DNA of 64,000 nt from a virus (lineage: Duplodnaviria; Heunggongvirae; Uroviricota; Caudoviricetes): positions 10,237 to 74,236 of the IMG/VR virus record IMGVR_UViG_2974644367_000001, one strand, 5' to 3'. A program made the position numbers and the translations under genes. The notes beneath the pieces are model-generated. The model did not search any database. It was not told the DNA's origin and worked only from the letters and a program-made list of their open reading frames with translations. Positions 1 to 64,000 of the stretch are shown one piece after another. Positions within the stretch are counted from its first letter, which is position 1. The number at the start of each line of letters is the position of its first letter.

Positions 1-953
1 TGAACCCCGAAAGAGACCACTTCGTATATGCTTGGGTAGAGCCATTCCTTGATGAAGAGGGTTATCCTAATAATGAACTTTGTGGTAAGACTCGCTGGTT
101 TGTTATTCAGGAAGGTGTCATGTATTCTGATTGGGACAGAGATGTTATTCTTCGCCAATTCCCATTAGAAATTCCACAGACATATACCTTTATTTCTGGT
201 ACAATTGATGATAATCCAATTCTGGACTTTATCGAACCGAAATATCGTGGTAGACTTGAAAACAATACACCTATCAACGTTGCAAGACTTCGTTATGGTA
301 ACTGGAAAGCAAGGGCTGAAGGTTCAAGCTATTTTGATAGAAGATGGTGTCAAATCGTAGATTCAGTTGACGAACCAGCCTCACGTGTGAGAGCATGGGA
401 CTTAGCTGCAACACTTCCATCAGAATTGAATCCAGACCCTGACTGGACAGCAGGTGTTAAAATGTCCAAAGGTCAGAAGACCGGAACATTCTACATCGAG
501 CATGTTAAGCGATTCAGAGACCGTCCCGCTGGTGTTGAAGAAGGTATTCAAGAGACTGCCAAGGCTGATACGTCTAAGGTAGAAATCTTTATTCCTCAAG
601 ACCCAGGCGCTGCTGGTAAATCCTACGCTTCAGGTTTAATCAGAAAACTGGCATTAGCCGGATTCCGTGCAAGAGCAAGAACAACAAATAAGGACAAGGT
701 TACACGCTTTGCCCCATTCTCTGCTGTTGCTGAATCAGGACATGTCAAAGTTGTGAGAGGCGATTGGAACGATGCCTATTTCACTGAACTAGAAGGTTTC
801 ACTGGTGACGGTAAACGTAAGGATGACCAAGTGGATGCCACAAGTGATGCTTTCCAGAGTCTGAACAGTCGTGGTGTATTAAAAGTCCCATCAATGGATA
901 ACTCTCTTGATATGCTGAGAGATAATCCGTTCGCAGGTATCAAAACCATTTAG
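1..953 (+). CDS. terL: Terminase large subunit, C-terminal nuclease part. The 5' end lies upstream of the window; the frame is open from nt 3.
   Basis: The frame has no stop back to the window edge. It sits directly upstream of the portal gene. The length and position are typical of a terminase C-terminal nuclease domain. Confidence 0.75.
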   Translation, partial: NPERDHFVYAWVEPFLDEEGYPNNELCGKTRWFVIQEGVMYSDWDRDVILRQFPLEIPQTYTFISGTIDDNPILDFIEPKYRGRLENNTPINVARLRYGNWKARAEGSSYFDRRWCQIVDSVDEPASRVRAWDLAATLPSELNPDPDWTAGVKMSKGQKTGTFYIEHVKRFRDRPAGVEEGIQETAKADTSKVEIFIPQDPGAAGKSYASGLIRKLALAGFRARARTTNKDKVTRFAPFSAVAESGHVKVVRGDWNDAYFTELEGFTGDGKRKDDQVDATSDAFQSLNSRGVLKVPSMDNSLDMLRDNPFAGIKTI

Positions 954-958
954 GAAAT

Positions 959-2407
959 ATGACAATGGCTCAGAACGAAATTAACCCTGAACTGCCAGCT
1001 TTTCAGAAGGACGAGATGGGTTCTCTTGGTCTCAAAGTCATCAGCGGGAGACTCTTTGAAGAGCCTCGTAGAAACTTGAGATTCCCTGAGAGCATCAAGA
1101 CCTTTCAGATTATGATGCGTGACCCTGCTATTGCAGCGTCTATCAATATCCTGAAGACTTTGGTCAGAAGAGTCAACTGGAGATTTGATGCTCCAGACGG
1201 ATTCGATGCAAAAGATTATGAAGAGCGTATCAAGTTCTTCGAAACACTGAAAGGTGATATGGATGTTGAATGGGGAGATTTTATCAACTCAATCATGTCT
1301 ATGTGCGTTTACGGATTCAGTCTTCATGAGAAGGTCTACAAAGTCCGTAAAGGTAAGAAAGGGAAATACCCTTCACGTTACAATGATAAACTCATTGGGT
1401 GGGCTAAACTCCCTGTAAGAAGCCAAACCACGATTGACAAGTGGTACTTCGATGAGAATAATCGTGAGTTGACAGGTGCGCGTCAGAACTTGGGTCTTAT
1501 CCCTCATCTGGCAGGTTCAACTGTTAAGAACTTTATCGAACTCCCACGTTCAAAGTTCATGCTCTTCCGTTATGATGATGAGGTTGGCAACCCTGAAGGT
1601 CGCTCACCACTTCTGAATGCTTACGTTCCTTGGAAGTACAAGGTTCAGATTGAAGAGTTTGAAGCAATGGGCGTGAGTCGAGATTTGGTTGGTATGCCTA
1701 TGATTGGTCTCCCACCAGAATATCTTGACCGTGACGCAGACCCTGAAAAGAAAGCCTTTGCCGCTTACTGTCAGAACATCATCAATGACATCAACGCAAA
1801 CAACCGTGCTGGACTTCTGTTCCCACGTATGATTGACCCTGAGTCAAAGATGGACATGTTCGAGTTCAAGCTGGTGAGCAAGCAGGGTGCGAAGTCTTAC
1901 AATACCGATGAAATCATTGACAGATATTCTAAACAGATTATGATGTCATTCATGTCAGACGTATTGGCAATGGGTCAGAGCAAGTATGGCTCTTACAGTC
2001 TCGCAGACTCTAAGACAAGTCTTCTTGCAATGTCCGTTGAAACCATTCTTCGTCAGATTCAAAACGTCATCAACAAAGACCTGATTCCTCAGACTTACTC
2101 ACTGAACCAGTGGGATGATGAAGAGCATGTCAGAATCGTGTTTGAAGACATTGAGAAGCCTGACCTTGAAAACATCGCAGCATTCATCCAACGTTGTATT
2201 TCTGTTGGTGCAATGGAAGTTGACAAGAACATGTCTAACTATCTGCGTAGTCTGCTTGGTCTTCCTGAAGCCGATGAGACTGCACCAGTATCTGAAAAGC
2301 TGTCACCGAATAGCCAATCAAAAGCTGGTGAAGGGTACAAAACATCAGGTGAAGGGACTGCTAAGTCTCCATCAGGACGTGACGAAAACGTTCAGCGAAA
2401 AGGGTAA
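959..2407 (+). CDS. Portal protein
   Basis: A 482 aa ORF immediately after the terminase, preceded by an AGGA ribosome-binding site. The size and the acidic C-terminus fit a portal protein. Confidence 0.75.
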   Translation: MTMAQNEINPELPAFQKDEMGSLGLKVISGRLFEEPRRNLRFPESIKTFQIMMRDPAIAASINILKTLVRRVNWRFDAPDGFDAKDYEERIKFFETLKGDMDVEWGDFINSIMSMCVYGFSLHEKVYKVRKGKKGKYPSRYNDKLIGWAKLPVRSQTTIDKWYFDENNRELTGARQNLGLIPHLAGSTVKNFIELPRSKFMLFRYDDEVGNPEGRSPLLNAYVPWKYKVQIEEFEAMGVSRDLVGMPMIGLPPEYLDRDADPEKKAFAAYCQNIINDINANNRAGLLFPRMIDPESKMDMFEFKLVSKQGAKSYNTDEIIDRYSKQIMMSFMSDVLAMGQSKYGSYSLADSKTSLLAMSVETILRQIQNVINKDLIPQTYSLNQWDDEEHVRIVFEDIEKPDLENIAAFIQRCISVGAMEVDKNMSNYLRSLLGLPEADETAPVSEKLSPNSQSKAGEGYKTSGEGTAKSPSGRDENVQRKG

Positions 2408-2410
2408 GTA

Positions 2411-2905
2411 ATGGCAGAAGATACCTTGACACTCAGCTACAAAGTTCGTGTGTCAGATTATCGCCAAGACCAATCATCCGAATCCGGTACGTTGACTGTG
2501 AGTCAGGGAGTTAAAATCTCTGGCTCCGGTCAGACTGATGGTAAGAGTGGACAGATTACTTTATGCAGACATACTGATGTTTCACTGGCTGGAGAGGACT
2601 TTATCAGAGGTTCTTATCAGCCAGTTATCAGTTTCCCTTTTGGGAGTGCTATGAAGCTGTCTTACCAACTCTATGATTGTCAAGGCAAAAAGTTGGATGC
2701 AACAGAGCTATCCGCTGCATACATCGCAATTGGTGAGTTATCACACCCCGCATCTATTAACTCAGATGGAACAGTATCTTACTTATTTTTGAAAAGTGAC
2801 TATAAAGTGCTTGTCAAAGGTCAGATTTATGATACAGTGTTATCTGTAGTGGATAGCCAAGGGAACAACTCAATCGTTTCCAAGCAACTTTTAAGGTTGG
2901 ATTAA
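2411..2905 (+). CDS. Hypothetical beta-rich head-module protein
   Basis: ORF with a ribosome-binding site. It is translationally coupled between the portal and protease genes. Confidence 0.4.
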   Translation: MAEDTLTLSYKVRVSDYRQDQSSESGTLTVSQGVKISGSGQTDGKSGQITLCRHTDVSLAGEDFIRGSYQPVISFPFGSAMKLSYQLYDCQGKKLDATELSAAYIAIGELSHPASINSDGTVSYLFLKSDYKVLVKGQIYDTVLSVVDSQGNNSIVSKQLLRLD

Positions 2906-3237
2906 TGGCATTAACCACTTTCACGAAAAATCTCATGTTGAGCGCACTACCATCTCAGATGAAAGTTGCTCTTCATTCCTCAGACCCTTCGCCTGACCCT
3001 ACAGCAAATATGGTCACTTCGAAAATGGCAATCGTCTTTGGAACTCCACAAAACGGTCTGGTTGCATCACAGGATTCAGTTATTTTTCAAATTCCTGCAA
3101 ATTCTACGATTTCCCACTTTACAATCTGGGATTCAAGTGATAGACTTGTTTTAAATGGTGAGTTAAACACTCCTGAGTTCTACGTTCAGGCTGGTGTGTA
3201 CACTCTTAACGCTATCTCAATTGATTTGAACACATGA
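2905..3237 (+). CDS. Hypothetical head-module protein
   Basis: ORF whose ATGA start overlaps the preceding stop. Confidence 0.4.
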   Translation: MALTTFTKNLMLSALPSQMKVALHSSDPSPDPTANMVTSKMAIVFGTPQNGLVASQDSVIFQIPANSTISHFTIWDSSDRLVLNGELNTPEFYVQAGVYTLNAISIDLNT

Positions 3238-3244
3238 GGTCTGA

Positions 3245-4615
3245 ATGTCACATCAACTATTCAGACTAGCGGCTCAAATTCAAAATAAACCCCTGTTAGC
3301 CACTGAGGATTTGGCTGCATCTGTTATGCTGTATATTAATCAGCGTATGGCAGGTGCAATTGACCCTATGGCTGCTGTCAATATCAAACCTGTTACAGGT
3401 CAAGCAGAAAACTATGTATCAACTGTCCAAGACGGTGTAGCATTCCTGAATGTATTCGGGGCGCTCTCTCATCGTATGTCTGGCATTGATGCAATGTGTA
3501 CTGGTGGTCTGTCATCTTATCAGGGATTGACCAGAGCATTTGATGAAGCTGTTGCTGACGCATCAGTTGAAAAGATTGTTCTGATGATTGATTCAGGTGG
3601 TGGTGAAGCTGCTGGTTGTTTCGAACTTGCAAGACACATGAAAGAACACTCTAACGGTAAACCCGTTATCGCTTATGTCGATGAAAGAGCCTGTTCAGCC
3701 GCTTATGCGCTGGCTTGTGCTGCAAGTGAAATCTATGCCTCTCCAAATGCTGATGTAGGCTCAATTGGTGTGATTGTTATCCATCAAGAGTTCTCTAAAG
3801 CAATGGAGAAAGCGGGAATCCAAACCAACATCATCAAAGCTGGTGAAGTTAAAGGTATGGGAAACCCGTATGAACCACTTTCTGACCAAGCTAAAGACTT
3901 GATTCAGAAGTCGGTCGATAATTCTTACACATCTTTTGTCAACCTTGTATCAAGTTCTCGCGGTATCTCTGCGGAAGCTGTTAAAGATACTGGTGCAAGA
4001 GTTTATGGGGCTGACGAGGCTCTTTCACTCAAGCTGATTGACGGCATTAAAAGCACTGACGAATTCAAAGATTTCATCTTTGGTGGAGCCAATGCAAATG
4101 TTAATGTTCCAAATCAACCAGCGATTCAACAGGCTAACTCCGAGGAACTTGAAATGGATGCCGAAAAAGAAAAGGCTTATCAGGAACAGATTGCGCTGCT
4201 TCAGGCTCAGATTAATCAGGGCGCAGATGCAAAACTGCTTGACACCATGAAGCCTCATGCTGAAGCAATCGGTATTGATGCTCAGATGGCTGTAGACACT
4301 ATTAAGGCTCTTGGGTCTGAAAGTGATGCTGCTAAATTCATGACTTCTGTTATCCACACAGCGTCTGCCAAGATTGAAAGCGTTCAGGCTGAAGCCTCAG
4401 AGCGTATTGCAACTCTTGAAGCGGAAGTTGAACAGACCCACGCTAAAGCACTGGAAGCACTGGAAACAAGCGCATCTATGCAGGAAGCTGGTCAGGGTGG
4501 TGAAGCTCCCGTTCAGGAACCTGAACAGAACGCTGAAGAAGCTGAAGCTCAGTCAAAGGCTGAACTCCGCTCAAAGGCTCTCGCAGATGCGATTGCTCAA
4601 CTTAACAAAAACTGA
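3245..4615 (+). CDS. Prohead protease (S49/SppA-ClpP-like) fused to a C-terminal Ala/Glu-rich coiled-coil scaffold domain
   Basis: S49-like motifs are present: IVLMIDSGGGEAAG and ACSAAYALACAASEIYASPNADVGSIGV. The C-terminal 150 aa are EAxAK-rich and helical, as in the lambda C/Nu3 arrangement. Confidence 0.8.
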   Translation: MSHQLFRLAAQIQNKPLLATEDLAASVMLYINQRMAGAIDPMAAVNIKPVTGQAENYVSTVQDGVAFLNVFGALSHRMSGIDAMCTGGLSSYQGLTRAFDEAVADASVEKIVLMIDSGGGEAAGCFELARHMKEHSNGKPVIAYVDERACSAAYALACAASEIYASPNADVGSIGVIVIHQEFSKAMEKAGIQTNIIKAGEVKGMGNPYEPLSDQAKDLIQKSVDNSYTSFVNLVSSSRGISAEAVKDTGARVYGADEALSLKLIDGIKSTDEFKDFIFGGANANVNVPNQPAIQQANSEELEMDAEKEKAYQEQIALLQAQINQGADAKLLDTMKPHAEAIGIDAQMAVDTIKALGSESDAAKFMTSVIHTASAKIESVQAEASERIATLEAEVEQTHAKALEALETSASMQEAGQGGEAPVQEPEQNAEEAEAQSKAELRSKALADAIAQLNKN

Positions 4616-4626
4616 GGAATACAATA

Positions 4627-4998
4627 ATGGCTTACGCTGGCTACATTAAAACAGGTACACGTGAAAAGCTGATGGACATCGTACTGTGGGAACAGATTTC
4701 TTCAAACGGTTTTAGCCGTGAATCTGTAGCCCCTGCTGCTGGTCTTGATTACGAAATTGGCGACCTGTTAAAGGCTGATGGTACTAAAGCTACCGCTGCC
4801 GCTGACATCTACGGTGTCTGCCTGAACAACTTCAAAGCTGCTGTTGGTCTGACTACTTCAGGTCAGGTGAACATCACCATGATTGTTCGTGAAGCAGAAC
4901 TGAAAGCAGGTGGAATCAATCTGGCTGGTATGACCGAAGCTGCTGTGGCAACTGCCCTGAAAGCTAAAGGTATCATCCTTGTTCCAACTGGTAAATAA
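4627..4998 (+). CDS. Putative head decoration protein (gpD-like)
   Basis: A 123 aa Ala/Gly-rich protein located between the protease-scaffold and the major capsid gene, the same position as lambda D. Confidence 0.45.
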   Translation: MAYAGYIKTGTREKLMDIVLWEQISSNGFSRESVAPAAGLDYEIGDLLKADGTKATAAADIYGVCLNNFKAAVGLTTSGQVNITMIVREAELKAGGINLAGMTEAAVATALKAKGIILVPTGK

Positions 4999-5020
4999 TT
5001 CTTTTTAGAAGGAAATCTAA

Positions 5021-6127
5021 ATGTCTTTAACTCTTGCAAATGGCTCACGTTTCCTGTTGGCTGACCTGACAGGCGATATTGCTAACATCCCTAACACTTA
5101 CGGTTATGTCAACCAGCTTGACCTGTTCCGTTCAGTCCCAACTTCACAGACCTCTGTACTGTTGGACATCACTGATTACGGTATCAGCTTGCTTGACCCT
5201 GTTGACCGCGATACTCGTAACGCTGAGTCAAGTGCTCCTGAATCTCTTCGTCAGGTTGCGTTCCCACTGATTTACTTCAAGCACATTGAGTCAATCACAC
5301 CTGAACAGGTGCAGGGTATTCGTCAGGCTGGTACTGCTGCTGAACTGACTACTGAAGCTATGGTTCGTGCTCGTAAGCTCCAGAAGATTCGTATGACTCA
5401 CGACATTACTAAAGAGTTCCTGCTTATGCAAGCTCTGAAAGGTAAAGTTGTCGATTCTAAAGGTTTCCTTTGGGCTGACATGTACCAGACCTTCGGCGTT
5501 GAGAAGAAGACTGTGTACTTCGACCTTGACAATCCTGATGCAGACATCGACGGTGCTGTTGACGAACTGGTTGAGCACATGGAAGACACCGCGAACACTG
5601 GTGGTCTGACTAACGGCGAACAGATTATCGTACTGGTTGACCGTGCGTTCTTCCGTAAGCTGACTGGTCATGCTAAAGTACGTGAAGCGTACATGGCTCA
5701 ACAGGCAGTAACCTCTTACGGTCTGATTACTGGTTCTCTGAAGACTGGTCGTTCAGATGGTGTTGCTACAGCGACTAACGAGTTCCCTTATCGTGGTCTG
5801 GTGTTCCGTCAGTACAACGGTAAGTTCACTGACAAGCGTAACACTGTTCACAAGCTGGTTGGTATCAACGGCGTTGAGGACTCTGTAGGTGTTGGTCATG
5901 CGTTCCCTAACACTGCGATGTTGGGTGAAGCGAACGACCTGTACCAGATTTCTTATGGCCCTGCTAACAAGATGGGTTATGTGAATACTCTTGGTCAGGA
6001 CTTGTACGTGTTTGAATACGCGAAAGACCGTGACGAAGGTACTGACTTCGAGGCTCATTCTTACATGATGCCAATCTGTACTCGTCCTCAGTTGCTGGTT
6101 GACGTTCGCGCTGACAAGGCTTCATAA
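5021..6127 (+). CDS. Major capsid protein (lambda gpE-like)
   Basis: A 368 aa ORF with a strong ribosome-binding site. Its position after the protease and decoration genes and its length match the phage capsid E family. Confidence 0.75.
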   Translation: MSLTLANGSRFLLADLTGDIANIPNTYGYVNQLDLFRSVPTSQTSVLLDITDYGISLLDPVDRDTRNAESSAPESLRQVAFPLIYFKHIESITPEQVQGIRQAGTAAELTTEAMVRARKLQKIRMTHDITKEFLLMQALKGKVVDSKGFLWADMYQTFGVEKKTVYFDLDNPDADIDGAVDELVEHMEDTANTGGLTNGEQIIVLVDRAFFRKLTGHAKVREAYMAQQAVTSYGLITGSLKTGRSDGVATATNEFPYRGLVFRQYNGKFTDKRNTVHKLVGINGVEDSVGVGHAFPNTAMLGEANDLYQISYGPANKMGYVNTLGQDLYVFEYAKDRDEGTDFEAHSYMMPICTRPQLLVDVRADKAS

Positions 6128-6146
6128 GACTCTTCAGGAGGGTTAA

Positions 6147-6611
6147 ATGTATACGGGAAACCCAAGCACTAACCCTCTTGACAGAATCAGAATTCTTTGC
6201 ACAGACACCGATAATGATGACCTCATGATTGATGATTCTGTGCTTGAATTCTTCTATGTTTCGAACGATAAGAACGAACGTAGAGCGGCTATTCAGGCAC
6301 TTCGCTACATCTTAATGCAGTTTGCTAAGATGGCTGATGAGAAGGTTGGTGGGGTCTATGAGCGCAACTCAGACCGCTTCGCCAACTTCAAATCTGCCCT
6401 TGACGACTTGATTAAGAATGGTATTGTTGGAACACCTTATGCGGGTGGTATCAGCAAATGTGACATTGAATTGAGAAAATGTAATCCCGATTCTGTGAAC
6501 AAGAGTGTTGAGTACGGTGATGCTTTCAGCTATCATGACAACCGTTGCCAAGGTGATTTTAACGGGAGTCCTAACCGTATGGTTATTGCTTTCGTAGATA
6601 AGGAATCATAA
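6147..6611 (+). CDS. Head-tail connector or head completion protein (putative)
   Basis: Position after the capsid gene and a GGAGG ribosome-binding site. Confidence 0.35.
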   Translation: MYTGNPSTNPLDRIRILCTDTDNDDLMIDDSVLEFFYVSNDKNERRAAIQALRYILMQFAKMADEKVGGVYERNSDRFANFKSALDDLIKNGIVGTPYAGGISKCDIELRKCNPDSVNKSVEYGDAFSYHDNRCQGDFNGSPNRMVIAFVDKES

Positions 6612-7096
6612 TGGTAAAACGTGTTATCGGTGAGGGGCGAAACGTCCTAATGAAAGCCGTCAAAAACATTGCAAAGTCAACTGTAAAGGTTGGCTTTTTT
6701 GCTGAACAAGGTAAGCACTACTCAGGTTTCTCTTATCCTGCGTTAATGTATCTTCATGAAGTAAACGGTATTCCAGCAGCCAACGGTAAAGTCTACCGCA
6801 GGGCGTTTGAAACCGCTATGCAGATTGACAGAAAACTTTTGATAGCGCAAGCTCAGAAGAATCTAAAACGTATGCTCTCAACAGGGCAGACAAACCCCGA
6901 CCTCGTACTTTCCCAATTCGGACAAGGCACTATCAAGTCCCTTAAAAAGGTCTTTGGTAATCCAAGCCTGTTACCACCGAACACACCTTCAACTATTAAA
7001 TCGAAGGGTGGAAGAAATACGCCTCTGGTTGATACATCTGACCTCGTTGATAAACTGGCGTACAAGACTTCTAATCGTGGAGGATTGAGGAAATGA
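6611..7096 (+). CDS. Head-tail joining protein (putative)
   Basis: Overlapping TAATG start in the structural operon. Confidence 0.35.
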   Translation: MVKRVIGEGRNVLMKAVKNIAKSTVKVGFFAEQGKHYSGFSYPALMYLHEVNGIPAANGKVYRRAFETAMQIDRKLLIAQAQKNLKRMLSTGQTNPDLVLSQFGQGTIKSLKKVFGNPSLLPPNTPSTIKSKGGRNTPLVDTSDLVDKLAYKTSNRGGLRK

Positions 7097-7479
7097 GGCT
7101 ATTAAGAAGACACACTCTTCAGATTGTGAGAAAAACCTCTGAAGGGTACTACAACGAGAGCGGTCGTTGGGTATCTGGAGAGAATTCAGTAACTGTCCCT
7201 ATTCGTGGTAATTTACAGCCATACAATAACAGTCTGACTCAAAAGGTTCTTCCAAAAGGTGTTGTAGCAACTGATGTGAGAATCCTCTACACTGTTGCCA
7301 AGCTGAGAACTTCTGATGAAGTCTCTTGGACTGAATCTGACATCCTCTTACTGGACAACGTTGAATACGAATGTTTCAGTGTGATGGATTGGTCGATGCA
7401 GTTAGCCAGAACATCCCATTACGAATACCTTTTCATCCGAAGAGATAAGATTAACACAGTCCGTAATGCGAGTGAATAA
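7093..7479 (+). CDS. Head-tail joining or tail completion protein (putative)
   Basis: Position in the operon; its start overlaps the preceding stop. Confidence 0.35.
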   Translation: MRLLRRHTLQIVRKTSEGYYNESGRWVSGENSVTVPIRGNLQPYNNSLTQKVLPKGVVATDVRILYTVAKLRTSDEVSWTESDILLLDNVEYECFSVMDWSMQLARTSHYEYLFIRRDKINTVRNASE

Positions 7480-8087
7480 TGTCTCTATTAAATCTTGAAA
7501 GTATTGAAGATGGTGTTGTGAAATACACTTTAGAGTCTGTTGGTCAACTCCTTGCTAAAGACAAGAACAAGAGACCTTTCGTCATTATTGAGAATCCATC
7601 GGATAACTCAAATGACAAGGGTTTGAAACCTGATATGCCGTTCATTTCCATTCGTTCAGTTGGGGTAACGACACCTTATGGATTCTTACTCGATGTTTTT
7701 GTTGACGATGAGGGAAGAACGTGCTATCGTATTCCTTTCAAAGTGCAAATAAGAGTTACAGCAACTGGAAAGAACTCTTTTGGCATCATTTCAGAATTCA
7801 AGCAACGCCTTGAAATCTCTTCACTTCGCGCACGTCTTACAGATTATACTGGTGGAGCAATCCTCGTAGACTCTGGACAGATGCCGCAAAACTTTGACAT
7901 GCTTCAAACAGACTATGAGCCGTCTACTCCGCTGATTCTTGAATTAGCTGTGGATTCGATTCTGGTTGACTATGATTCCAGTGTCATTGAAAGAGTTATT
8001 GCAGACGGTATTCTTCATTATGGTGAAGGTGATACCCAAGCTGTAGCTATCCATTTAGACGAACATACCCAAGATTATCGGGAGTAA
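7479..8087 (+). CDS. Tail completion or neck protein (putative)
   Basis: Position immediately upstream of the sheath gene. Confidence 0.35.
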   Translation: MSLLNLESIEDGVVKYTLESVGQLLAKDKNKRPFVIIENPSDNSNDKGLKPDMPFISIRSVGVTTPYGFLLDVFVDDEGRTCYRIPFKVQIRVTATGKNSFGIISEFKQRLEISSLRARLTDYTGGAILVDSGQMPQNFDMLQTDYEPSTPLILELAVDSILVDYDSSVIERVIADGILHYGEGDTQAVAIHLDEHTQDYRE

Positions 8088-8091
8088 CAAA

Positions 8092-9450
8092 ATGGCTTAC
8101 ACTCCAATTGTAAACGTGGATATTACACTGAACACAACTGGCTCTACACGTGAAGGTTTCGGTCTTCCATTGTTCCTTGCGGGACATGATGCGTTTGAAG
8201 AGCGTGTTCGTGGCTATACCTCTCTGAGTGAACTCTCTGAAGACTTCACAACAGACTCAGCAGTATACGGTGCTGCACAGGCTCTTTGGGCGCAAACTCC
8301 AAAGGTAACTCAACTGTACATTGGTCGTCGTAACTTGCAGTATTCTCTTGCAATCCCTACTATTGGGTCTGCTGGTGATAACTACCTGTTAACTGTGACC
8401 ACAAACAACGGTGTGGTTGGTTCATACTCTGCTACTGGTGCTTCTAACAGTACCGCTCAGACGATTCTACAGTCTCTGAAGACAAGCATTGATACGGACA
8501 CAACTGTTTCACCAACTGTGACTACAACTCTGTCAGGTACTGGTGCTAACGCCACGTTGCTGATTACTGCAAAAGATGCTGATGTAGACTTTGCACGTGT
8601 CACAAGTTCTGGAACCAACATTGTTATCTCTTCTACAGCTTCTGACTCTGCTGAACAGGCAGTGAAGCGTATTGAAGATTATACAAACGATTGGTACTTC
8701 ATTGCAACAGATGAACGTAACGAAACCTTTGTACAGGCAATGGCAGCGGCTATTCAGTCTCGTACTAAGATTTTCTTCACAGCTACTGACTCTGCGGCGT
8801 CATTATCTGGAACGAACATCAGTGCAGCAACTGATATTGGTGCTTATCTTGCTACTAACAAAATGACTCGTACAGTCGTTGTGTGGCATGATGATGCAGA
8901 AAGCCAGTACCCTGAAATGGCCTATATCGCTTACGGTGCTCCGTATGATGCAGGTTCTATCGCATGGGGTAACGCAGTCTTGACAGGTATTGACTATTCA
9001 CGTCAGCCTACCAACAATCGCCCTCTGAACTCAACTCAGAAAGCGGCTCTGGAAGCACGTAACATGAACTATGTTGACTACGAAGGTGGTAACAGTGTGA
9101 TGCGTAGCGGTAAGACAGTTGGTGGTGAGTGGATTGACATCATCCGTGGTACAGACTGGCTTGAATCTGACTTGAAATCTTCTCTGAGAGACTTGCTTAT
9201 CAATCAGAAGGGTGGTAAGATTACTTATGATGACCGTGGTATCACACGTGTTCGTCAGGTTATTGAATCATCACTTCAGAGAGCAGTTAACCGTGAGTTC
9301 TTGTCTAGCTTCACAGTTACTATGCCAAAAGCTGCTGACGTTTCTGTTGGCGACAAACGTGCTCGTCTGCTTCAGGGTGTTAAGTTCACTGGTATCATCG
9401 CTGGTGCAATCCTGACTGTAAACTTGCAGGGTACTCTCTCTTATGAATAA
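8092..9450 (+). CDS. Tail sheath protein
   Basis: A 452 aa protein followed by a 151 aa tube, a frameshifted chaperone and the tape measure. This is the canonical contractile-tail gene order of P2 and Mu. Confidence 0.6.
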   Translation: MAYTPIVNVDITLNTTGSTREGFGLPLFLAGHDAFEERVRGYTSLSELSEDFTTDSAVYGAAQALWAQTPKVTQLYIGRRNLQYSLAIPTIGSAGDNYLLTVTTNNGVVGSYSATGASNSTAQTILQSLKTSIDTDTTVSPTVTTTLSGTGANATLLITAKDADVDFARVTSSGTNIVISSTASDSAEQAVKRIEDYTNDWYFIATDERNETFVQAMAAAIQSRTKIFFTATDSAASLSGTNISAATDIGAYLATNKMTRTVVVWHDDAESQYPEMAYIAYGAPYDAGSIAWGNAVLTGIDYSRQPTNNRPLNSTQKAALEARNMNYVDYEGGNSVMRSGKTVGGEWIDIIRGTDWLESDLKSSLRDLLINQKGGKITYDDRGITRVRQVIESSLQRAVNREFLSSFTVTMPKAADVSVGDKRARLLQGVKFTGIIAGAILTVNLQGTLSYE

Positions 9451-9465
9451 TGGTGGTAATATATA

Positions 9466-9921
9466 ATGTCTCTTTTCCAACAGTATTCACCGAAGGATGT
9501 TATTTGTAGCTGGAATGGTATTGCAATCACGGGGTTCGCCCCTGATTCTTTCCTTCGACTGCAAAGAACATCTGCACTGGTTACTCCAGTTGTAGGTGCA
9601 GGTGGTGACGTAGCCCTGACACGAAACGCTGATAAAACAGGTACAATTGAAATTGAACTGATGCAGACAGCGACTTCGAATTTACGTCTTGCAGCAATCT
9701 ATGCAGAACAGCAGTTGATGGAACTTGAAGAAAACATTTCTTCTAACTTCGTCATCTATGACCCATCAGGTTCTGTTCTTGCAACTGGTCGTAACGCATG
9801 GCTTCAGGAACTTCCACAGGTTGAACTTGGTGCTGACCAGAACAGTAAAACTTGGACGTTCGGTTGTGAGAATCTTGATTACACCGTAGCGATTCCAGCT
9901 TCAGGCTTAACGTCTGTATAA
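9466..9921 (+). CDS. Tail tube protein
   Basis: A 151 aa protein between the sheath and chaperone genes. Confidence 0.55.
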   Translation: MSLFQQYSPKDVICSWNGIAITGFAPDSFLRLQRTSALVTPVVGAGGDVALTRNADKTGTIEIELMQTATSNLRLAAIYAEQQLMELEENISSNFVIYDPSGSVLATGRNAWLQELPQVELGADQNSKTWTFGCENLDYTVAIPASGLTSV

Positions 9922-9979
9922 CCTTCAAGGGGTCTCTATGGAGGCTCCTTTTTTATTTCTGTATAAGGAAACTTTCACA

Positions 9980-10390
9980 ATGAAAACCGTTAAAAAGTCT
10001 ATCGCTGACCGCGAAGTCAGTATTACCTTACTTGGCCTGAAAGATGGTGTCAACATCTCTCTGAAGATTGCGCGTGTTGCTGCACCTGCTTATGGTCAGC
10101 TTATTGAAGCGTTCAGTAAGATTAAAGAAGGTAATAAAGACATCCCGATTAAAGATATTGTCTTGAACTGTCTGGACGCTATGGACGAGATGGATGTTAA
10201 CTCCGTTCTGGAAAAACTGTTCGATGGTATGCTGGTTGATGACCGACCAATGACCCTTGACCAAGCGTTTGCTGGTAACTATGGATTCATGATGGATTGC
10301 GTAATCTTCGCTATTGAAAAGAACTTCTCAAGTTTTTTCGAAGCAAGCATTTTCAAAAACCTGTTTTCAGAGTCGGAGACGGAGCAGTAA
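9980..10390 (+). CDS. Tail assembly chaperone (G-like), short product. An alternative start at 9938 is possible.
   Basis: An acidic protein of about 136 aa directly upstream of the tape measure. The ATG at 9980 has an AAGGAAA ribosome-binding site. Confidence 0.55.
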   Translation: MKTVKKSIADREVSITLLGLKDGVNISLKIARVAAPAYGQLIEAFSKIKEGNKDIPIKDIVLNCLDAMDEMDVNSVLEKLFDGMLVDDRPMTLDQAFAGNYGFMMDCVIFAIEKNFSSFFEASIFKNLFSESETEQ

Positions 10391-10620
10391 AATGCCCTCA
10401 GACTGAAGCCGCTGTAGATGAAGGGTACAAACCTGATGAGGCGACTAAGTTCGCCTTATATCTTTATGGTAATGACGACTGTAAAGAGACCTACAGCGAA
10501 CTCTTGGAAATGGCGTTCGTTGATGCGTGTGACCTGAGAGAATTCCTCGAAGTGAAATCTTCTTACAAAGAAGAACAAGCCTATTATGAATACGTCAGAA
10601 GTAAAAACAAATCTCCGAGG
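9980..10620 (+). CDS. Tail assembly chaperone, -1 frameshift extended product (GT-like). The shift is at 10333..10339.
   Basis: The -1 frame is open from 10318 to the TAG at 10621, with no ATG until 10510. It ends 6 nt before the tape measure ATG. A canonical X XXY YYZ heptamer, T TTT TTC, lies in the overlap. Confidence 0.55.
10333..10339 (+). promoter_or_regulatory. Slippery heptanucleotide TTTTTTC for a programmed -1 ribosomal frameshift
   Basis: In the zero frame this reads agT TTT TTC. It lies inside the overlap of the two chaperone reading frames. Confidence 0.55.
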
Positions 10621-10626
10621 TAGTGA

Positions 10627-12846
10627 ATGGCTAAATACACAGTTGATGAATTCGTAATTGAGCTAGGTTTCAATGAGAAGGTCATCAAAGGTTTACAAAG
10701 GGTTGAAAAGACTGCTATGGCAGCAGCAACCCGAATTGAAAACCGCCTCAACAAAGCCGTATCAATCGACGGGAACAAGTCTAAAGCTGGTTTCGATAAG
10801 ATTGTACGAAACGCTCAAACCGCTGCTAACAGTGTTAACAGGGCTTTCTCCAAGAGTATGGATTTTGGGAATGCTGGTAAGGCTTCCGTGAAGGGCGTAG
10901 AAACGGCTGCAAGAGCCTCTGCAAAGCGTATTAAGAAAGAGATGCAGGATGCCTTTAACGTTCGTGGTAATGGGCGTGGAGGCGGTTCTGGAGGCTCTGG
11001 AGGGGGTAGACCTCCGAGAGGTGGTAGCGGTAGTGGTGGAGGTTCTTCTAACTCTGCTGCACGTTCAATTGAAAGAACCTACTCAAACAACTACTATTCT
11101 GGTCTGACACGTAAACTGGAAAGTATGGGTGTTCGTGGTCAGGGTCTTGCTGGTAAGTTCCGTTCAGATATTACAGGTCTTCGTGATGAAGCACTGAAAA
11201 ACCCTGCAACGAACTTAGCAAACTATAACATGCAAGTCAAGGCATCTATCGACGCTATGAAGCGTTGGATTTCTGCTGAGAATGCTGAGGCTAAGGCTCG
11301 TCGTGAACAGACATGGCTTCTGGACAGAGCTAACTCATCACTGACACAATGGATTGGTGGATTCGCTTCACTGTACACGGTGATTGAGGGTATCAAGAAA
11401 GTTGTAGATGCTGGTGTGGCTCGTCAGGGTCAGATGCTTTCTGCACAGGCTGTCTTCAAGGGTCAAGCTGGTGATGCTAAAACGTTCGCTGCTGGTTTCT
11501 CACAGCAGATTGGACAGGGCTTCACAGAGACTATGAAACAGTATACAGGGTTCGCTGCGGGTGCTCAAAACGCACTTGGTTATCAGGGTACACAGGACTT
11601 CTATAAGAACGCTGCAACGTTTGGTCGTATTCGTGGTCTGGATGCTGAACAGTTGAAAGGTATCATGGTTGCGTTCACTCAGATGGCTTCTAAGGGTCGT
11701 GTACAGGCTGAAGAACTTCGTGGACAGTTGGGCGACCGTTTGCCCGGTGCTGAACAGATGTTCGCTGATGCTTTAGGTGTTAACACTCAGCAGCTTGACG
11801 CATTGATGAAAAATGGTAAACTGCTTGCTAAAGATGTCCTTCCACGTGTCTCATTGCAGATGAAGAAGATGTCTGATGAGGTTGGTGGTCTTGACCGTGT
11901 TTCTGAAATGGCGGTTACTGGTATCGGTCGTGTTAACGCTGCTATCGAGAACAACCTTGTAAAAGCCTTTGACGGTGCTGAAGGTGGTCTTGGAAGATTC
12001 ACAAGTTCCCTTGCAAACATGCTTTCAGACTCATCAGCAATCAGTGAAGCGATGGGTGGTATCTTCGGTGAAGTCCTGACAGTCGCTGCTAAGGGTATTG
12101 ACTATGCAGATGAGTGGGTTCGTCATATCTCTGCGGCTCTTCTGAGAGTGTCAGCTTGGTACGATGAATTGGACGATGGACAGAAGAAGCTGATTAAGTC
12201 AGCAGCCGACTTTGCAATTGCTGTTGGTGAAGTTCTTGTGGTTGTCAAGGCTCTTCGCGGTGTAACTGGAATCATCTCAGCAGTTCTTGGTCTCAAGCAA
12301 CTTGCTACAGGTGGAGCAGCAGCCGGAGCGGGTGCAGGAGCGGCAGGGGCTGGCGCAGCAGGTGGTGGCATCATGGCAAGAATCTTAGGATTCGCTAAAG
12401 GTGCTCCAAAGGCAGCAGGGCCGATTGGTTGGGCGCTTATGGCTAAAGCTGGTGTAGATGCTTCTGGCGTTGAACAGTCTTATCCAAACGCTTTAGGTAC
12501 TGGAAATCCAATTGCTCAGGCTCTTAACTGGCTGACAAACCCCTCTAAGGTTCTCGGAACATCTGACCAAGATTCAATCACGAACAGCCCGTTCACTCGT
12601 ATGATGGGTTCACTTGGTGATTGGCTTCAGGGTAACAATGCACTGAGTCCTCAGAATGGTTACAACCCACAGAACATGTTCGCTGTACCAAGTATGTTCA
12701 ACCCTGCACAGCAGACGGTTCAGAACAATCAGCGTATGACGTTCAATATCAACCTTGACAGTCGTAAGATTGGTGAATACCAAACAGATGTTGTTACACA
12801 CAACAACGAAGATGTCAACATTAACACTGAGCACATGGGGGATTAA
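10627..12846 (+). CDS. Tail tape measure protein
   Basis: A 739 aa helical protein with Gly-rich (GGGSGGSGGG) and Ala-Gly-rich tracts. It follows the frameshifted chaperone. Confidence 0.8.
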   Translation: MAKYTVDEFVIELGFNEKVIKGLQRVEKTAMAAATRIENRLNKAVSIDGNKSKAGFDKIVRNAQTAANSVNRAFSKSMDFGNAGKASVKGVETAARASAKRIKKEMQDAFNVRGNGRGGGSGGSGGGRPPRGGSGSGGGSSNSAARSIERTYSNNYYSGLTRKLESMGVRGQGLAGKFRSDITGLRDEALKNPATNLANYNMQVKASIDAMKRWISAENAEAKARREQTWLLDRANSSLTQWIGGFASLYTVIEGIKKVVDAGVARQGQMLSAQAVFKGQAGDAKTFAAGFSQQIGQGFTETMKQYTGFAAGAQNALGYQGTQDFYKNAATFGRIRGLDAEQLKGIMVAFTQMASKGRVQAEELRGQLGDRLPGAEQMFADALGVNTQQLDALMKNGKLLAKDVLPRVSLQMKKMSDEVGGLDRVSEMAVTGIGRVNAAIENNLVKAFDGAEGGLGRFTSSLANMLSDSSAISEAMGGIFGEVLTVAAKGIDYADEWVRHISAALLRVSAWYDELDDGQKKLIKSAADFAIAVGEVLVVVKALRGVTGIISAVLGLKQLATGGAAAGAGAGAAGAGAAGGGIMARILGFAKGAPKAAGPIGWALMAKAGVDASGVEQSYPNALGTGNPIAQALNWLTNPSKVLGTSDQDSITNSPFTRMMGSLGDWLQGNNALSPQNGYNPQNMFAVPSMFNPAQQTVQNNQRMTFNINLDSRKIGEYQTDVVTHNNEDVNINTEHMGD

Positions 12847-12848
12847 CA

Positions 12849-13676
12849 ATGGCTGGTGCTATCACTACAGATAATTCGGCAACGTCTTATAAGTCAGATG
12901 GCACACCTATCTATGATAACGCTACAGGTAAATCGGCTCGTTATGCGAAGAAGGATGGGGTCTATTTTCATATTAAAGATGACCTCAGACTTCTCCTTTA
13001 CCTTACAGCTAACACAGATATTGATATTGACAGTTCGATGAGCGTTACAGTTCAGCCTATGCAGTCAGGTGAGACAATCACAGATAACTATCTGAGAAGT
13101 CCTCGAATTGCCACTATCACAGGTGTTGTCGTTTCAACGGTTGAAGGTACAATTCTGACTCAGACCTACAACAAAAATGCTGAAGCCTTTACAGCGATTG
13201 CTGAACGCTGGAGAGACCAGAAAAGAATCTTAACACTGGTTTGTCCTCATAAGCAAAGACTCCAAAACTGTGTAATCACCAAACTCAGCATGAAGAAGGA
13301 CTCTTCTATTGCCAACGGTTTGAAGATTGTTGCAACTTTCCAAGAAGTCATCTTGAAGACCAACATTGGCAAGACATCAATCAGTGCTTCTGGTAAGAGG
13401 GCTTCCAAGGCTGGTACAGCAGCTAAGAAACAGGTTGGTAACACAGCAACCACAACGGGTTCAAGCCCAAGTGCTTGTCAGGGTCTGAAGACTGCGTATG
13501 ACAATGGACTTGAAAAACTCAATTCAACTCAGAAGAGATTACTGGCAAACTGTATCGACAACAAGTCATTCGGTGTGAAAGGGACTTACTCGAAGACTGA
13601 TGATACGGCTGTATCTGACTATTACAAACGTCATGCTGGAAATCCAAACTCTGAAAAAGGTGTTGGAACAAGATAA
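12849..13676 (+). CDS. Tail protein (Mu gpN/DNA-circulation-like position)
   Basis: Position after the tape measure, as in Mu-like tails. Confidence 0.35.
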   Translation: MAGAITTDNSATSYKSDGTPIYDNATGKSARYAKKDGVYFHIKDDLRLLLYLTANTDIDIDSSMSVTVQPMQSGETITDNYLRSPRIATITGVVVSTVEGTILTQTYNKNAEAFTAIAERWRDQKRILTLVCPHKQRLQNCVITKLSMKKDSSIANGLKIVATFQEVILKTNIGKTSISASGKRASKAGTAAKKQVGNTATTTGSSPSACQGLKTAYDNGLEKLNSTQKRLLANCIDNKSFGVKGTYSKTDDTAVSDYYKRHAGNPNSEKGVGTR

Positions 13677-13999
13677 TGTCAAATTATATTCCCGTACCCG
13701 ATAACGAATGGTCAACACAAACTGTGACCCTTGATAAAATCCCGTTCCTGCTTGAACTCAGATTTAAGAGCCGTCAGGAACGTTGGTATTTGACAATCAA
13801 GGATACTGATGGTAACATTTTAATCAGTGAAGTTAAGTGTGTACCAAATACCACCTTAACAGGCCGTTACGGACTTCCTGAAATCTATGGAGACATCTTC
13901 GTAGAACGTTTTTACGGAAGTTCGGAGTACCCTACCAGAAACAACTTTGGTATTGGTAAAGAGTTCGGTCTCGTCTATCAACCTCTTGATGAACAATAA
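13676..13999 (+). CDS. Small tail or baseplate protein
   Basis: A 107 aa ORF with an overlapping ATGA start in the tail operon. Confidence 0.3.
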   Translation: MSNYIPVPDNEWSTQTVTLDKIPFLLELRFKSRQERWYLTIKDTDGNILISEVKCVPNTTLTGRYGLPEIYGDIFVERFYGSSEYPTRNNFGIGKEFGLVYQPLDEQ

Positions 14000-14008
14000 G
14001 GCTCTGAA

Positions 14009-15091
14009 ATGGCTGAGAAAAATACTTCAGCCTTTCGTGTCTACCAGTTAGCTGTTGGTGCTGAATCAGTTGGATTCAACAATCAACCTACTGGTCATGC
14101 GAAAGACACAGAAAACCTTGTATTCTTTACAGAGTTGCAATTCACAGCCAATATCTCGTATACTGACCAGAAGTCAAAAACTGGTACAGATGACACTACG
14201 ATTGAAATGTACAACCTTGCTCCAGAAATGAGGGCGAGGTTTAAAGCTGTTGGTGCTACTGTAATGATTCGTGCAGGGTACGATGACATTTTCCCACGAA
14301 ATGAAGACACAGGTTTTGTTGAAGTCGATTACGACTCTCTACCTATTGTTTATCTTGGGACAGTGTTGTACAGTTACACTTACAAGAAGGGTGCAGATTT
14401 AATCACAAAATTAATCTGTTCCAATGACAAACTCGAAAGAGCAACCACAAAGACCAGTATTGCGTTCCCTGCTGGAGTTGCTAAAAAGACTGTCATCTCT
14501 AACCTGATGAAGACTCTTGACCTCGCGGTTATTGAATCTGATTTGGCAAACGTGACAGGAATCTACCACAATGGATTTACCGTTTACGGTTCTGTGTCGG
14601 ATGCACTGACAAGAGTTTGTGAAGAGAATGGTTTGAAGTGGTTTGCTTTCAATAAACAGATTCGTGTTATCCCTGCTGAACCTACCGGAAGCGGTGAGGG
14701 TTGGGCTATTGGGGCAAGTAACATCATCGGTTCTGTTGAGGGTTACTACAGAAGAACTAAAAAGGCTCTTAAAACGACTACAACGCCAACAAGCATCGGT
14801 GCAGCATCTGATACTCAGGTTACTGAGTCTTCTGGTTCCGTAGACTTTGCAGCAATGGCATCGGCATCTTCTTCCGGTGGTTCAGGTGGTAAAAGACCTA
14901 AAGTTATCGTGGTGAAGACAGGTGTTCGAATCACTGTGCATCTTGACGGAAGAATCCGTTTGGGTGACACTGTTCAACTTTCTGACTCAATTGACTTTGA
15001 CGGTACTTACCGTGTTAAAGGGATTGCTCACAATCTTGATTACACTGGCGACCGCTGGACAACAGAGTTGGACTTAGAGAAGGTTACTTAA
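14009..15091 (+). CDS. Baseplate hub or tail protein (Mu gpP-like)
   Basis: A 360 aa protein lying before the spike, W and J homologues. Confidence 0.45.
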   Translation: MAEKNTSAFRVYQLAVGAESVGFNNQPTGHAKDTENLVFFTELQFTANISYTDQKSKTGTDDTTIEMYNLAPEMRARFKAVGATVMIRAGYDDIFPRNEDTGFVEVDYDSLPIVYLGTVLYSYTYKKGADLITKLICSNDKLERATTKTSIAFPAGVAKKTVISNLMKTLDLAVIESDLANVTGIYHNGFTVYGSVSDALTRVCEENGLKWFAFNKQIRVIPAEPTGSGEGWAIGASNIIGSVEGYYRRTKKALKTTTTPTSIGAASDTQVTESSGSVDFAAMASASSSGGSGGKRPKVIVVKTGVRITVHLDGRIRLGDTVQLSDSIDFDGTYRVKGIAHNLDYTGDRWTTELDLEKVT

Positions 15092-15735
15092 TGGCTTATG
15101 CAAGTCCTACTTCAAGGCTTGCGAACGTTATTTCCGGCTATCTGGACGAGTTTAAAAAGGAGATGTACACAGCCTTACCCGCTGTCATCGAATTCTATGA
15201 CTCAAAGACTCAAGCCGCTTCTGTAAGACCTCTCATCCAAGTTGATGAGCTTCCTAACCCGCTTATTCATGGTGTGCCTATCCAGTTTCCCTCTGGTGGT
15301 GGTGCATCACTGACTTTCCCTGTTAAAGCTGGCGACCAATGCTTGCTAATCTTTTCAATGCTCCCAATGGATGCTTGGATGGCAGGTGACGGCTCTATGA
15401 AGAAGGTCAATAACAGACGTTCGCACGACATCACAGATGCCTTCGCTATTGTCGGTATCGGTACAAACTCTAAAAACTTCAACCCCGACCCTGACAAAGT
15501 ACGCCTCCAGTATGGTGAATTAGTTTTCACTTTTGCAGAGGACGGTACAGCCAGATTAGAAGGTAGTCTGCATGTTACCAAAGACATCACCTCTGATGCA
15601 AACATTAGAGCAGAAAAAGAGATGTTCGCAAGTAACATTACAATGCACGACTCAGGTGTAGACTTCAACAGTCACGTTCACCACTATTACTGGACAGATG
15701 GTTCAGGTGAAGCTAACTCTCAAAAGGCACAGTAA
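15091..15735 (+). CDS. Baseplate spike (gpV/Mu gp45-like)
   Basis: A 214 aa protein. The C-terminal SHVHHYYW HxH motif is typical of the iron-binding spike apex. Confidence 0.55.
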   Translation: MAYASPTSRLANVISGYLDEFKKEMYTALPAVIEFYDSKTQAASVRPLIQVDELPNPLIHGVPIQFPSGGGASLTFPVKAGDQCLLIFSMLPMDAWMAGDGSMKKVNNRRSHDITDAFAIVGIGTNSKNFNPDPDKVRLQYGELVFTFAEDGTARLEGSLHVTKDITSDANIRAEKEMFASNITMHDSGVDFNSHVHHYYWTDGSGEANSQKAQ

Positions 15736-16151
15736 TGTCAACAGATTTCAAATTAAATCTCGGTGCTGGTTATATGAGAAAACTTGGTAACGATGTCATC
15801 TATATTGCTCATGGAGACCTTGACATTGACGCTTCAGGGAATATCAAAATTATTCCAGAGGACGATAACGTTACTCAGGTTGCTCAAAAGATTCACATCA
15901 GATGTTACCTTAAACGTGGGGAACTTTTCTTCAACCTTGATGCAGGTTTCCCGTACATTCAAATTTCCAAGTATAAGAACGCAAAGTCAATCTTTGATAA
16001 TTACATGGAAGAATACTTATTAGAAACTGAAGGTGTCGCAAGTCTGACATCTTACAATTCTACACTTGATAACTTTACCAGACAGATTTCTGTACAGTTC
16101 GCTGCTACAACATTGTCTGGTGAAACAGCAGAGGGCGAGGTTAACATTTAA
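15735..16151 (+). CDS. Baseplate wedge protein (gpW/gp25-like)
   Basis: A 138 aa protein lying between the spike and J homologues. Confidence 0.5.
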   Translation: MSTDFKLNLGAGYMRKLGNDVIYIAHGDLDIDASGNIKIIPEDDNVTQVAQKIHIRCYLKRGELFFNLDAGFPYIQISKYKNAKSIFDNYMEEYLLETEGVASLTSYNSTLDNFTRQISVQFAATTLSGETAEGEVNI

Positions 16152-17635
16152 TGGCTGGATTAACAAGTAGAGGTTTGGTATCTTTGAGATACAGTGAGGT
16201 GGTTGACAACATCAGTCAATACCTGTTTCAGAACCTTTCACAGAAACTCAACATTTCTGAAGATAGTGACTTGGGTATTTTACTTGCTGCAATCTGTACA
16301 GAAATTGCCGACCTGTGGGAAGCAACCAGTGCTGTTAACGACTCTACACGAATTGACAAAGCTGAAGGGTTCAGTCTTGATGATTTGGTTGGCCTGAACG
16401 GTATCTATCGTTACATCGCTATGCCAACTTCAGGTGTTGCAGAGTTCACTGGTGATGTGGGTACTGAAGTGCCATCAACAACAACTTTGAGAACCACAAC
16501 AGGTGCTATCTATTATCCGAAAGCAACCTTTACAATTTCTACAACGTCTTGTGTAGAAACCAATGTATCAATCAACAACCTGAGAGCTGGTGAATCTTAT
16601 ATTATCATCATTGATAACGTCGAGTACAGCTACACTGCATTGGCAGGTGACACCAAATTAGTTGTCCTTCAGAAGTTGACAAATCTGATTAATAGTGGTC
16701 TAATTGCTGTTGCTACATTGGATTCGGCTAACCTCAGTATGAATATCGCTAAAGATAAAGGCGACATCAACAAACGTACTCAGTCAATGGTCGTTACTAC
16801 AACAACCTACATGTCATTTGGCAAGACGACTGTGTTGCAATCTGTGGAGTCTGAAGATAATGGTTCTATTGCTGGATTCGCTGAAACTCTTCTTTATATT
16901 GACTCTCCTGTATCGGGTCTGGACTCTGTTTACAACAGATATGACTTTACATTGGGGCGTGGTCGTGAAACAGATGAAGAGCTTCGTGAGAGATACTACG
17001 GGTCACTGACTGTAACGGGTATCGGTACACTTGACGCTATCGTTGCTTCTGTCAAGAAGTTGAGCGGTGTTTCTGCATGTCAAGGTGTCGAGAACGATAC
17101 AGAAGTCATGGACAACGTTACAGGTCTTCCGGCTAAATCTTTCCAAATCGTCGTAGTTGGTGGTAACAACAATGAAGTGGCTCAAGCTATTTGGGACACA
17201 AAACCTGCTGGTATTCGTGCTTTCGGGACAGTTGTTGGTACAGCATACGATGACAATGGTTACGACCACAAAGTGTACTTCTCAAGACCTGACCCACGTT
17301 ACGTGTTCGTTAAAGTCTCTTACTACATCGACTCTGAGGAAACTCTTTCTGTTCAGGAAACAGCCCTTCCAGATGCGATTAAGAGTGCTATCCTGAAATA
17401 TGGTGCTACTCTGTCAGTAGGTGGTGACGTTGTTCCTAACCGTATCTTGCGTTACATCTATGAGAACGTTACAGGTATTGTTGTCGAGTCTATCACGGTA
17501 GCTCTTGCTGTAAACCAGCAGACACCTCCAGCAGCAGGTTCTTACACCTCTGAAAGATTGAAGATTAGCTCAACACAGTACACTGTTTGGGAAACTAACC
17601 AGTTCACTACAACTGCGATGGACGAACCTGATTAA
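16151..17635 (+). CDS. Baseplate J-like protein
   Basis: A 494 aa protein in the canonical position and of the canonical size for gpJ/Mu gp47. Confidence 0.6.
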   Translation: MAGLTSRGLVSLRYSEVVDNISQYLFQNLSQKLNISEDSDLGILLAAICTEIADLWEATSAVNDSTRIDKAEGFSLDDLVGLNGIYRYIAMPTSGVAEFTGDVGTEVPSTTTLRTTTGAIYYPKATFTISTTSCVETNVSINNLRAGESYIIIIDNVEYSYTALAGDTKLVVLQKLTNLINSGLIAVATLDSANLSMNIAKDKGDINKRTQSMVVTTTTYMSFGKTTVLQSVESEDNGSIAGFAETLLYIDSPVSGLDSVYNRYDFTLGRGRETDEELRERYYGSLTVTGIGTLDAIVASVKKLSGVSACQGVENDTEVMDNVTGLPAKSFQIVVVGGNNNEVAQAIWDTKPAGIRAFGTVVGTAYDDNGYDHKVYFSRPDPRYVFVKVSYYIDSEETLSVQETALPDAIKSAILKYGATLSVGGDVVPNRILRYIYENVTGIVVESITVALAVNQQTPPAAGSYTSERLKISSTQYTVWETNQFTTTAMDEPD

Positions 17636-17644
17636 GGTATATAA

Positions 17645-18493
17645 ATGGCTTACGAGAAAATTGAAAGCCTGACGACCAAAGCCCTTGACGACTATACACC
17701 CTCTCAATTTAAAGAGAAGAACGTGTATAGTCAAGTCCTTTCAGCAGTCACCACAGAGCTTCAGAAGGTTGAAGATACTCTGTGGGATATGTATAAAAAG
17801 AAGGGGCTTGATACAGCCGAGGGTATTCAGCTTGACTATATCGGGGCGTTACTAAATGTCCCTCGTCAGGTTGGTTTGTCAGATGCAGCATACCGCTTAG
17901 TAATCTACTCTCAGATTCTTATTCGTCGTGCTGATACAACAGCCGATAGCATCATGAAAGCTATGCAAGCCGTACACTCAGTTGATACTTCCCAATTATG
18001 GGAGCATTACTCTGGAGTGATGACAGGTGGAATCGTGGTTAAAGTTGTAACCAATGACCCTGTTGATGACGCTGCAAGAATTCTGAATAACATTTCAGCG
18101 GCTACAATCGGTTCAGCGGTGATTCTTCGTGATGAGAACAACGGCCTTGCTTGGACTCCTGTTGAGATTCAGTCAGATGAACTTTTCCTGACCGATGAAG
18201 ACGAAAACCGATTCATCACTAACGGTGCTCAAAACATCACTGTAACAACTAAATCTGGCTCAACTGAAGAGAACCTTATCGGGTCTCTGGCTGACGAAGG
18301 TATGAAGCAATACAACCTTGCAGTCGAAGTTGAGAATGATTCGAAGATTGTAACAGGTGATTTTATTGTTCGCAAGAACACTACAGACGGAACCCTGAAG
18401 ATTGAACAACCAGCCGCTTTAGGTGGTATTTACGGTTACTTCGCAGAGGTCAGTCAACTCCGTAGTGGTCAATCAAAAATTGAAGGAACTTAA
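17645..18493 (+). CDS. Baseplate or tail protein I-like (Mu gp48-like)
   Basis: A 282 aa protein after the J-like gene. Confidence 0.45.
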
Positions 18494-18495
18494 TA

Positions 18496-18849
18496 ATGGC
18501 AAGACCTAATGATGCAGTGGTCTCATGGGCTACAGCAGACGTTGATAATGAAGGTTCACAGCTTAAAGTTGCACCACCATCTGAGATTCAGGCAAGTGGT
18601 CTTTTAAGAGGTGAGCCGATGGGTAGACAGTGGTTTAACTACGTGTTGAACAACCTGTCACAGTATGTCAAGTATCTTGATGAGTCTGTAAACCCTGCAA
18701 AAGGTGCTTCTACCGCAACACACGAAATCCGTATGAGCGCAGTGCAGCGTACTGATTGGGTTGCAAGAGGTTGGAATTTGATTAAAACAGTAACTGATTC
18801 AACAACCTCAACAGGTTCTATCTATTACTATGAACATACTGGAGCGTAA
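18496..18849 (+). CDS. Small tail fibre-associated protein
   Basis: A 117 aa ORF in the fibre cluster. Confidence 0.3.
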
Positions 18850-18852
18850 TGA

Positions 18853-19926
18853 ATGGCTGAAAGTAACATTCAGATTAACGCCTTGCCACAAGCAACGACA
18901 CCATTATCTGATGCTGACATTTTCCACTGTAAGCAAGGTATCGTTGATAAGCGTGTCTCATTAGCTGACTTACTGTTCCCTCACACAAGCCTGACCAATA
19001 ACCCACACAATGTGACAAAGGCTCAGGTTGGTTTGGGCAATGTAACGAATGATGAACAGCTTGTCAAGGCTCAGAACTTGGGTGATATTCCTAACGTGGA
19101 GATTGCTCAGAGTAACCTTAACGTTTATTCTAAAGAGGCTGTAGATGCTGTTGTCCAGACCCACATCAATAACAAGAACAACCCGCACAACACAACCAAA
19201 GCCCAAGTCGGTTTGGGAAACGTTGAGAACTACACGGTTGCCCTTTCGTACACTGATGCGTCAGCCAACAAGTATGTTACAGCGAAAGTTGTAAACGACC
19301 TGTACAAAATGATTCAGGGTATGTACCCGATTGGTCACAGAATCTATACTGATAACGCTACCAACCCATCTAACTACATCCCTGTTGGTACTTGGGCTTT
19401 AGCTGGGCAGGGGCGTGTGTCAGTTGGTTATGACCCTGCCGTGTCTTCTCGTCCTGCGGGAACGAAGTATGGTTCATCATCTGTGACAATTGATGTAGCT
19501 AACTTGCCAGCACACAGCCACGCAGTTACTGTATCAGGTGCTAACCACAGTCACGGTGCGTCTGGTTCAACAACTGGTGCGGGTGCTCACAACCACGTTG
19601 CTTCTGGTAACACTGGTTACGCCGGAGACCACAACCACACCTACACGACAACTCGTCAGGGTGGGGGGAGTCCCGGAAACCACGTTGGACATGGTTCTAA
19701 TGAAATCCACTACACCAACGAGGCTACAGGTGTCGCGGGTGGACACACCCACTATGTCTCATTGGCAACTAACACTGTTGGCGACCATGCTCACGGATTG
19801 AACATCAACATCAACGCATCAGGCAACCTGTCAATGTCTGGTACAACAAACCCTACAGGTTCTGGTCAGGCTCTGACTATCGAACAGCCCTCAGAAGTTG
19901 TTTACATCTGGAAAAGGGTTTCTTAA
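18853..19926 (+). CDS. Tail fibre protein with a tandem NNPHNxTKAQVGLGNV repeat and a C-terminal HxH-rich tip
   Basis: The motif NNPHNVTKAQVGLGNVTN is followed by a second copy, NNPHNTTKAQVGLGNVEN, as in the phage tail-fibre repeat. The C-terminal third carries at least six H-x-H triplets, HSH, HNH, HNH, HTH, HAH and others, as at the gp37 and gp12 tips. Confidence 0.65.
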   Translation: MAESNIQINALPQATTPLSDADIFHCKQGIVDKRVSLADLLFPHTSLTNNPHNVTKAQVGLGNVTNDEQLVKAQNLGDIPNVEIAQSNLNVYSKEAVDAVVQTHINNKNNPHNTTKAQVGLGNVENYTVALSYTDASANKYVTAKVVNDLYKMIQGMYPIGHRIYTDNATNPSNYIPVGTWALAGQGRVSVGYDPAVSSRPAGTKYGSSSVTIDVANLPAHSHAVTVSGANHSHGASGSTTGAGAHNHVASGNTGYAGDHNHTYTTTRQGGGSPGNHVGHGSNEIHYTNEATGVAGGHTHYVSLATNTVGDHAHGLNININASGNLSMSGTTNPTGSGQALTIEQPSEVVYIWKRVS

Positions 19927-19930
19927 CATA

Positions 19931-19955
19931 GGGACTCTTCGGAGTCCTTTTTATT
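19931..19955 (+). terminator. Intrinsic terminator (GGACTC-UUCG-GAGTCC followed by T5)
   Basis: A perfect 6 bp stem, a UUCG tetraloop and a T-tract. Confidence 0.7.
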
Positions 19956-20012
19956 TGCATTTTTAAGATTGCGTGAGATAATTATTTATTGACCATGCAA
20001 GAGGATTATAAA

Positions 20013-21521
20013 ATGGCAACTTATAGACTTCAAGACTTGCCGGAATTCACAGGAACTATTTTAGGTACTGACCTTGTTCTTGTTAAGATTCTGGCGAGAG
20101 ATAGCACAGGCACTGATACTGATGCTAAAATGACAGTCACCAATTTCTTGAAAGGTGTCAGCTTCGATACGTCCAAGTTCCTGTTGAAAGGTGGAGACAT
20201 CTTCGCTGGTGATATGACGATGAACAACACCGTATCACTCAAAGGTCTGATGACAGGCTCTAAAGGGGCTGTAGGAATCGCTGTAGTCAATTCTAACGAC
20301 CAGTTGGTTGTAGGTGATGATAAGCTGCCACTTATTCTGAAGTCCCTTGAGAACCCCGCATATTTGCGTACAGACGGTACTCAGTTTTACCTGTACCATA
20401 CAGGGAATAAACCTTCTGCAACAGATATTGGTGCTGTCCCTACAACAAGAACTGTAAACGGTCATGCACTGAATACTAACGTGACTCTGGCAGCTTCTGA
20501 ACTTTCTGGTATTGACCTGTACATGCTCAAAGCAGACGGCTATACAAAAGTTTCTGGAGTTATGCAGGAACCATTGACTGTTAAGAACAACTCTTACTTG
20601 TCTGCACAGAAAGCTGATGGCTCTGCAAACGTTGGACTGATTAAGCTGAATGGTAGTAATAACCTTGAGATTGGTCAGACAGATACTTTCATGATTCTGT
20701 ACAGTAACAGTGACATTCAGGCTCAAATCAAAGGCTACAATCAGACCCTTCTCCACGATGGTAACTTCAGAACTTACATTAACCCTAATGAAAAGCTGAA
20801 AGCCTATGTGACCATGCAGGTGTTTGACACTGCGGGAACTTATACCATCACACCAGATGATTTATCAACAATGTTGAAATTCCGTGTGGAAGGTGAGAAT
20901 AAGTATGACTTCGAGGTTTCACTGTCAGCAATTACTGGTCACTACCAGACTGCGGCTGTTGCAAACACTTCAAGCTACGGTAATATCGTCGTTAGTGAAG
21001 CGCAAGAGTCAAATATTCTGGATGACAGGACAGGTAACGTTGTTAAGGCTGTTATTGCAGATGACGATGCAGGGTTCATTATTGGTTTCTGGAATGAGAC
21101 ATCTAAGAAGTCAGCGTTCAATTCAATTGCTTACCGTGCAGATGGTGACTTTAACGCAAGGATTGAAGATGCTGATGGTTGGTTGTGGTGGTGGATGCTG
21201 GACAACACGAACGGTACATGGGTGAACAAAACTATCACGCCAAGTGAAGGTACTTTGTCAGGCTACCAGCCAAACCATGAGAGTTCTGAAACCAGACCAA
21301 CTGCACCGAACTTAACAGGTGGTGTCTCTCAGGTCAACATCCTGTTTGACAGCAGTTCATCAACCAACTTGACATTCTCTTATTACTGTGTAAACACCCT
21401 TCCACCGAAGGATGCTACAAAGATTGAAGTCGTTGTTGGTGCATCTGGTTCAGTGTCTGCAAACAGTAATGTTACCGGACGTGTTGACCGTATCGTTGTA
21501 GAAGAGTTCGCAAGAATCTAA
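20013..21521 (+). CDS. Tail fibre protein (N-terminal anchor shared with the 21533 gene; C-terminal domain shared with the 22267 gene)
   Basis: It starts at MATYRLQDLPEFTG with a GAGGA ribosome-binding site. See the findings for the shared domains. Confidence 0.6.
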   Translation: MATYRLQDLPEFTGTILGTDLVLVKILARDSTGTDTDAKMTVTNFLKGVSFDTSKFLLKGGDIFAGDMTMNNTVSLKGLMTGSKGAVGIAVVNSNDQLVVGDDKLPLILKSLENPAYLRTDGTQFYLYHTGNKPSATDIGAVPTTRTVNGHALNTNVTLAASELSGIDLYMLKADGYTKVSGVMQEPLTVKNNSYLSAQKADGSANVGLIKLNGSNNLEIGQTDTFMILYSNSDIQAQIKGYNQTLLHDGNFRTYINPNEKLKAYVTMQVFDTAGTYTITPDDLSTMLKFRVEGENKYDFEVSLSAITGHYQTAAVANTSSYGNIVVSEAQESNILDDRTGNVVKAVIADDDAGFIIGFWNETSKKSAFNSIAYRADGDFNARIEDADGWLWWWMLDNTNGTWVNKTITPSEGTLSGYQPNHESSETRPTAPNLTGGVSQVNILFDSSSSTNLTFSYYCVNTLPPKDATKIEVVVGASGSVSANSNVTGRVDRIVVEEFARI

Positions 21522-21532
21522 GGAAAACTAAA

Positions 21533-22267
21533 ATGGCTACTACAAGTTACAGAATTCAAGACTTGAAGCAGTATACTGGCTCATTGTCAACTTCTGATTT
21601 CTTGTTAGTCAAGATTAAGAAGCGTACAGGTATGATTGGGGATGAGGATATGAAAATCTCCATGAACCTGTTCCTTGACCAACTGGCACAAGGGTTCTTC
21701 CCGATTACTGGTGGGGTTCTTAAAGGGAACCTCACTATTGCAAATGGTTATCTTCTTTCTCTTGCTGATAAGAATGATGTTGCAGTTTCTGTTGGTGGCT
21801 TCACCGCTGATAACAGACTTCAACTCGGTAACATCAACCGTGGATTGACTCTGGTGACAATCTCTGATGTCCAGATTAAACGTGGTGCTAACAGCTATGA
21901 AGTTTATCATGCTGGCAACCTCCCAAATGTTACCAAGATTGACAGTTATTACAATGCTGGATTTGTTGGGACAAGCCACTCAATCAACATGGGTCAGTAC
22001 ACTGATTACCAGATGACTTTACAGAATCCTACAACTGCGTTAGACTTCTCTTCAGGCTTTGTTAAAAGGGCTGTTGAGACAATCACAATGTTGATTACTC
22101 AGGGTTCTGGTTCAAACAAGGTCACTTGGCCTAGTAACATCAAATGGGCTAACGGATATGCACCCACCCTTTCATATAAGGCTGGTAAGACCGACATTAT
22201 CACATTCATCTCTTACGATTTGGGTGAGTCATGGTTAGGTCTGATGACAGCCGCTGGAGTAAGTTAA
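21533..22267 (+). CDS. Short tail fibre paralogue
   Basis: The N-terminus MATTSYRIQDLKQYTGSLSTSDFLLVKIKK is paralogous to the 20013 gene. Confidence 0.55.
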   Translation: MATTSYRIQDLKQYTGSLSTSDFLLVKIKKRTGMIGDEDMKISMNLFLDQLAQGFFPITGGVLKGNLTIANGYLLSLADKNDVAVSVGGFTADNRLQLGNINRGLTLVTISDVQIKRGANSYEVYHAGNLPNVTKIDSYYNAGFVGTSHSINMGQYTDYQMTLQNPTTALDFSSGFVKRAVETITMLITQGSGSNKVTWPSNIKWANGYAPTLSYKAGKTDIITFISYDLGESWLGLMTAAGVS

Positions 22268-25200
22268 TGACGCAAGTTAAACAGACGGCAGCACAGAGTG
22301 CTGTCAATCAAGCTGTGAATTTGCTGAACGGTCATGAAGATTTTGTAGAGCGTAGTACGGGTCTCACTGTAGACCCACATACTGACCACTACCTGCAAAA
22401 CCCTGATTTCGTTCTGTCAAACAACAGACATTTCATTGCAGACACTATGGCAGAATATCAGCCCAATGGTGACGCAACCACTGAGGGTCAGGCATTACAT
22501 GTCCTCGGTTACTGCCACGCATATATCGCAACAAAGAATCCTGTATTCCTTGACAAAGCGAAAAAGGCTTGGGATGCCTATATCAATTATTTCTACAAGG
22601 GTCAACCTGTACCAGATTTTCCATCTCGTTACATTTGTAACTGGATTATTAACGGTAAAGAGCCTGTCCTTGCGGATTATCCAGTAAACCCCGAAGAACC
22701 TACTCAGGGTGGCTATAAGTGTGTCCCTATCCAGTTCACTAACGGTGTTGGTCAGATTCCTCATGGTGCTCCTTTTTGGGGTGAATATCTCGACTCTTGT
22801 ACATTTGCTCACCGTGGTCACATGACATGGGATGCGATTAACGGCTCTGTTCAGGAGATTCAAGAGAACCTTGACGGGAAGATTGATTGGCAAACTGTTT
22901 TCGACCAGTACAGAATCCTTGGGACTCCAACCTATTCAGATTTGTTCTTAGACAACTTCACAGATGGACGTAATACTTGGACAGGCTTTACAAGCACGTC
23001 AGTTATCCCGACCGTTACAGGTGGTTGGATTAAACCTCCACGTGTTGATGACACAAACCCTGTTGGTATTCGTAAAGACGGTCTCTCTTTTGCAGGTGGA
23101 GATTATGAAACAGTTCGTCTGAGAGTTAAGAAGACGGGTTCTCCTGTTTGGGCTGGTGCTGTATGGTGGGTTCCTACTGATGGCAGAGGTTGGGATGTAA
23201 CCCGCAAGTTCTCTATCCCTGAGCCTAAGTTTGACTCATCCGGTGTTGCTGAGATTGCTGTGACTACTGGTTGGAACGTCAACATCCGTACAATGCGTAT
23301 TGACACTGGCGCACCATTGACTGCTGAAGAGTATGAGAAGAACTTCTTCGAGATTGACTACATCGGTGTAAGTCACAAAACTGGTGAAGGTATCGCAGAA
23401 CCTTGGTCATCTCTTGCGTGGATTGATTGGAAAGCGTATCTTGGTGACACTTACACTGTTAAATGGGGTGAGTCAAATCGAGCAAAAACCCTTCCAGTTC
23501 AATGGCTTGTCGTATGGACAAACAATAAAATTGGTATGGGGAAAGGCCCGAATGACCAGTTATGGGATGGTGACATTATCGAAGAAAATCTTCCAGACTC
23601 TGATAAAGGGATGATTAAACTCGAAGATGAGACTATCAACGGTGTATACTTAGTGAATTATGCTTCTAAAGTTCCTGTTGATTTTGGTGGGTATGAGTTC
23701 AAGAGAAATGAACCGTGGCATAACCGACCTGTACATACACCGTTCTTGGGTGGTATCAACCAGTTAGGTAACGCTGCTGATGCTGAAGTCTGGTTTGTAG
23801 ATGCTTGTTATCTTCTGTACAGAATTACTGGTGATGAGAAGTACAAGACTGCTTTAGAGAGTGTATTCTTCACTGCGAACGAATATACTGAGATTGACTC
23901 AACGGATAAATTCTTCCGTCAAAGTATGTCTGCTGAAACTCCATTTACGGATGCAATCAGCTACGGGTTCTCTTACCCTGCAAGTACGACTATCAACTAC
24001 AGTCGTGACTCTGAAGGTTACATTGTAATCAACACTGACCAAGCCTGTCAGACCTTCTTAGAGCAGCAAGCGGTTATCTTCCGTGTTACTGACAAGTCTA
24101 AGTTGAGATTGACTTATGGTGGTCAGACAGAAACTGGAAAGACTGTTGGCATGTCTGGAATCCTGACAATCGGCTCAACGAAAGGTGACACAGACTCTGA
24201 AAACAGGTACAAGGTAACTCTTCCAAAGACGAGTGATTCTACTCCAAAAGTCTATGACATTCCTCTTAGTCAGCTTGCGAAAGAGACTAATGATGAAACT
24301 GGTGAAGATTATCTGGTAGCCGACTCAAGAGCAGCAACCGACTATGGAAACTGTACTTGGGAAGAAGTCTACGAAGAAAATGTTTTCGATGGCCGTTCAG
24401 CAAACATCATCAAGGCAAAACTCCCAACATCTGATGACGGTTTCATTATCGGATTCTGGTTGACAGAAGAAGGTAAAGCTGACACAAAGTCTATCGTCTA
24501 CCGTGCTGATTCACCAATCACTGTACGCATGACTGATGACAATGAGTGGAACTGGAACTGGATTCTTGGCGAGACTTATGGTAAGTGGGTGAAGAGAACC
24601 CTTGACCCGAAAAACCTTACACTTGCTGAGAGACAGCCTAACCACACAGCAGAAGAGCCTTTACCAACTGAGGTTAAATATACCAAAGTTGAACAGTTGA
24701 ACTTCTCTCTGGAGGATGATACAGCAACTGACAAGGAATTCTCTTACTACTGCATCAACGATGTTCCACCACTGTTTGAAGGTGATGACGGTTGGACAGT
24801 TCTGTTCCGTGCGGCATTGAATGGTAGTGAAGCGTTTACGGCTGTTGTTGGTGATTGTACAATCATTGACTATCGTCACGACTCACTGGCGTACAGTCCC
24901 GGCGTTATTCCGTTCTCTAACATTTATGGTGAAGGTACGAACCAGATTGGTGCTTGGCACGGTATGCCATACCCAGGCTATCAATACCCGTTCATCTACA
25001 CAATTCATGTTTCAGAAAAATATGCAAATGAGCTTTCAAATCAGATTCAGTTCCTGTATGATAGCCAAGAAGCATATTACAATCAGGTCGGAATTTTGGG
25101 GCCAGGCTGTGCTGCATATATCTGGAACCGTTGGGATAACTACAAATATGGTAAGCCTGACACTTGGACAACGTATCATTGGGGTGACGGCAAGCCTTGG

Positions 25201-25740
25201 TCTGGTTATCAGCCAAGAGCCTATAACGCTGCTGCAAGGGCTTGGTATGAGCTTTCTGTAAGAGGGAAGACTGTTCCGAGAATCCTGAAAGAATACGTTG
25301 AACGTTGGTCAACATGGCTTGTATCATTTGCAGAAAGGTTTGATGGTCATTCACCAAATGACTTCCCAATTGCACCAGACCAACCAGTTTGGATTGAGAA
25401 CGACTTCACAGGTCACATGTGCGGCCTTTGGTTAGCAGGTGCTTGTTACTCTAAACTTGCAGGTTCAAAAGTGGAAGGTCTCGACTACTTCATTGATTCC
25501 TGTGCAGGTGAGTTGGCAGAGAACTTTACAATCGTTGATGACCCTACAAAGGCTATTAACGGTGCATGGTCTCCAGACCCAAGAGTATCAGGTGATAATG
25601 GCATGTCTTTTGGATTTTATACTGGTGAAATTTTCCGTGGATTATCACTGTACATTATCTATAAGAATCATGGTGTTGGTTACAACTTCTACCAAGATTG
25701 TGCCATTACAGACCACTACAAAGCGTCTATTGACGTTTAG
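22267..25740 (+). CDS. Large tail-associated protein, a putative tailspike with an enzymatic domain (start at MTQVKQ, 1157 aa)
   Basis: The ATG at 22267 overlaps the preceding stop, and GGAG lies upstream. A central domain is shared with the tail fibre at 20013. The termini are rich in Trp and Tyr. Confidence 0.5.
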   Translation: MTQVKQTAAQSAVNQAVNLLNGHEDFVERSTGLTVDPHTDHYLQNPDFVLSNNRHFIADTMAEYQPNGDATTEGQALHVLGYCHAYIATKNPVFLDKAKKAWDAYINYFYKGQPVPDFPSRYICNWIINGKEPVLADYPVNPEEPTQGGYKCVPIQFTNGVGQIPHGAPFWGEYLDSCTFAHRGHMTWDAINGSVQEIQENLDGKIDWQTVFDQYRILGTPTYSDLFLDNFTDGRNTWTGFTSTSVIPTVTGGWIKPPRVDDTNPVGIRKDGLSFAGGDYETVRLRVKKTGSPVWAGAVWWVPTDGRGWDVTRKFSIPEPKFDSSGVAEIAVTTGWNVNIRTMRIDTGAPLTAEEYEKNFFEIDYIGVSHKTGEGIAEPWSSLAWIDWKAYLGDTYTVKWGESNRAKTLPVQWLVVWTNNKIGMGKGPNDQLWDGDIIEENLPDSDKGMIKLEDETINGVYLVNYASKVPVDFGGYEFKRNEPWHNRPVHTPFLGGINQLGNAADAEVWFVDACYLLYRITGDEKYKTALESVFFTANEYTEIDSTDKFFRQSMSAETPFTDAISYGFSYPASTTINYSRDSEGYIVINTDQACQTFLEQQAVIFRVTDKSKLRLTYGGQTETGKTVGMSGILTIGSTKGDTDSENRYKVTLPKTSDSTPKVYDIPLSQLAKETNDETGEDYLVADSRAATDYGNCTWEEVYEENVFDGRSANIIKAKLPTSDDGFIIGFWLTEEGKADTKSIVYRADSPITVRMTDDNEWNWNWILGETYGKWVKRTLDPKNLTLAERQPNHTAEEPLPTEVKYTKVEQLNFSLEDDTATDKEFSYYCINDVPPLFEGDDGWTVLFRAALNGSEAFTAVVGDCTIIDYRHDSLAYSPGVIPFSNIYGEGTNQIGAWHGMPYPGYQYPFIYTIHVSEKYANELSNQIQFLYDSQEAYYNQVGILGPGCAAYIWNRWDNYKYGKPDTWTTYHWGDGKPWSGYQPRAYNAAARAWYELSVRGKTVPRILKEYVERWSTWLVSFAERFDGHSPNDFPIAPDQPVWIENDFTGHMCGLWLAGACYSKLAGSKVEGLDYFIDSCAGELAENFTIVDDPTKAINGAWSPDPRVSGDNGMSFGFYTGEIFRGLSLYIIYKNHGVGYNFYQDCAITDHYKASIDV

Positions 25741-25788
25741 TGAGGTTGACAGAATAGACCTTCAATGTTAGTTTATTAAATGATGGAT

Positions 25789-25826
25789 AGCCCACTGAGA
25801 GTTTTCTTAGTGGGTTTTTTGTTATA
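25789..25826 (+). terminator. Intrinsic terminator after the tail fibre operon
   Basis: CCCACT..AGTGGG stem followed by TTTTTTG. Confidence 0.5.
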
Positions 25827-25851
25827 TCTAACCAACAACGAGGTAACGGTA

Positions 25852-26061
25852 ATGCCCTTCATCTTCGCGTTGCTTGGTAAAGGACTCGCCAGTTTCGGGG
25901 CAAAGCTACTTATCGCACTCTTCACAGAGCGTATGATTAAGCACGTTTTCTTCACACTGGCTAAGTATATTGCCAAGCGCACACAAACAACTAAGGATGA
26001 TGAGTTCTTGGATAAACTTGAAGATACTTATGATAACCCTGATAGCGGAGGGAATCCATAA
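25852..26061 (+). CDS. Small membrane protein (holin-like topology; alternative start at 25780)
   Basis: A hydrophobic N-terminal helix and a charged C-terminus. It lies downstream of the terminator. Confidence 0.35.
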   Translation: MPFIFALLGKGLASFGAKLLIALFTERMIKHVFFTLAKYIAKRTQTTKDDEFLDKLEDTYDNPDSGGNP

Positions 26062-26396
26062 TGGAAATCAAGAGACTCATTGAGAACAACATTGCTGCAA
26101 TCATTGTAGGGTGTTCGTCAGTGTTTGCTTCTTATCTGGCTGTTAATGTCAGACTCACTCAGATTGAAACGGTACAGGTTGCTGACCATCAGAGAGTAAG
26201 TCAACTGGAGACTAAGGTTAACCAGTTAGAGATTAATCAGGAGAGTATGAAGGCTTATGCAGACGCTTCTCAGAAGAACATTGACAAGATGGCTAATTCA
26301 GTTGACAAACTCACAGAGTCTGTTAATAACCTGTTCGGTATCGTTTCGAGATGGCAGGGGAAATTTGAAGACGGCAATCATGCCAATGGTAGGTAA
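26061..26396 (+). CDS. Signal-anchor plus coiled-coil protein (spanin or lysis-regulator-like topology)
   Basis: An N-terminal TM segment, then a long coiled coil. Confidence 0.35.
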   Translation: MEIKRLIENNIAAIIVGCSSVFASYLAVNVRLTQIETVQVADHQRVSQLETKVNQLEINQESMKAYADASQKNIDKMANSVDKLTESVNNLFGIVSRWQGKFEDGNHANGR

Positions 26397-26401
26397 TTAA
26401 T

Positions 26402-26430
26402 AGGCTCCTTTTTACGGGAGCCTTTTTTGT
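26402..26430. terminator. Bidirectional intrinsic terminator between convergent operons
   Basis: AGGCTCC..GGAGCCT stem flanked by A- and T-tracts. Confidence 0.55.
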
Positions 26431-26435
26431 ATCTG

Positions 26436-27371
26436 TTAACCAACAGAAAGAGGGGCTTTCACTACTCCAGCGTTTTGATAACCCTGAAGAGCATTTTTAA
26501 AGGTATTACCATTCAAGGCTAACACCTTATCCAGAGAACTCAAATCCAAGTTATTCAGATTCAAGGTAGGGGCTTCAAACTCTGGATTATCCAGAACCTG
26601 CATAACAGCCGGAACATGGTTCTCATAAATATGAGCGTCACCGAAAGTTCCAATCACATAACGAGGTGTGTAGCCTGTCATTTGTGCCAGAATACGAAGC
26701 AGGAGCGCGTATGAGGCGATATTGAACGGCAACCCTAAGAATGTATCAACAGAACGCTGATACCAGCGTAAGTCCATATAGCCACCCTCAGAGGCATACA
26801 CTTGGAAGAACATATGGCAAGGTGGTAATGCCCCAAGGTTATTCGCAACAGCTACAGGGTTCCATGCTGATACAATGTGATAACGACTCGCAGGATTCTC
26901 ACGAATACCAGTGATTAAACGTTCAATCTGGTCACAGGTCATCTCACAAGATTCAAACTCACGCCACTGACTACCATAAATCATACCCAAATCTTCTTGA
27001 GCTTTGATTTTGGCAACAGTCTTATCCAGCAAATCACCAGTCTGAACTTTACGAACCATCTTCAGGACTGACTCAAGATAACGTTCATAGTCAGCAGTCC
27101 AGATTGTGTTCTGACCTTCATCAGAACCGAACTGATACATTCTCAGAGAGTGTAAGTCAGTCTTACCAGCCAAGAACCAAAGTAACTCACCTGCAACCAG
27201 TGACATAGGGACGGACTTACAGGTCAGTAATGGGAACTCTTTGCGAATGTCGATACGCAGGTCTTCTGGAAAAGGAACACTGATAGTGTTACCTGAACGA
27301 GATTTTCTCAGTTCGCCATTAGACAGAATGTTTGCCATGAAACCTTTATATTGTTGGTCGATAGTGCTCAT
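26436..27371 (-). CDS. thyA: Thymidylate synthase
   Basis: LPPCHMFFQVY active-site motif. The whole sequence aligns to ThyA. Confidence 0.9.
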   Translation of the reverse strand: MSTIDQQYKGFMANILSNGELRKSRSGNTISVPFPEDLRIDIRKEFPLLTCKSVPMSLVAGELLWFLAGKTDLHSLRMYQFGSDEGQNTIWTADYERYLESVLKMVRKVQTGDLLDKTVAKIKAQEDLGMIYGSQWREFESCEMTCDQIERLITGIRENPASRYHIVSAWNPVAVANNLGALPPCHMFFQVYASEGGYMDLRWYQRSVDTFLGLPFNIASYALLLRILAQMTGYTPRYVIGTFGDAHIYENHVPAVMQVLDNPEFEAPTLNLNNLDLSSLDKVLALNGNTFKNALQGYQNAGVVKAPLSVG

Positions 27372-27928
27372 AGTAATCCCTCAATGTAGTGGAAAGTTTT
27401 GCCAGTGCTATTTCTCAGCCTTTCAAAATACGCAAGCTGTAGATGGATAGGCACTTCGAAGTCCACCATTATATCAGCCTGTTCATTGCTGTCAAGGACA
27501 GTCAGGTAGAGTTGGTCAGTTAGTGGTAAAGCCTCTGCAATGATACTTGAGCCACCGATTACAGCTACGTTACCGAAGAACTTCTCTGCGAGTTTGATAG
27601 CTGTTGTGGTCTCATGGCAGATGAAATGAACCTCTTTACCATCAACCTTATAAGACACAACCTCACCGAATTCGAGTTTAGTACCACACGGTAACTCACT
27701 CGTCAGGATGATAGCGTTACGTTCTGGAAGTGGTAAATGGATGTCAAGCTGATTTTCTTTTCTTGCAACCAGAGACTTGTAAGTTGACTTACCCATCAGG
27801 ACGGAACCGATGTTCTTTGTAATCTCTGAGAAACGCATCAGGTCTTCAGAGTTCTTAGGCCACGGAAGGGAACCGTCATAGTTCCCAAACGCACCTACGC
27901 TGTTTATAGCATAGACTGTAGCAATCAT
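27368..27928 (-). CDS. frd: Dihydrofolate reductase
   Basis: The N-terminal IxAxxxNxxIG pattern, and the LPW and VLMGKSTYKSL motifs. Confidence 0.8.
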   Translation of the reverse strand: MIATVYAINSVGAFGNYDGSLPWPKNSEDLMRFSEITKNIGSVLMGKSTYKSLVARKENQLDIHLPLPERNAIILTSELPCGTKLEFGEVVSYKVDGKEVHFICHETTTAIKLAEKFFGNVAVIGGSSIIAEALPLTDQLYLTVLDSNEQADIMVDFEVPIHLQLAYFERLRNSTGKTFHYIEGLL

Positions 27929-28482
27929 TTAAATTCTAACCCCTTAACTTCAAGAATTTCAATAGACTTCAGCTTTTCCCACTTGTAAGCCTTTTTCGGA
28001 ATCGGTTGCACCTCAACCAACTCTTTGCAGACTTCTCGGAAAGCCACTAAATCCTTCAGCACATTGACGACAAGCTGACTGTCAGAGAGTTTATGATTCT
28101 CTCTAATCTCACGCTCAAATCGCTCAATAATCTGGAGAAGACCATATACCACACCAACATTCAAACGTTCACGGAGACCCTTTGACAGCTTCTGCCATTC
28201 GTGTTCATAACGCTGGTTGATAACATCAACAGCACGGTCATACCCGATACCAACAGCATCAAGTTTCACCATGAACATATCGAACTCTTTACGGTCTTCA
28301 AGGGTCTGGTAAAGGTTCTCATTAGACCACACCTCATTACGGTGATAGCTGGTGATATTCTTTTTAGTGGTTGTCAGGTCACTCGTCAGCGTACTGTGCT
28401 GGAAAGGCCGTCCAGAGAATTTGTCGATGATTAAATAGTGGGCGTAAACGCCCAACTCTTTCAGTGTTTTATTCATAGTCAC
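27925..28482 (-). CDS. Hypothetical protein (track start codon is GTG; ATG at 28476)
   Basis: ORF coupled to the frd and ligase genes. Confidence 0.45.
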   Translation of the reverse strand: MTMNKTLKELGVYAHYLIIDKFSGRPFQHSTLTSDLTTTKKNITSYHRNEVWSNENLYQTLEDRKEFDMFMVKLDAVGIGYDRAVDVINQRYEHEWQKLSKGLRERLNVGVVYGLLQIIERFEREIRENHKLSDSQLVVNVLKDLVAFREVCKELVEVQPIPKKAYKWEKLKSIEILEVKGLEFK

Positions 28483-29572
28483 GTACCGTTAATCCTACAG
28501 GGAATTGAACACGACCCTTGCGAGTCTCTTTTTGATACTGAACAGTCAGCGGCTTACCAATGAACTCTTCTGGATGGTCAGCAAGATACTGACGTTTCTC
28601 ATGAGTCGTCTTCCAAGCACAACTGAACTTCTTACCCTTCGATGATAAACAAACAAACTTACCATGTCCACGTTTATCTTTCTCAACACCAACAATCATG
28701 AATTCACTGGTCAGCATCTTTTTATGCTTAATCAGGAAGTATGAACGCTCATTACAGCCGTAGAAAGAATCAGCAGCAATTGAACGGTACATAGCACCTT
28801 CAAACTTCTCAACAACCCACTTGTCATGCAGCTTGTCAAACTCTTCAAAGCTGTTAACACGTGTGGACTCTACGACTACAATACGGAGATTGAAATCGGA
28901 TTCCAGCAGTGGGCTTGAGTTGATGATTGCACTACGCTCAGGCCAGTTCAGGGTTGTGTCAATGATGTCATACCAATAGAACATCAGAGTATCACGCTCA
29001 GGGTTCTCAGCGTCCTTAATCATGCTTACGATGTCTTCAAGGTCGTAGCCATGTGCATAGATTTCACCATCAAACTGTTGCACGTCAGGGTGTGACTTGA
29101 GCATGAACTGGATAGAAGGAATCAGAAGATTCGGCATCACATACTCGGTGTTCTCACGTGAATAGGCTGTGAAACCATTTTCAGCCAGAGTATCACGTTT
29201 GATTCGGCAGCGTACACCATCCAGCTTAGGTTGTGCATCAGCAGGGAAGATGAGGTATTTCTTATGAGAAATCTTGACAGCATCATGAGCCAACATAACA
29301 CCATCTTTAACGACTGTCTCAGCCGCATCAAGATTCTCAGCATAACCTTTACGGTCAATCTGGTGACGATACTTTGATTCGACTTCCAGAATAGCTTGTT
29401 GTTCAGGCGTGGTTTCGTTCTTCTTACCGATGTTTTTAGCTTCAGCCGTATAACGCTCGGTCATCATCTTACCATCAACCTTACCGTACACAGTGACCAC
29501 TTCAGCACCTTCAGCAAAGCATTGCCACTGGTTCACAGATTTGTTCTTGTTGCGTTTGAAGAGAGTTTTCAT
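28469..29572 (-). CDS. ATP-dependent DNA ligase
   Basis: The adenylation motif KLDGVR. Size is 367 aa, like T7-type ligases. Confidence 0.85.
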   Translation of the reverse strand: MKTLFKRNKNKSVNQWQCFAEGAEVVTVYGKVDGKMMTERYTAEAKNIGKKNETTPEQQAILEVESKYRHQIDRKGYAENLDAAETVVKDGVMLAHDAVKISHKKYLIFPADAQPKLDGVRCRIKRDTLAENGFTAYSRENTEYVMPNLLIPSIQFMLKSHPDVQQFDGEIYAHGYDLEDIVSMIKDAENPERDTLMFYWYDIIDTTLNWPERSAIINSSPLLESDFNLRIVVVESTRVNSFEEFDKLHDKWVVEKFEGAMYRSIAADSFYGCNERSYFLIKHKKMLTSEFMIVGVEKDKRGHGKFVCLSSKGKKFSCAWKTTHEKRQYLADHPEEFIGKPLTVQYQKETRKGRVQFPVGLTVRDYE

Positions 29573-29587
29573 CTTGTTTCCTTAGAG

Positions 29588-29612
29588 AAATAAAAGGACT
29601 CCGAAGAGTCCA
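29588..29612 (-). terminator. Intrinsic terminator (UUCG hairpin family), minus strand
   Basis: On the + strand this reads AAAAGGACTCCGAAGAGTCC, and on the minus strand it is GGACTC-TTCG-GAGTCC-TTTT. Confidence 0.65.
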
Positions 29613-29618
29613 GTAAGA

Positions 29619-29828
29619 TTAGAAGAAGAATGCTCGGAACAGCTTGTACAGGAATAGAACCATGTAACCTGCTGCGAGACCTTCAACGATACCGACAAGG
29701 ATAATAACCGTGTCTGATACGAAACGCAAGGGTCTTTCCGTTGCAAATTTCAGAATTTTAAAGCTATCGACAATGAGCCATAAAATACCGATAGCGATTG
29801 TTAGGCAAACCAGAATAGCACTAAGCAT
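29619..29828 (-). CDS. Small membrane protein (2 TM)
   Basis: A hydrophobic 69 aa ORF. Confidence 0.4.
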   Translation of the reverse strand: MLSAILVCLTIAIGILWLIVDSFKILKFATERPLRFVSDTVIILVGIVEGLAAGYMVLFLYKLFRAFFF

Positions 29829-31089
29829 TTGATTCCTTTAAAATATTCAAGTAGCGGTCAAGAATCTGACCAACTTTATAAGTGTTTGACTTGTGAATTA
29901 GCTGCTTTTTAGTCTGAATATTATCAGTCTCTTTGATAGCCTCAACAACCTCTGGAGAGAGCTTTCTTGTTTGACTTACAATTTCAGCAAGCATGTTCAT
30001 CTGAAGGTACAAGACTTTCTGTAGTCTGGCGTTGGCATCAGAAATACATGTCATACAAAGAGCATTCACGATAGTTGGGTTATTGAACTCTTTATGTTCT
30101 TCTAACCATACCGCAAGTCTATTAGCGCGACGTACAAACATACCATGAACACGATGATGTTGTTCCGCACAGAACTTAGCAGCACTTCTGACATTCTTTG
30201 GAGCACCAATTCTGTCCAAGAAAGACTCCAAGTCCCGAATGTCAGACTCATGTCCGTGAAGATTTCCACGCTCCTTGAGAGTAATCCTCTTACCCATGTC
30301 GTGACATAAGATACACAGGGACTGCATGACCCGATTACTATTATCCCATCCATATTTAGGTAGCTCCACTTCTTCATAATGTTGTAATGCAAGAACGGTA
30401 TGGTTCAGAACGTCACCTTCAGGGTGATACTTCTTAGGCTGTCTTACGCCACGCATACCGGAGATTTCAGCGAACAAGTTGAACTTACCACAAAGACTTA
30501 CAAACTTCCAGAAGTTATCAGAAGATGCAGCCTTTTCAATCTCTTTCCAGATACGCTCCTTCGGAAGATGAGCAAGACAACCAGCCTCAACCATCTCACG
30601 GAAAAGAGCCTTAGTCTCTGGCTCAATGAACAGATTGTGACGTGCTGCAAAGCGTAGCCCTCTAAGGATTCGCAAAGGGTCTTCTTTGAAACGCTCTGCA
30701 TCAACCACACGAAGGATTCTGTTTGCCAAGTCATAGCGACTCATCGGGTGAGCACAAATCAACTCATCAGTGTTTGCACCACCCGCTCTTACAGGAGAAG
30801 CACAGGCATTGATAGTGAAGTCACGGCGAAGCAAATCTTCATCCAGTGTGACACCATTTGTATCAACTTCGAAGTCATTGTAACCTTCACCTGTAGAGCT
30901 TTCACGACGAGCCATAGCAATCTCTGTACCGTCATCGGTGATGAATACAGGGAAAGACTTACCAACCTTTTTCAGACCCAATGCAAGAAGCTGTTCTTCA
31001 GTAGCGTTCACAACCACGAAGTCATGGTCTGATGATTGCTTACCGAAAGCTGCATCCCTGATTGAACCACCTACTAAAAAGAAATCCAT
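29821..31089 (-). CDS. CCA-adding tRNA nucleotidyltransferase / poly(A) polymerase family with a C-terminal HD domain (start at MDFFLVGG; track ORF extends to 31173)
   Basis: The GGSIRD and DHDF head motifs and the HD motif LCHDMGK. A GAGG ribosome-binding site lies 7 nt before the ATG at 31089. Confidence 0.7.
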   Translation of the reverse strand: MDFFLVGGSIRDAAFGKQSSDHDFVVVNATEEQLLALGLKKVGKSFPVFITDDGTEIAMARRESSTGEGYNDFEVDTNGVTLDEDLLRRDFTINACASPVRAGGANTDELICAHPMSRYDLANRILRVVDAERFKEDPLRILRGLRFAARHNLFIEPETKALFREMVEAGCLAHLPKERIWKEIEKAASSDNFWKFVSLCGKFNLFAEISGMRGVRQPKKYHPEGDVLNHTVLALQHYEEVELPKYGWDNSNRVMQSLCILCHDMGKRITLKERGNLHGHESDIRDLESFLDRIGAPKNVRSAAKFCAEQHHRVHGMFVRRANRLAVWLEEHKEFNNPTIVNALCMTCISDANARLQKVLYLQMNMLAEIVSQTRKLSPEVVEAIKETDNIQTKKQLIHKSNTYKVGQILDRYLNILKESNA

Positions 31090-31096
31090 ATCAACC

Positions 31097-31447
31097 TCAC
31101 TCAAAAAGGATGCGCATGTCGTCTTTAGAGATTGCGAAGGTCGGGTAGATAGTCCCGTCAACTTCAATCTCAATCTCGATGAAGGTCAGACCGTGACGCT
31201 CACGGAACAGTGTGTTAGCGATTTCATCACGGGCTTCTTGTGATTTCTTACCAGAGGCCAACTTGAAGTTGGAGTAAGCTGAACCAACCTGCATGTAGCC
31301 ATTTTTACGAGTTGCCTTGTAGACAGGATGACCCTTACCTTCAAAGAACTTCAATAGGTTCTCACCCATCTTCTTTTCATTTGCAGTAGGTTTCCCGTAG
31401 AAACACATCGCATAGTTGTTATGGAAAATCACGTTTTCTTTCTTCAT
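31097..31447 (-). CDS. Hypothetical protein
   Basis: A 116 aa protein and the first gene after the minus-strand promoter. Confidence 0.45.
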   Translation of the reverse strand: MKKENVIFHNNYAMCFYGKPTANEKKMGENLLKFFEGKGHPVYKATRKNGYMQVGSAYSNFKLASGKKSQEARDEIANTLFRERHGLTFIEIEIEVDGTIYPTFAISKDDMRILFE

Positions 31448-31479
31448 CTTAAAGCCCTCTGTGTTGTTAATGTGTGTGT

Positions 31480-31508
31480 AATTTAACAGTAATGGATTCT
31501 AAGGTCAA
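31480..31508 (-). promoter_or_regulatory. Sigma70-like promoter, minus strand (TTGACC-N17-TAAATT)
   Basis: Read on the reverse complement; it lies 25 nt upstream of the start at 31447. Confidence 0.4.
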
Positions 31509-31521
31509 GAAAAATATGCAA

Positions 31522-31546
31522 TAAAAAAGGACTCCGAAGAGTCCCT
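31522..31546 (-). terminator. Intrinsic terminator (UUCG hairpin family), minus strand
   Basis: AAAAAAGGACTCCGAAGAGTCCC on the + strand. Confidence 0.65.
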
Positions 31547-31553
31547 CTGTAAG

Positions 31554-32429
31554 TTACTGATTTTGTTGCTTAATCAGGGCTGACATGTCAATAATCTGAC
31601 CTTGAGATTGACCCTGTACCAGTGGCAGATTACCAGACCACTTCTCAACCAGACGAAGTTGAATAACTGTTGGGTTCTGACGGAGAGCTTCACCCTGAAT
31701 ACGGATGGCTTCTGCTTCACCTTGAGCTTTCAGGATTGCAGCGTCTTTCTCACCCTGAGCCGCATTCTTACGAGCATCAGCAGTTTGTACCGCTGTCAGT
31801 GCAGCCTGTTTCTGGCGCTCTGTATGTTGCTGTTCAGAAATCTTCTGGTTCATTGATTCAACAACCGCTTTAGGTGGCAGAGGGCTACTTGTAAAGTAGA
31901 TGTTCTCAATGATGATGCCGTAACCTGCAACCTGATTTGCAACATCGGCTTTGACATCAATCAGAAGCTGAGTCTTACCGGAGCCATACAGTTCTTCAAC
32001 ACTCAACTTAGAAGCATGACGGATAAATGCGTCACGAATCATGTTGTGCAGGTAGTTGTCTGTAATCTCATCAATACCCTGACGGTATTTCTGGAACAGG
32101 TCAACAGCCTTGTTAGGGTCTACATGGTAAGCCAGACCAACGTTAACTGTCCACTCATCACCACCCTCTGAAGGTTGGATTTTGAAAGCCTGAGAGCCAG
32201 ACCATTCTTTGTTCTGAGTAGTTGTTGGGAACAGATACAGGTCATGACCCCAAGCAGTGAATTTCCAGCCAAGACCGACACGCTGGATAGCGTCTTTATC
32301 GGTATCTGAACCAGTCGTCTTCACGTACACACCGACATTGCCGGGAGTGACCTTGTTACAAGCGGTTAGTGACGTTGCACCGATAACCATTGCAGCAGCG
32401 ATTACGATATTCTTGATTAGCTTCTTCAT
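31554..32429 (-). CDS. SPFH/band-7 (prohibitin/flotillin/HflKC-like) lipoprotein
   Basis: A signal peptide with the lipobox SLTAC. The C-terminus carries an Ala/Glu-rich AEAIRIQGEA band-7 coiled-coil signature. Confidence 0.65.
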   Translation of the reverse strand: MKKLIKNIVIAAAMVIGATSLTACNKVTPGNVGVYVKTTGSDTDKDAIQRVGLGWKFTAWGHDLYLFPTTTQNKEWSGSQAFKIQPSEGGDEWTVNVGLAYHVDPNKAVDLFQKYRQGIDEITDNYLHNMIRDAFIRHASKLSVEELYGSGKTQLLIDVKADVANQVAGYGIIIENIYFTSSPLPPKAVVESMNQKISEQQHTERQKQAALTAVQTADARKNAAQGEKDAAILKAQGEAEAIRIQGEALRQNPTVIQLRLVEKWSGNLPLVQGQSQGQIIDMSALIKQQNQ

Positions 32430-32431
32430 TT

Positions 32432-32674
32432 TTACAGTTTCCTTTTAGAGGCGATTTCGCCAAGTCGTACCATGTTCTCTTCCATCTTTTCAATGGCAGG
32501 TTCAATGGCAACCATTAAGTTATGCAACTCTACGAGAGTCTTCAAACCATCTGACACTTTACCAGTGTTGATGTCCTGTATCGCGTCGAGTAGGTGTATC
32601 TTAATGTTGCTGGTCAGGGATGTCAACGCTTTTTCTTTCATTTCTTGACTCATTTTTATAATACTCAATATCAA
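32432..32674 (-). CDS. Hypothetical small protein (start uncertain; overlaps the next ORF)
   Basis: ORF only. Confidence 0.3.
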   Translation of the reverse strand: MILSIIKMSQEMKEKALTSLTSNIKIHLLDAIQDINTGKVSDGLKTLVELHNLMVAIEPAIEKMEENMVRLGEIASKRKL

Positions 32675-32864
32675 TCAGTTCATGAATAACACCTTTGATG
32701 GTTCCCTTCAAGAAAACCTTCTCAGATGCTGGCAAAGTTGCGTTATCAATCAACGAGTTAAGACGTGCATAGAGTTTCTTTCTACGATTCTTAATCGTTG
32801 ATTCACTCGCATTCCTTTGTGTTGCTGCATGGTTTCTTCCACGATGAGTCATGACTTTTTCCAC
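32601..32864 (-). CDS. Hypothetical small basic protein
   Basis: ORF only. It overlaps the 32432 ORF out of frame. Confidence 0.3.
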   Translation of the reverse strand: MEKVMTHRGRNHAATQRNASESTIKNRRKKLYARLNSLIDNATLPASEKVFLKGTIKGVIHELIDIEYYKNESRNERKSVDIPDQQH

Positions 32865-33055
32865 ACGTCTTTTGTGACTTTGTACATGTTATAAGAAAAC
32901 AGCCCTAGTAAGGCAATCAGGAAAAGCCCAACAAAGAACTCTGCTGTATAAACACGTGACATGAAGTCTGGTAAGTCAGTCACAACCAGAGTCCACAGCC
33001 AAAGGATAAAGAGCCAGATAGCCCCGATAATAAACTTAAAGATAGTCTTCATCAT
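32849..33055 (-). CDS. Small membrane protein (2 TM)
   Basis: Hydrophobic profile. Confidence 0.4.
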   Translation of the reverse strand: MMKTIFKFIIGAIWLFILWLWTLVVTDLPDFMSRVYTAEFFVGLFLIALLGLFSYNMYKVTKDVWKKS

Positions 33056-33380
33056 TGTCAGATTCCTCTAAAAGGTGTAGTGGGTGATAACCTCGAATAT
33101 CATCACCAATGTTGTGATTCATCTCTGCGATACTTTTCTCAGAGAATCCATCAAGAATATTGAAGTCCTGACGACGAAGCACTTTGGATTTACCTGCCTC
33201 AAAATAGACACGTTTACCCATCATACGACGAAACAGTTCTTCATTGATTATAAAGATTGAGTCATGACCGAAGCAGTCCCATGAAACGACAATATCACGT
33301 GCCATTTCAACGTCACTCGGTACATCATCAGGGTCAATCACACTGTTCATCATTTTGCCATTAGTTGTGCTCTGAAACAA
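33036..33380 (-). CDS. Hypothetical acidic protein
   Basis: ORF in the operon. Confidence 0.4.
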   Translation of the reverse strand: MFQSTTNGKMMNSVIDPDDVPSDVEMARDIVVSWDCFGHDSIFIINEELFRRMMGKRVYFEAGKSKVLRRQDFNILDGFSEKSIAEMNHNIGDDIRGYHPLHLLEESDNDEDYL

Positions 33381-33658
33381 CGGTTCTCATCAGCGAAGTT
33401 CCAGAATCGGTCTTTACAGTTAACCTTACCATGAGTCTTAGCATTTGAGCAAAAGATTTTATGGTAAGTCCTTTTCACAATGAGTTTACCACAGAAAGGG
33501 CAAGAGATGGTAGCGCCAGTTTCAGCCGTCTTAGCACGGTTATAGCGCACCTTCATCTTGTTTCTGGTTCGTTCGGTATCTTCCCAACGTTCTTGCCTTT
33601 CTTCCTCAGCAATCTCATCAGCATAATCCCAAACTTCATCATCCATCCCGTAACCCAT
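33350..33658 (-). CDS. Zinc-ribbon protein
   Basis: CPFCG ... CSNAKTHGKVNC cysteine pairs. Confidence 0.45.
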   Translation of the reverse strand: MGYGMDDEVWDYADEIAEEERQERWEDTERTRNKMKVRYNRAKTAETGATISCPFCGKLIVKRTYHKIFCSNAKTHGKVNCKDRFWNFADENRCFRAQLMAK

Positions 33659-33659
33659 A

Positions 33660-33914
33660 TCACAGACCCCTTTTCATCTCAGCTAAAGCCATTCGACCCT
33701 GTGGAGTCTTTAATAGTTCGGCTTCATCTGTTTCATCAAACTCTTGGGATTTCATGAAGGAATCATACTCAGAATCAGAGATTAGAATCCAGCGATAATC
33801 ATCACTCTTCCAAGTGTATTCTTCCAGTTCTGACCGGAAGCACCATGAGTCATCAGGCCAGACCACAATATCATCTGGACTCAAGGGTTGAAACATAGCA
33901 TTTTTCCGTTCCAT
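33660..33914 (-). CDS. Hypothetical protein
   Basis: ORF in the operon. Confidence 0.4.
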   Translation of the reverse strand: MERKNAMFQPLSPDDIVVWPDDSWCFRSELEEYTWKSDDYRWILISDSEYDSFMKSQEFDETDEAELLKTPQGRMALAEMKRGL

Positions 33915-34147
33915 TGAACGACCTCCATAAATTGCATTTCATCCATAGCCAGAGCGATAGTACCCTCAAGAGTCTCAACACTCGTTCTGACCATATCTAC
34001 ACCACCATGCTTCTCAAGACAAATCAACTTGAAAGATGGTTTTGCACAGAGAATTGCTGCCATACGGATTGCCATACGACCAGCATTTTTATTGTGACGG
34101 ATAAAACCTTCACGGTCTTTTACCCTAACTTCAAAAATCTTTTCCAT
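33881..34147 (-). CDS. Hypothetical protein (first gene of the leftward small-gene operon)
   Basis: GAGG ribosome-binding site. A promoter lies just upstream. Confidence 0.4.
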   Translation of the reverse strand: MEKIFEVRVKDREGFIRHNKNAGRMAIRMAAILCAKPSFKLICLEKHGGVDMVRTSVETLEGTIALAMDEMQFMEVVQWNGKMLCFNP

Positions 34148-34167
34148 CGGCTACCTCTTTGTGTGTG

Positions 34168-34196
34168 AAGATACACATCCTTGTGCATCATGTCAA
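34168..34196 (-). promoter_or_regulatory. Sigma70-like promoter, minus strand (TTGACA-N17-TATCTT)
   Basis: Read on the reverse complement; it lies 13 nt upstream of the start at 34147. Confidence 0.45.
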
Positions 34197-34199
34197 CTG

Positions 34200-36890
34200 T
34201 TAGTGAACATCCAACCAGTTTTTACCAACTTTACCAGTACCTGTTACCAGTGTGTCCGGTAAGAGTTTCAGAGCTTTAGATGCTGTACCGTACATTGCAT
34301 CAATAACCTCTTTAGCCTCATGAATCATCTCGTTAGGAACTTCCCAAGAGTTTTCATCGTGGTATGCGCAAAGCAGTCTTGCACCGATAGCTGGCTTACG
34401 ACCATTCAGTTTCATCAAGCCCTTGTCAAGCATCTGACGACAAGCCCAATTCACTGCCTCATTTTGAACCTGAGCTTCGGAACCCATCAAAAGATAGTTC
34501 AGAATCTTATGAGGGCTGTTACACCACAGATAAGCACCTGCAACACTGATAAAGCCACCTTTACAGATTGGGTGAGTTTTACCAAACACCTGACCAAGAG
34601 CTTTCTTAGTAGCCTTGAACTCATCTTCAAGACGGTCAAGCAGAGCCTTAATCTTAGGGAGGCGTGTGAAGTATGTCTGTTTGATTCGAGCACCTTCATC
34701 TGTAGTCTTCACTTTGATGGTCTTAGCAAACTTCTCATCACCACCACCGAACAGCAGACAGTAGATACCGTTCTTCGCTTTCTTACGACCGTTGCTAATC
34801 TTATGAATCAGGTCTTCATCCTGCGTTGCACGTGCAGTGATAATATCTGACTCTTCATTCAGGGTAAACTGAATTGAGTTAAACGAGTGAGCATCAGTAC
34901 CAGTGTAGACAACGTACAAGTCGTTCTCTTCATCATAGTTCAGGTATTTGTCAATCGTCGGGTCAAGGTACTTGTCCAGTTTAGAACAGTAGTAACGACC
35001 ATCTTCTGTACGCTTGAACTCCACATCCTCTTTACCTTTCGTTACAGCGTAGGTGAAGTCAGGGTCTCCCATGAAGTTACAAAGCAGCACAAGCTGTGCA
35101 GAGTTCATATCTACAGAGATAACGCTTGTACCCTCTTCACAGCCCCACACTTCACGCATCTGAGCGCCATACACCGCAGCAGATGAAGGTGTGTTTACGA
35201 TGCCCCACTGAGTCATACGACCAGTAGATGTCCCGAAGACTGTAGCACCTGCACTCATACGCCCATCAGCACGAACCATGTTCAGCCAACCCTTCTCATC
35301 ATGTTTAGGGTTTTCGAGTGTACGGCGACGATGCTGTAACGTGTTGTACTTCGCAATGCTCTGTCCAAGTGAACCGTTGATGGTGTCGTATGAACTTTCA
35401 GTCAGCTTAGGAGAAGTGCGTAAACGTGCATTATCCCATTCTGGCATAGAGCGGCGAAGTGTGTAAGTGTACATCAGATACTTGATACCGTCATGCTCAA
35501 TCACATCAAGACCAAATTCATCTTTCCACTTACGGGTGAACTTGTTCAGTCGGATAAGACGACCAGATTGTTTATCACGACAAATCTTAGCATCTTTACC
35601 GTCCTTATCTTTCTTGTAGTTGTAGTCATCAGGAACCCAACCACACTTGTTCAGAAGATAACCCTTCACTACGTCATGTTGTGACATGGTTGACTTCTCA
35701 AAGCTGATTCGTGTATGAGGTGCAGCAATCACACCATCGTAACGGTTAGACTCAAGCCCGAAGTGGTTCACAGTATGCGTGTCATACTCAAGACCTTCTG
35801 ACTCACGCTTCAGAGCTTTCCACTGACAATCTTTTGGTTTAGCTGTGCCGTTCAACTCTTTACAAGCATCACGTGCTTCTTTCAGACTGCCAAAGATGGT
35901 CTTCACAACTTCACCTGTTACAACGTTCTCAACAGAGTAAGTCTTGATAACCTTCTTATTGGTTGAACTGAAGGTAGGTTTAGCCAACGGTTTAATCTCA
36001 ACACGTTTAGTCTCACCCTTACGCTTCATCATCCGATACTTCGTTGGCGGGTACTGTGTAATCTTACGAACAGATTCATCACCTAACTCATCGGCATACG
36101 CTGACCAACCTTTAGCAAAGTCCTCATAAGTGACTTTACCTTTGTTCTTGATAGTTGGTGGTAGGTTTGGCTCGATGGTTTCAGCCAACTCTGTAATAGT
36201 TACATCAAGTTCATCAGCATACTTTCGCATCAGTTCAACATTTGCTTTCCAGCCGTTGATACCCTGTTGACCCATCCAGAAAGATGTTTGTTTGGCACGT
36301 TCATAGGTTTCTGTAGTGTCTACACCACACTCCTTGAGCATACGCTTTTCTTTATCAAGCATACGTTTGGTACGGGCGTTGATTCGAATATCTTCAACGA
36401 CACGTGTAAGCATCCGTCCATCCCAAGTTGTCCAATCCTCAATCTCAGGTTTATGAACACCACAACGAGCACCCCATGCAGCCAGACCATGAGCACCCTT
36501 ATAACCACGTGGAGTCGGACGGTCATGCCACTGAACACGCGACTGTACAAGGGAGTCTTGCCATTTGGCATCCCAAGGTTTTGCAGTGTTAATGTTGAAC
36601 AGGTCAGGTGCAATATGGTTGAACACCCACCAGTCATATTGACAGAGGTTATGAATAACAACTTCTGCACAACGGTTCATCATGAACTCAATACCCTCAC
36701 GAAGACCACCTTTGATGTACTTAGTGTACGGGTGTCCAATCGGTACAGGTTTATCAGTGAATACAAAGATTTGGTCATCAGTCTTAGACTTGTACTCACA
36801 GAACGCCATAACGTGAACGTCATCAAACTCCATTAACAGGCCGTTTGTTTCCGAGTCACCCACAACGTGTAACAATTCTTGCTCAGGCAT
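34200..36890 (-). CDS. DNA polymerase, family A (T7 gp5-like, with 3'-5' exonuclease; start at MPEQELL; track ORF extends to 36941)
   Basis: Exo motif DSETNGL, motif B RKKAKNGIYCLLFGG and motif C YHDE. AGGAG ribosome-binding site. Confidence 0.9.
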   Translation of the reverse strand: MPEQELLHVVGDSETNGLLMEFDDVHVMAFCEYKSKTDDQIFVFTDKPVPIGHPYTKYIKGGLREGIEFMMNRCAEVVIHNLCQYDWWVFNHIAPDLFNINTAKPWDAKWQDSLVQSRVQWHDRPTPRGYKGAHGLAAWGARCGVHKPEIEDWTTWDGRMLTRVVEDIRINARTKRMLDKEKRMLKECGVDTTETYERAKQTSFWMGQQGINGWKANVELMRKYADELDVTITELAETIEPNLPPTIKNKGKVTYEDFAKGWSAYADELGDESVRKITQYPPTKYRMMKRKGETKRVEIKPLAKPTFSSTNKKVIKTYSVENVVTGEVVKTIFGSLKEARDACKELNGTAKPKDCQWKALKRESEGLEYDTHTVNHFGLESNRYDGVIAAPHTRISFEKSTMSQHDVVKGYLLNKCGWVPDDYNYKKDKDGKDAKICRDKQSGRLIRLNKFTRKWKDEFGLDVIEHDGIKYLMYTYTLRRSMPEWDNARLRTSPKLTESSYDTINGSLGQSIAKYNTLQHRRRTLENPKHDEKGWLNMVRADGRMSAGATVFGTSTGRMTQWGIVNTPSSAAVYGAQMREVWGCEEGTSVISVDMNSAQLVLLCNFMGDPDFTYAVTKGKEDVEFKRTEDGRYYCSKLDKYLDPTIDKYLNYDEENDLYVVYTGTDAHSFNSIQFTLNEESDIITARATQDEDLIHKISNGRKKAKNGIYCLLFGGGDEKFAKTIKVKTTDEGARIKQTYFTRLPKIKALLDRLEDEFKATKKALGQVFGKTHPICKGGFISVAGAYLWCNSPHKILNYLLMGSEAQVQNEAVNWACRQMLDKGLMKLNGRKPAIGARLLCAYHDENSWEVPNEMIHEAKEVIDAMYGTASKALKLLPDTLVTGTGKVGKNWLDVH

Positions 36891-36928
36891 TTTCAACTCC
36901 TTATTTAGATACGAGCATGATACATGGT

Positions 36929-37405
36929 TTACCCATGACAAGCAAACTCACCGTGCAACTCTTCACGACGAGTTCTTACAGCCGCCTCAGCAGCCCTCTT
37001 AGACGCATGGTAGCCACAGCCATAGGTTTTCCCGAAGACACACACTCTGGCTCTCCAGCGGCCTGTACGTTCATCGTAACAGACACCCTTCACACCAGAC
37101 TTGCTATCCGACCGCAGAGAAGTGTTCCAGCTATTCATAGCGTGTGTAGCCTCTCTAAGATTCTTCCAGCGGTTGTCATACCTCTTGTGGTTCTTATGGT
37201 CAATTATCTTAATCGGGTATTCACCAGTGACATAGTACCAAGCCAGTAAGTGTGCGCGGTAAGTTTTACTGTTCACCTTAATCTGGATGTAACCCGACTT
37301 AGATAAATGTCCAGCAACCTCACCGGAATCTTTCCAAATGAATTCACCAGTTGTCTTTCGGTATTTCAATAAACTTCTTAATTCTGAATGAGTTAATTCA
37401 CACAT
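36929..37405 (-). CDS. HNH homing endonuclease with an AP2 DNA-binding domain
   Basis: HNH core IDHKNHKRYDNRWKNL and AP2-like SGVKGVCYDERTGRWRARV. It is free-standing between the promoter and the polymerase gene. Confidence 0.7.
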   Translation of the reverse strand: MCELTHSELRSLLKYRKTTGEFIWKDSGEVAGHLSKSGYIQIKVNSKTYRAHLLAWYYVTGEYPIKIIDHKNHKRYDNRWKNLREATHAMNSWNTSLRSDSKSGVKGVCYDERTGRWRARVCVFGKTYGCGYHASKRAAEAAVRTRREELHGEFACHG

Positions 37406-37644
37406 GCCCCTATCCTCTGATTAATAACACACCCATCATATCACAAGTGTATGGTGAAATACAACTTGACATGGCTAAAAATTAGCTGTACATTCTTTTT
37501 GCCGTTCCTCTTAACAGATTCTTTAAAGTAAACTTCTTTAGAAAACAATAAGTAACAATTAGATATAATAAGAGTCTTTATAGATTGACTTTAAAGATGC
37601 CGATATGGTAAGATTAGCTATTGGTTAATTTACGGTGTAAGGCT
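37406..37644. promoter_or_regulatory. AT-rich divergent promoter region and candidate replication origin
   Basis: Leftward extended -10 promoter (TGaTATGAT on the reverse complement, -10 at 37435..37440). Rightward promoters are TTGACA 37467 and TTGACT 37585 with TGGTAAGAT. There are four CTTTA[AT]AG-like repeats. Confidence 0.45.
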
Positions 37645-38052
37645 ATGAACAAATTAAATATTCATCCAGTCTTCCAAAACTTTATCGAAAGTCTGGAAGC
37701 TGTTTTAGCTCTGGAAAAAGAATCTCAAAAGGCTTATTCACATAGCCATGCTCGTATGGTCGATGTCCAGCATGAGATTGAATTGTCAGAGGACTATGAA
37801 GATGTCTTGAAAGTTTTGGTCTTCGACCAGATGAAAGAAATCTCTAAAGAGCGTAGACGCCACAAAGATACCTTGCTCATCATGGATATGTTGCGTAAGA
37901 TGCTTCGTACAGGTATCGAGGTAGAAGACCTTTCCAGATTCTTAGAAGAATCCGGTAAAGAGTGGAGTCGCCACTATACCCCACGTGCTGAGAAGTCTTT
38001 GAACTTTCAGTCTCCTGAAAAATTAAGAGAGAGTCGTATCAACCATGACTAA
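37645..38052 (+). CDS. Early hypothetical protein (track start is TTG at 37621)
   Basis: First ORF after the early promoter. Confidence 0.5.
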   Translation: MNKLNIHPVFQNFIESLEAVLALEKESQKAYSHSHARMVDVQHEIELSEDYEDVLKVLVFDQMKEISKERRRHKDTLLIMDMLRKMLRTGIEVEDLSRFLEESGKEWSRHYTPRAEKSLNFQSPEKLRESRINHD

Positions 38053-38659
38053 ATTGAGAAACCCTTTACTGATTCCCTGTCTGATATTGAGTCAGATGGA
38101 TGTCTTGCAAGAAGCTAATGAAATGTTGGAGTTACCGCCACTGTCTAAGCCGAACAGATACTTAGATTACTTCATAGACCCCTCGAAAGGGTTGCGCTAT
38201 TTCATGGCCTGTATGTATGGGATGACTGAATCAATCCGTACAGATGATAAGGAACAGTTCTGGAAAGAGTTTGCAAAGGTGATGAAGTCGCCAGCCTCTT
38301 ATGATGTTCCTGATGTCAAAACTCTTAATGGTCTGATTGAAGAGTCCATGAAAGATTTCTTTGACATTGCACCTAAAATTATTGGTGATTCCCCTGCAAA
38401 GGCTTTCACTGAAACGTGGTTCGATTCAGAGTCTGCCCCTGATTCTTACGTGACTAAAGCGTATACTATTGAGAGGATTACACCTTTCTTATTCACTGCG
38501 ATTTATTGGTTGACAGACACTTCAGAGTCGCGTAGTCTTAGTGACTATCAAGAGGCAGTCGGAAAATCTGACTTACTCGATAAGATTTACACCAATATGG
38601 AAAACTCAAAAGGGTTCTCCTTAAAATACATCCAGAAAAAGGAAAAGTCTCATGACTAA
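38045..38659 (+). CDS. Early hypothetical protein
   Basis: ORF coupled by an overlapping start. Confidence 0.5.
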   Translation: MTKLRNPLLIPCLILSQMDVLQEANEMLELPPLSKPNRYLDYFIDPSKGLRYFMACMYGMTESIRTDDKEQFWKEFAKVMKSPASYDVPDVKTLNGLIEESMKDFFDIAPKIIGDSPAKAFTETWFDSESAPDSYVTKAYTIERITPFLFTAIYWLTDTSESRSLSDYQEAVGKSDLLDKIYTNMENSKGFSLKYIQKKEKSHD

Positions 38660-39506
38660 AGAACAACAGCTTGACCAGACCATGAACCAACTTCAGGTAG
38701 AGTTCAAACAAGAACTTAAAACTCTGACTGATAAGTTTGGTATCAAGCCAACTGGCAACCCTGAAGTTCCGTTTATGGTTGCGCTGTCTGCATCAGGTCT
38801 TCTGGAGATTATCTCAAAAGGTACAACTGAGAAGATTCAGAACACCGACACCGATACAGCCGCTGATTTGGAAAACGCTTACGGTGAGGTTGAGGTTGCT
38901 GGTGCTCGTAAACTGATGATTGCAACCTGTCAAACGCTGATGGCTGCATGGGGTCTGTGGGTTGCTGGTCAGCCTTACAACTACCCTGAACTGTTCGCCA
39001 AATACTCTGAAGCCCTGAAAGGTCTGGATGAGTCTGACGATGCACAGTATCAGACGCTGGTACGCGAGACCTTAGCGAAAGCCAATGAGTCCACTGCTGC
39101 GTTTGTTGAAAAGACAGGTGCAGGTGACTATGACAAGACCTTGCAGGAACTGAATGAATCTATGCAGGTGTTCTTTGCTCAGACTCAAGGTACTGAAGTC
39201 TACACAGTCAGCCTCTCTGCTGCACTGGTTCAGGTTTCTACCGAAGTTCTGGTTCACAGTCACTATCTGATGAAAGAAGGTATTGCACCGGACTTTGACA
39301 CCTTCTGTCAGCAGGTCGCTCCAATGACTGCATTCCTGTTCAGTCAGCTTCTGGAGCAAGTTATGGATTTCTGCATCAAGAAAGATATGGTGCAAAAACT
39401 TGGTCAGGCTGGTGCTGATGAGTTCGAAGCAGAGTTGGCTACTCTCTCGAAGCGTTATAGCGAGAAAGCCCGATTCGAAGTTCAAAATGCTGGACTTGAC
39501 CAGTAA
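38652..39506 (+). CDS. Early hypothetical acidic protein
   Basis: ORF coupled by an overlapping start. Net acidic. Confidence 0.5.
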   Translation: MTKEQQLDQTMNQLQVEFKQELKTLTDKFGIKPTGNPEVPFMVALSASGLLEIISKGTTEKIQNTDTDTAADLENAYGEVEVAGARKLMIATCQTLMAAWGLWVAGQPYNYPELFAKYSEALKGLDESDDAQYQTLVRETLAKANESTAAFVEKTGAGDYDKTLQELNESMQVFFAQTQGTEVYTVSLSAALVQVSTEVLVHSHYLMKEGIAPDFDTFCQQVAPMTAFLFSQLLEQVMDFCIKKDMVQKLGQAGADEFEAELATLSKRYSEKARFEVQNAGLDQ

Positions 39507-39526
39507 CTGATGTTATCTTACTAGCC

Positions 39527-39552
39527 CCTTAATTGGGGCTTTTTAGCCTATA
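39527..39552 (+). terminator. Intrinsic terminator
   Basis: AGCCCC-TTAATT-GGGGCT followed by TTTTT. Confidence 0.5.
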
Positions 39553-39565
39553 AGGAAAACTATAA

Positions 39566-40552
39566 ATGGTTGATTTAATTCTGTTAAATGGCGCTGCACG
39601 TTCCGGTAAAGATACGTGTGCATCCCTCATGCAAAAGATTCTCAAAGCCAACGGTCGTGACTCCCATATCATCCACTTCTATGACCCACTCAAAGGTGCT
39701 GTTGATGGTATGTTTGGTTTTGACCAGCGTCACCGTGACGGGTCTTTGAAAGAAACTCCTGTTATGATTCGTATGAATCCTGACCTGATGGCATCTGCTA
39801 TCCTGAAAACTCTCGAACATCCTGATTCACCCTACAAAGAGTTTGAAGACCTGAGCTTCACAAGTCACACACTTGCATGTGATTTCATTGACCTGATTCA
39901 GGAAGATGAGTTCTCAAGCGAGGTTGAAGGTTCTTCAGCATTAATCTCTCCACGCAGACTGTATCAGCTTTACGGCACTGAACTGATGCGCCAGAGCTTT
40001 GATAATGACATCTGGATTAACTTTGCTAAGAAAGCGTATGAGAACGCTGCTAAACTGAACAAAGTCACCATTATCAGTGATTTGCGCTTTGACAATGAAG
40101 CGGAGTTTGGTAAGATGCACAGCGGCTTAATTCTCAAGGTAATCAATCCAGAGGTGACTGCATCTCAAGTGTCTGCTCATGTTTCAGAAGCTGGCATTAG
40201 TAAAGAACATCTGTCAGGGACTATCATCAACAGCCATAGCCGTGGGCTTGATGAACTTGAGAAACTTCTTGTTGAAGTCCTTGATATGTACGGTGTAGTA
40301 TCACACTTCACACGTGTTGTTGACTTCCGTAAAGCAGAGATTGGCTTATTACCAATTTCAGTTATTTGTGGACGGCTCAACATCGCTCGTCAGTGTCGTG
40401 CTGCGATTGAAGATGAGATGGAGAAGTCCATCCGTGAAGGTTGCCACCGTGCTTACTACAATCAACTCCATGAGGATTGGGTTGAGGCTGATAAGATTGT
40501 AAAAGGTCTTCGTGAAGAATACCTGAAGAGAACGAAGAGGATTAATGACTAA
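39566..40552 (+). CDS. Deoxynucleoside monophosphate kinase (T4 gp1-like) with a C-terminal extension
   Basis: The N-terminal P-loop LILLNGAARSGKDT closely matches the T4 dNMP kinase N-terminus. Confidence 0.65.
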   Translation: MVDLILLNGAARSGKDTCASLMQKILKANGRDSHIIHFYDPLKGAVDGMFGFDQRHRDGSLKETPVMIRMNPDLMASAILKTLEHPDSPYKEFEDLSFTSHTLACDFIDLIQEDEFSSEVEGSSALISPRRLYQLYGTELMRQSFDNDIWINFAKKAYENAAKLNKVTIISDLRFDNEAEFGKMHSGLILKVINPEVTASQVSAHVSEAGISKEHLSGTIINSHSRGLDELEKLLVEVLDMYGVVSHFTRVVDFRKAEIGLLPISVICGRLNIARQCRAAIEDEMEKSIREGCHRAYYNQLHEDWVEADKIVKGLREEYLKRTKRIND

Positions 40553-42458
40553 TAAACGCTTCAAAGAGAAAGAGAAGGGTACATTCATCGGGCATACTGC
40601 TTGCCCGAAGTGTGGCTCATCTGATGCAGGTTCGGTTTATCGTCACGATGATGGTAGCCATTCAATGACTTGTTTTGCTTGTGAAAAAGGTTTTCCCGAA
40701 TGGGATGTGGAGAAGAATCAGATGTCAGAAAGAACTTATGAAAAGACTGAAAACACTAAACGTACCTTCGAAGGGTATGATATGGCTGCTGTCAAGGAAG
40801 ACTTGGTTGCTATGGATTTACCAGACCGTGTTCTTCCAGAAGCCCTGTTAGAGTCTTTTGGTGTGAAGGTTGACACTGACGGTAACGGTGATATTTGCGC
40901 TCACTTCTACCCAACGTATAAACTTGATAACGCTGGAGTTCCTTATCATGCTGGTTATCGTGTACGTCACCGATTCCCTGATGACTACAAGAAACCTGAA
41001 CTGCGTGGCAAGCTGAAAGACTTCTCCGGTGGTGTTGGTGATATTTCTGGAGAGTTACAACTCTTCGGTTCACAACGTCATGCCAAAGGTGGTAAGCGTC
41101 TATTCATTTGGGAAGGTGAGATTGAGTCTATGACGGCTGACCTCCTGACCAGTATGATTGTAGAGAAGAATCGCCGTAAGCACTATGCACACACCTCATT
41201 ACCTTCTGGTGCAAACATCAAGGGTATTAAGGATAACTATCAGTACATCACATCGTTTGAAGAGATTTATATCTGTGCAGACAATGATGAAGCTGGTGCT
41301 AAGTTTATGCGTGAGGCTGCTCGTATTCTCCCGATTGAGAAGGTTCGTATCTTCCAATATCCAGAGAATATCAAAGACCTGTCTGATTGGTGGAAAGGTA
41401 GCCAGAAGAAGCGTAAAGTGATGCTGGACGAATTCAAACATCGTCTGTATAACGCTGAACGTTACTGTCCTGCTGGTATCAAGAACTTCGCAGATGGTTA
41501 TGACGCAATGAAGAATCGTGGTAAGGTTCCACTGATTCCATTCCCTGAATCATTCGGTGACTTGAACGCACTGACTTTCGGTGGTTATGGTAAAGGTGAG
41601 ATTACGACGATTGCTGCACCGTCTTCTGTTGGTAAGTCTGCGTTTACACGTGAAATGATTTACACGGCATTCACACAAACTGATGAGAAGATTGGTGTTA
41701 TCCCTTGTGAAGACACCTATGAAGAACTCATGGAAATGCTTTGCTCTGTTCACCTTAGCAAGCAGATTTCTGAGATTCCATACGATGAACGTAATTGGGA
41801 TGAAATCAAGGAAGCACACAAACAGCTTTCTGAAGGTCGTCGTATCAACATCGTTGACCATCAGGGTGCAATTGACCAAGATAACCTTCTTGAGTTTATT
41901 GACTATCTGGTTGGTGCAATGGGCTGTGGAGTTATCATCCTTGACCCTGTAACATTGGCACTGTCCAAAGCTGAGACAGATGAAGAAGAAGTTTTGTCAG
42001 AGATTCTTCGTCGTTGTAAGCGTCTTGGGTATGCTCATGTAAACGTCTGTCACGTTCGTAAGAACAGTGGTGGTCAAAAGGCTAACTCAGAAGGTGGTGA
42101 CGTTGCAGAAGAGGATATTAAGGGTTCTGGTGCATACTTCCAGATTTCTATGAATAACCTCATCCTGACCCGTAACAAGGTTGACTCTGACCGTGTTCGT
42201 AAGAACATCACTAAGATTAAGTTGACCAAATGTCGTCGTCATGGTAAAAGTACAGGCATTGCAGGTTACGCCTATTACGATGGTGAAACAGGTCGTCTTG
42301 TCCGTGCTGCTGGTGCTGGAGAAGAGCTTGACACTGCGATGGAAAACATTAAAATGCAATACGGTATCGAGGATGAAGAGGACGTTTCAAGTTCTGACGC
42401 ATCACAGTTAGGTTTCGATGCACCTGATGATGATGACATTCCATTCCGTACTGAGTAA
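40545..42458 (+). CDS. DNA primase-helicase (T7 gp4-like)
   Basis: Zinc finger CPKCGSSD..CFAC, TOPRIM motifs (EGE, CADNDEAG) and a DnaB-like Walker A GKGEITTIAAPSSVGKS. The C-terminus is acidic. Confidence 0.9.
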   Translation: MTNKRFKEKEKGTFIGHTACPKCGSSDAGSVYRHDDGSHSMTCFACEKGFPEWDVEKNQMSERTYEKTENTKRTFEGYDMAAVKEDLVAMDLPDRVLPEALLESFGVKVDTDGNGDICAHFYPTYKLDNAGVPYHAGYRVRHRFPDDYKKPELRGKLKDFSGGVGDISGELQLFGSQRHAKGGKRLFIWEGEIESMTADLLTSMIVEKNRRKHYAHTSLPSGANIKGIKDNYQYITSFEEIYICADNDEAGAKFMREAARILPIEKVRIFQYPENIKDLSDWWKGSQKKRKVMLDEFKHRLYNAERYCPAGIKNFADGYDAMKNRGKVPLIPFPESFGDLNALTFGGYGKGEITTIAAPSSVGKSAFTREMIYTAFTQTDEKIGVIPCEDTYEELMEMLCSVHLSKQISEIPYDERNWDEIKEAHKQLSEGRRINIVDHQGAIDQDNLLEFIDYLVGAMGCGVIILDPVTLALSKAETDEEEVLSEILRRCKRLGYAHVNVCHVRKNSGGQKANSEGGDVAEEDIKGSGAYFQISMNNLILTRNKVDSDRVRKNITKIKLTKCRRHGKSTGIAGYAYYDGETGRLVRAAGAGEELDTAMENIKMQYGIEDEEDVSSSDASQLGFDAPDDDDIPFRTE

Positions 42459-42476
42459 AATGTTTTAAAATAAGTA

Positions 42477-42505
42477 TTGCAATAGGTGGGTAGGCTTGGT
42501 AAGAT
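42477..42505 (+). promoter_or_regulatory. Sigma70-like promoter with an extended -10 (TTGCAA-N17-TGGTAAGAT)
   Basis: Same TGGTAAGAT element as the promoter at 37585. Confidence 0.5.
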
Positions 42506-42557
42506 ACTCACCTCGTTTGAGAAGACAAACTAATAACCCATAGAAGGAAACTGACTA

Positions 42558-43418
42558 ATGTCTAAAGCTGAATCTAAACTTGTTGTTCTGAAGCCTCTGT
42601 CTGTAAAAGGCAAAGAAGTTCCACGTTATGCTCTGAAAGATGTGTGGTTCTACTTCCTGAACACCATGCCTCAACTGAACAAGGGTAAACGCGAAGACGC
42701 AAGTTTCCCGATGAAGAACCGCACCTTCAGTGTTTCTGTTCTGGCTGACCGTAAGACTGCGGTTGCGTTCAAGAAGAAGTTCTCTGATTGTAAAATCGAG
42801 ACCGTTGACGCTGAAGAGTTTGAAGAGAAGTTCAAGTGTGAGCCACCTTTTGAAGCTGAAACTTACAGCATTATCAAACTGGCTCGTCACGCATCTTACC
42901 CTGACGGCTCGTTCTTCCTCGGTGCTCATGGTCTGGACGTGTTCGTACTGGAAGGTCGTAAACCAGTTGGCGTTCCGATGAAGAAAATCAAAGCCAAGGC
43001 TCACGCTGACCACGAAGAGCGCAAGGATTATGACGGTATCGTTCCTAATCTGGCTATCGGTAACGGTTCATTTGGTACTATCATCTGTGAAGAGTATACT
43101 TATACCTTCGAAGGTGCTCAGAAAACCAAACCGATTCACCAGCAGGTTTACATCTCTGACTTGGTAGCTTACGAAGGTGGTTCTTCTGTTGACCGTAACC
43201 TTGAAGCTGATGAACTGTCAGAACTTGGTTTCGATGAACCTGTACAGAGTGGTGAAATCATCGAAGAAGAAGCGAAAGGTGCATCTTCTGAGAAGTCTTC
43301 AAGCAAACCTTCTAACGATGGTGACGACGATTCTGATGACGGTGACAACGACATCCCTCAGTATGGTGATGACGATGATTCCGACGACGATGATGATGTT
43401 CCGTTCAAAACCGAATAA
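42558..43418 (+). CDS. Putative ssDNA-binding protein (T7 gp2.5-like) with an acidic C-terminal tail
   Basis: Position after the primase-helicase under a strong promoter. The acidic tail ends in DDDDDVPFKTE. Confidence 0.5.
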   Translation: MSKAESKLVVLKPLSVKGKEVPRYALKDVWFYFLNTMPQLNKGKREDASFPMKNRTFSVSVLADRKTAVAFKKKFSDCKIETVDAEEFEEKFKCEPPFEAETYSIIKLARHASYPDGSFFLGAHGLDVFVLEGRKPVGVPMKKIKAKAHADHEERKDYDGIVPNLAIGNGSFGTIICEEYTYTFEGAQKTKPIHQQVYISDLVAYEGGSSVDRNLEADELSELGFDEPVQSGEIIEEEAKGASSEKSSSKPSNDGDDDSDDGDNDIPQYGDDDDSDDDDDVPFKTE

Positions 43419-43436
43419 GACATCTAAGTAATCAAT

Positions 43437-43465
43437 GGGTATGGGGGTTTCCCTGTACCCTTTTT
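43437..43465 (+). terminator. Intrinsic terminator
   Basis: GGGTA..TACCC stem followed by TTTTT. Confidence 0.5.
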
Positions 43466-43484
43466 CGTTTAAGAGGAAATCAAA

Positions 43485-44558
43485 ATGGCTTTAACCGATG
43501 CTGAGAAGCATAGTAAATTCACCCTTTCAAAAATACCTGCCACAGTTAAGCTGGCATACTTTGACTCAGACCCTATCGCTTATCGTGGGGCATTTGCTGT
43601 TGAGAAGACTAAGTATCGCTTCACAAACTCTGAGACGTTTGAAGAGTCTCCACCATTCTTGAGTGCAAAAGATGCTAAGTCTTGGTTGGATGGTCAACAA
43701 GATATTGCAGAGTCAATTGGTATCGAGTTCCGTAAACAAGATTGGGTTCGTTATGATTGGAAAGAACCTTTGTCTGTTGAGGAAGCTATTAAGGCCACTC
43801 AGGATGTTCTACAGGCTTATATCAAGGCTTCTGGTGTCCATGAAGATGACTGGATGGGCTTCTTGACACAACGTGGTGTAGAGAAGACTAAAGACTTGAA
43901 AGGTCTTGAACACCAGTATCAGGGCAACCGTTCAGGCTTCACACCAACTCACCTTGACGCAACCAGACAACATCTGATTGACAAGTCACAGATGCACTTA
44001 CTGTCTGATGGATTTGAGGCTGATGCCGCTGTAATCGCAATGGGTGAACGTAAAGGTAAACGTGCTGTCATCTTATCACTTGACAAAGACCTTCGTCAGT
44101 TGATGGGTGGTTACATGCTTGACATGTCCTATGACAAGGCTCCGCTCATCTTCAATACCGTTGATAACCCACTTGGTGACGTTTGGCGATGCCCTATCAA
44201 GTCAAAACCTAAACAACCTCCGAAGTATGTTGGTTGTGGTTTTAAATGGCTCTGTTATCAGGCTCTGGCTGGAGACCCTTCAGACGGCTACTATGGTATC
44301 TCTGGAGTTGGTGGTGCTGCGATTATCAAACTCCTTGATGAATGTGAGACTATTCACCAGTGCTTAGACGCAATCTATGCCCTCTACAAGAAGAAGTTCC
44401 CTGAAGGGTACACATATACCTCATGGGACGGTGTAGAGACTCACAGGACGCCTGAAGAGCTTATGACACAGCATTTCATGTTGCCTTATCAGGAGCGTAG
44501 CATGGACGATGTATTTACCTTTGAAAAATATGATTGGAGTTTTAACATGAATGGATAA
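43485..44558 (+). CDS. 5'-3' exonuclease / flap endonuclease (FEN, T7 gp6/T5 D15-like)
   Basis: The PIN-like LSLDKDLRQL motif and the H3TH GISGVGGAAIIK motif. Confidence 0.75.
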   Translation: MALTDAEKHSKFTLSKIPATVKLAYFDSDPIAYRGAFAVEKTKYRFTNSETFEESPPFLSAKDAKSWLDGQQDIAESIGIEFRKQDWVRYDWKEPLSVEEAIKATQDVLQAYIKASGVHEDDWMGFLTQRGVEKTKDLKGLEHQYQGNRSGFTPTHLDATRQHLIDKSQMHLLSDGFEADAAVIAMGERKGKRAVILSLDKDLRQLMGGYMLDMSYDKAPLIFNTVDNPLGDVWRCPIKSKPKQPPKYVGCGFKWLCYQALAGDPSDGYYGISGVGGAAIIKLLDECETIHQCLDAIYALYKKKFPEGYTYTSWDGVETHRTPEELMTQHFMLPYQERSMDDVFTFEKYDWSFNMNG

Positions 44559-45066
44559 GCTGCCACGTTACGCACATTGGGTGTCTCTCTGCGGAGAGAT
44601 TAACCCTGAAAAACTTTTCGGTTTTGTCTATGTGGTCTACAATAAAGCCCATAACAGATTTTACATCGGAAAGAAACAATTCTTTTCAGTTACTAAGAAA
44701 AAGATTGTTGGAAAAGTTCGAAGAAAGACTTGCATCAAGGATTCAGATTGGTTAAGATACTTCACATCTTCTGAGTACGTTAAGAAAGATATTGAAGAGC
44801 TTGGGTTAGACAACTTTGAGTTCTATATCATCGAAACGTATGAGACTAAATCGGGTCTGGTCTACGCTGAAGCTAACCTTCAACATAAGTTTGATGTGAT
44901 GCAAAAAAGTGTTGACTCTGATACTCGCAAGTTTTACAATGCAAATGTCGCTGCTATCAAGTTCCTCGTAAAAGAGATTAAGCCTGTAGCAGCAAAACGA
45001 ATTAAACAACTAATTGAATATAAAGAGGCTCACCATGTTCGCAATTCTGAAAAAACTGTTCTCTGA
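44551..45066 (+). CDS. GIY-YIG nuclease
   Basis: GFVYVVYN...RFYIGK GIY-YIG motif. Confidence 0.6.
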   Translation: MDKLPRYAHWVSLCGEINPEKLFGFVYVVYNKAHNRFYIGKKQFFSVTKKKIVGKVRRKTCIKDSDWLRYFTSSEYVKKDIEELGLDNFEFYIIETYETKSGLVYAEANLQHKFDVMQKSVDSDTRKFYNANVAAIKFLVKEIKPVAAKRIKQLIEYKEAHHVRNSEKTVL

Positions 45067-45301
45067 CGCTAAGAAAGTGGAACAACCAATCCATACCCGT
45101 ATCGACAACGCTGTAACCAAGCTGATTGACTCTGTAGGTGAGGAACTGTCCCACGCCAAGCAGGAACTGTCTCAGGTTGACGATGCGATTGCCGCTCTTA
45201 TGTCCCGCCGTGCGAATCTGGCATTCAACCTTGAAGCCGCTAAAGAGAAACACGCAGCCCTGCATCTGGTTACTGGCAAACAGTACGAAGATGTAGAATA
45301 A
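45035..45301 (+). CDS. Small coiled-coil protein
   Basis: ORF with an AGAGG ribosome-binding site. Confidence 0.4.
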   Translation: MFAILKKLFSDAKKVEQPIHTRIDNAVTKLIDSVGEELSHAKQELSQVDDAIAALMSRRANLAFNLEAAKEKHAALHLVTGKQYEDVE

Positions 45302-45310
45302 TAATAAAAT

Positions 45311-45340
45311 GTCGGGGGGTTAACTCCCCCGCTTTCTTTG
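45311..45340 (+). terminator. Intrinsic terminator (weak)
   Basis: CGGGGG..CCCCCG stem followed by a T-rich tail. Confidence 0.4.
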
Positions 45341-45358
45341 AAGAATGTTGAGGTGTGA

Positions 45359-46105
45359 ATGTATGTAACTACTAATAATCCCGTCCATCTTTGGAACATC
45401 CGTGCTGGTCTGAATGCTGCAAAACGCTACTCACCAGAATACTGGAAAGCATTAGAGAACCAAGCTGAACGAATGATGGAAGAGTTGAAAGAAACTATCC
45501 AAGCTATTCGTGAGCGTGATGCGTTAGGTCTGATTGACGGTCAGGTTGACATGGACTTCGTGCTGCAAGGTTTCACCTACCTTTCACAGCTTGACCATGA
45601 AACAGGTCTGAAACGTGTTTGTGACAACAACGATTTGAAAATCACTGAAGATGCTGGTACAGCACTTCGCTGGTTGGATGAGCACAATGAGAAAGACCCT
45701 CAGACTGCTTGTGAAGTTGTTGGTACTGAGGTCAATGGGAAGGTTTACTACACCGTCCATCGTCTGAGCGATAACAAGATTATGAAACCAGTTAACCATC
45801 CAACAGTGACCCTGTATGATTTGGTTGCAGGTAATACAGAAATCTTTGTGCCATCAAAAGAGTCTTGCACACTGTGTAAATCACTGGCAAAAACTCTTGA
45901 GAGCCTTGGCTATTCGTTCACCGTACTTGACCTTGATAACTCTGAAGCTGATATTGAGTTCGCTGAAGAGGTTGGTCTTGATATTGGTTGTGTGGCTTTC
46001 TTTGACGGTGAATCCGTGGTAAGATTGTCAGTCGGTGCAGGTCACGATAAAGAGTTCGTGAGCAATTGGTTGAAAGGAGTAGGTGCTAATGGAAAAGCTG
46101 ATTGA
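45359..46105 (+). CDS. MazG-like NTP pyrophosphohydrolase fused to a glutaredoxin/NrdH-like thioredoxin-fold domain
   Basis: MazG EExxE..D helical motif at the N-terminus. The C-terminal half has a CTLC redox motif in an NrdH-like context. Confidence 0.45.
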   Translation: MYVTTNNPVHLWNIRAGLNAAKRYSPEYWKALENQAERMMEELKETIQAIRERDALGLIDGQVDMDFVLQGFTYLSQLDHETGLKRVCDNNDLKITEDAGTALRWLDEHNEKDPQTACEVVGTEVNGKVYYTVHRLSDNKIMKPVNHPTVTLYDLVAGNTEIFVPSKESCTLCKSLAKTLESLGYSFTVLDLDNSEADIEFAEEVGLDIGCVAFFDGESVVRLSVGAGHDKEFVSNWLKGVGANGKAD

Positions 46106-46424
46106 GGGATTGAAAAACCCTAACCACTGCACTTACAGCGTTTCAATCACTGTACTGATGCGTGACCCTCTGGTCAAAGATGTACCAGACCTGCTTGCAA
46201 GTTATCAGACTGATTTGCTGAAAGCGGTTCTGTTCAAATACGGTTTCGACCTCGACAAAGGCATTGTCTATGAAGAGTGTGAACATCGAAACTGTTATGG
46301 TGAGCGCGTAAATGGTGCTCTTTTCAAAGGTAAAGAAAGGGTTGATGAAAGATGGAAAAGTCTCAAACGTCATCGTCTGACGAAGAAAGCATCCTTGGCA
46401 CTGATAAATTCGGTAACGAACTGA
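46083..46424 (+). CDS. Hypothetical protein
   Basis: ORF. Confidence 0.4.
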   Translation: MLMEKLIEGLKNPNHCTYSVSITVLMRDPLVKDVPDLLASYQTDLLKAVLFKYGFDLDKGIVYEECEHRNCYGERVNGALFKGKERVDERWKSLKRHRLTKKASLALINSVTN

Positions 46425-46627
46425 GAGAGGGTGATTTAGTCTTCTATCCTCTGGTTGTTCACTCGAAAGGTGCTCGTTCAGAAATGGGCTTCAGCACTAT
46501 AAAGGGTAAGAGTCGTGGTTATATCCAACTGACTTCATCTTACCGTGGAATCAGCCCTTCTTCGCTGGTTAAGGTCACAGAGACCTTCCGTCGAGCCTAC
46601 GAAGATGGTACAATCTTCAAATATTAA
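46352..46627 (+). CDS. Hypothetical protein
   Basis: ORF that overlaps the previous one by 73 nt. Confidence 0.3.
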   Translation: MEKSQTSSSDEESILGTDKFGNELREGDLVFYPLVVHSKGARSEMGFSTIKGKSRGYIQLTSSYRGISPSSLVKVTETFRRAYEDGTIFKY

Positions 46628-46633
46628 TCACAA

Positions 46634-46655
46634 GGGACTCTTCGGAGTCCTTTTT
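46634..46655 (+). terminator. Intrinsic terminator (UUCG hairpin family)
   Basis: GGGACTCTTCGGAGTCCTTTTT. Confidence 0.7.
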
Positions 46656-46671
46656 AATCTGGAATGAAATA

Positions 46672-46764
46672 ATGAATAAGACAATCCTCGCTGTAATGGT
46701 TCCCCTCCTGATTCAATATCAGATTCTGAGCAACAAATTCAAAGCACAACTTGAGGCTAAATAA
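46672..46764 (+). CDS. Possible 30 aa hydrophobic leader peptide whose stop overlaps the nrdA start (TAATG)
   Basis: MNKTILAVMVPLLIQYQILSNKFKAQLEAK. The ribosome-binding site is weak. Confidence 0.2.
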   Translation: MNKTILAVMVPLLIQYQILSNKFKAQLEAK

Positions 46765-48998
46765 TGATTCGCAACGTAAAGAAATTTGATGGTACTGTAC
46801 AACCTTTTGACCCGTCACGTCTTAACCGTTGGGCTGAGTGGGCTGCAAACTATGGTGTTGACTGGACTGAGATTGCTGTTGATGCGGTTAAGCGTTGTCA
46901 CGATGGTTGTTCAACTTCTGACCTTCAGTGGGCTATGATTGAAGCCTGTATCGACCGTCAGACTCAGGCACACGCAAACATGGCTGGTCGTCTGCTGATT
47001 GGTAATGTCTACAAAGAAGCCTTTGGTGGGTTCCGTAAAATCCCAACCCTGACAGACTTCTATGACAAAATGCGTACACTGAATCTGTGGGAAGACATGG
47101 GCTACTCTGATTCTGAGCTTGACTATCTCGGTATGCAAATCAACCACTACAAAGACCTGAACTATGGTTATGCGGTTGTCAAACAGTTCCGTGACAAGTA
47201 CGCTATCAAGGATGCCTTGACAAAGCGTGTTTATGAATCACCACAGTTTATGTTCATGGGTATGGCCTTGGCAGTCATGCAGCATCAGCCAACTGAACGC
47301 CGTATTCAGGACGTTATCAAACTCTATGAATACCTGTCAGACCTGAAGATTAACGCACCGACTCCTTACCTGAACGGCCTCCGTTCTAAGAAGAGTGGCT
47401 ATGCCTCATGCTGTGTAATCAAAGGTGACGACACCGCAGAGTCTATCGGTATTGCTGAACATATTGCTTATACGATGACTTGTAAGCAAGCTGGTATCGG
47501 TATTCTTTTACAGACCCGCTCTAAAGGTGATGGTGTCCGTAACAAGACCATTGTCCATCAGGGTAAGACACCTTACTTTGCTTGCATCAACACGGCTGTA
47601 AAGGCTAATAAGCAACAGACACGTGGTGGCTCTGCAACAGTTGGTTTCACCATCCTTGACCCTGAGATTGATGACCTGCTCCGACTGAATAACCCTGTGA
47701 CACCTCCACAGAAACAGTTGAAATTCATGGATTATCAAGTTGGTATCAATGAGTCATTCCTTCGCCGTGTTGATAAGGATGATGAATGGATGCTGGTCTC
47801 TTTCAAAGATGCTCCAGAATTGCACAAACGCATGTACGGCTCTTATGAGTTGTTCGAGGTTGAGTATGACCGTGTGATGCGCAATCCAGACATCAAGAAG
47901 AAGATTGTGAGTGCTCGTAAACTGAGTAAGGTCTTTATCAAGAACCGTTATGAAACTGGACGTGTTTACCCGTTCTTCCCTGATAACATGAACACTCATA
48001 CACCGTTCGAAGACACTATCTGGAACTCCAATCTGTGTATGGAAATCTGCCTACCTACAAAGGGTTTTGAGAGCATGGCAGAACTTTATAACCCGATGGT
48101 CAAGGCTAAGGGAGAAATCGCTCTGTGCTTCCTCTCAAGCATCGTAGCGGGACGTGTCAAACCAGAAGAGTATGAGGAAGTCGCTTACTACACCCTTCTG
48201 ATGATTGATAACGTCATGGACATTATGGACTATCCATACGAAGCCCTGAAAAAGTCTGCACAGTACCGTCGTTCAGTTGGTGTTGGTATCACTAATCTTG
48301 CTCACTATCTGGCAAGCAATTTCACCAACTACTCTTCTAAGAAGGGTAAGAAGTTGATGCACAACTTAGCAGAGCTTCACAGCTATTCTCTACACCGTGC
48401 GAGTCTCCGTCTTGCTAAAGAGCGTGGCGTGTGTGAAGGTATGGAAGTGTCAAAATACCGTAACGGTTGGACACCTCTTGAAGACTATTCACAAGATGTG
48501 GATAATGTTGTAGACTCAACCTTACAGTTTGATTGGGTTCAGCTTCACAAGGACATTAAAGCCAACGGTGGCATCCGTCACAGTGTACTGGAAGCGTTCA
48601 TGCCAAACGAGAGTTCATCTCTGGCAACGAATACAACCAACGGACTTTACCCTGTTCGTGAACTGAAGATGTTCAAGAAGTCACCACAAGGTTCAGTGTT
48701 CTTCCTTGCACCTGATGCTGAAGTGATTGGTGATGTCTACCAGTTTGCTTGGGATGTTCCTGAAAAGGATATGATTGAGTGTTACGCAATCTTCCAGAAG
48801 TTTACTGGTCAGGCCATCTCTGCTGACTTCTACATGGATTATCACAAGACAGGTAATAAGGTGTCTGCTAAGACTGCTCTTCAGAGTTTGATTTATGCTC
48901 ACAGGCTTGGTATGAAGACACAGTATTACATGAACAGTCGTGTTGGTGTCGGTGAGTCTTCATTGAAAGAAATGGCTTGCGAAGGCTGCTCACTTTAA
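46764..48998 (+). CDS. nrdA: Ribonucleotide reductase class Ia alpha subunit
   Basis: ATP-cone N-terminus, the NLCMEI motif and C-terminal CEGC. Confidence 0.9.
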   Translation: MIRNVKKFDGTVQPFDPSRLNRWAEWAANYGVDWTEIAVDAVKRCHDGCSTSDLQWAMIEACIDRQTQAHANMAGRLLIGNVYKEAFGGFRKIPTLTDFYDKMRTLNLWEDMGYSDSELDYLGMQINHYKDLNYGYAVVKQFRDKYAIKDALTKRVYESPQFMFMGMALAVMQHQPTERRIQDVIKLYEYLSDLKINAPTPYLNGLRSKKSGYASCCVIKGDDTAESIGIAEHIAYTMTCKQAGIGILLQTRSKGDGVRNKTIVHQGKTPYFACINTAVKANKQQTRGGSATVGFTILDPEIDDLLRLNNPVTPPQKQLKFMDYQVGINESFLRRVDKDDEWMLVSFKDAPELHKRMYGSYELFEVEYDRVMRNPDIKKKIVSARKLSKVFIKNRYETGRVYPFFPDNMNTHTPFEDTIWNSNLCMEICLPTKGFESMAELYNPMVKAKGEIALCFLSSIVAGRVKPEEYEEVAYYTLLMIDNVMDIMDYPYEALKKSAQYRRSVGVGITNLAHYLASNFTNYSSKKGKKLMHNLAELHSYSLHRASLRLAKERGVCEGMEVSKYRNGWTPLEDYSQDVDNVVDSTLQFDWVQLHKDIKANGGIRHSVLEAFMPNESSSLATNTTNGLYPVRELKMFKKSPQGSVFFLAPDAEVIGDVYQFAWDVPEKDMIECYAIFQKFTGQAISADFYMDYHKTGNKVSAKTALQSLIYAHRLGMKTQYYMNSRVGVGESSLKEMACEGCSL

Positions 48999-49053
48999 TA
49001 TATACTTCAAGGGTCGGTTAAGTCCGACCCAAACTTTTTAAGAGGAAATCAAG

Positions 49054-50151
49054 ATGTCTTCAACTGTATTCAACCACAAGAATGACGCATACCTTACTGC
49101 TGAATACCCGTTGTTTATGGGTCAGCCTCTGGCTATGTATGACTCAATGAACAAGATTTACCCACAACTCTTTGACCTGTATAAGCAGCAGAAAGCACAG
49201 GACTGGTCAGAGGATGAAGTGAACCTTGAGAACTCACGTATTGACTTCCAGACTGCTGCTAAGTCTGAGATTGAGGTCTGTATTGAGAACCTTCTGTGGC
49301 AGTGGGAAGCCGATTCACGTGTATCACGTAACATCATCACTCTGCTTGCTCCATTCATCAGTAACAACGAGTTTGCTGCTATGGTGACTAAGCAGACAGA
49401 GATTGAGAACCTTCACGCTCTGACCTACTCAGAAATTGTTCGTCAGTGTATCAGTGACCCAACTGAGATGATTAAGCGTGTGATGGATAATCAGGCTGTT
49501 CTTGACCGCTCATCCACAATTGATGAAGTCATGGCAGAACTTGAAATCCTCGGTGCTAAAAAGCGTCTTGGTTATGAACTGGACGATGAGCATATTCGCC
49601 AGACACTGATTAAGTTCATGGTCAGCATTCTTGCTCTGGAAGGTCTGGAGTTTATTGCCAGCTTTGCATGTACCTTTGCTCTGGCTCAACGTGGCCTGTT
49701 CATGGGTGTTGCACAGCTTGTTCAGAAAATCATGCTTGATGAAATCCTTCACTCCAAGATGGACTTCGCAGCACTGGACATTCTTCTGAAAGACCCTGTT
49801 TGGTTCCAATCTTACCAGAACTGTAAGGGTGAGGTTCAGCGCATCCTTGATGAAGTGATGGAGAATGAATCCAATTGGGCTGATTACATTTTCAGCGATG
49901 GTCGCTCAGTTGTTGGTCTGAACCCAACTCTGTTGAAAGAATGGGTTTACTATTCAGCTAAACCATTGTATGATTTCTTAAAACTGGATTACAACTATCC
50001 AGTTGTTGTGAAGAACCCACTTCCGTTCATGGATAAGTGGATGAACATTGATTCACAGCAGAATGCAAACCAAGAGCAAGACAACAGTCAGTACCTGTTG
50101 AACACTCTGGTTAACGATGACGAAGACGGAAAAGGCTTAGGGGCTTACTAA
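49054..50151 (+). CDS. nrdB: Ribonucleotide reductase beta subunit
   Basis: Ferritin-like di-iron motifs (EGLEFIASFA). Downstream partner of nrdA. Confidence 0.9.
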   Translation: MSSTVFNHKNDAYLTAEYPLFMGQPLAMYDSMNKIYPQLFDLYKQQKAQDWSEDEVNLENSRIDFQTAAKSEIEVCIENLLWQWEADSRVSRNIITLLAPFISNNEFAAMVTKQTEIENLHALTYSEIVRQCISDPTEMIKRVMDNQAVLDRSSTIDEVMAELEILGAKKRLGYELDDEHIRQTLIKFMVSILALEGLEFIASFACTFALAQRGLFMGVAQLVQKIMLDEILHSKMDFAALDILLKDPVWFQSYQNCKGEVQRILDEVMENESNWADYIFSDGRSVVGLNPTLLKEWVYYSAKPLYDFLKLDYNYPVVVKNPLPFMDKWMNIDSQQNANQEQDNSQYLLNTLVNDDEDGKGLGAY

Positions 50152-50399
50152 TGAGTTTTATTGTATACGGTAAAGATTTGTGTCCGAATTGTGACAAGGC
50201 TGTTGCGATGCTGAATATGCGTGGTCAGCAGTTTGTAATGAAGAAACTTGATAAGGACTATCAGGTGCAGGAACTGTGGGACGTAGCGGGTGAGCCTGTT
50301 CGTATGCTTCCTTATATCGTGGAAGTTGATGAAGGTTCTGGTAATGTAATCAACAAGATTGGCTCTGTGGACAACCTGACCAAACGTCTGATGGAGTAG
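50151..50399 (+). CDS. Glutaredoxin/NrdH-like redoxin
   Basis: CPNC active site. 82 aa, coupled to nrdB. Confidence 0.75.
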   Translation: MSFIVYGKDLCPNCDKAVAMLNMRGQQFVMKKLDKDYQVQELWDVAGEPVRMLPYIVEVDEGSGNVINKIGSVDNLTKRLME

Positions 50400-50417
50400 T
50401 CTTTCTCAGAGGTGTGA

Positions 50418-50636
50418 ATGGAAATTGCTTTCTTTCTGTGGATTGTAGGGGTTGTTGTCCTGTCAGTTGTGGCAGGTATTTCAACCTTTTACGGGAATGT
50501 CAAGTATGGGTTGAAGAAGACCCATGTTGATTCTTCAGATGTAGTTTGCATTGCATTCTGGTACATTGTAGTTGTCATCTATGTAGTGAAGCTGGTCGCA
50601 AGCTGGCTTTACTTATTAAGACGAAAAGGAAATTGA
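50418..50636 (+). CDS. Small membrane protein
   Basis: Two hydrophobic helices. Confidence 0.4.
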   Translation: MEIAFFLWIVGVVVLSVVAGISTFYGNVKYGLKKTHVDSSDVVCIAFWYIVVVIYVVKLVASWLYLLRRKGN

Positions 50637-50638
50637 TA

Positions 50639-50914
50639 ATGGGTAAGACGATTCGCCGTAAGAACTTGAAAGGTAAGGAAGACTGGTTCCAGAATCCAGA
50701 CCGTAAAGAAGGTCATGGTCACGCTGTGTATCATGGTGATAAATTGAAACGCATGAGTGGCATCTCTTCAGGTGTCAAAGACCGTCAGCATGAGATTCAA
50801 CGCCAGACGAATCGTCAACTCTCTGCCAAAGCTATGACAGGTGAAGATGTCGTTCCAGACAACACTGACCGTCACAGCAAACGCTTATCAAACCAGTGCT
50901 ACACGTACTCGTAA
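50639..50914 (+). CDS. Small basic protein
   Basis: ATG with an AAGGA ribosome-binding site. 91 aa, rich in Lys and Arg. Confidence 0.4.
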   Translation: MGKTIRRKNLKGKEDWFQNPDRKEGHGHAVYHGDKLKRMSGISSGVKDRQHEIQRQTNRQLSAKAMTGEDVVPDNTDRHSKRLSNQCYTYS

Positions 50915-50921
50915 TAATCAA

Positions 50922-50944
50922 GGGACTCTTCGGAGTCCTTTTTC
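50922..50944 (+). terminator. Intrinsic terminator (UUCG hairpin family)
   Basis: GGGACTCTTCGGAGTCCTTTTT. Confidence 0.7.
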
Positions 50945-50955
50945 TTTATATAAAA

Positions 50956-51025
50956 CAACAACTTATAAATAAATGAAAAATTATTGAAAATAGTTGTTGA
51001 CCCGAATAACCGATTTCTATACTAT
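50956..51025 (+). promoter_or_regulatory. Sigma70-like promoter (TTGACC 50997 - TATACT) flanked by an 8 bp inverted repeat CAACAACT / AGTTGTTG
   Basis: The right arm of the palindrome overlaps the -35. Confidence 0.5.
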
Positions 51026-51075
51026 TACTCACGTCAACAAGACATACGAAAACAATATATTAAGGAAACCGAGAA

Positions 51076-52185
51076 ATGACTACTGAAAACACTAACGTCG
51101 AAACTGAAGTTAAAGATGCAGCTAACACTCAGACTGATGCAAAAGCCGAAGCACTGCTGAAAGCCGAAGCCCTGAAATCTGCAATCACCGATGCTGTAAC
51201 CGCTCCTAACGGTGCGACTCTTGATGAAATCGTTGTGTCTGCACAGGCGACTCAGAAAGCTATCAAGCCTGTTCTGGCTGGTCTGGTTGAAGATGGCATT
51301 ATCGGTTTTGCAAAGGGTGTTACCCGCGCTACTGATAAGGGTGACGGTAAAGTTGGTAAAGCACAGCCTGTCTACATCGACATCGCACGTGTTAACACCT
51401 TCCTGACGTTCCCTGAACTGCCACAGGTTGTTACTCAGAAACTTGGTAGCATTCTGAAAGTTCGTCCAGCGATTAACCAGCGTGAGACTGAATCACGTCT
51501 GAAGAAAGAGCACTTGAACGGTGTTGCATCTGCTACTCAGCACGTCTTCCGTATCGGTGTATACGATGATAAGACCGCTGTCATTCTGGATGGTAACAGC
51601 CGTATCGCAGCTTACAAAGCTGGCAACCTGTTCTTCGAGAACGATGATGAGACTCCAGTAATTCTGGAAATCTACAAACTTCGTGACGTTGAACACGAAA
51701 AAGAACTGTACCATGAGTTTGACTCCACTTTCTCTGTGATGTCTTCTCGTGACTTGGACTTCCAAGCGAAAGCCGAACTCAATACGTCTGCTGCTCCAAC
51801 CAGCAAGACCATGAACAAATCTATCAAGTCTGCGGTATCATACGCAACTGGTAAAGCTGTGAAGGTCGGTGTAGGTATCTACGATGATGTCAAAGATGAG
51901 ATTTTCTTCCTTGACGGAATCCTGAAAAACTACGAACCAGAGAAAGCAATCGACGGTGCAATCCTGAGTGCGATGCTGAAGCTGACCAAAGAGAAGGGTA
52001 TTGAAGACCCAATGGAAGACTTCATCGGTGATGTTCTGCTGTCACTGACCGAAGGGCAGGGTGTTCTGGTTAAACCTGAAGCGACTCTGGCTGCTGTACT
52101 GCGTGTTAACACTAACCGCACTTACGGTTCAGCACGTGCAACGACCATCTTTGATGCAATGGTTGAAGACTTCGAAGCACGTTAA
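51076..52185 (+). CDS. ParB/Srx-fold (DUF262/DGQHR-like) protein (putative)
   Basis: The VILDGNSRIAAY motif resembles the DGQQR/DGQHR motif. It is a single-gene unit between a strong promoter and a terminator. Confidence 0.35.
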   Translation: MTTENTNVETEVKDAANTQTDAKAEALLKAEALKSAITDAVTAPNGATLDEIVVSAQATQKAIKPVLAGLVEDGIIGFAKGVTRATDKGDGKVGKAQPVYIDIARVNTFLTFPELPQVVTQKLGSILKVRPAINQRETESRLKKEHLNGVASATQHVFRIGVYDDKTAVILDGNSRIAAYKAGNLFFENDDETPVILEIYKLRDVEHEKELYHEFDSTFSVMSSRDLDFQAKAELNTSAAPTSKTMNKSIKSAVSYATGKAVKVGVGIYDDVKDEIFFLDGILKNYEPEKAIDGAILSAMLKLTKEKGIEDPMEDFIGDVLLSLTEGQGVLVKPEATLAAVLRVNTNRTYGSARATTIFDAMVEDFEAR

Positions 52186-52203
52186 TCTGTAGCTATCCTA
52201 ATC

Positions 52204-52227
52204 GGGACTCTTCGGAGTCCCTTTTTA
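52204..52227 (+). terminator. Intrinsic terminator (UUCG hairpin family)
   Basis: GGGACTCTTCGGAGTCCCTTTTT. Confidence 0.7.
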
Positions 52228-52239
52228 TTTGAGGTGAAT

Positions 52240-52500
52240 ATGTCTCGTCAATATCTGTTTTACAAACCACGTGAAAGTCTGTACTATGTCATGTCAGGTG
52301 ATGCCAAGATTAAAGGTGATGATGGTGAATGGTATAACGGTAAAGTCTACGTTGCCATTGACGGTTGCCAGTGCTATTGCCGACCTGACCACATGTTTGA
52401 AAAAGATAAATGGGAGTCACTAACACATGAACAAGCCAGAGAATACTACCGAAAATATTACGGAGACCTCAACACCCCACGTGGTTCAAATATCATCTAA
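52240..52500 (+). CDS. Hypothetical protein (track start is GTG at 52234)
   Basis: ATG with a GAGG ribosome-binding site. It has a CQCYC cysteine cluster. Confidence 0.45.
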   Translation: MSRQYLFYKPRESLYYVMSGDAKIKGDDGEWYNGKVYVAIDGCQCYCRPDHMFEKDKWESLTHEQAREYYRKYYGDLNTPRGSNII

Positions 52501-52618
52501 TGGGCGTGTATGGTTCGAGTACCTTGATGAGATGCGTGAACGGACATACCTTGAATTTGAAAGTGAAAGTTCAGCACGAAGAGGTTTAAGAATCTATTGC
52601 AATTCTCTTGCTGGTTAG
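52427..52618 (+). CDS. Hypothetical small protein overlapping the previous gene out of frame
   Basis: ORF with GGAG upstream. The 74 nt overlap makes it uncertain. Confidence 0.25.
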   Translation: MNKPENTTENITETSTPHVVQISSNGRVWFEYLDEMRERTYLEFESESSARRGLRIYCNSLAG

Positions 52619-52627
52619 TTACTATGA

Positions 52628-52650
52628 GGACTCTTAATTGAGTCCTTTTT
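52628..52650 (+). terminator. Intrinsic terminator (variant of the family: GGACTC-TTAATT-GAGTCC followed by T5)
   Basis: Same stem with a different loop. Confidence 0.65.
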
Positions 52651-52666
52651 AGTTTCTGGAGAATGT

Positions 52667-53179
52667 ATGTACTCAGAGTTCGTTGCAGTAGTGATGTCAG
52701 TTGTCAATCTTGACTTTCAAGACCGTGAGGACTTTCTGTTCAGTCACCAGTATGACCGTGAGAATTCAAACTGGATGAAACTGAACCATGAAGGGTTGAC
52801 CCGTAAAAAGATTATCGCTCGTTATTTTCCTTATTACACAGTTGATAATCTGTATGAACATTGCTTTTTCAAGAACTTTATCACGGTGCTGAATGAAGAG
52901 TTTGGTTTGACCAAGAATCACCAATTCACTTTAGGTCATCATATACCACTTAATAAAGGTGGTGTACATCATGTAAGTAACTGGTTCATCCAGACGAAGA
53001 GTGACAACCAACGTCAAGGAGATAACCTTCCAGACTCTGAACTGATGAGTTATGACGAACAGGTTGATTACCTCTTTGAACACCTTGTGAAGCACTCTAC
53101 AATCAATGGTATGCAGAGTAAACGATTCTGCCAATACGCTTTACGATTCTCAGGAGTGTACAATGAAAGCAGTCTATAA
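52667..53179 (+). CDS. HNH nuclease
   Basis: LGHHIPLNKGGVHHVSNW...N motif. Confidence 0.55.
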   Translation: MYSEFVAVVMSVVNLDFQDREDFLFSHQYDRENSNWMKLNHEGLTRKKIIARYFPYYTVDNLYEHCFFKNFITVLNEEFGLTKNHQFTLGHHIPLNKGGVHHVSNWFIQTKSDNQRQGDNLPDSELMSYDEQVDYLFEHLVKHSTINGMQSKRFCQYALRFSGVYNESSL

Positions 53180-53447
53180 CTTCGTTTGTAAGATTAAGCC
53201 TTGGTGGTTCTTCAACAAAGATGATTTATCACCTAAGCGTTGCCCTGACTGTCTGTCCAAAAGTTTTTACAGTGTTCCAAAGGACGTGTCAGATTATTTA
53301 TTGTTGGAAGAAGAATATCGTTGCAACTGCTGTGATAGTGTCGTACAGTATTGGTCATACGGGAACTTTGACCCCGCTTACCTTCCTCCGAAAGGACGTG
53401 AAGAACACCGTCAAAGACAAGATGAAATGATAACATTTGGAGAGTAA
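53163..53447 (+). CDS. Zinc-ribbon protein
   Basis: CPDC and CNCC pairs. AGGAG ribosome-binding site. Confidence 0.4.
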   Translation: MKAVYNFVCKIKPWWFFNKDDLSPKRCPDCLSKSFYSVPKDVSDYLLLEEEYRCNCCDSVVQYWSYGNFDPAYLPPKGREEHRQRQDEMITFGE

Positions 53448-53448
53448 C

Positions 53449-54294
53449 ATGATTAGTTTAACAGTCAATCATCAGAATGTAGCAATCAGTCGAACTACCT
53501 TCCCTGCTGGAGAGGTTGGTGTGAGTCTGGATGTTATGGGTCTGAAAAAGGCAATCAGCGGTTCAAACACTGTTGAAGTCGCTATTCACACTCAGGGCTA
53601 TGAGCCTAATATGCTGATTACCATCATGCAGTTGAAAGAGGCAATCAACCAGTTCTTCTTGCCATACATGGTCAAGCCTCGTTATATTCTGATGCTGTCA
53701 TACATGCCATTCTCACGCTATGACCGTCACATGTATCATGGTGATGCCTTTGGCCTGAAGGTGTTTGGTCAGGTAATCAACAGCATGAACTTTGACATGG
53801 TTGTGACTATTGATGCTCACAGTGATGTTACTGGTGGTGTTATCAATAACCTGTACAATATTCCTCAAGTTGAGGCTTTGATGACTCACAGATTCTTGCG
53901 TGATTATGATGTCGTCGTCGCTCCAGATGCAGGTGCAGAGAAGAAAGCTACCGCTGCTGCAAAAGCTATGCAGTGTGAACTTGCAACCCTTGTAAAACAC
54001 CGGAACGTCATGACTGGTGAGATTACTGGTATGGGACTGTCAACAGGTATTGTTAAAGACAAGAACTGCTTGATTGTTGATGACCTGTGTGATGGTGGTG
54101 CAACGTTTGTACACGCTGCTGCAAAACTTTTCACTCTCGGTGCAAAATCTGTTGACTTGTACGTTACTCACGGAGTATTCTCTAAGGGTACTGAAGTTCT
54201 GCGAAATGCAGGGATTGAGAACATTTACACCACGAACTCCTTCGAACAGGAAGGTAACGGTGTTAACTTTGTCGGCTACGGCTCATTAATTTAA
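53449..54294 (+). CDS. prs: Ribose-phosphate pyrophosphokinase (PRPP synthetase)-like
   Basis: PRPP-binding motif LIVDDLCDGGATF. Confidence 0.7.
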   Translation: MISLTVNHQNVAISRTTFPAGEVGVSLDVMGLKKAISGSNTVEVAIHTQGYEPNMLITIMQLKEAINQFFLPYMVKPRYILMLSYMPFSRYDRHMYHGDAFGLKVFGQVINSMNFDMVVTIDAHSDVTGGVINNLYNIPQVEALMTHRFLRDYDVVVAPDAGAEKKATAAAKAMQCELATLVKHRNVMTGEITGMGLSTGIVKDKNCLIVDDLCDGGATFVHAAAKLFTLGAKSVDLYVTHGVFSKGTEVLRNAGIENIYTTNSFEQEGNGVNFVGYGSLI

Positions 54295-54307
54295 TAGGGA
54301 ACTGAAC

Positions 54308-56140
54308 ATGAACAATACACTGATTGCTACTCTGGTATGTGACGCTTACAAATCCGGTCATAAATTCCAATACCCTGCGGGTCTGGATTCACTGTTTCTT
54401 AACATTACTCCACGTAATGCGAAGTATTTTCCCGGTGGCACAGAGGTAGTTGCAAACTTCGGTTCAACCTCTTTCCGTGATACTTGGCTTGTCAAGTTCT
54501 GGAATGAAAACTTCTTCAACGTTCCAAAAGATGTTGTCATGGAAATTCATGCAGCTTATATGGATGGTGTACTTGGGAAAGGCACACTGACTCATGACCA
54601 CATTGCAGCACTGCACGACTTAGGTTATCTGCCTATCATTGTTCGTGCTCTGCCAGAGGGTTCTGTGTCACCTGTCAAGGTTCCTGTGATGACTATCGAA
54701 ACTACGCACAAAGACTTTGCATGGGTCGGTGGCTATCTGGAAGACCTGTTCAGTTCTAACCTGTGGAAGGTTATGACCATTGCAACTATCGCAATGAAGT
54801 ATCGTGTTCTTCTGGAGCGTTTCGCTGAAGAAACTGGTGTTGACAAAGGCTTCGTTGACTATCAGGCTCACGACTTTGCATTACGTGGTATGTCTGGTGT
54901 TCACGATGATATTCAGAATAACATTGGTCATCTGGCATTCTTCAAAGGGACTGACTCATTCCCTGCAACGTGGTCTGTGAAACAGTTTTACGGTAACGGT
55001 GTTCAGATTAGTGACATCGCAGGTTCTGTACCAGCAACCGAACACAGTGTTACCTGTGCAAACATCGCAGTAGAAGCAAGTCAGATGGTGTTATCTTCCG
55101 GTGCGTTCGGTGATGGTAATCCTCAGACACAGGCAGCACTGCTTGCAAAAGCTGAACAGAAGTTCTTTGAGCGTCTTCTGACAGAGGTTTACCCAACTGG
55201 CATTCTCTCTATGGTTGGTGACACAAACAACTGGTATGATACCGTCACAACCAAAGTGCGTGAACTGAAAGATGTCATCATGAAACGTGATGGTAAACTG
55301 GTTCTTCGTCCAGATTCCGGTATTCCAGAGCACATCGTTGCTGGCTATCGTTGTATTGAGATTGAGAGTGCAAAAGCAGTCATTGCTGAAGAGTACAAAT
55401 CAGGTCGCCTTGGTTGGGCTTCGGTTCTGGAAAGCAATCTTGCTGACATTAAAGAACTGACCATTGACAAGCTGACTGCAAATGATTGCCAGATTATCAA
55501 GAACGCTGGCTATGAAGTTGTAGTTGATGCTGAAGATTTTGATGGTGCATACTGCGTCTTCCTTGACGAGAAGATTAAAAGCCCATCTGTCAAAGTTGGT
55601 CGCTATGTACAGATTGAAATTCTGGAAGGTGCTATCGAATCACTGTGGAAAATCTTTGGTGGTGATGTAACAACTAAAGGTTACAAGGTTCTGGACGAAC
55701 ACATTGGCCTGATTTACGGTGACTCTATCACACTGGAACGTGCTGAAAATATTCTTCAGCGTCTGAAAGAGCGTGGATTCGCAAGCTGCAACGTGGTGTT
55801 TGGTGTGGGTTCATTCACTTACCAAATGCTGACACGTGATTCACTCAGCTTTGCTATCAAGGCGACTGTGGCAACTGTTGACGGGATTAACTATCCACTG
55901 TCAAAAGACCCAATCACTGATGATGGTACGAAGAAATCAGCTACAGGTTACATCATCGTTCGTGACACTGGAACAGGTGAACCGTTGCACATGATTGATG
56001 GTCTGAGTCGTCAAGCATACGACAACCTGAACCAGCAGGGATTGAATGAACTCCGTGTGATTTTTGCAGACGGCGAGTCAATCAACTATGAAGAGAACAT
56101 TCTCACAATCCGTGACAAGTTCTTGAAAAACATGAAGTAA
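54308..56140 (+). CDS. nadV: Nicotinamide phosphoribosyltransferase
   Basis: Whole-length resemblance to the NAMPT family. Its pairing with prs is typical of phage NAD+ salvage. Confidence 0.8.
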   Translation: MNNTLIATLVCDAYKSGHKFQYPAGLDSLFLNITPRNAKYFPGGTEVVANFGSTSFRDTWLVKFWNENFFNVPKDVVMEIHAAYMDGVLGKGTLTHDHIAALHDLGYLPIIVRALPEGSVSPVKVPVMTIETTHKDFAWVGGYLEDLFSSNLWKVMTIATIAMKYRVLLERFAEETGVDKGFVDYQAHDFALRGMSGVHDDIQNNIGHLAFFKGTDSFPATWSVKQFYGNGVQISDIAGSVPATEHSVTCANIAVEASQMVLSSGAFGDGNPQTQAALLAKAEQKFFERLLTEVYPTGILSMVGDTNNWYDTVTTKVRELKDVIMKRDGKLVLRPDSGIPEHIVAGYRCIEIESAKAVIAEEYKSGRLGWASVLESNLADIKELTIDKLTANDCQIIKNAGYEVVVDAEDFDGAYCVFLDEKIKSPSVKVGRYVQIEILEGAIESLWKIFGGDVTTKGYKVLDEHIGLIYGDSITLERAENILQRLKERGFASCNVVFGVGSFTYQMLTRDSLSFAIKATVATVDGINYPLSKDPITDDGTKKSATGYIIVRDTGTGEPLHMIDGLSRQAYDNLNQQGLNELRVIFADGESINYEENILTIRDKFLKNMK

Positions 56141-56148
56141 TTTATAAA

Positions 56149-56171
56149 GGGACTCTTCGGAGTCCTTTTTT
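56149..56171 (+). terminator. Intrinsic terminator (UUCG hairpin family)
   Basis: GGGACTCTTCGGAGTCCTTTTTT. Confidence 0.7.
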
Positions 56172-56181
56172 ATTTTATCTG

Positions 56182-56210
56182 TTGACATCACCACACCAAA
56201 TGAATTAAAG
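56182..56210 (+). promoter_or_regulatory. Sigma70-like promoter (TTGACA-N17/18-TAAAGT)
   Basis: Strong -35 element. It is followed by the shared leader motif at 56226..56242. Confidence 0.45.
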
Positions 56211-56249
56211 TAATCACATCGAAAGCAAACAACTAACTGAGGAAATATC

Positions 56250-56711
56250 ATGAATCGTCGCATCACTGCCGTATCAAAAGACTTCTACAATCGTCGCATG
56301 GGTGAACTGGTAAAGCAATTCCCTAACGTGTTTAACAAGTCTCTTCCTATGCCGCTGGCGATTGGTGTTCACAAGACTCTGGCAGAGCAGACTGAGTTTT
56401 CTCGCAAAGAAATCAATGCGATGTTATCAGTGTGGACTCGTCGCCATGAGTATGTTTGTGCAGCCGTTACTCACGGTTTCCGTGTAGACCTGAACGGCGA
56501 GTTCGTTGAAGAAATCTCAGAAGAACATCTGTATGGGTTTAGCCGTGCATTTGATAATCTGACCAAGAAGCAAAAGGCTGGCTTTACTCGCCGCTGGAAC
56601 CGTGCTGATACCACTGACCAGTTCGTATGTGAACCATTCGAGTGCTACGTTGAAGCGAAGGTTGAAGAGCCTGTGGAAACCGAAGAGGTATGTCAAGAAT
56701 GCCTGATTTAA
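56250..56711 (+). CDS. FinO/ProQ-domain RNA-binding protein with a C-terminal Cys4 cluster
   Basis: It aligns to the E. coli ProQ N-terminal domain. Shared features are FPxxF, PLAIGV, the SxxEIxxxLxxWT pattern, RVDLNGE and EEHLYG. Confidence 0.7.
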   Translation: MNRRITAVSKDFYNRRMGELVKQFPNVFNKSLPMPLAIGVHKTLAEQTEFSRKEINAMLSVWTRRHEYVCAAVTHGFRVDLNGEFVEEISEEHLYGFSRAFDNLTKKQKAGFTRRWNRADTTDQFVCEPFECYVEAKVEEPVETEEVCQECLI

Positions 56712-57040
56712 AGATGCAGTCGTTCAATATCAATGCTCACTTTGTACTTGAAGAAGCAGAGATTGATAAGGCTATTGAAGCACTGGAGTTACTTGCAGAG
56801 CATCATAGCAACCGTTCAAGTTGGGAGCCTTTATCTGAAGAGTCAACGGTGACAATTGTCATCACAGTTAAGGGTTGTGAAGATACGTTGGGTTGGACTC
56901 AAAAGCTGCAAAAGCAGTCAAGAGGTGCTTTAAAAGCGTATCTGAAAGATGCCCGACAAAAAGACGGTATCAAGTTCGCAAGCACTTCACGAATCCGTGG
57001 GGCGGTTGTATTTGAACCATCAGTAATTTTCTACTCATAA
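56690..57040 (+). CDS. Hypothetical protein
   Basis: ORF coupled to the upstream gene. Confidence 0.4.
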   Translation: MSRMPDLKMQSFNINAHFVLEEAEIDKAIEALELLAEHHSNRSSWEPLSEESTVTIVITVKGCEDTLGWTQKLQKQSRGALKAYLKDARQKDGIKFASTSRIRGAVVFEPSVIFYS

Positions 57041-57050
57041 GGTAAGAAGA

Positions 57051-57215
57051 ATGGACGTTCACACTGGTCTTAACATCTTACTGGTTCTGGTTATTGTGGG
57101 CGGTCTATTAGCTGCCAAGTACCGTGTAGACTCATGCTGCAAGCATTGTGATGGTACAGGCGTTAAAGATGGTTGTGTATGTCCATTCTGTCACGGAACC
57201 GGAGAAGATGATTGA
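57051..57215 (+). CDS. 54 aa membrane-anchored peptide with two DnaJ-type CxxCxGxG zinc-finger motifs
   Basis: The translated ORF (not in the supplied track) is MDVHTGLNILLVLVIVGGLLAAKYRVDSCCKHCDGTGVKDGCVCPFCHGTGEDD. Confidence 0.45.
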   Translation: MDVHTGLNILLVLVIVGGLLAAKYRVDSCCKHCDGTGVKDGCVCPFCHGTGEDD

Positions 57216-57289
57216 CAGTCACCTGTCAACTGTTTTAGAATCTGTTTTGGGGTGAACAACACCCCTTAACTCAAAAGGATAATCCCGAC

Positions 57290-59740
57290 ATGAAAATGAA
57301 TTACGAACATCAAGCAGTCCAGAAAAGTTCTAATACTCTGGAGACTACTCAGGCACAGATTATGATGACACCTGAGATGCTTGACCTGCTTTCTTCTGGT
57401 GTTTATGAGTATAAGGCACGTGCAGTTATCCGTGAATTATCTTGTAATGCACTTGATGGTCACATGGTAAAAGGCAATGTCGATGAACCATTTGACATTC
57501 ACTTACCAACCACCTTCGAACCTTACTTTGAGATTCGTGATAAAGGTGTCGGTCTGTCCCATGAAGCAATCATGAACATGTACCTGAACTATGGTGCTTC
57601 GACGAAGAACAATTCGAATGACTTCATCGGTGCTATGGGTATCGGTTCAAAGTCTCCGTTTGCTATCTCTGATTCGTTCACTGTCCGTTCATACTTTGAG
57701 GGTAAGGTAACGACTTATCAGGCATACAAAGAGAACGGTATCCCTAACCTAACTAAGCTGATGGAAAAGCCAATGGCAGAGGGTGAGGAAACTGGTCTGG
57801 CTGTTCGTGTAGCTGTTCGTCAGGAGTTGACTGATGAGTTTCGTCGTGAAGCTGCTTACGTCTTTGAAACGTTTGCTGTGCGACCTAACATCAACATTGA
57901 CATAAACTATATTGACCGTAACTCTATGGTTATGTCTGAGAAAGCTGGCGTCTACACAGCATTTCACGGCACAGGGAACTCTTACAGTCGTCGTGGTGAC
58001 AACTTCCTATATGTGGTGATGGGGTCTATCCGTTATCCTGTCAAGCTGGAAGCGGTGATGTCTGATGATGAGATGTCAGCTATCAACAACAGTCCTATGA
58101 TTGATTCTATCGGCTGTCTGTGGGTCTACGTCCCAATTGGTTCAGTGTCCATCTCTGCGAGTCGTGAATCACTCCAGATGAATGAGTCAACCAAGAAGTT
58201 TATTCTGGATGCCTTTAAAGACATCTCGTCTGACTTCATGGCAGACCTTCAGAAAGGTTTTGATGACATTGACGACTACTGGAAAGCTGGTCATCATTGG
58301 GTTAACCTGAAAAGCAAGCTGCGTAGTCACAGCCAGATTGCATACTTTGCCAAGAACTTGACTTGGAAAGGTAAGCAGATTTCTCGTCTGGTTGAAGAGG
58401 CTGATGCAGCCCGTCTGGTTCCTCGCCTTGATGAGTTTGGCAATCAGATGTACAAAAAGGATTCTTCCGGTCAGCCTCTGGAACTGAACGGTCAGAAAGT
58501 GCCTTTGATGATGAACTACGAAGCATATTGCTATCGCTGGAACAACCTTACTTCAACATCGTCTTGGGCGAAACGTGAGCGTTGGACTAAGAACAACCTT
58601 GAAACAGACATGGCTAAGGTCTCTCCTTGGAAGACTACCAATGACTTCTTCAATGGTGTATTGTTCTTTGTCTATGACCGTATCACCCGTTCAGGTACTG
58701 AGAAGACAACTGGTAAAGAGCAAGTGTTGCGTGGTATGGGCTTTGCTTTCCAAGAGTCCACTAAAAACAACTTGAACTACCTGTGCATGGTTGACTCTCG
58801 CGCTGAGGCAGAGATTATCTGGAACCGTCACAAAGTACCAGAAGACCAACGTCACTTCGACATGGCTTCTAAGTATGAAGACTGCTACACCCCTGCAAAG
58901 CGTCAGAAAGGTGTGGTGAAGTTATGGGTTCACAGTTATGCAGAGTATCACAAGAAACAAAATATTGGTGATTACCGTAACGGGTTTATCAATACTGGTT
59001 ACGTGAACTCTGAAGAGTTTAAGGTTGACTTGTCTGTTCTTCAGGACGATGAGAATGAACACCTGTACCTTCAGTCAAACAACAACGTAATCACTAACGG
59101 TGTGTTTAACGGTAAAGGTGCAACTGATGTTGCCAAACTGATTGCACCGTTAATCACTGGTAAGATTGTGGTGTTTAACAAGGCCAACTGGAAAAAGATT
59201 CCCGAAGATTGGGAGAATGCCAGTGATGAAAACGTTCTGCGTAAACTGATTGACAAACATCCTCGACTCTGGAAAGCTATGAACCAGTCGATGATTGAGT
59301 CTGCTATGCCAGACCGCTTTAAGCGTCTTGCAGCGATGGGTGTTGCTCTGCCAAACAGTAATGATTACTTTGGTCAGTCTATGCGTGGTCGTGTTCTGAA
59401 GTGGGAAGGTGCAAGACAGGTTCTTGAACAAATCTTGAATAAGCCTTGCTATTCGATTCCACAGATGGTACAGTCTTGCTCAGTCAGTCACAGCAACATC
59501 CTTGGTTCCATTTACAAGATGCTGCCACACTGTAAGCTGCATACTTCCATCAAGAAAGCGCGTCAGCGTATGGAAGCAGATATTGAGAAGAACAAAAACA
59601 ACCTGTTCAACTCTAAATATAAAGTGCTGAAGTTTATTGACTTCAACCGTGTGCAACTGTTAGAATTAGCCGAAGCACTTGACATCAACTTTGACAGAAC
59701 GTATGTTAACGATGATGGTGTAAGATTCTACAACCATTAA
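57290..59740 (+). CDS. rIIA: rIIA-like protein (N-terminal GHKL/Bergerat ATPase domain)
   Basis: GHKL motifs ELSCNALDGH, IRDKGVGL and GAMGIGSKS. 816 aa. It lies immediately upstream of rIIB. Confidence 0.65.
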   Translation: MKMNYEHQAVQKSSNTLETTQAQIMMTPEMLDLLSSGVYEYKARAVIRELSCNALDGHMVKGNVDEPFDIHLPTTFEPYFEIRDKGVGLSHEAIMNMYLNYGASTKNNSNDFIGAMGIGSKSPFAISDSFTVRSYFEGKVTTYQAYKENGIPNLTKLMEKPMAEGEETGLAVRVAVRQELTDEFRREAAYVFETFAVRPNINIDINYIDRNSMVMSEKAGVYTAFHGTGNSYSRRGDNFLYVVMGSIRYPVKLEAVMSDDEMSAINNSPMIDSIGCLWVYVPIGSVSISASRESLQMNESTKKFILDAFKDISSDFMADLQKGFDDIDDYWKAGHHWVNLKSKLRSHSQIAYFAKNLTWKGKQISRLVEEADAARLVPRLDEFGNQMYKKDSSGQPLELNGQKVPLMMNYEAYCYRWNNLTSTSSWAKRERWTKNNLETDMAKVSPWKTTNDFFNGVLFFVYDRITRSGTEKTTGKEQVLRGMGFAFQESTKNNLNYLCMVDSRAEAEIIWNRHKVPEDQRHFDMASKYEDCYTPAKRQKGVVKLWVHSYAEYHKKQNIGDYRNGFINTGYVNSEEFKVDLSVLQDDENEHLYLQSNNNVITNGVFNGKGATDVAKLIAPLITGKIVVFNKANWKKIPEDWENASDENVLRKLIDKHPRLWKAMNQSMIESAMPDRFKRLAAMGVALPNSNDYFGQSMRGRVLKWEGARQVLEQILNKPCYSIPQMVQSCSVSHSNILGSIYKMLPHCKLHTSIKKARQRMEADIEKNKNNLFNSKYKVLKFIDFNRVQLLELAEALDINFDRTYVNDDGVRFYNH

Positions 59741-59748
59741 TACAAACG

Positions 59749-59770
59749 GGGCTGGAAACAGCCCTTCTTA
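59749..59770 (+). terminator. GAAA-tetraloop hairpin (attenuator or weak terminator) between rIIA and rIIB
   Basis: GGGCTG-GAAA-CAGCCC followed by TTCTT. Confidence 0.35.
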
Positions 59771-59792
59771 AACGAAGTGAAGGAAACCTAAA

Positions 59793-60920
59793 ATGACTAT
59801 GACTAAAGCTCAGATTGATGCTCAGATTTTCGCAGATGTTTCTAACGGTATGACCAAAGCAGCAGCCGCTGAAAAATATGGTACGTCTGCCCGTTCCATC
59901 GGTCGTGCGATTGAGCGTCATGAGAAGTCTGGCGGTAAAGCCCCTGCCAAAGCCGCTGTAAAGCCCGCTAAGGCGACTTCTAAGAAGTCTGGTAAGAAGG
60001 CTAAGTCAACTGCCAAAGCCGCTCCTAAGCGTTCTGACGTGGCTAAAGCTGCACCTTACAAGCCAGAAGAAAAGACTCAGGTAGCCAGTACCGTGCTGGA
60101 AGCACTGGAGAAAGGTGATAAAGTTGAGTACATCAACACGTCATCATCTGTTGTTCTGACTCTGAACGGTGAATCAGAGATTGTTGAAGAAACTCATCCG
60201 AACTTCAAAGCAATTCAGATTGCTATTGTTTCAGGCGACTTCAAACAAGCGTTTGCTCTGATGAACATTCGTAAGTCCATTGAGAACTTCACTCAGGGGG
60301 CAATCACCATCAAAGGTGACAAACTGTTCTACGGTACTATTGAAATCCGTTCAACGATTGCACAGCGTATTCTGGAACTGATGCGTCAGGGTGATGATGG
60401 CTTTAAAACTCTGGTCAGCTTCTTCGAAAAACTGATGGAGAACCCATCACGCAACTCTGTTGAACAGCTTTGGGGCTTCATCTCTCACAACGACATTGAG
60501 ATTGACTCTGAAGGTTATATCATCGGTTGGAAGCGTGTTCGTAACAACGGTAACGGTCTGGTTGATAGCCGCACCAGCAAAGTTCCTAACAACATTGGTA
60601 ACATCGTGTCAATGCCTCGCTGGATGGTTGACGCAGACAAAAACGTTACCTGTTCACAGGGTCTGCATGTTGGCGCTTGGGATTACGTCCGTTCATTCTC
60701 TGGCGATACCACTATCAAGGTTCGTGTCCATCCACGTGACGTTGTATCTGTACCAACAGACTACAATGACCAGAAGATGCGTTCTTGCCAGTATGAAGTT
60801 GTCGGTGTGGTTGACAGCAACCGTAAAATCATCGACGTGACCAACCTGAAAGGTCTGGCTACAGAAGTGGTTGTTGTCGGCTCTGCTGGTGAACTGATTT
60901 CCCGTAAACCACGTGTCTAA
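59793..60920 (+). CDS. rIIB: rIIB protein
   Basis: The C-terminal block RVHPRDVVSVPTDYNDQKMRSCQYEVV matches T4 rIIB KVHPRDVVSIPIDYNDAKMRTCQYEVV. The N-terminal HTH and a Lys/Ala-rich linker are also present. Confidence 0.85.
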   Translation: MTMTKAQIDAQIFADVSNGMTKAAAAEKYGTSARSIGRAIERHEKSGGKAPAKAAVKPAKATSKKSGKKAKSTAKAAPKRSDVAKAAPYKPEEKTQVASTVLEALEKGDKVEYINTSSSVVLTLNGESEIVEETHPNFKAIQIAIVSGDFKQAFALMNIRKSIENFTQGAITIKGDKLFYGTIEIRSTIAQRILELMRQGDDGFKTLVSFFEKLMENPSRNSVEQLWGFISHNDIEIDSEGYIIGWKRVRNNGNGLVDSRTSKVPNNIGNIVSMPRWMVDADKNVTCSQGLHVGAWDYVRSFSGDTTIKVRVHPRDVVSVPTDYNDQKMRSCQYEVVGVVDSNRKIIDVTNLKGLATEVVVVGSAGELISRKPRV

Positions 60921-60927
60921 ATGAATT

Positions 60928-60946
60928 GGGGCGAAAGCCCCTCTTC
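60928..60946 (+). terminator. Intrinsic terminator (GGGGC-GAAA-GCCCC followed by TCTTCT)
   Basis: Hairpin right after the rIIB stop codon. Confidence 0.45.
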
Positions 60947-60960
60947 TAAGAGGAATTGAA

Positions 60961-61203
60961 ATGTACTATCTGATTGTTGTGCTGTCCTATCTCGTTGCGA
61001 TACTGACTTGGCCTGTTGCGATTGTCAAGTTCCTGTATGAAATCTTCAAACTCGATGTACCGTTCTGGTCATCACTGATTTCGAATGGCCTTGGTGGTGT
61101 GGTAATCTTCATCATTGCAGTTGTGTTCATCATCCTCTTCGGACGATTGCAATTTGAGAAATCATCAAAGAAACTCTTGTCACGCACTAACCGTTGGCAT
61201 TAA
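60961..61203 (+). CDS. Small membrane protein (2 TM)
   Basis: Hydrophobic 80 aa. Confidence 0.45.
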   Translation: MYYLIVVLSYLVAILTWPVAIVKFLYEIFKLDVPFWSSLISNGLGGVVIFIIAVVFIILFGRLQFEKSSKKLLSRTNRWH

Positions 61204-61208
61204 ACTAT

Positions 61209-61232
61209 AGGGACTCTTCGGAGTCCTTTTTT
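61209..61232 (+). terminator. Intrinsic terminator (UUCG hairpin family)
   Basis: GGGACTCTTCGGAGTCCTTTTTT. Confidence 0.7.
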
Positions 61233-61246
61233 ATTTGGAGGAAAGT

Positions 61247-61816
61247 ATGATTGAGTTTAGAGAGGGTAAGCCAAAAGCGATGGGGCTTTACCTTTGCAAA
61301 GTTAACCCTGAACCTATAACGCTTCCGGTTGCTGATAACCAGATTCTGTTCTTTCAGGAAGGTGATTGGTGGTGGCCTCGTTCAGATGCACGTTACCGTG
61401 ACCATGTTTATCTTTGGGCTGGCCCGATTCAGGTTTTGAAACTGGAAGAAACCATTCAGGAAACAACTGTGCATAACTTCTACCACATTGGCAAGAAGAT
61501 TCCAGATGGTTACGTGTACATTGGAAGGGCTGGACAGGGCTTGAAAGAACACCCGCTACATAACCCTTTCAAGATAACAGATAAGTGTGACCGTGATACT
61601 GTGATACGGAAGTATGAAAGTTATCTCTGGCGTGGTATGAACAATGGGACTATTGACCCTGCACTAATTCTTTCTCTTGACGGAAAGAAACTGGTCTGTT
61701 ACTGTTCACCTCACAAATGCCACGGTGATGTTATCGTTAAAGCTATCGAGTGGCTTAAAACAGACGACAACTACCAAAAGATGAAGGAGAAGTACGATGC
61801 GAATAGACAAAGATAA
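61247..61816 (+). CDS. DUF4326-like protein (HNP motif and CYCxPxxCHGD cluster); track start is TTG at 61235
   Basis: EHPLHNPF and LVCYCSPHKCHGD in the C-terminal half. GGAGGAAAG ribosome-binding site. Confidence 0.5.
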   Translation: MIEFREGKPKAMGLYLCKVNPEPITLPVADNQILFFQEGDWWWPRSDARYRDHVYLWAGPIQVLKLEETIQETTVHNFYHIGKKIPDGYVYIGRAGQGLKEHPLHNPFKITDKCDRDTVIRKYESYLWRGMNNGTIDPALILSLDGKKLVCYCSPHKCHGDVIVKAIEWLKTDDNYQKMKEKYDANRQR

Positions 61817-62000
61817 AGCAGTCCTTGATGACGAAGGTTGTGTGAAATCATTCACCCTCTTAGTCGGTGGTAAAGACTTCTTCTGTAACTGTGGCTGCAA
61901 CTGTTTCCACAAACCTGACAGGAATGACTTGTCTGTTTACTCATGCAATGGTTGCCACAAAACGTACAAGAGGGTAGACCAACCACGAAAAGTGTGTTAG
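61797..62000 (+). CDS. Cys-rich zinc-binding small protein
   Basis: CNCGCNC ... CNGCH. Confidence 0.4.
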   Translation: MRIDKDKAVLDDEGCVKSFTLLVGGKDFFCNCGCNCFHKPDRNDLSVYSCNGCHKTYKRVDQPRKVC

Positions 62001-62039
62001 CATGTGTCTTCGTTTAACTATAAACAGGCAAGAAAGAGA

Positions 62040-62552
62040 ATGCTGAAACAACTTATCCTTGTTGGGGCGCTCTGTATTACACCGTTTGGAGTTAAAGCAG
62101 TAGACTGTCCAGAGTTCTCTCAGGGTCAGGTTGCAGTTTTAAAAAAGGCTCACGCCTATGGTTCACATAACATGGGTGGTAATTGGGGAGTGGTCTTAGC
62201 GGCCATTTCCTATCAAGAATCCAGTGCTGGCGATAAGGTTGTCAATCACAAAGGTTCTTATGGTGTTTTCCAGAATAAGCTCACAACGGTAACTAACAGG
62301 ACTGGTGAAAAACCAGCAGTTGCCAAAAAGAAACTTATTCATAGTTTCGATTATTCCGCTGAACAAGCCAAGAATGAACTTGACTATTGGAACGGCAGAT
62401 ATTACCTTAAAACAGGACAATCAAACAACCTAACACGTGTTCTGGCTTCGTACAATGCAGGTTACAATGTATCGGCTGGCAAAGGCTATGCCAAACAGGT
62501 AAAGCAAAAGATGAAGATTGTAGAGCACTGTATCATTAACAAAGAGGATTAA
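62040..62552 (+). CDS. Lytic transglycosylase (SLT-domain) lysin with an N-terminal signal/SAR sequence (track start is GTG at 62004)
   Basis: A signal peptide MLKQLILVGALCITPFGVKA, then SYQESSAG...GSYGVFQ in an SLT catalytic-Glu context. Confidence 0.6.
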   Translation: MLKQLILVGALCITPFGVKAVDCPEFSQGQVAVLKKAHAYGSHNMGGNWGVVLAAISYQESSAGDKVVNHKGSYGVFQNKLTTVTNRTGEKPAVAKKKLIHSFDYSAEQAKNELDYWNGRYYLKTGQSNNLTRVLASYNAGYNVSAGKGYAKQVKQKMKIVEHCIINKED

Positions 62553-62554
62553 TC

Positions 62555-63208
62555 ATGATTCAGCAGACTTGTAAAGTCGCAGTACGTTCACGTCTTGATT
62601 CAGTATATCAAGCGGCAATCTGTGATATTCACCACAGCAACTTATCTGGAAAGGTTCGTATCTGGAAAGAGGGTGAAGCTCCAGAGTTGTCAGAGGAAGA
62701 GGTGTTCATGAACCAGTTGGCTATCCTTCCTGAAAAGATGCCAGAAGGTTATGACAAGAAGCCTAAAGCAATCGTTGTTGATATTGATGGTGTTGTCACC
62801 CATTTTGACGATGAAGGCACTCTGCTTATTACTGGTGAACGGGAACCATATTGGCAGAATCACATGACCATTGCAGAGATGGCTCATGAGCAAGGTATTA
62901 TTGTAGACCTCGTTAAGGGTCGTGTTGAGAAAGGTGATACCTTAATCTTCCTGACTGCACGTGGAGAGTCACAACGTATCTCAACAACGATGACACTGAA
63001 CAATGTGTTCAATCCATACAAGTATCACCTGTTCATGCGTGGCTTGTTTGATAACCTGACACCTGCACACATTCTGAAGCGTGACATCTTGCACACCTGC
63101 ATTATGCCATACTATGATGTGGAATTGTTTATTGATGATACTGCCTTGAATATCCAGCAGATTAATCAGGATTTTCCTGAAATCAAAACAATGCTGTATC
63201 ATTCGTAA
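62555..63208 (+). CDS. HAD-superfamily phosphatase (nucleotidase-like)
   Basis: HAD motif I VVDIDGVVT, motif II LTARGE and motif IV FIDDT. Confidence 0.5.
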   Translation: MIQQTCKVAVRSRLDSVYQAAICDIHHSNLSGKVRIWKEGEAPELSEEEVFMNQLAILPEKMPEGYDKKPKAIVVDIDGVVTHFDDEGTLLITGEREPYWQNHMTIAEMAHEQGIIVDLVKGRVEKGDTLIFLTARGESQRISTTMTLNNVFNPYKYHLFMRGLFDNLTPAHILKRDILHTCIMPYYDVELFIDDTALNIQQINQDFPEIKTMLYHS

Positions 63209-63215
63209 AAAGTAG

Positions 63216-63245
63216 TTGACGCCACTCTGAGAAGGGTGGCATAAT
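63216..63245 (+). promoter_or_regulatory. Sigma70-like promoter (TTGACG-N17/18-TGgCATAAT) with an internal GCCAC..GTGGC dyad
   Basis: It is followed by the shared leader motif at 63264..63282. Confidence 0.5.
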
Positions 63246-63288
63246 CTCTCCTGTCAAGACGACAAACAACTAACTAAGAGGCTTTATC

Positions 63289-63756
63289 ATGATTCAGGAA
63301 ACTATCGTAGTAAACATCAATGACCTGTCAAGCAAAGTGGCATACGTTGCTGATGTTGTAAAAGCTCAGTTCTCAGGCCGTATTTTCCGTGCTGTCAACG
63401 TAAAGAAAGATGGTGCGCTCCGTGAATACCGTGCTCTGACTGGTGTTTCCAAGCATGTAAAAGGTGCTGGTTCAACAACCGCACACAAACCTGAACTGCT
63501 GACCATCTATGACATGGGTCTGGCTTCAACTCTCGGTGCAGAGGGTATTCAGGCCGCTGGCGCTCCTTACCGTTCATTCAACATGGAAACAACTCTGATG
63601 CTGGAGTTTGTAAAGGGCGACAAGAAAACTACTTACGTCTTCATCGACGAAGCAACTAAATCTGAAATTGCTGATGCGAAAATCAAAGCTGCTGTTGACG
63701 CAAGCTCAAGCATTACCAATCAGTCTGTTGCAATCCTGCTTGGTGCTCTGAAATGA
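63289..63756 (+). CDS. Hypothetical protein
   Basis: First ORF after the promoter. Confidence 0.45.
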   Translation: MIQETIVVNINDLSSKVAYVADVVKAQFSGRIFRAVNVKKDGALREYRALTGVSKHVKGAGSTTAHKPELLTIYDMGLASTLGAEGIQAAGAPYRSFNMETTLMLEFVKGDKKTTYVFIDEATKSEIADAKIKAAVDASSSITNQSVAILLGALK

Positions 63757-63947
63757 GTAGCCTGATTCAGGACTTTGACGACCTTCTGTCTCATCTCAAC
63801 TCTGAAGAGAATGACATGGCCTTGGCATTACGCCAAAAGTTGTGTGACCATCTTGAAGAGCAGGATGAAAGACTTGAAAAGTTGGATGCACTGGAAGCAC
63901 ACGGTGTTGACAATTGGGAAGGTTACGATTTGGCGATGAGCAGCTAA
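63753..63947 (+). CDS. Small acidic protein
   Basis: ORF coupled to the previous gene. Confidence 0.4.
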   Translation: MSSLIQDFDDLLSHLNSEENDMALALRQKLCDHLEEQDERLEKLDALEAHGVDNWEGYDLAMSS

Positions 63948-63955
63948 TCAATCAA

Positions 63956-63978
63956 GGGACTCTTCGGAGTCCTTTTTA
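63956..63978 (+). terminator. Intrinsic terminator (UUCG hairpin family)
   Basis: GGGACTCTTCGGAGTCCTTTTT. Confidence 0.7.
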
Positions 63979-64000
63979 GTAAGGAATAAATATGAAGTGT

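What the first reader, a model, noticed from the sequence alone, without database searches (positions are those of the whole stretch)
57051..57215. Unannotated 54 aa membrane-anchored peptide with tandem DnaJ-type CxxCxGxG zinc fingers
An ORF below the 60 aa track cutoff encodes an N-terminal transmembrane helix (LNILLVLVIVGGLLAA). It is followed by two zinc-finger motifs, CKHCDGTG and CPFCHGTG. This is the signature of the DnaJ zinc-finger hairpin, here in a minimal membrane-tethered form. It is translationally positioned right after the ProQ-like operon and before rIIA. A minimal DnaJ zinc-finger hairpin of this kind could mimic or sequester DnaK/DnaJ clients at the membrane, or act as a small redox or zinc switch.
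Basis: seen in the sequence. Interest (0 to 1): 0.55.

Follow-up and report, generated by a model that had tools for sequence, protein, structure and literature searches.

The report
Membrane-anchored zinc-knuckle peptide upstream of rIIA
This is a real, conserved 54-residue phage gene for a small inner-membrane protein with a single anti-TRAP/DnaJ-type zinc-binding hairpin predicted to face the cytoplasm; every Felix-O1-like phage examined has it next to rIIA, it is already annotated (sometimes wrongly as "DnaJ"), and its function is untested.

Summary
The ORF at 57051-57215 (+) is real. The window is Erwinia phage vB_EamM-M7, where it is already annotated as gp087 (family phrog_3931). Relatives label it "membrane protein", "heat shock protein, DnaJ-like" or "dnaJ".

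It encodes one hydrophobic helix followed by two CxxCxGxG motifs. With a fixed 6-residue linker and four invariant Cys, these can build only one Zn(Cys)4 site, as in 53-aa anti-TRAP. That is half a DnaJ cysteine-rich domain, and there is no J domain.

Orthologues lie directly upstream of rIIA in every Ounavirinae genus checked (about 300 records, roughly 1:1 with rIIA), even where RIIA identity falls to 32%. Felixounavirus copies show pN/pS 0.064, with 19 of 23 variable sites at codon position 3. Charge distribution predicts an N-out/C-in topology, so the zinc knuckle is cytoplasmic.

Best reading (inferred): a membrane-tethered protein-binding knuckle, most likely working with RIIA/RIIB, which lack membrane segments. 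Rivals are an independent host-targeting binder (plant FIP, with the same architecture, binds FtsH), a redox role, or a holin. Nothing supports DnaK/DnaJ mimicry.

Interest is modest: the gene and motif were already noted in annotation, and only the link to rII is new.

The parts
56146..56211 (+). Terminator-like hairpin (56146-56169) after the NAMPT gene, followed by a sigma-70-like promoter TTGACA-N18-TAAAGT (56182-56211). Together they are the likely start of the gp085-gp086-gp087 transcription unit.
   Evidence: Consensus scan. These are pattern matches only and have not been shown to function.
56250..56711 (+). gp085, a ProQ/FinO-domain protein and the first gene of the unit. It is present at this position in Kolesnikvirus but not in Felixounavirus, Yersinia phage P778 or Pectobacterium phage Wc4-1.
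   Evidence: Pfam PF04352, E = 7.7e-19. Annotations.
56699..57040 (+). gp086, a 113-aa protein of unknown function (phrog_27920). A 29%-identical homologue sits at the same position in metagenomic contig L014. No homology is detectable to the 111-aa gene at the same position in Felixounavirus.
57039..57049 (+). Shine-Dalgarno-like AAGGTAAGAAG, 8 nt upstream of the ATG.
   Evidence: Read from the sequence. Conserved in 7 Kolesnikvirus genomes.
57051..57215 (+). gp087 CDS: a 54-aa bitopic membrane protein with a C-terminal zinc knuckle.
   Evidence: Purifying selection on orthologues: pN/pS 0.064.
57066..57116 (+). Hydrophobic core of the transmembrane helix (residues 6-22). The modelled helix spans residues 3-27 (nt 57057-57131).
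   Evidence: Mean Kyte-Doolittle score 2.55 over 17 residues. AlphaFold2 helix.
57138..57161 (+). Motif 1, CKHCDGTG (Cys30, Cys33, Gly35, Gly37). All four residues are invariant in the family.
57180..57203 (+). Motif 2, CPFCHGTG (Cys44, Cys47, Gly49, Gly51 invariant; Pro45 present in most members). It follows motif 1 after a 6-residue linker.
57212..57241 (+). Sigma-70-like promoter TTGACA-N18-TAGAAT for rIIA. Its -35 hexamer overlaps the gp087 stop codon and lies inside a perfect palindrome, TTGACAG-N4-CTGTCAA (57212-57229).
   Evidence: Both hexamers and both palindrome arms are invariant in 7 genomes.
57290..59740 (+). rIIA (816 aa). The N-terminus shows weak GHKL/Hsp90-family similarity, and there is no predicted TM segment.
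59793..60920 (+). rIIB (375 aa), with no predicted TM segment.

Best explanation
gp087 is a genuine, translated accessory gene, probably expressed early or in the middle of infection. Its product is a single-pass inner-membrane protein with its 5-residue N-terminus outside and its 32 C-terminal residues in the cytoplasm. Those residues fold as a beta-hairpin knuckle around one Zn2+ held by four invariant cysteines. This is the anti-TRAP type of two-motif zinc hairpin, equal to half a DnaJ cysteine-rich domain. It has no J domain and is not a chaperone. It most likely works as a membrane-tethered protein-binding module. The most likely partners are RIIA and RIIB, encoded immediately downstream. 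They are the phage's defence against membrane-depolarising abortive-infection systems and have no membrane segment of their own. The small protein would recruit or organise them at the inner face of the membrane. Shown here: the gene, its conservation, the selection on it, the motif geometry and the synteny. Inferred: zinc binding, topology and a protein-binding role. Speculative: the identity of the partner.
For: The gene is real. In five Felixounavirus genomes 19 of 23 variable sites are at codon position 3, and pN/pS is 0.064. Intact copies occur in 257 of 258 Felixounavirus/Suspvirus/Mooglevirus-type records and in about 36 Kolesnikvirus records. The four Cys and four Gly are invariant, and the linker is 6 residues in 11 of 13 lineages. 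The zinc hairpin is supported by an ungapped alignment to anti-TRAP with identical CxxC-x10-CxxC spacing. Foldseek's best PDB hits are anti-TRAP zinc domains at rmsd 0.6-0.8 A over 24 residues. Anti-TRAP, DnaJ and the cysimiditides all bind Zn through this motif pair (PMC2896485; bioRxiv 10.1101/2024.10.02.616296). For topology, 0 of 13 lineages have K or R before the helix, all 13 have 2-7 K/R after it, and the N-termini are acidic or neutral, unlike signal peptides. Linkage to rII is seen directly upstream of rIIA in Kolesnikvirus, Felixounavirus, Suspvirus, Mooglevirus, Yersinia phage P778, Pectobacterium phage Wc4-1 and metagenomic lineages whose RIIA is only 32-50% identical. Gene content upstream varies (ProQ gene, an extra 115-aa gene, or nothing) while the junction with rIIA persists. 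The spacer is only 28 nt in Felixounavirus. 298 records carry a full-length Ounavirinae-type rIIA against about 299 with the small gene. RIIA and RIIB have no Kyte-Doolittle 19-residue window above 1.6. The only other clade with the gene, Krischvirus, also encodes rIIA.
Against: Synteny within one virus subfamily is a single evolutionary observation and may simply reflect a frozen gene order. In Krischvirus RB49 the gene sits next to nrdH, about 28 kb from rIIA. T4 and most rII-encoding phages lack the gene, and T4 rIIA.1 is unrelated, so RIIA/RIIB do not generally need it. The PhageMaP screen of the Felixounavirus Bas63 named only g84 and g85 (RIIB and RIIA) as co-essential counters of QatABCD and did not mention the adjacent small gene, although coverage of a 177-bp gene is unknown. 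In Kolesnikvirus a promoter-like site separates it from rIIA. In contig L016 a 164-aa ORF intervenes. No direct evidence of translation, zinc binding, topology or interaction exists. One lineage (Pectobacterium) has the opposite charge bias.
Confidence: 0.4

Rival explanations
1. The protein is an independent host-targeting binder. The tethered zinc knuckle would bind and modulate a host inner-membrane protein, regardless of RIIA/RIIB. One candidate target is the AAA protease FtsH. Plant FIP has the same layout (TM anchor plus two CxxCxGxG motifs, N-terminus lumenal and C-terminus stromal) and binds FtsH5. Alternatively it could act like anti-TRAP, which inhibits its target through the zinc domain.
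For: The architecture and predicted topology match FIP (PMC5915565). Anti-TRAP and the cysimiditides show that this hairpin serves as a protein-recognition handle. The Krischvirus copy is unlinked to rII. The gene was not reported as co-essential with rIIA/B in Bas63. It sits in an early-type operon with sigma-70-like promoters, typical of host-takeover genes.
Against: Nothing in the sequence points to FtsH or any other specific target. This reading does not explain the near-universal adjacency to rIIA. There were no PADLOC or anti-defence family hits.
Confidence: 0.28
2. The protein is a thiol-disulfide or redox (or zinc-release) switch. DnaJ-like zinc fingers such as plant CYO1 or LQY1 have disulfide isomerase or reductase activity, and the peptide could act on membrane-proximal cysteines.
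For: The M7 protein is Cys-rich, with 6 Cys in 54 residues. In RB49 the gene overlaps the 3' end of the nrdH glutaredoxin gene by 11 nt. That DnaJ-like zinc fingers have oxidoreductase activity is my own recollection, and PMC5915565 mentions CYO1.
Against: Only the four metal-ligand Cys are conserved, and the extra Cys are lineage-specific. No thioredoxin-like fold is present. The nrdH adjacency is seen in one clade of a densely packed T4-like genome.
Confidence: 0.08
3. The protein is a holin or lysis-timing factor. The Felix O1 genome paper listed gp131, the orthologue, among five holin candidates because it is small and has one TM domain.
For: PMC3185647. The protein is small, has a single TM and a charged C-terminus, and lies next to 'r' genes.
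Against: The candidacy rested on size and one TM domain alone. Curated annotation of the Felixounavirus Mushroom assigns a class-III holin (N-in/C-out) elsewhere and calls this gene 'heat shock protein, DnaJ-like'. The predicted topology is the opposite, N-out/C-in. The gene sits in an early or middle unit, not with the endolysin or spanin, and its Felix O1 neighbours peak at 25 min, not late. gp090 after rIIB, with two TM segments and a basic tail, is a more conventional holin-like protein. An invariant zinc knuckle is not a holin feature.
Confidence: 0.06
4. One reading: the protein is a DnaJ mimic that sequesters DnaK/DnaJ clients at the membrane.
For: There is sequence similarity to the DnaJ cysteine-rich domain (1exk, E = 6.7e-5; TIGR02349 partial, E = 2e-5). 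Several GenBank records label the gene 'dnaJ' or 'chaperone'.
Against: There is no J domain or HPD motif, no G/F region and no C-terminal substrate-binding domains. Only 2 of 4 motifs are present, so the two-centre V-shaped DnaJ domain cannot form. Model scores are 24 bits against a 377-bit cut-off, and no Pfam DnaJ model was reported. The 'dnaJ' labels are automatic over-annotation.
Confidence: 0.04
5. This is not a protein-coding gene. On this view the strong nucleotide conservation in Kolesnikvirus reflects an RNA or DNA element, and the ORF is incidental.
For: Within 7 Kolesnikvirus genomes only 3 of 165 nt vary. pS is 0.023 against 0.28-0.31 in the flanking genes.
Against: Felixounavirus orthologues diverge freely at synonymous sites (pS 0.268) while the protein is preserved. 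The protein architecture persists down to about 30% identity across genera. There is no Rfam match, and the RNA folding z-score is only -1.45. The flanks are mosaic, so a recombination junction or a recent sweep explains the pattern.
Confidence: 0.02

Closest known systems
Anti-TRAP (RtpA) of Bacillus, PDB 2bx9 / 3lcz / 3ld0
   Same: It is about the same size (53 aa). It has two CxxCxGxG motifs separated by a 6-residue linker (CxxC-x10-CxxC) that together bind one zinc. It is the best Foldseek match, at rmsd 0.6-0.8 A over 24 residues. The zinc hairpin is used to bind another protein.
   Different: Anti-TRAP is soluble and has a C-terminal helix that drives trimer and dodecamer assembly. gp087 instead has an N-terminal TM helix and ends 3 residues after motif 2. 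The RtpA model scores 14.5 bits against a cut-off of 65. The biology is unrelated (trp attenuation).
Cysteine-rich (zinc finger) domain of type I Hsp40 DnaJ, PDB 1exk
   Same: It has the same CxxCxGxG motif and gives the best sequence match among solved structures (E = 6.7e-5).
   Different: DnaJ has four motifs forming two zinc centres, pairing motifs 1+4 and 2+3 (my own recollection). That domain is embedded between a J domain with its G/F region and the C-terminal domains. gp087 has two motifs, can form only one centre, and has none of the other domains.
Plant FIP (FtsH5-Interacting Protein, At5g02160) and other J-less DnaJ-like zinc-finger proteins (BSD2, CYO1, OR, HCF222, PSA2)
   Same: FIP has a hydrophobic membrane anchor followed by a C4 zinc finger with exactly two CxxCxGxG repeats. 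Its predicted topology is N-terminus lumenal and C-terminus stromal, the equivalent of N-out/C-in (PMC5915565). BSD2 appears among the Foldseek hits.
   Different: FIP is eukaryotic, plastid-targeted by a transit peptide, and longer. Homology to gp087 beyond the shared motif was not tested. FIP's partner (FtsH5) is known, whereas gp087's is not.
Felix O1 gp131, Mushroom gp2, phiEa21-4 gp117, RB49 ORF046c (phrog_3931)
   Same: These are orthologues or close family members with the same architecture. They are already deposited and annotated as conserved hypothetical membrane protein or DnaJ-like.
   Different: None in kind. None has been characterised experimentally, and transcription of Felix O1 gp131 was 'not tested'.
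Cysimiditide RiPP precursors
   Same: They have two CxxCxGxG motifs forming a Zn-tetracysteine hairpin that acts as a recognition handle for a partner enzyme.
   Different: They are actinobacterial, soluble and modified by an adjacent methyltransferase. No such enzyme is encoded next to gp087.

Membership tests
phrog_3931 (phage protein family of unknown function) | Full-length match to the family profile | tested here: met
   E = 3.7e-18, residues 1-53 against profile positions 6-56 of 59.
DnaJ / type I Hsp40 | J domain with an HPD motif | tested here: not met
   The protein is 54 aa. Pfam reports no DnaJ (J-domain) hit at E <= 10, and no HPD tripeptide occurs in the sequence.
DnaJ / type I Hsp40 | Cysteine-rich domain with four CxxCxGxG motifs (two zinc centres) | tested here: not met
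   Only two motifs are present, in every family member.
DnaJ / type I Hsp40 | Score above the curated cut-off of the DnaJ equivalog models | tested here: not met
   TIGR02349 scores 24.2 bits against 377.2. NF010874 scores 18.7 against 619.
Anti-TRAP (RtpA; NF058604 / PF15777) | Two CxxCxGxG motifs with a 6-residue linker forming one Zn(Cys)4 site | tested here: met
   The alignment is ungapped with identical spacing. The linker is 6 residues in 11 of 13 lineages. Superposition gives 0.6-0.8 A over 24 residues. Zinc binding itself is inferred and was not measured.
Anti-TRAP (RtpA; NF058604 / PF15777) | Score above the model cut-off, and a C-terminal trimerisation helix | tested here: not met
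   NF058604 scores 14.5 bits against 65. Pfam reports no PF15777 hit. The protein ends 3 residues after motif 2, and the only helix is the N-terminal TM.
FIP-type membrane-anchored DnaJ-like zinc-finger proteins (plants) | TM anchor followed by two CxxCxGxG repeats, with the C-terminus on the stromal/cytoplasmic side | tested here: met
   The architecture is read from the sequence. Topology follows the positive-inside rule in 13 lineages. FIP features are as described in PMC5915565. Topology is predicted, not measured.
FIP-type membrane-anchored DnaJ-like zinc-finger proteins (plants) | Sequence homology to FIP, and binding to FtsH | not tested
Interaction needs an experiment.
Holins (class III, T4 T-like) | Single TM with N-in/C-out topology, late expression, association with lysis genes | tested here: not met
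   The charge bias predicts N-out/C-in. The gene lies in a unit with sigma-70-like promoters. Curated Mushroom annotation places the class-III holin elsewhere. Lethality and permeabilisation cannot be tested here.
rII module (functional partner of RIIA/RIIB) | Conserved adjacency and co-occurrence with rIIA/rIIB | tested here: met
   The gene is directly upstream of rIIA in all Ounavirinae lineages sampled. About 299 records carry the gene and 298 carry the rIIA. It is not adjacent in Krischvirus.
rII module (functional partner of RIIA/RIIB) | Same loss-of-function phenotype as rIIA/rIIB, and physical interaction | not testable with these tools
   PhageMaP reports only g84 and g85 as QatABCD counters in Bas63, and per-gene data were not available.

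The most novel reading that the evidence does not exclude
The small protein is the missing membrane-anchoring third subunit of the RIIA/RIIB system in Felix-O1-like phages. Its zinc knuckle would dock the GHKL/Hsp90-like RIIA ATPase, or RIIB, to the inner membrane, where the complex blocks depolarising abortive-infection systems such as RexAB or QatABCD. An alternative novel reading is that it is a phage-encoded FIP-like regulator of the host membrane protease FtsH. Either would give a small, tractable handle on the long-unsolved biochemistry of rII.
Probability: 0.2. Interest if true: 0.7.

Novelty: new member of a known kind. Interest (0 to 1): 0.35.

Why it matters
How RIIA and RIIB work has been an open question since Benzer's rII mutants. 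They are membrane-associated, have no membrane segments, and have no known partners. Recent screens show that they counter more than one abortive-infection system: RexAB in T4 and QatABCD in Bas63. A 54-58-residue membrane-anchored zinc knuckle kept next to rIIA in about 300 genomes is a cheap and specific candidate to test as a partner. Independently of that, the result corrects a recurring mis-annotation ('dnaJ / chaperone / heat shock protein') of a protein that cannot be a J-domain chaperone. It also adds a phage, membrane-tethered example to the small class of two-motif Zn-tetracysteine hairpins (anti-TRAP, FIP, cysimiditides). If the linkage proves to be only frozen synteny, this is an ordinary small accessory membrane protein.

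Tried and rejected
- An apparent natural knockout in phage vEam_PM_6 was rejected. The divergent patch contains a 23-nt exact match to the reverse complement of the Illumina P5 adapter (AGTGTAGATCTCGGTGGTCGCCG, adapter sequence from my own knowledge). It is therefore an assembly artefact.
- An RNA element as the cause of the Kolesnikvirus nucleotide conservation was rejected. There is no Rfam hit, the folding z-score is -1.45, and the pattern is absent in Felixounavirus.
- T4 rIIA.1, which occupies the same position upstream of rIIA, is unrelated: it has no Cys and no TM.
- gp086 is not detectably homologous to the Felixounavirus 111-aa gene at the same position (BLASTP E = 0.034, hhalign probability 0.8%). 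I therefore do not claim a conserved four-gene module.
- The IMG/VR pattern scan returned only known members plus unrelated proteins carrying the motif, including a phage DnaJ and other larger proteins.
- PADLOC gave no hits.
- The Aeromonas phiARM81mr hit is a 233-aa protein upstream of the holin, with Q-antiterminator-like PHROG matches, and is not a family member.
- The third CxxCxGxG in the window, at 11274, is out of frame in a 739-aa gene and is a chance match.
- I could not confirm the Bas63 gene number of the orthologue.

Full report
**Identity of the window and the observation.**
The region 56250-57700 is 100% identical to Erwinia phage vB_EamM-M7 (NC_041978; Ounavirinae, Kolesnikvirus). 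The ORF at 57051-57215 (+) exists exactly as described, with an ATG start and 54 codons: MDVHTGLNILLVLVIVGGLLAAKYRVDSCCKHCDGTGVKDGCVCPFCHGTGEDD. It is preceded by an AAGG-containing ribosome-binding site. It is not unannotated. It is gp087 (YP_009606755.1) in the source record and belongs to PHROG family phrog_3931 (E = 3.7e-18, unknown function). Close relatives label it "hypothetical protein", "chaperone protein" or "dnaJ: chaperone protein". In the six-frame translation of the window, CxxCxGxG occurs three times: twice in this ORF and once out of frame elsewhere. No paired motif appeared in 100 shuffles.

**Anatomy of the protein.**
- Residues 6-22 form a strongly hydrophobic segment (mean Kyte-Doolittle 2.55).
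- AlphaFold2, run on a 17-sequence family alignment, gives mean pLDDT 83.8. It predicts a helix at residues 3-27 followed by short beta-bridges.
- Across 17 family members that share only about 26-46% identity, the invariant positions are the initiator Met, Cys30, Cys33, Gly35, Gly37, Cys44, Cys47, Gly49 and Gly51. A Pro after the third Cys is present in most members.
- The extra Cys29 and Cys42 of M7 are not conserved.
- The linker between the motifs is 6 residues in 11 of 13 lineages and 7 in the other two.
- Four ligands can hold one metal, so the domain is one zinc knuckle and not two fingers.

**Comparison with solved structures and curated families.**
- Among solved structures, the best sequence matches are the E. 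coli DnaJ cysteine-rich domain (1exk, E = 6.7e-5) and an ungapped alignment to Bacillus anti-TRAP (3lcz, 2bx9; E about 0.3) with identical CxxC-x10-CxxC spacing.
- Foldseek's top PDB hits for the model are the anti-TRAP zinc domains (rmsd 0.6-0.8 A over 24 residues). BSD2, DnaJA2 and lambda Q rank below them.
- Published work shows that this motif pair binds zinc in anti-TRAP and DnaJ (PMC2896485). In the cysimiditides it forms a Zn-tetracysteine hairpin that serves as a protein-recognition handle.
- DnaJ membership fails. There is no J domain, only two of four motifs, and 24 bits against a 377-bit cut-off.
- Anti-TRAP membership also fails. The score is 14.5 bits against 65, and there is no C-terminal trimerisation helix.
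- The "dnaJ", "chaperone" and "heat shock protein" labels in GenBank are therefore over-annotation of a shared motif.

**Topology.**
In 13 of 13 lineages there is no Lys or Arg before the hydrophobic helix, and the short N-termini are acidic or neutral. Two to seven Lys/Arg follow the helix, and in 10 of 13 lineages at least one lies within the first ten residues after it. The N-terminus therefore does not look like a Sec signal peptide. The positive-inside rule predicts N-out/C-in, which puts the knuckle in the reducing cytoplasm where a Zn(Cys)4 site is stable. The Pectobacterium lineage is the one exception. This is a prediction, not a measurement.

**Evidence that the gene is real and under selection.**
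- In five Felixounavirus genomes the orthologous ORF has pS 0.268, pN 0.017 and pN/pS 0.064. Of 23 variable nucleotides, 19 are at codon position 3.
- tblastn finds the Felixounavirus-type protein in 258 phage records, 257 of them essentially full-length. The Kolesnikvirus type is in about 36 records.
- Rare aberrant copies look like sequencing or assembly errors. The vEam_PM_6 "frameshift" is a patch with a 23-nt exact match to the reverse complement of the Illumina P5 adapter (adapter sequence from my own knowledge). The phiWec177 and NJ12 copies are frameshifted or truncated.
- I found no direct expression data. In Felix O1 the orthologue gp131 was "not tested" by RT-PCR, while its neighbours gp130 and gene 1 (rIIA) peak at 25 min.

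**Genomic context.**
- In M7 a terminator-like hairpin and a TTGACA-N18-TAAAGT site precede gp085 (a ProQ/FinO-domain protein), gp086 and gp087. A TTGACA-N18-TAGAAT site overlaps the gp087 stop codon and precedes rIIA.
- The most informative result is comparative. A 52-60-aa gene with the same layout lies directly upstream of rIIA in every lineage below, even where RIIA identity to M7 falls to 32-50%:
  - Suspvirus SUSP2
  - Mooglevirus Sf13
  - Yersinia phage P778
  - Pectobacterium phage Wc4-1
  - two metagenomic lineages
- The number of records with a full-length Ounavirinae-type rIIA (298) equals, within counting error, the number with the small gene (about 299).
- RIIA and RIIB have no hydrophobic segment that reaches a TM threshold.
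- RIIA's N-terminus has weak GHKL/Hsp90-family similarity.

**Evidence against a functional rII link.**
- The only other clade with the gene, Krischvirus (RB49, JSE), places it next to nrdH, about 28 kb from rIIA.
- T4 lacks it, and T4 rIIA.1 is unrelated.
- The PhageMaP study of Bas63 named only RIIA and RIIB as co-essential counters of QatABCD.
- One contig has a 164-aa ORF between the small gene and rIIA.

**Mechanism.**
I commit to the following. The protein is a bitopic inner-membrane protein whose cytoplasmic Zn(Cys)4 knuckle is a protein-binding module. Confidence in this structural core is high, about 0.85. Its most likely role is to tether or organise RIIA/RIIB at the membrane, with confidence about 0.3-0.4. 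The main rival is an independent host-directed binder. The closest architectural precedent is Arabidopsis FIP, which has a TM anchor, two CxxCxGxG repeats, and an N-lumenal/C-stromal topology. FIP binds the membrane protease FtsH5 (PMC5915565). Anti-TRAP likewise uses the knuckle to inhibit its target.

Three further readings are unlikely:
- **Holin.** This idea was floated for Felix O1 gp131 on size and one TM domain alone. The predicted topology, the position in an early or middle unit, and curated holin assignments elsewhere all argue against it.
- **Redox role.** The only hints are the cysteine richness and the nrdH adjacency in RB49.
- **DnaK/DnaJ mimicry.** This has no support.

**An unexplained side observation.**
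Within seven Kolesnikvirus genomes the ORF is almost invariant at the nucleotide level, with 3 of 165 sites variable. pS is 0.023 against 0.28 and 0.31 in gp086 and rIIA. The flanks are mosaic. Rouille has a divergent gp086 but a close rIIA, and Omen-type phages show the reverse. Recombination junctions therefore fall at or near this gene. Felixounavirus does not show the effect, there is no Rfam hit, and the folding z-score is only -1.45. I read it as a conserved recombination linker or a recent sweep, not as an RNA element, but this is unresolved.

**Novelty and verdict.**
The gene, its single TM domain and its DnaJ-like cysteine motif were already recorded in annotation. Felix O1 gp131 was described in 2010 as "CHP, membrane protein (1 TMD)". 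Mushroom gp2 was annotated in 2015 as "DnaJ-like, contains cysteine-rich domain". My literature searches found no functional study of this gene in phages.

Four points are added here:
- The domain is an anti-TRAP-type single zinc hairpin, not a DnaJ.
- The predicted orientation is cytoplasmic.
- There is quantitative evidence of purifying selection.
- The linkage to rIIA holds across the subfamily at close to 1:1.

This is a new, membrane-tethered phage member of a known kind of mini-domain. Interest is moderate to low (0.35). It would rise substantially only if the rII or FtsH connection were shown experimentally.

Noticed in passing
window 57040-57215: In Kolesnikvirus only, gp087 is ultraconserved at the nucleotide level: 3 variable nt of 165 in 7 genomes, and pS 0.023 against about 0.3 in both flanking genes. 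The flanks are mosaic and recombination junctions fall here. The pattern is absent in Felixounavirus, and no RNA family or unusual fold was found.
   Followed up: partly
window 57212-57265: The rIIA promoter-like site (TTGACA-N18-TAGAAT) has its -35 hexamer inside a perfect 7-bp palindrome, TTGACAG-N4-CTGTCAA. The arms are invariant and the loop varies across 7 genomes. Downstream, the hairpin at 57249-57265 (GGGGTG-AACAA-CACCCC) shows a compensatory change (GGGGAG...CTCCCC) in Omen, phi63_307 and SPARTY. These may be an operator and a 5'-leader structure.
   Followed up: partly
window 60961-61203 (+), gp090: An 80-aa protein directly after rIIB has two strong TM-like segments and a basic C-terminal tail (phrog_22449, unknown function). 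It has a class-II-holin-like layout, or it may be a second small membrane protein flanking the rII pair.
   Followed up: partly
window 56250-56711 (+), gp085: A phage-encoded ProQ/FinO-domain RNA-binding protein (Pfam E = 7.7e-19) heads the operon. It is present at this position in Kolesnikvirus but absent in Felixounavirus, Yersinia P778 and Pectobacterium Wc4-1.
   Followed up: no
window 57290-57850 (RIIA residues 26-187): There is weak but consistent similarity to the GHKL/Hsp90-family ATP-binding domain (NCBIfam PRK14083 partial, E = 5e-12; TRAP1/Hsp75 PDB chains, E about 1e-3). Pfam reports nothing for RIIA.
   Followed up: partly
L008 (PP079182, vEam_PM_6), about 1185-1215: The deposited genome carries a 23-nt exact match to the reverse complement of the Illumina P5 adapter inside the gp087 orthologue. 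This creates a false frameshift, and the gene was left unannotated in that record.
   Followed up: yes
L017:2525-2683 and L018:521-679 (protein P0039): A 52-aa protein with the same TM + 2xCxxCxGxG layout is encoded in a bacterial-looking contig between a TrpRS/Trp-repressor pair and an Asp/Asn-tRNA synthetase gene. This is a curious echo of anti-TRAP's link to tryptophan.
   Followed up: no
window 56095-56184: A second nucleotide-level ultraconserved block in Kolesnikvirus covers the 3' end of the NAMPT gene and the terminator-like hairpin.
   Followed up: no
L004:1429-1587 (RB49 ORF046c): The Krischvirus family member overlaps the 3' end of the nrdH glutaredoxin gene by 11 nt, which suggests translational coupling. 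It is not near rIIA.
   Followed up: partly
[not shown]
   Followed up: partly
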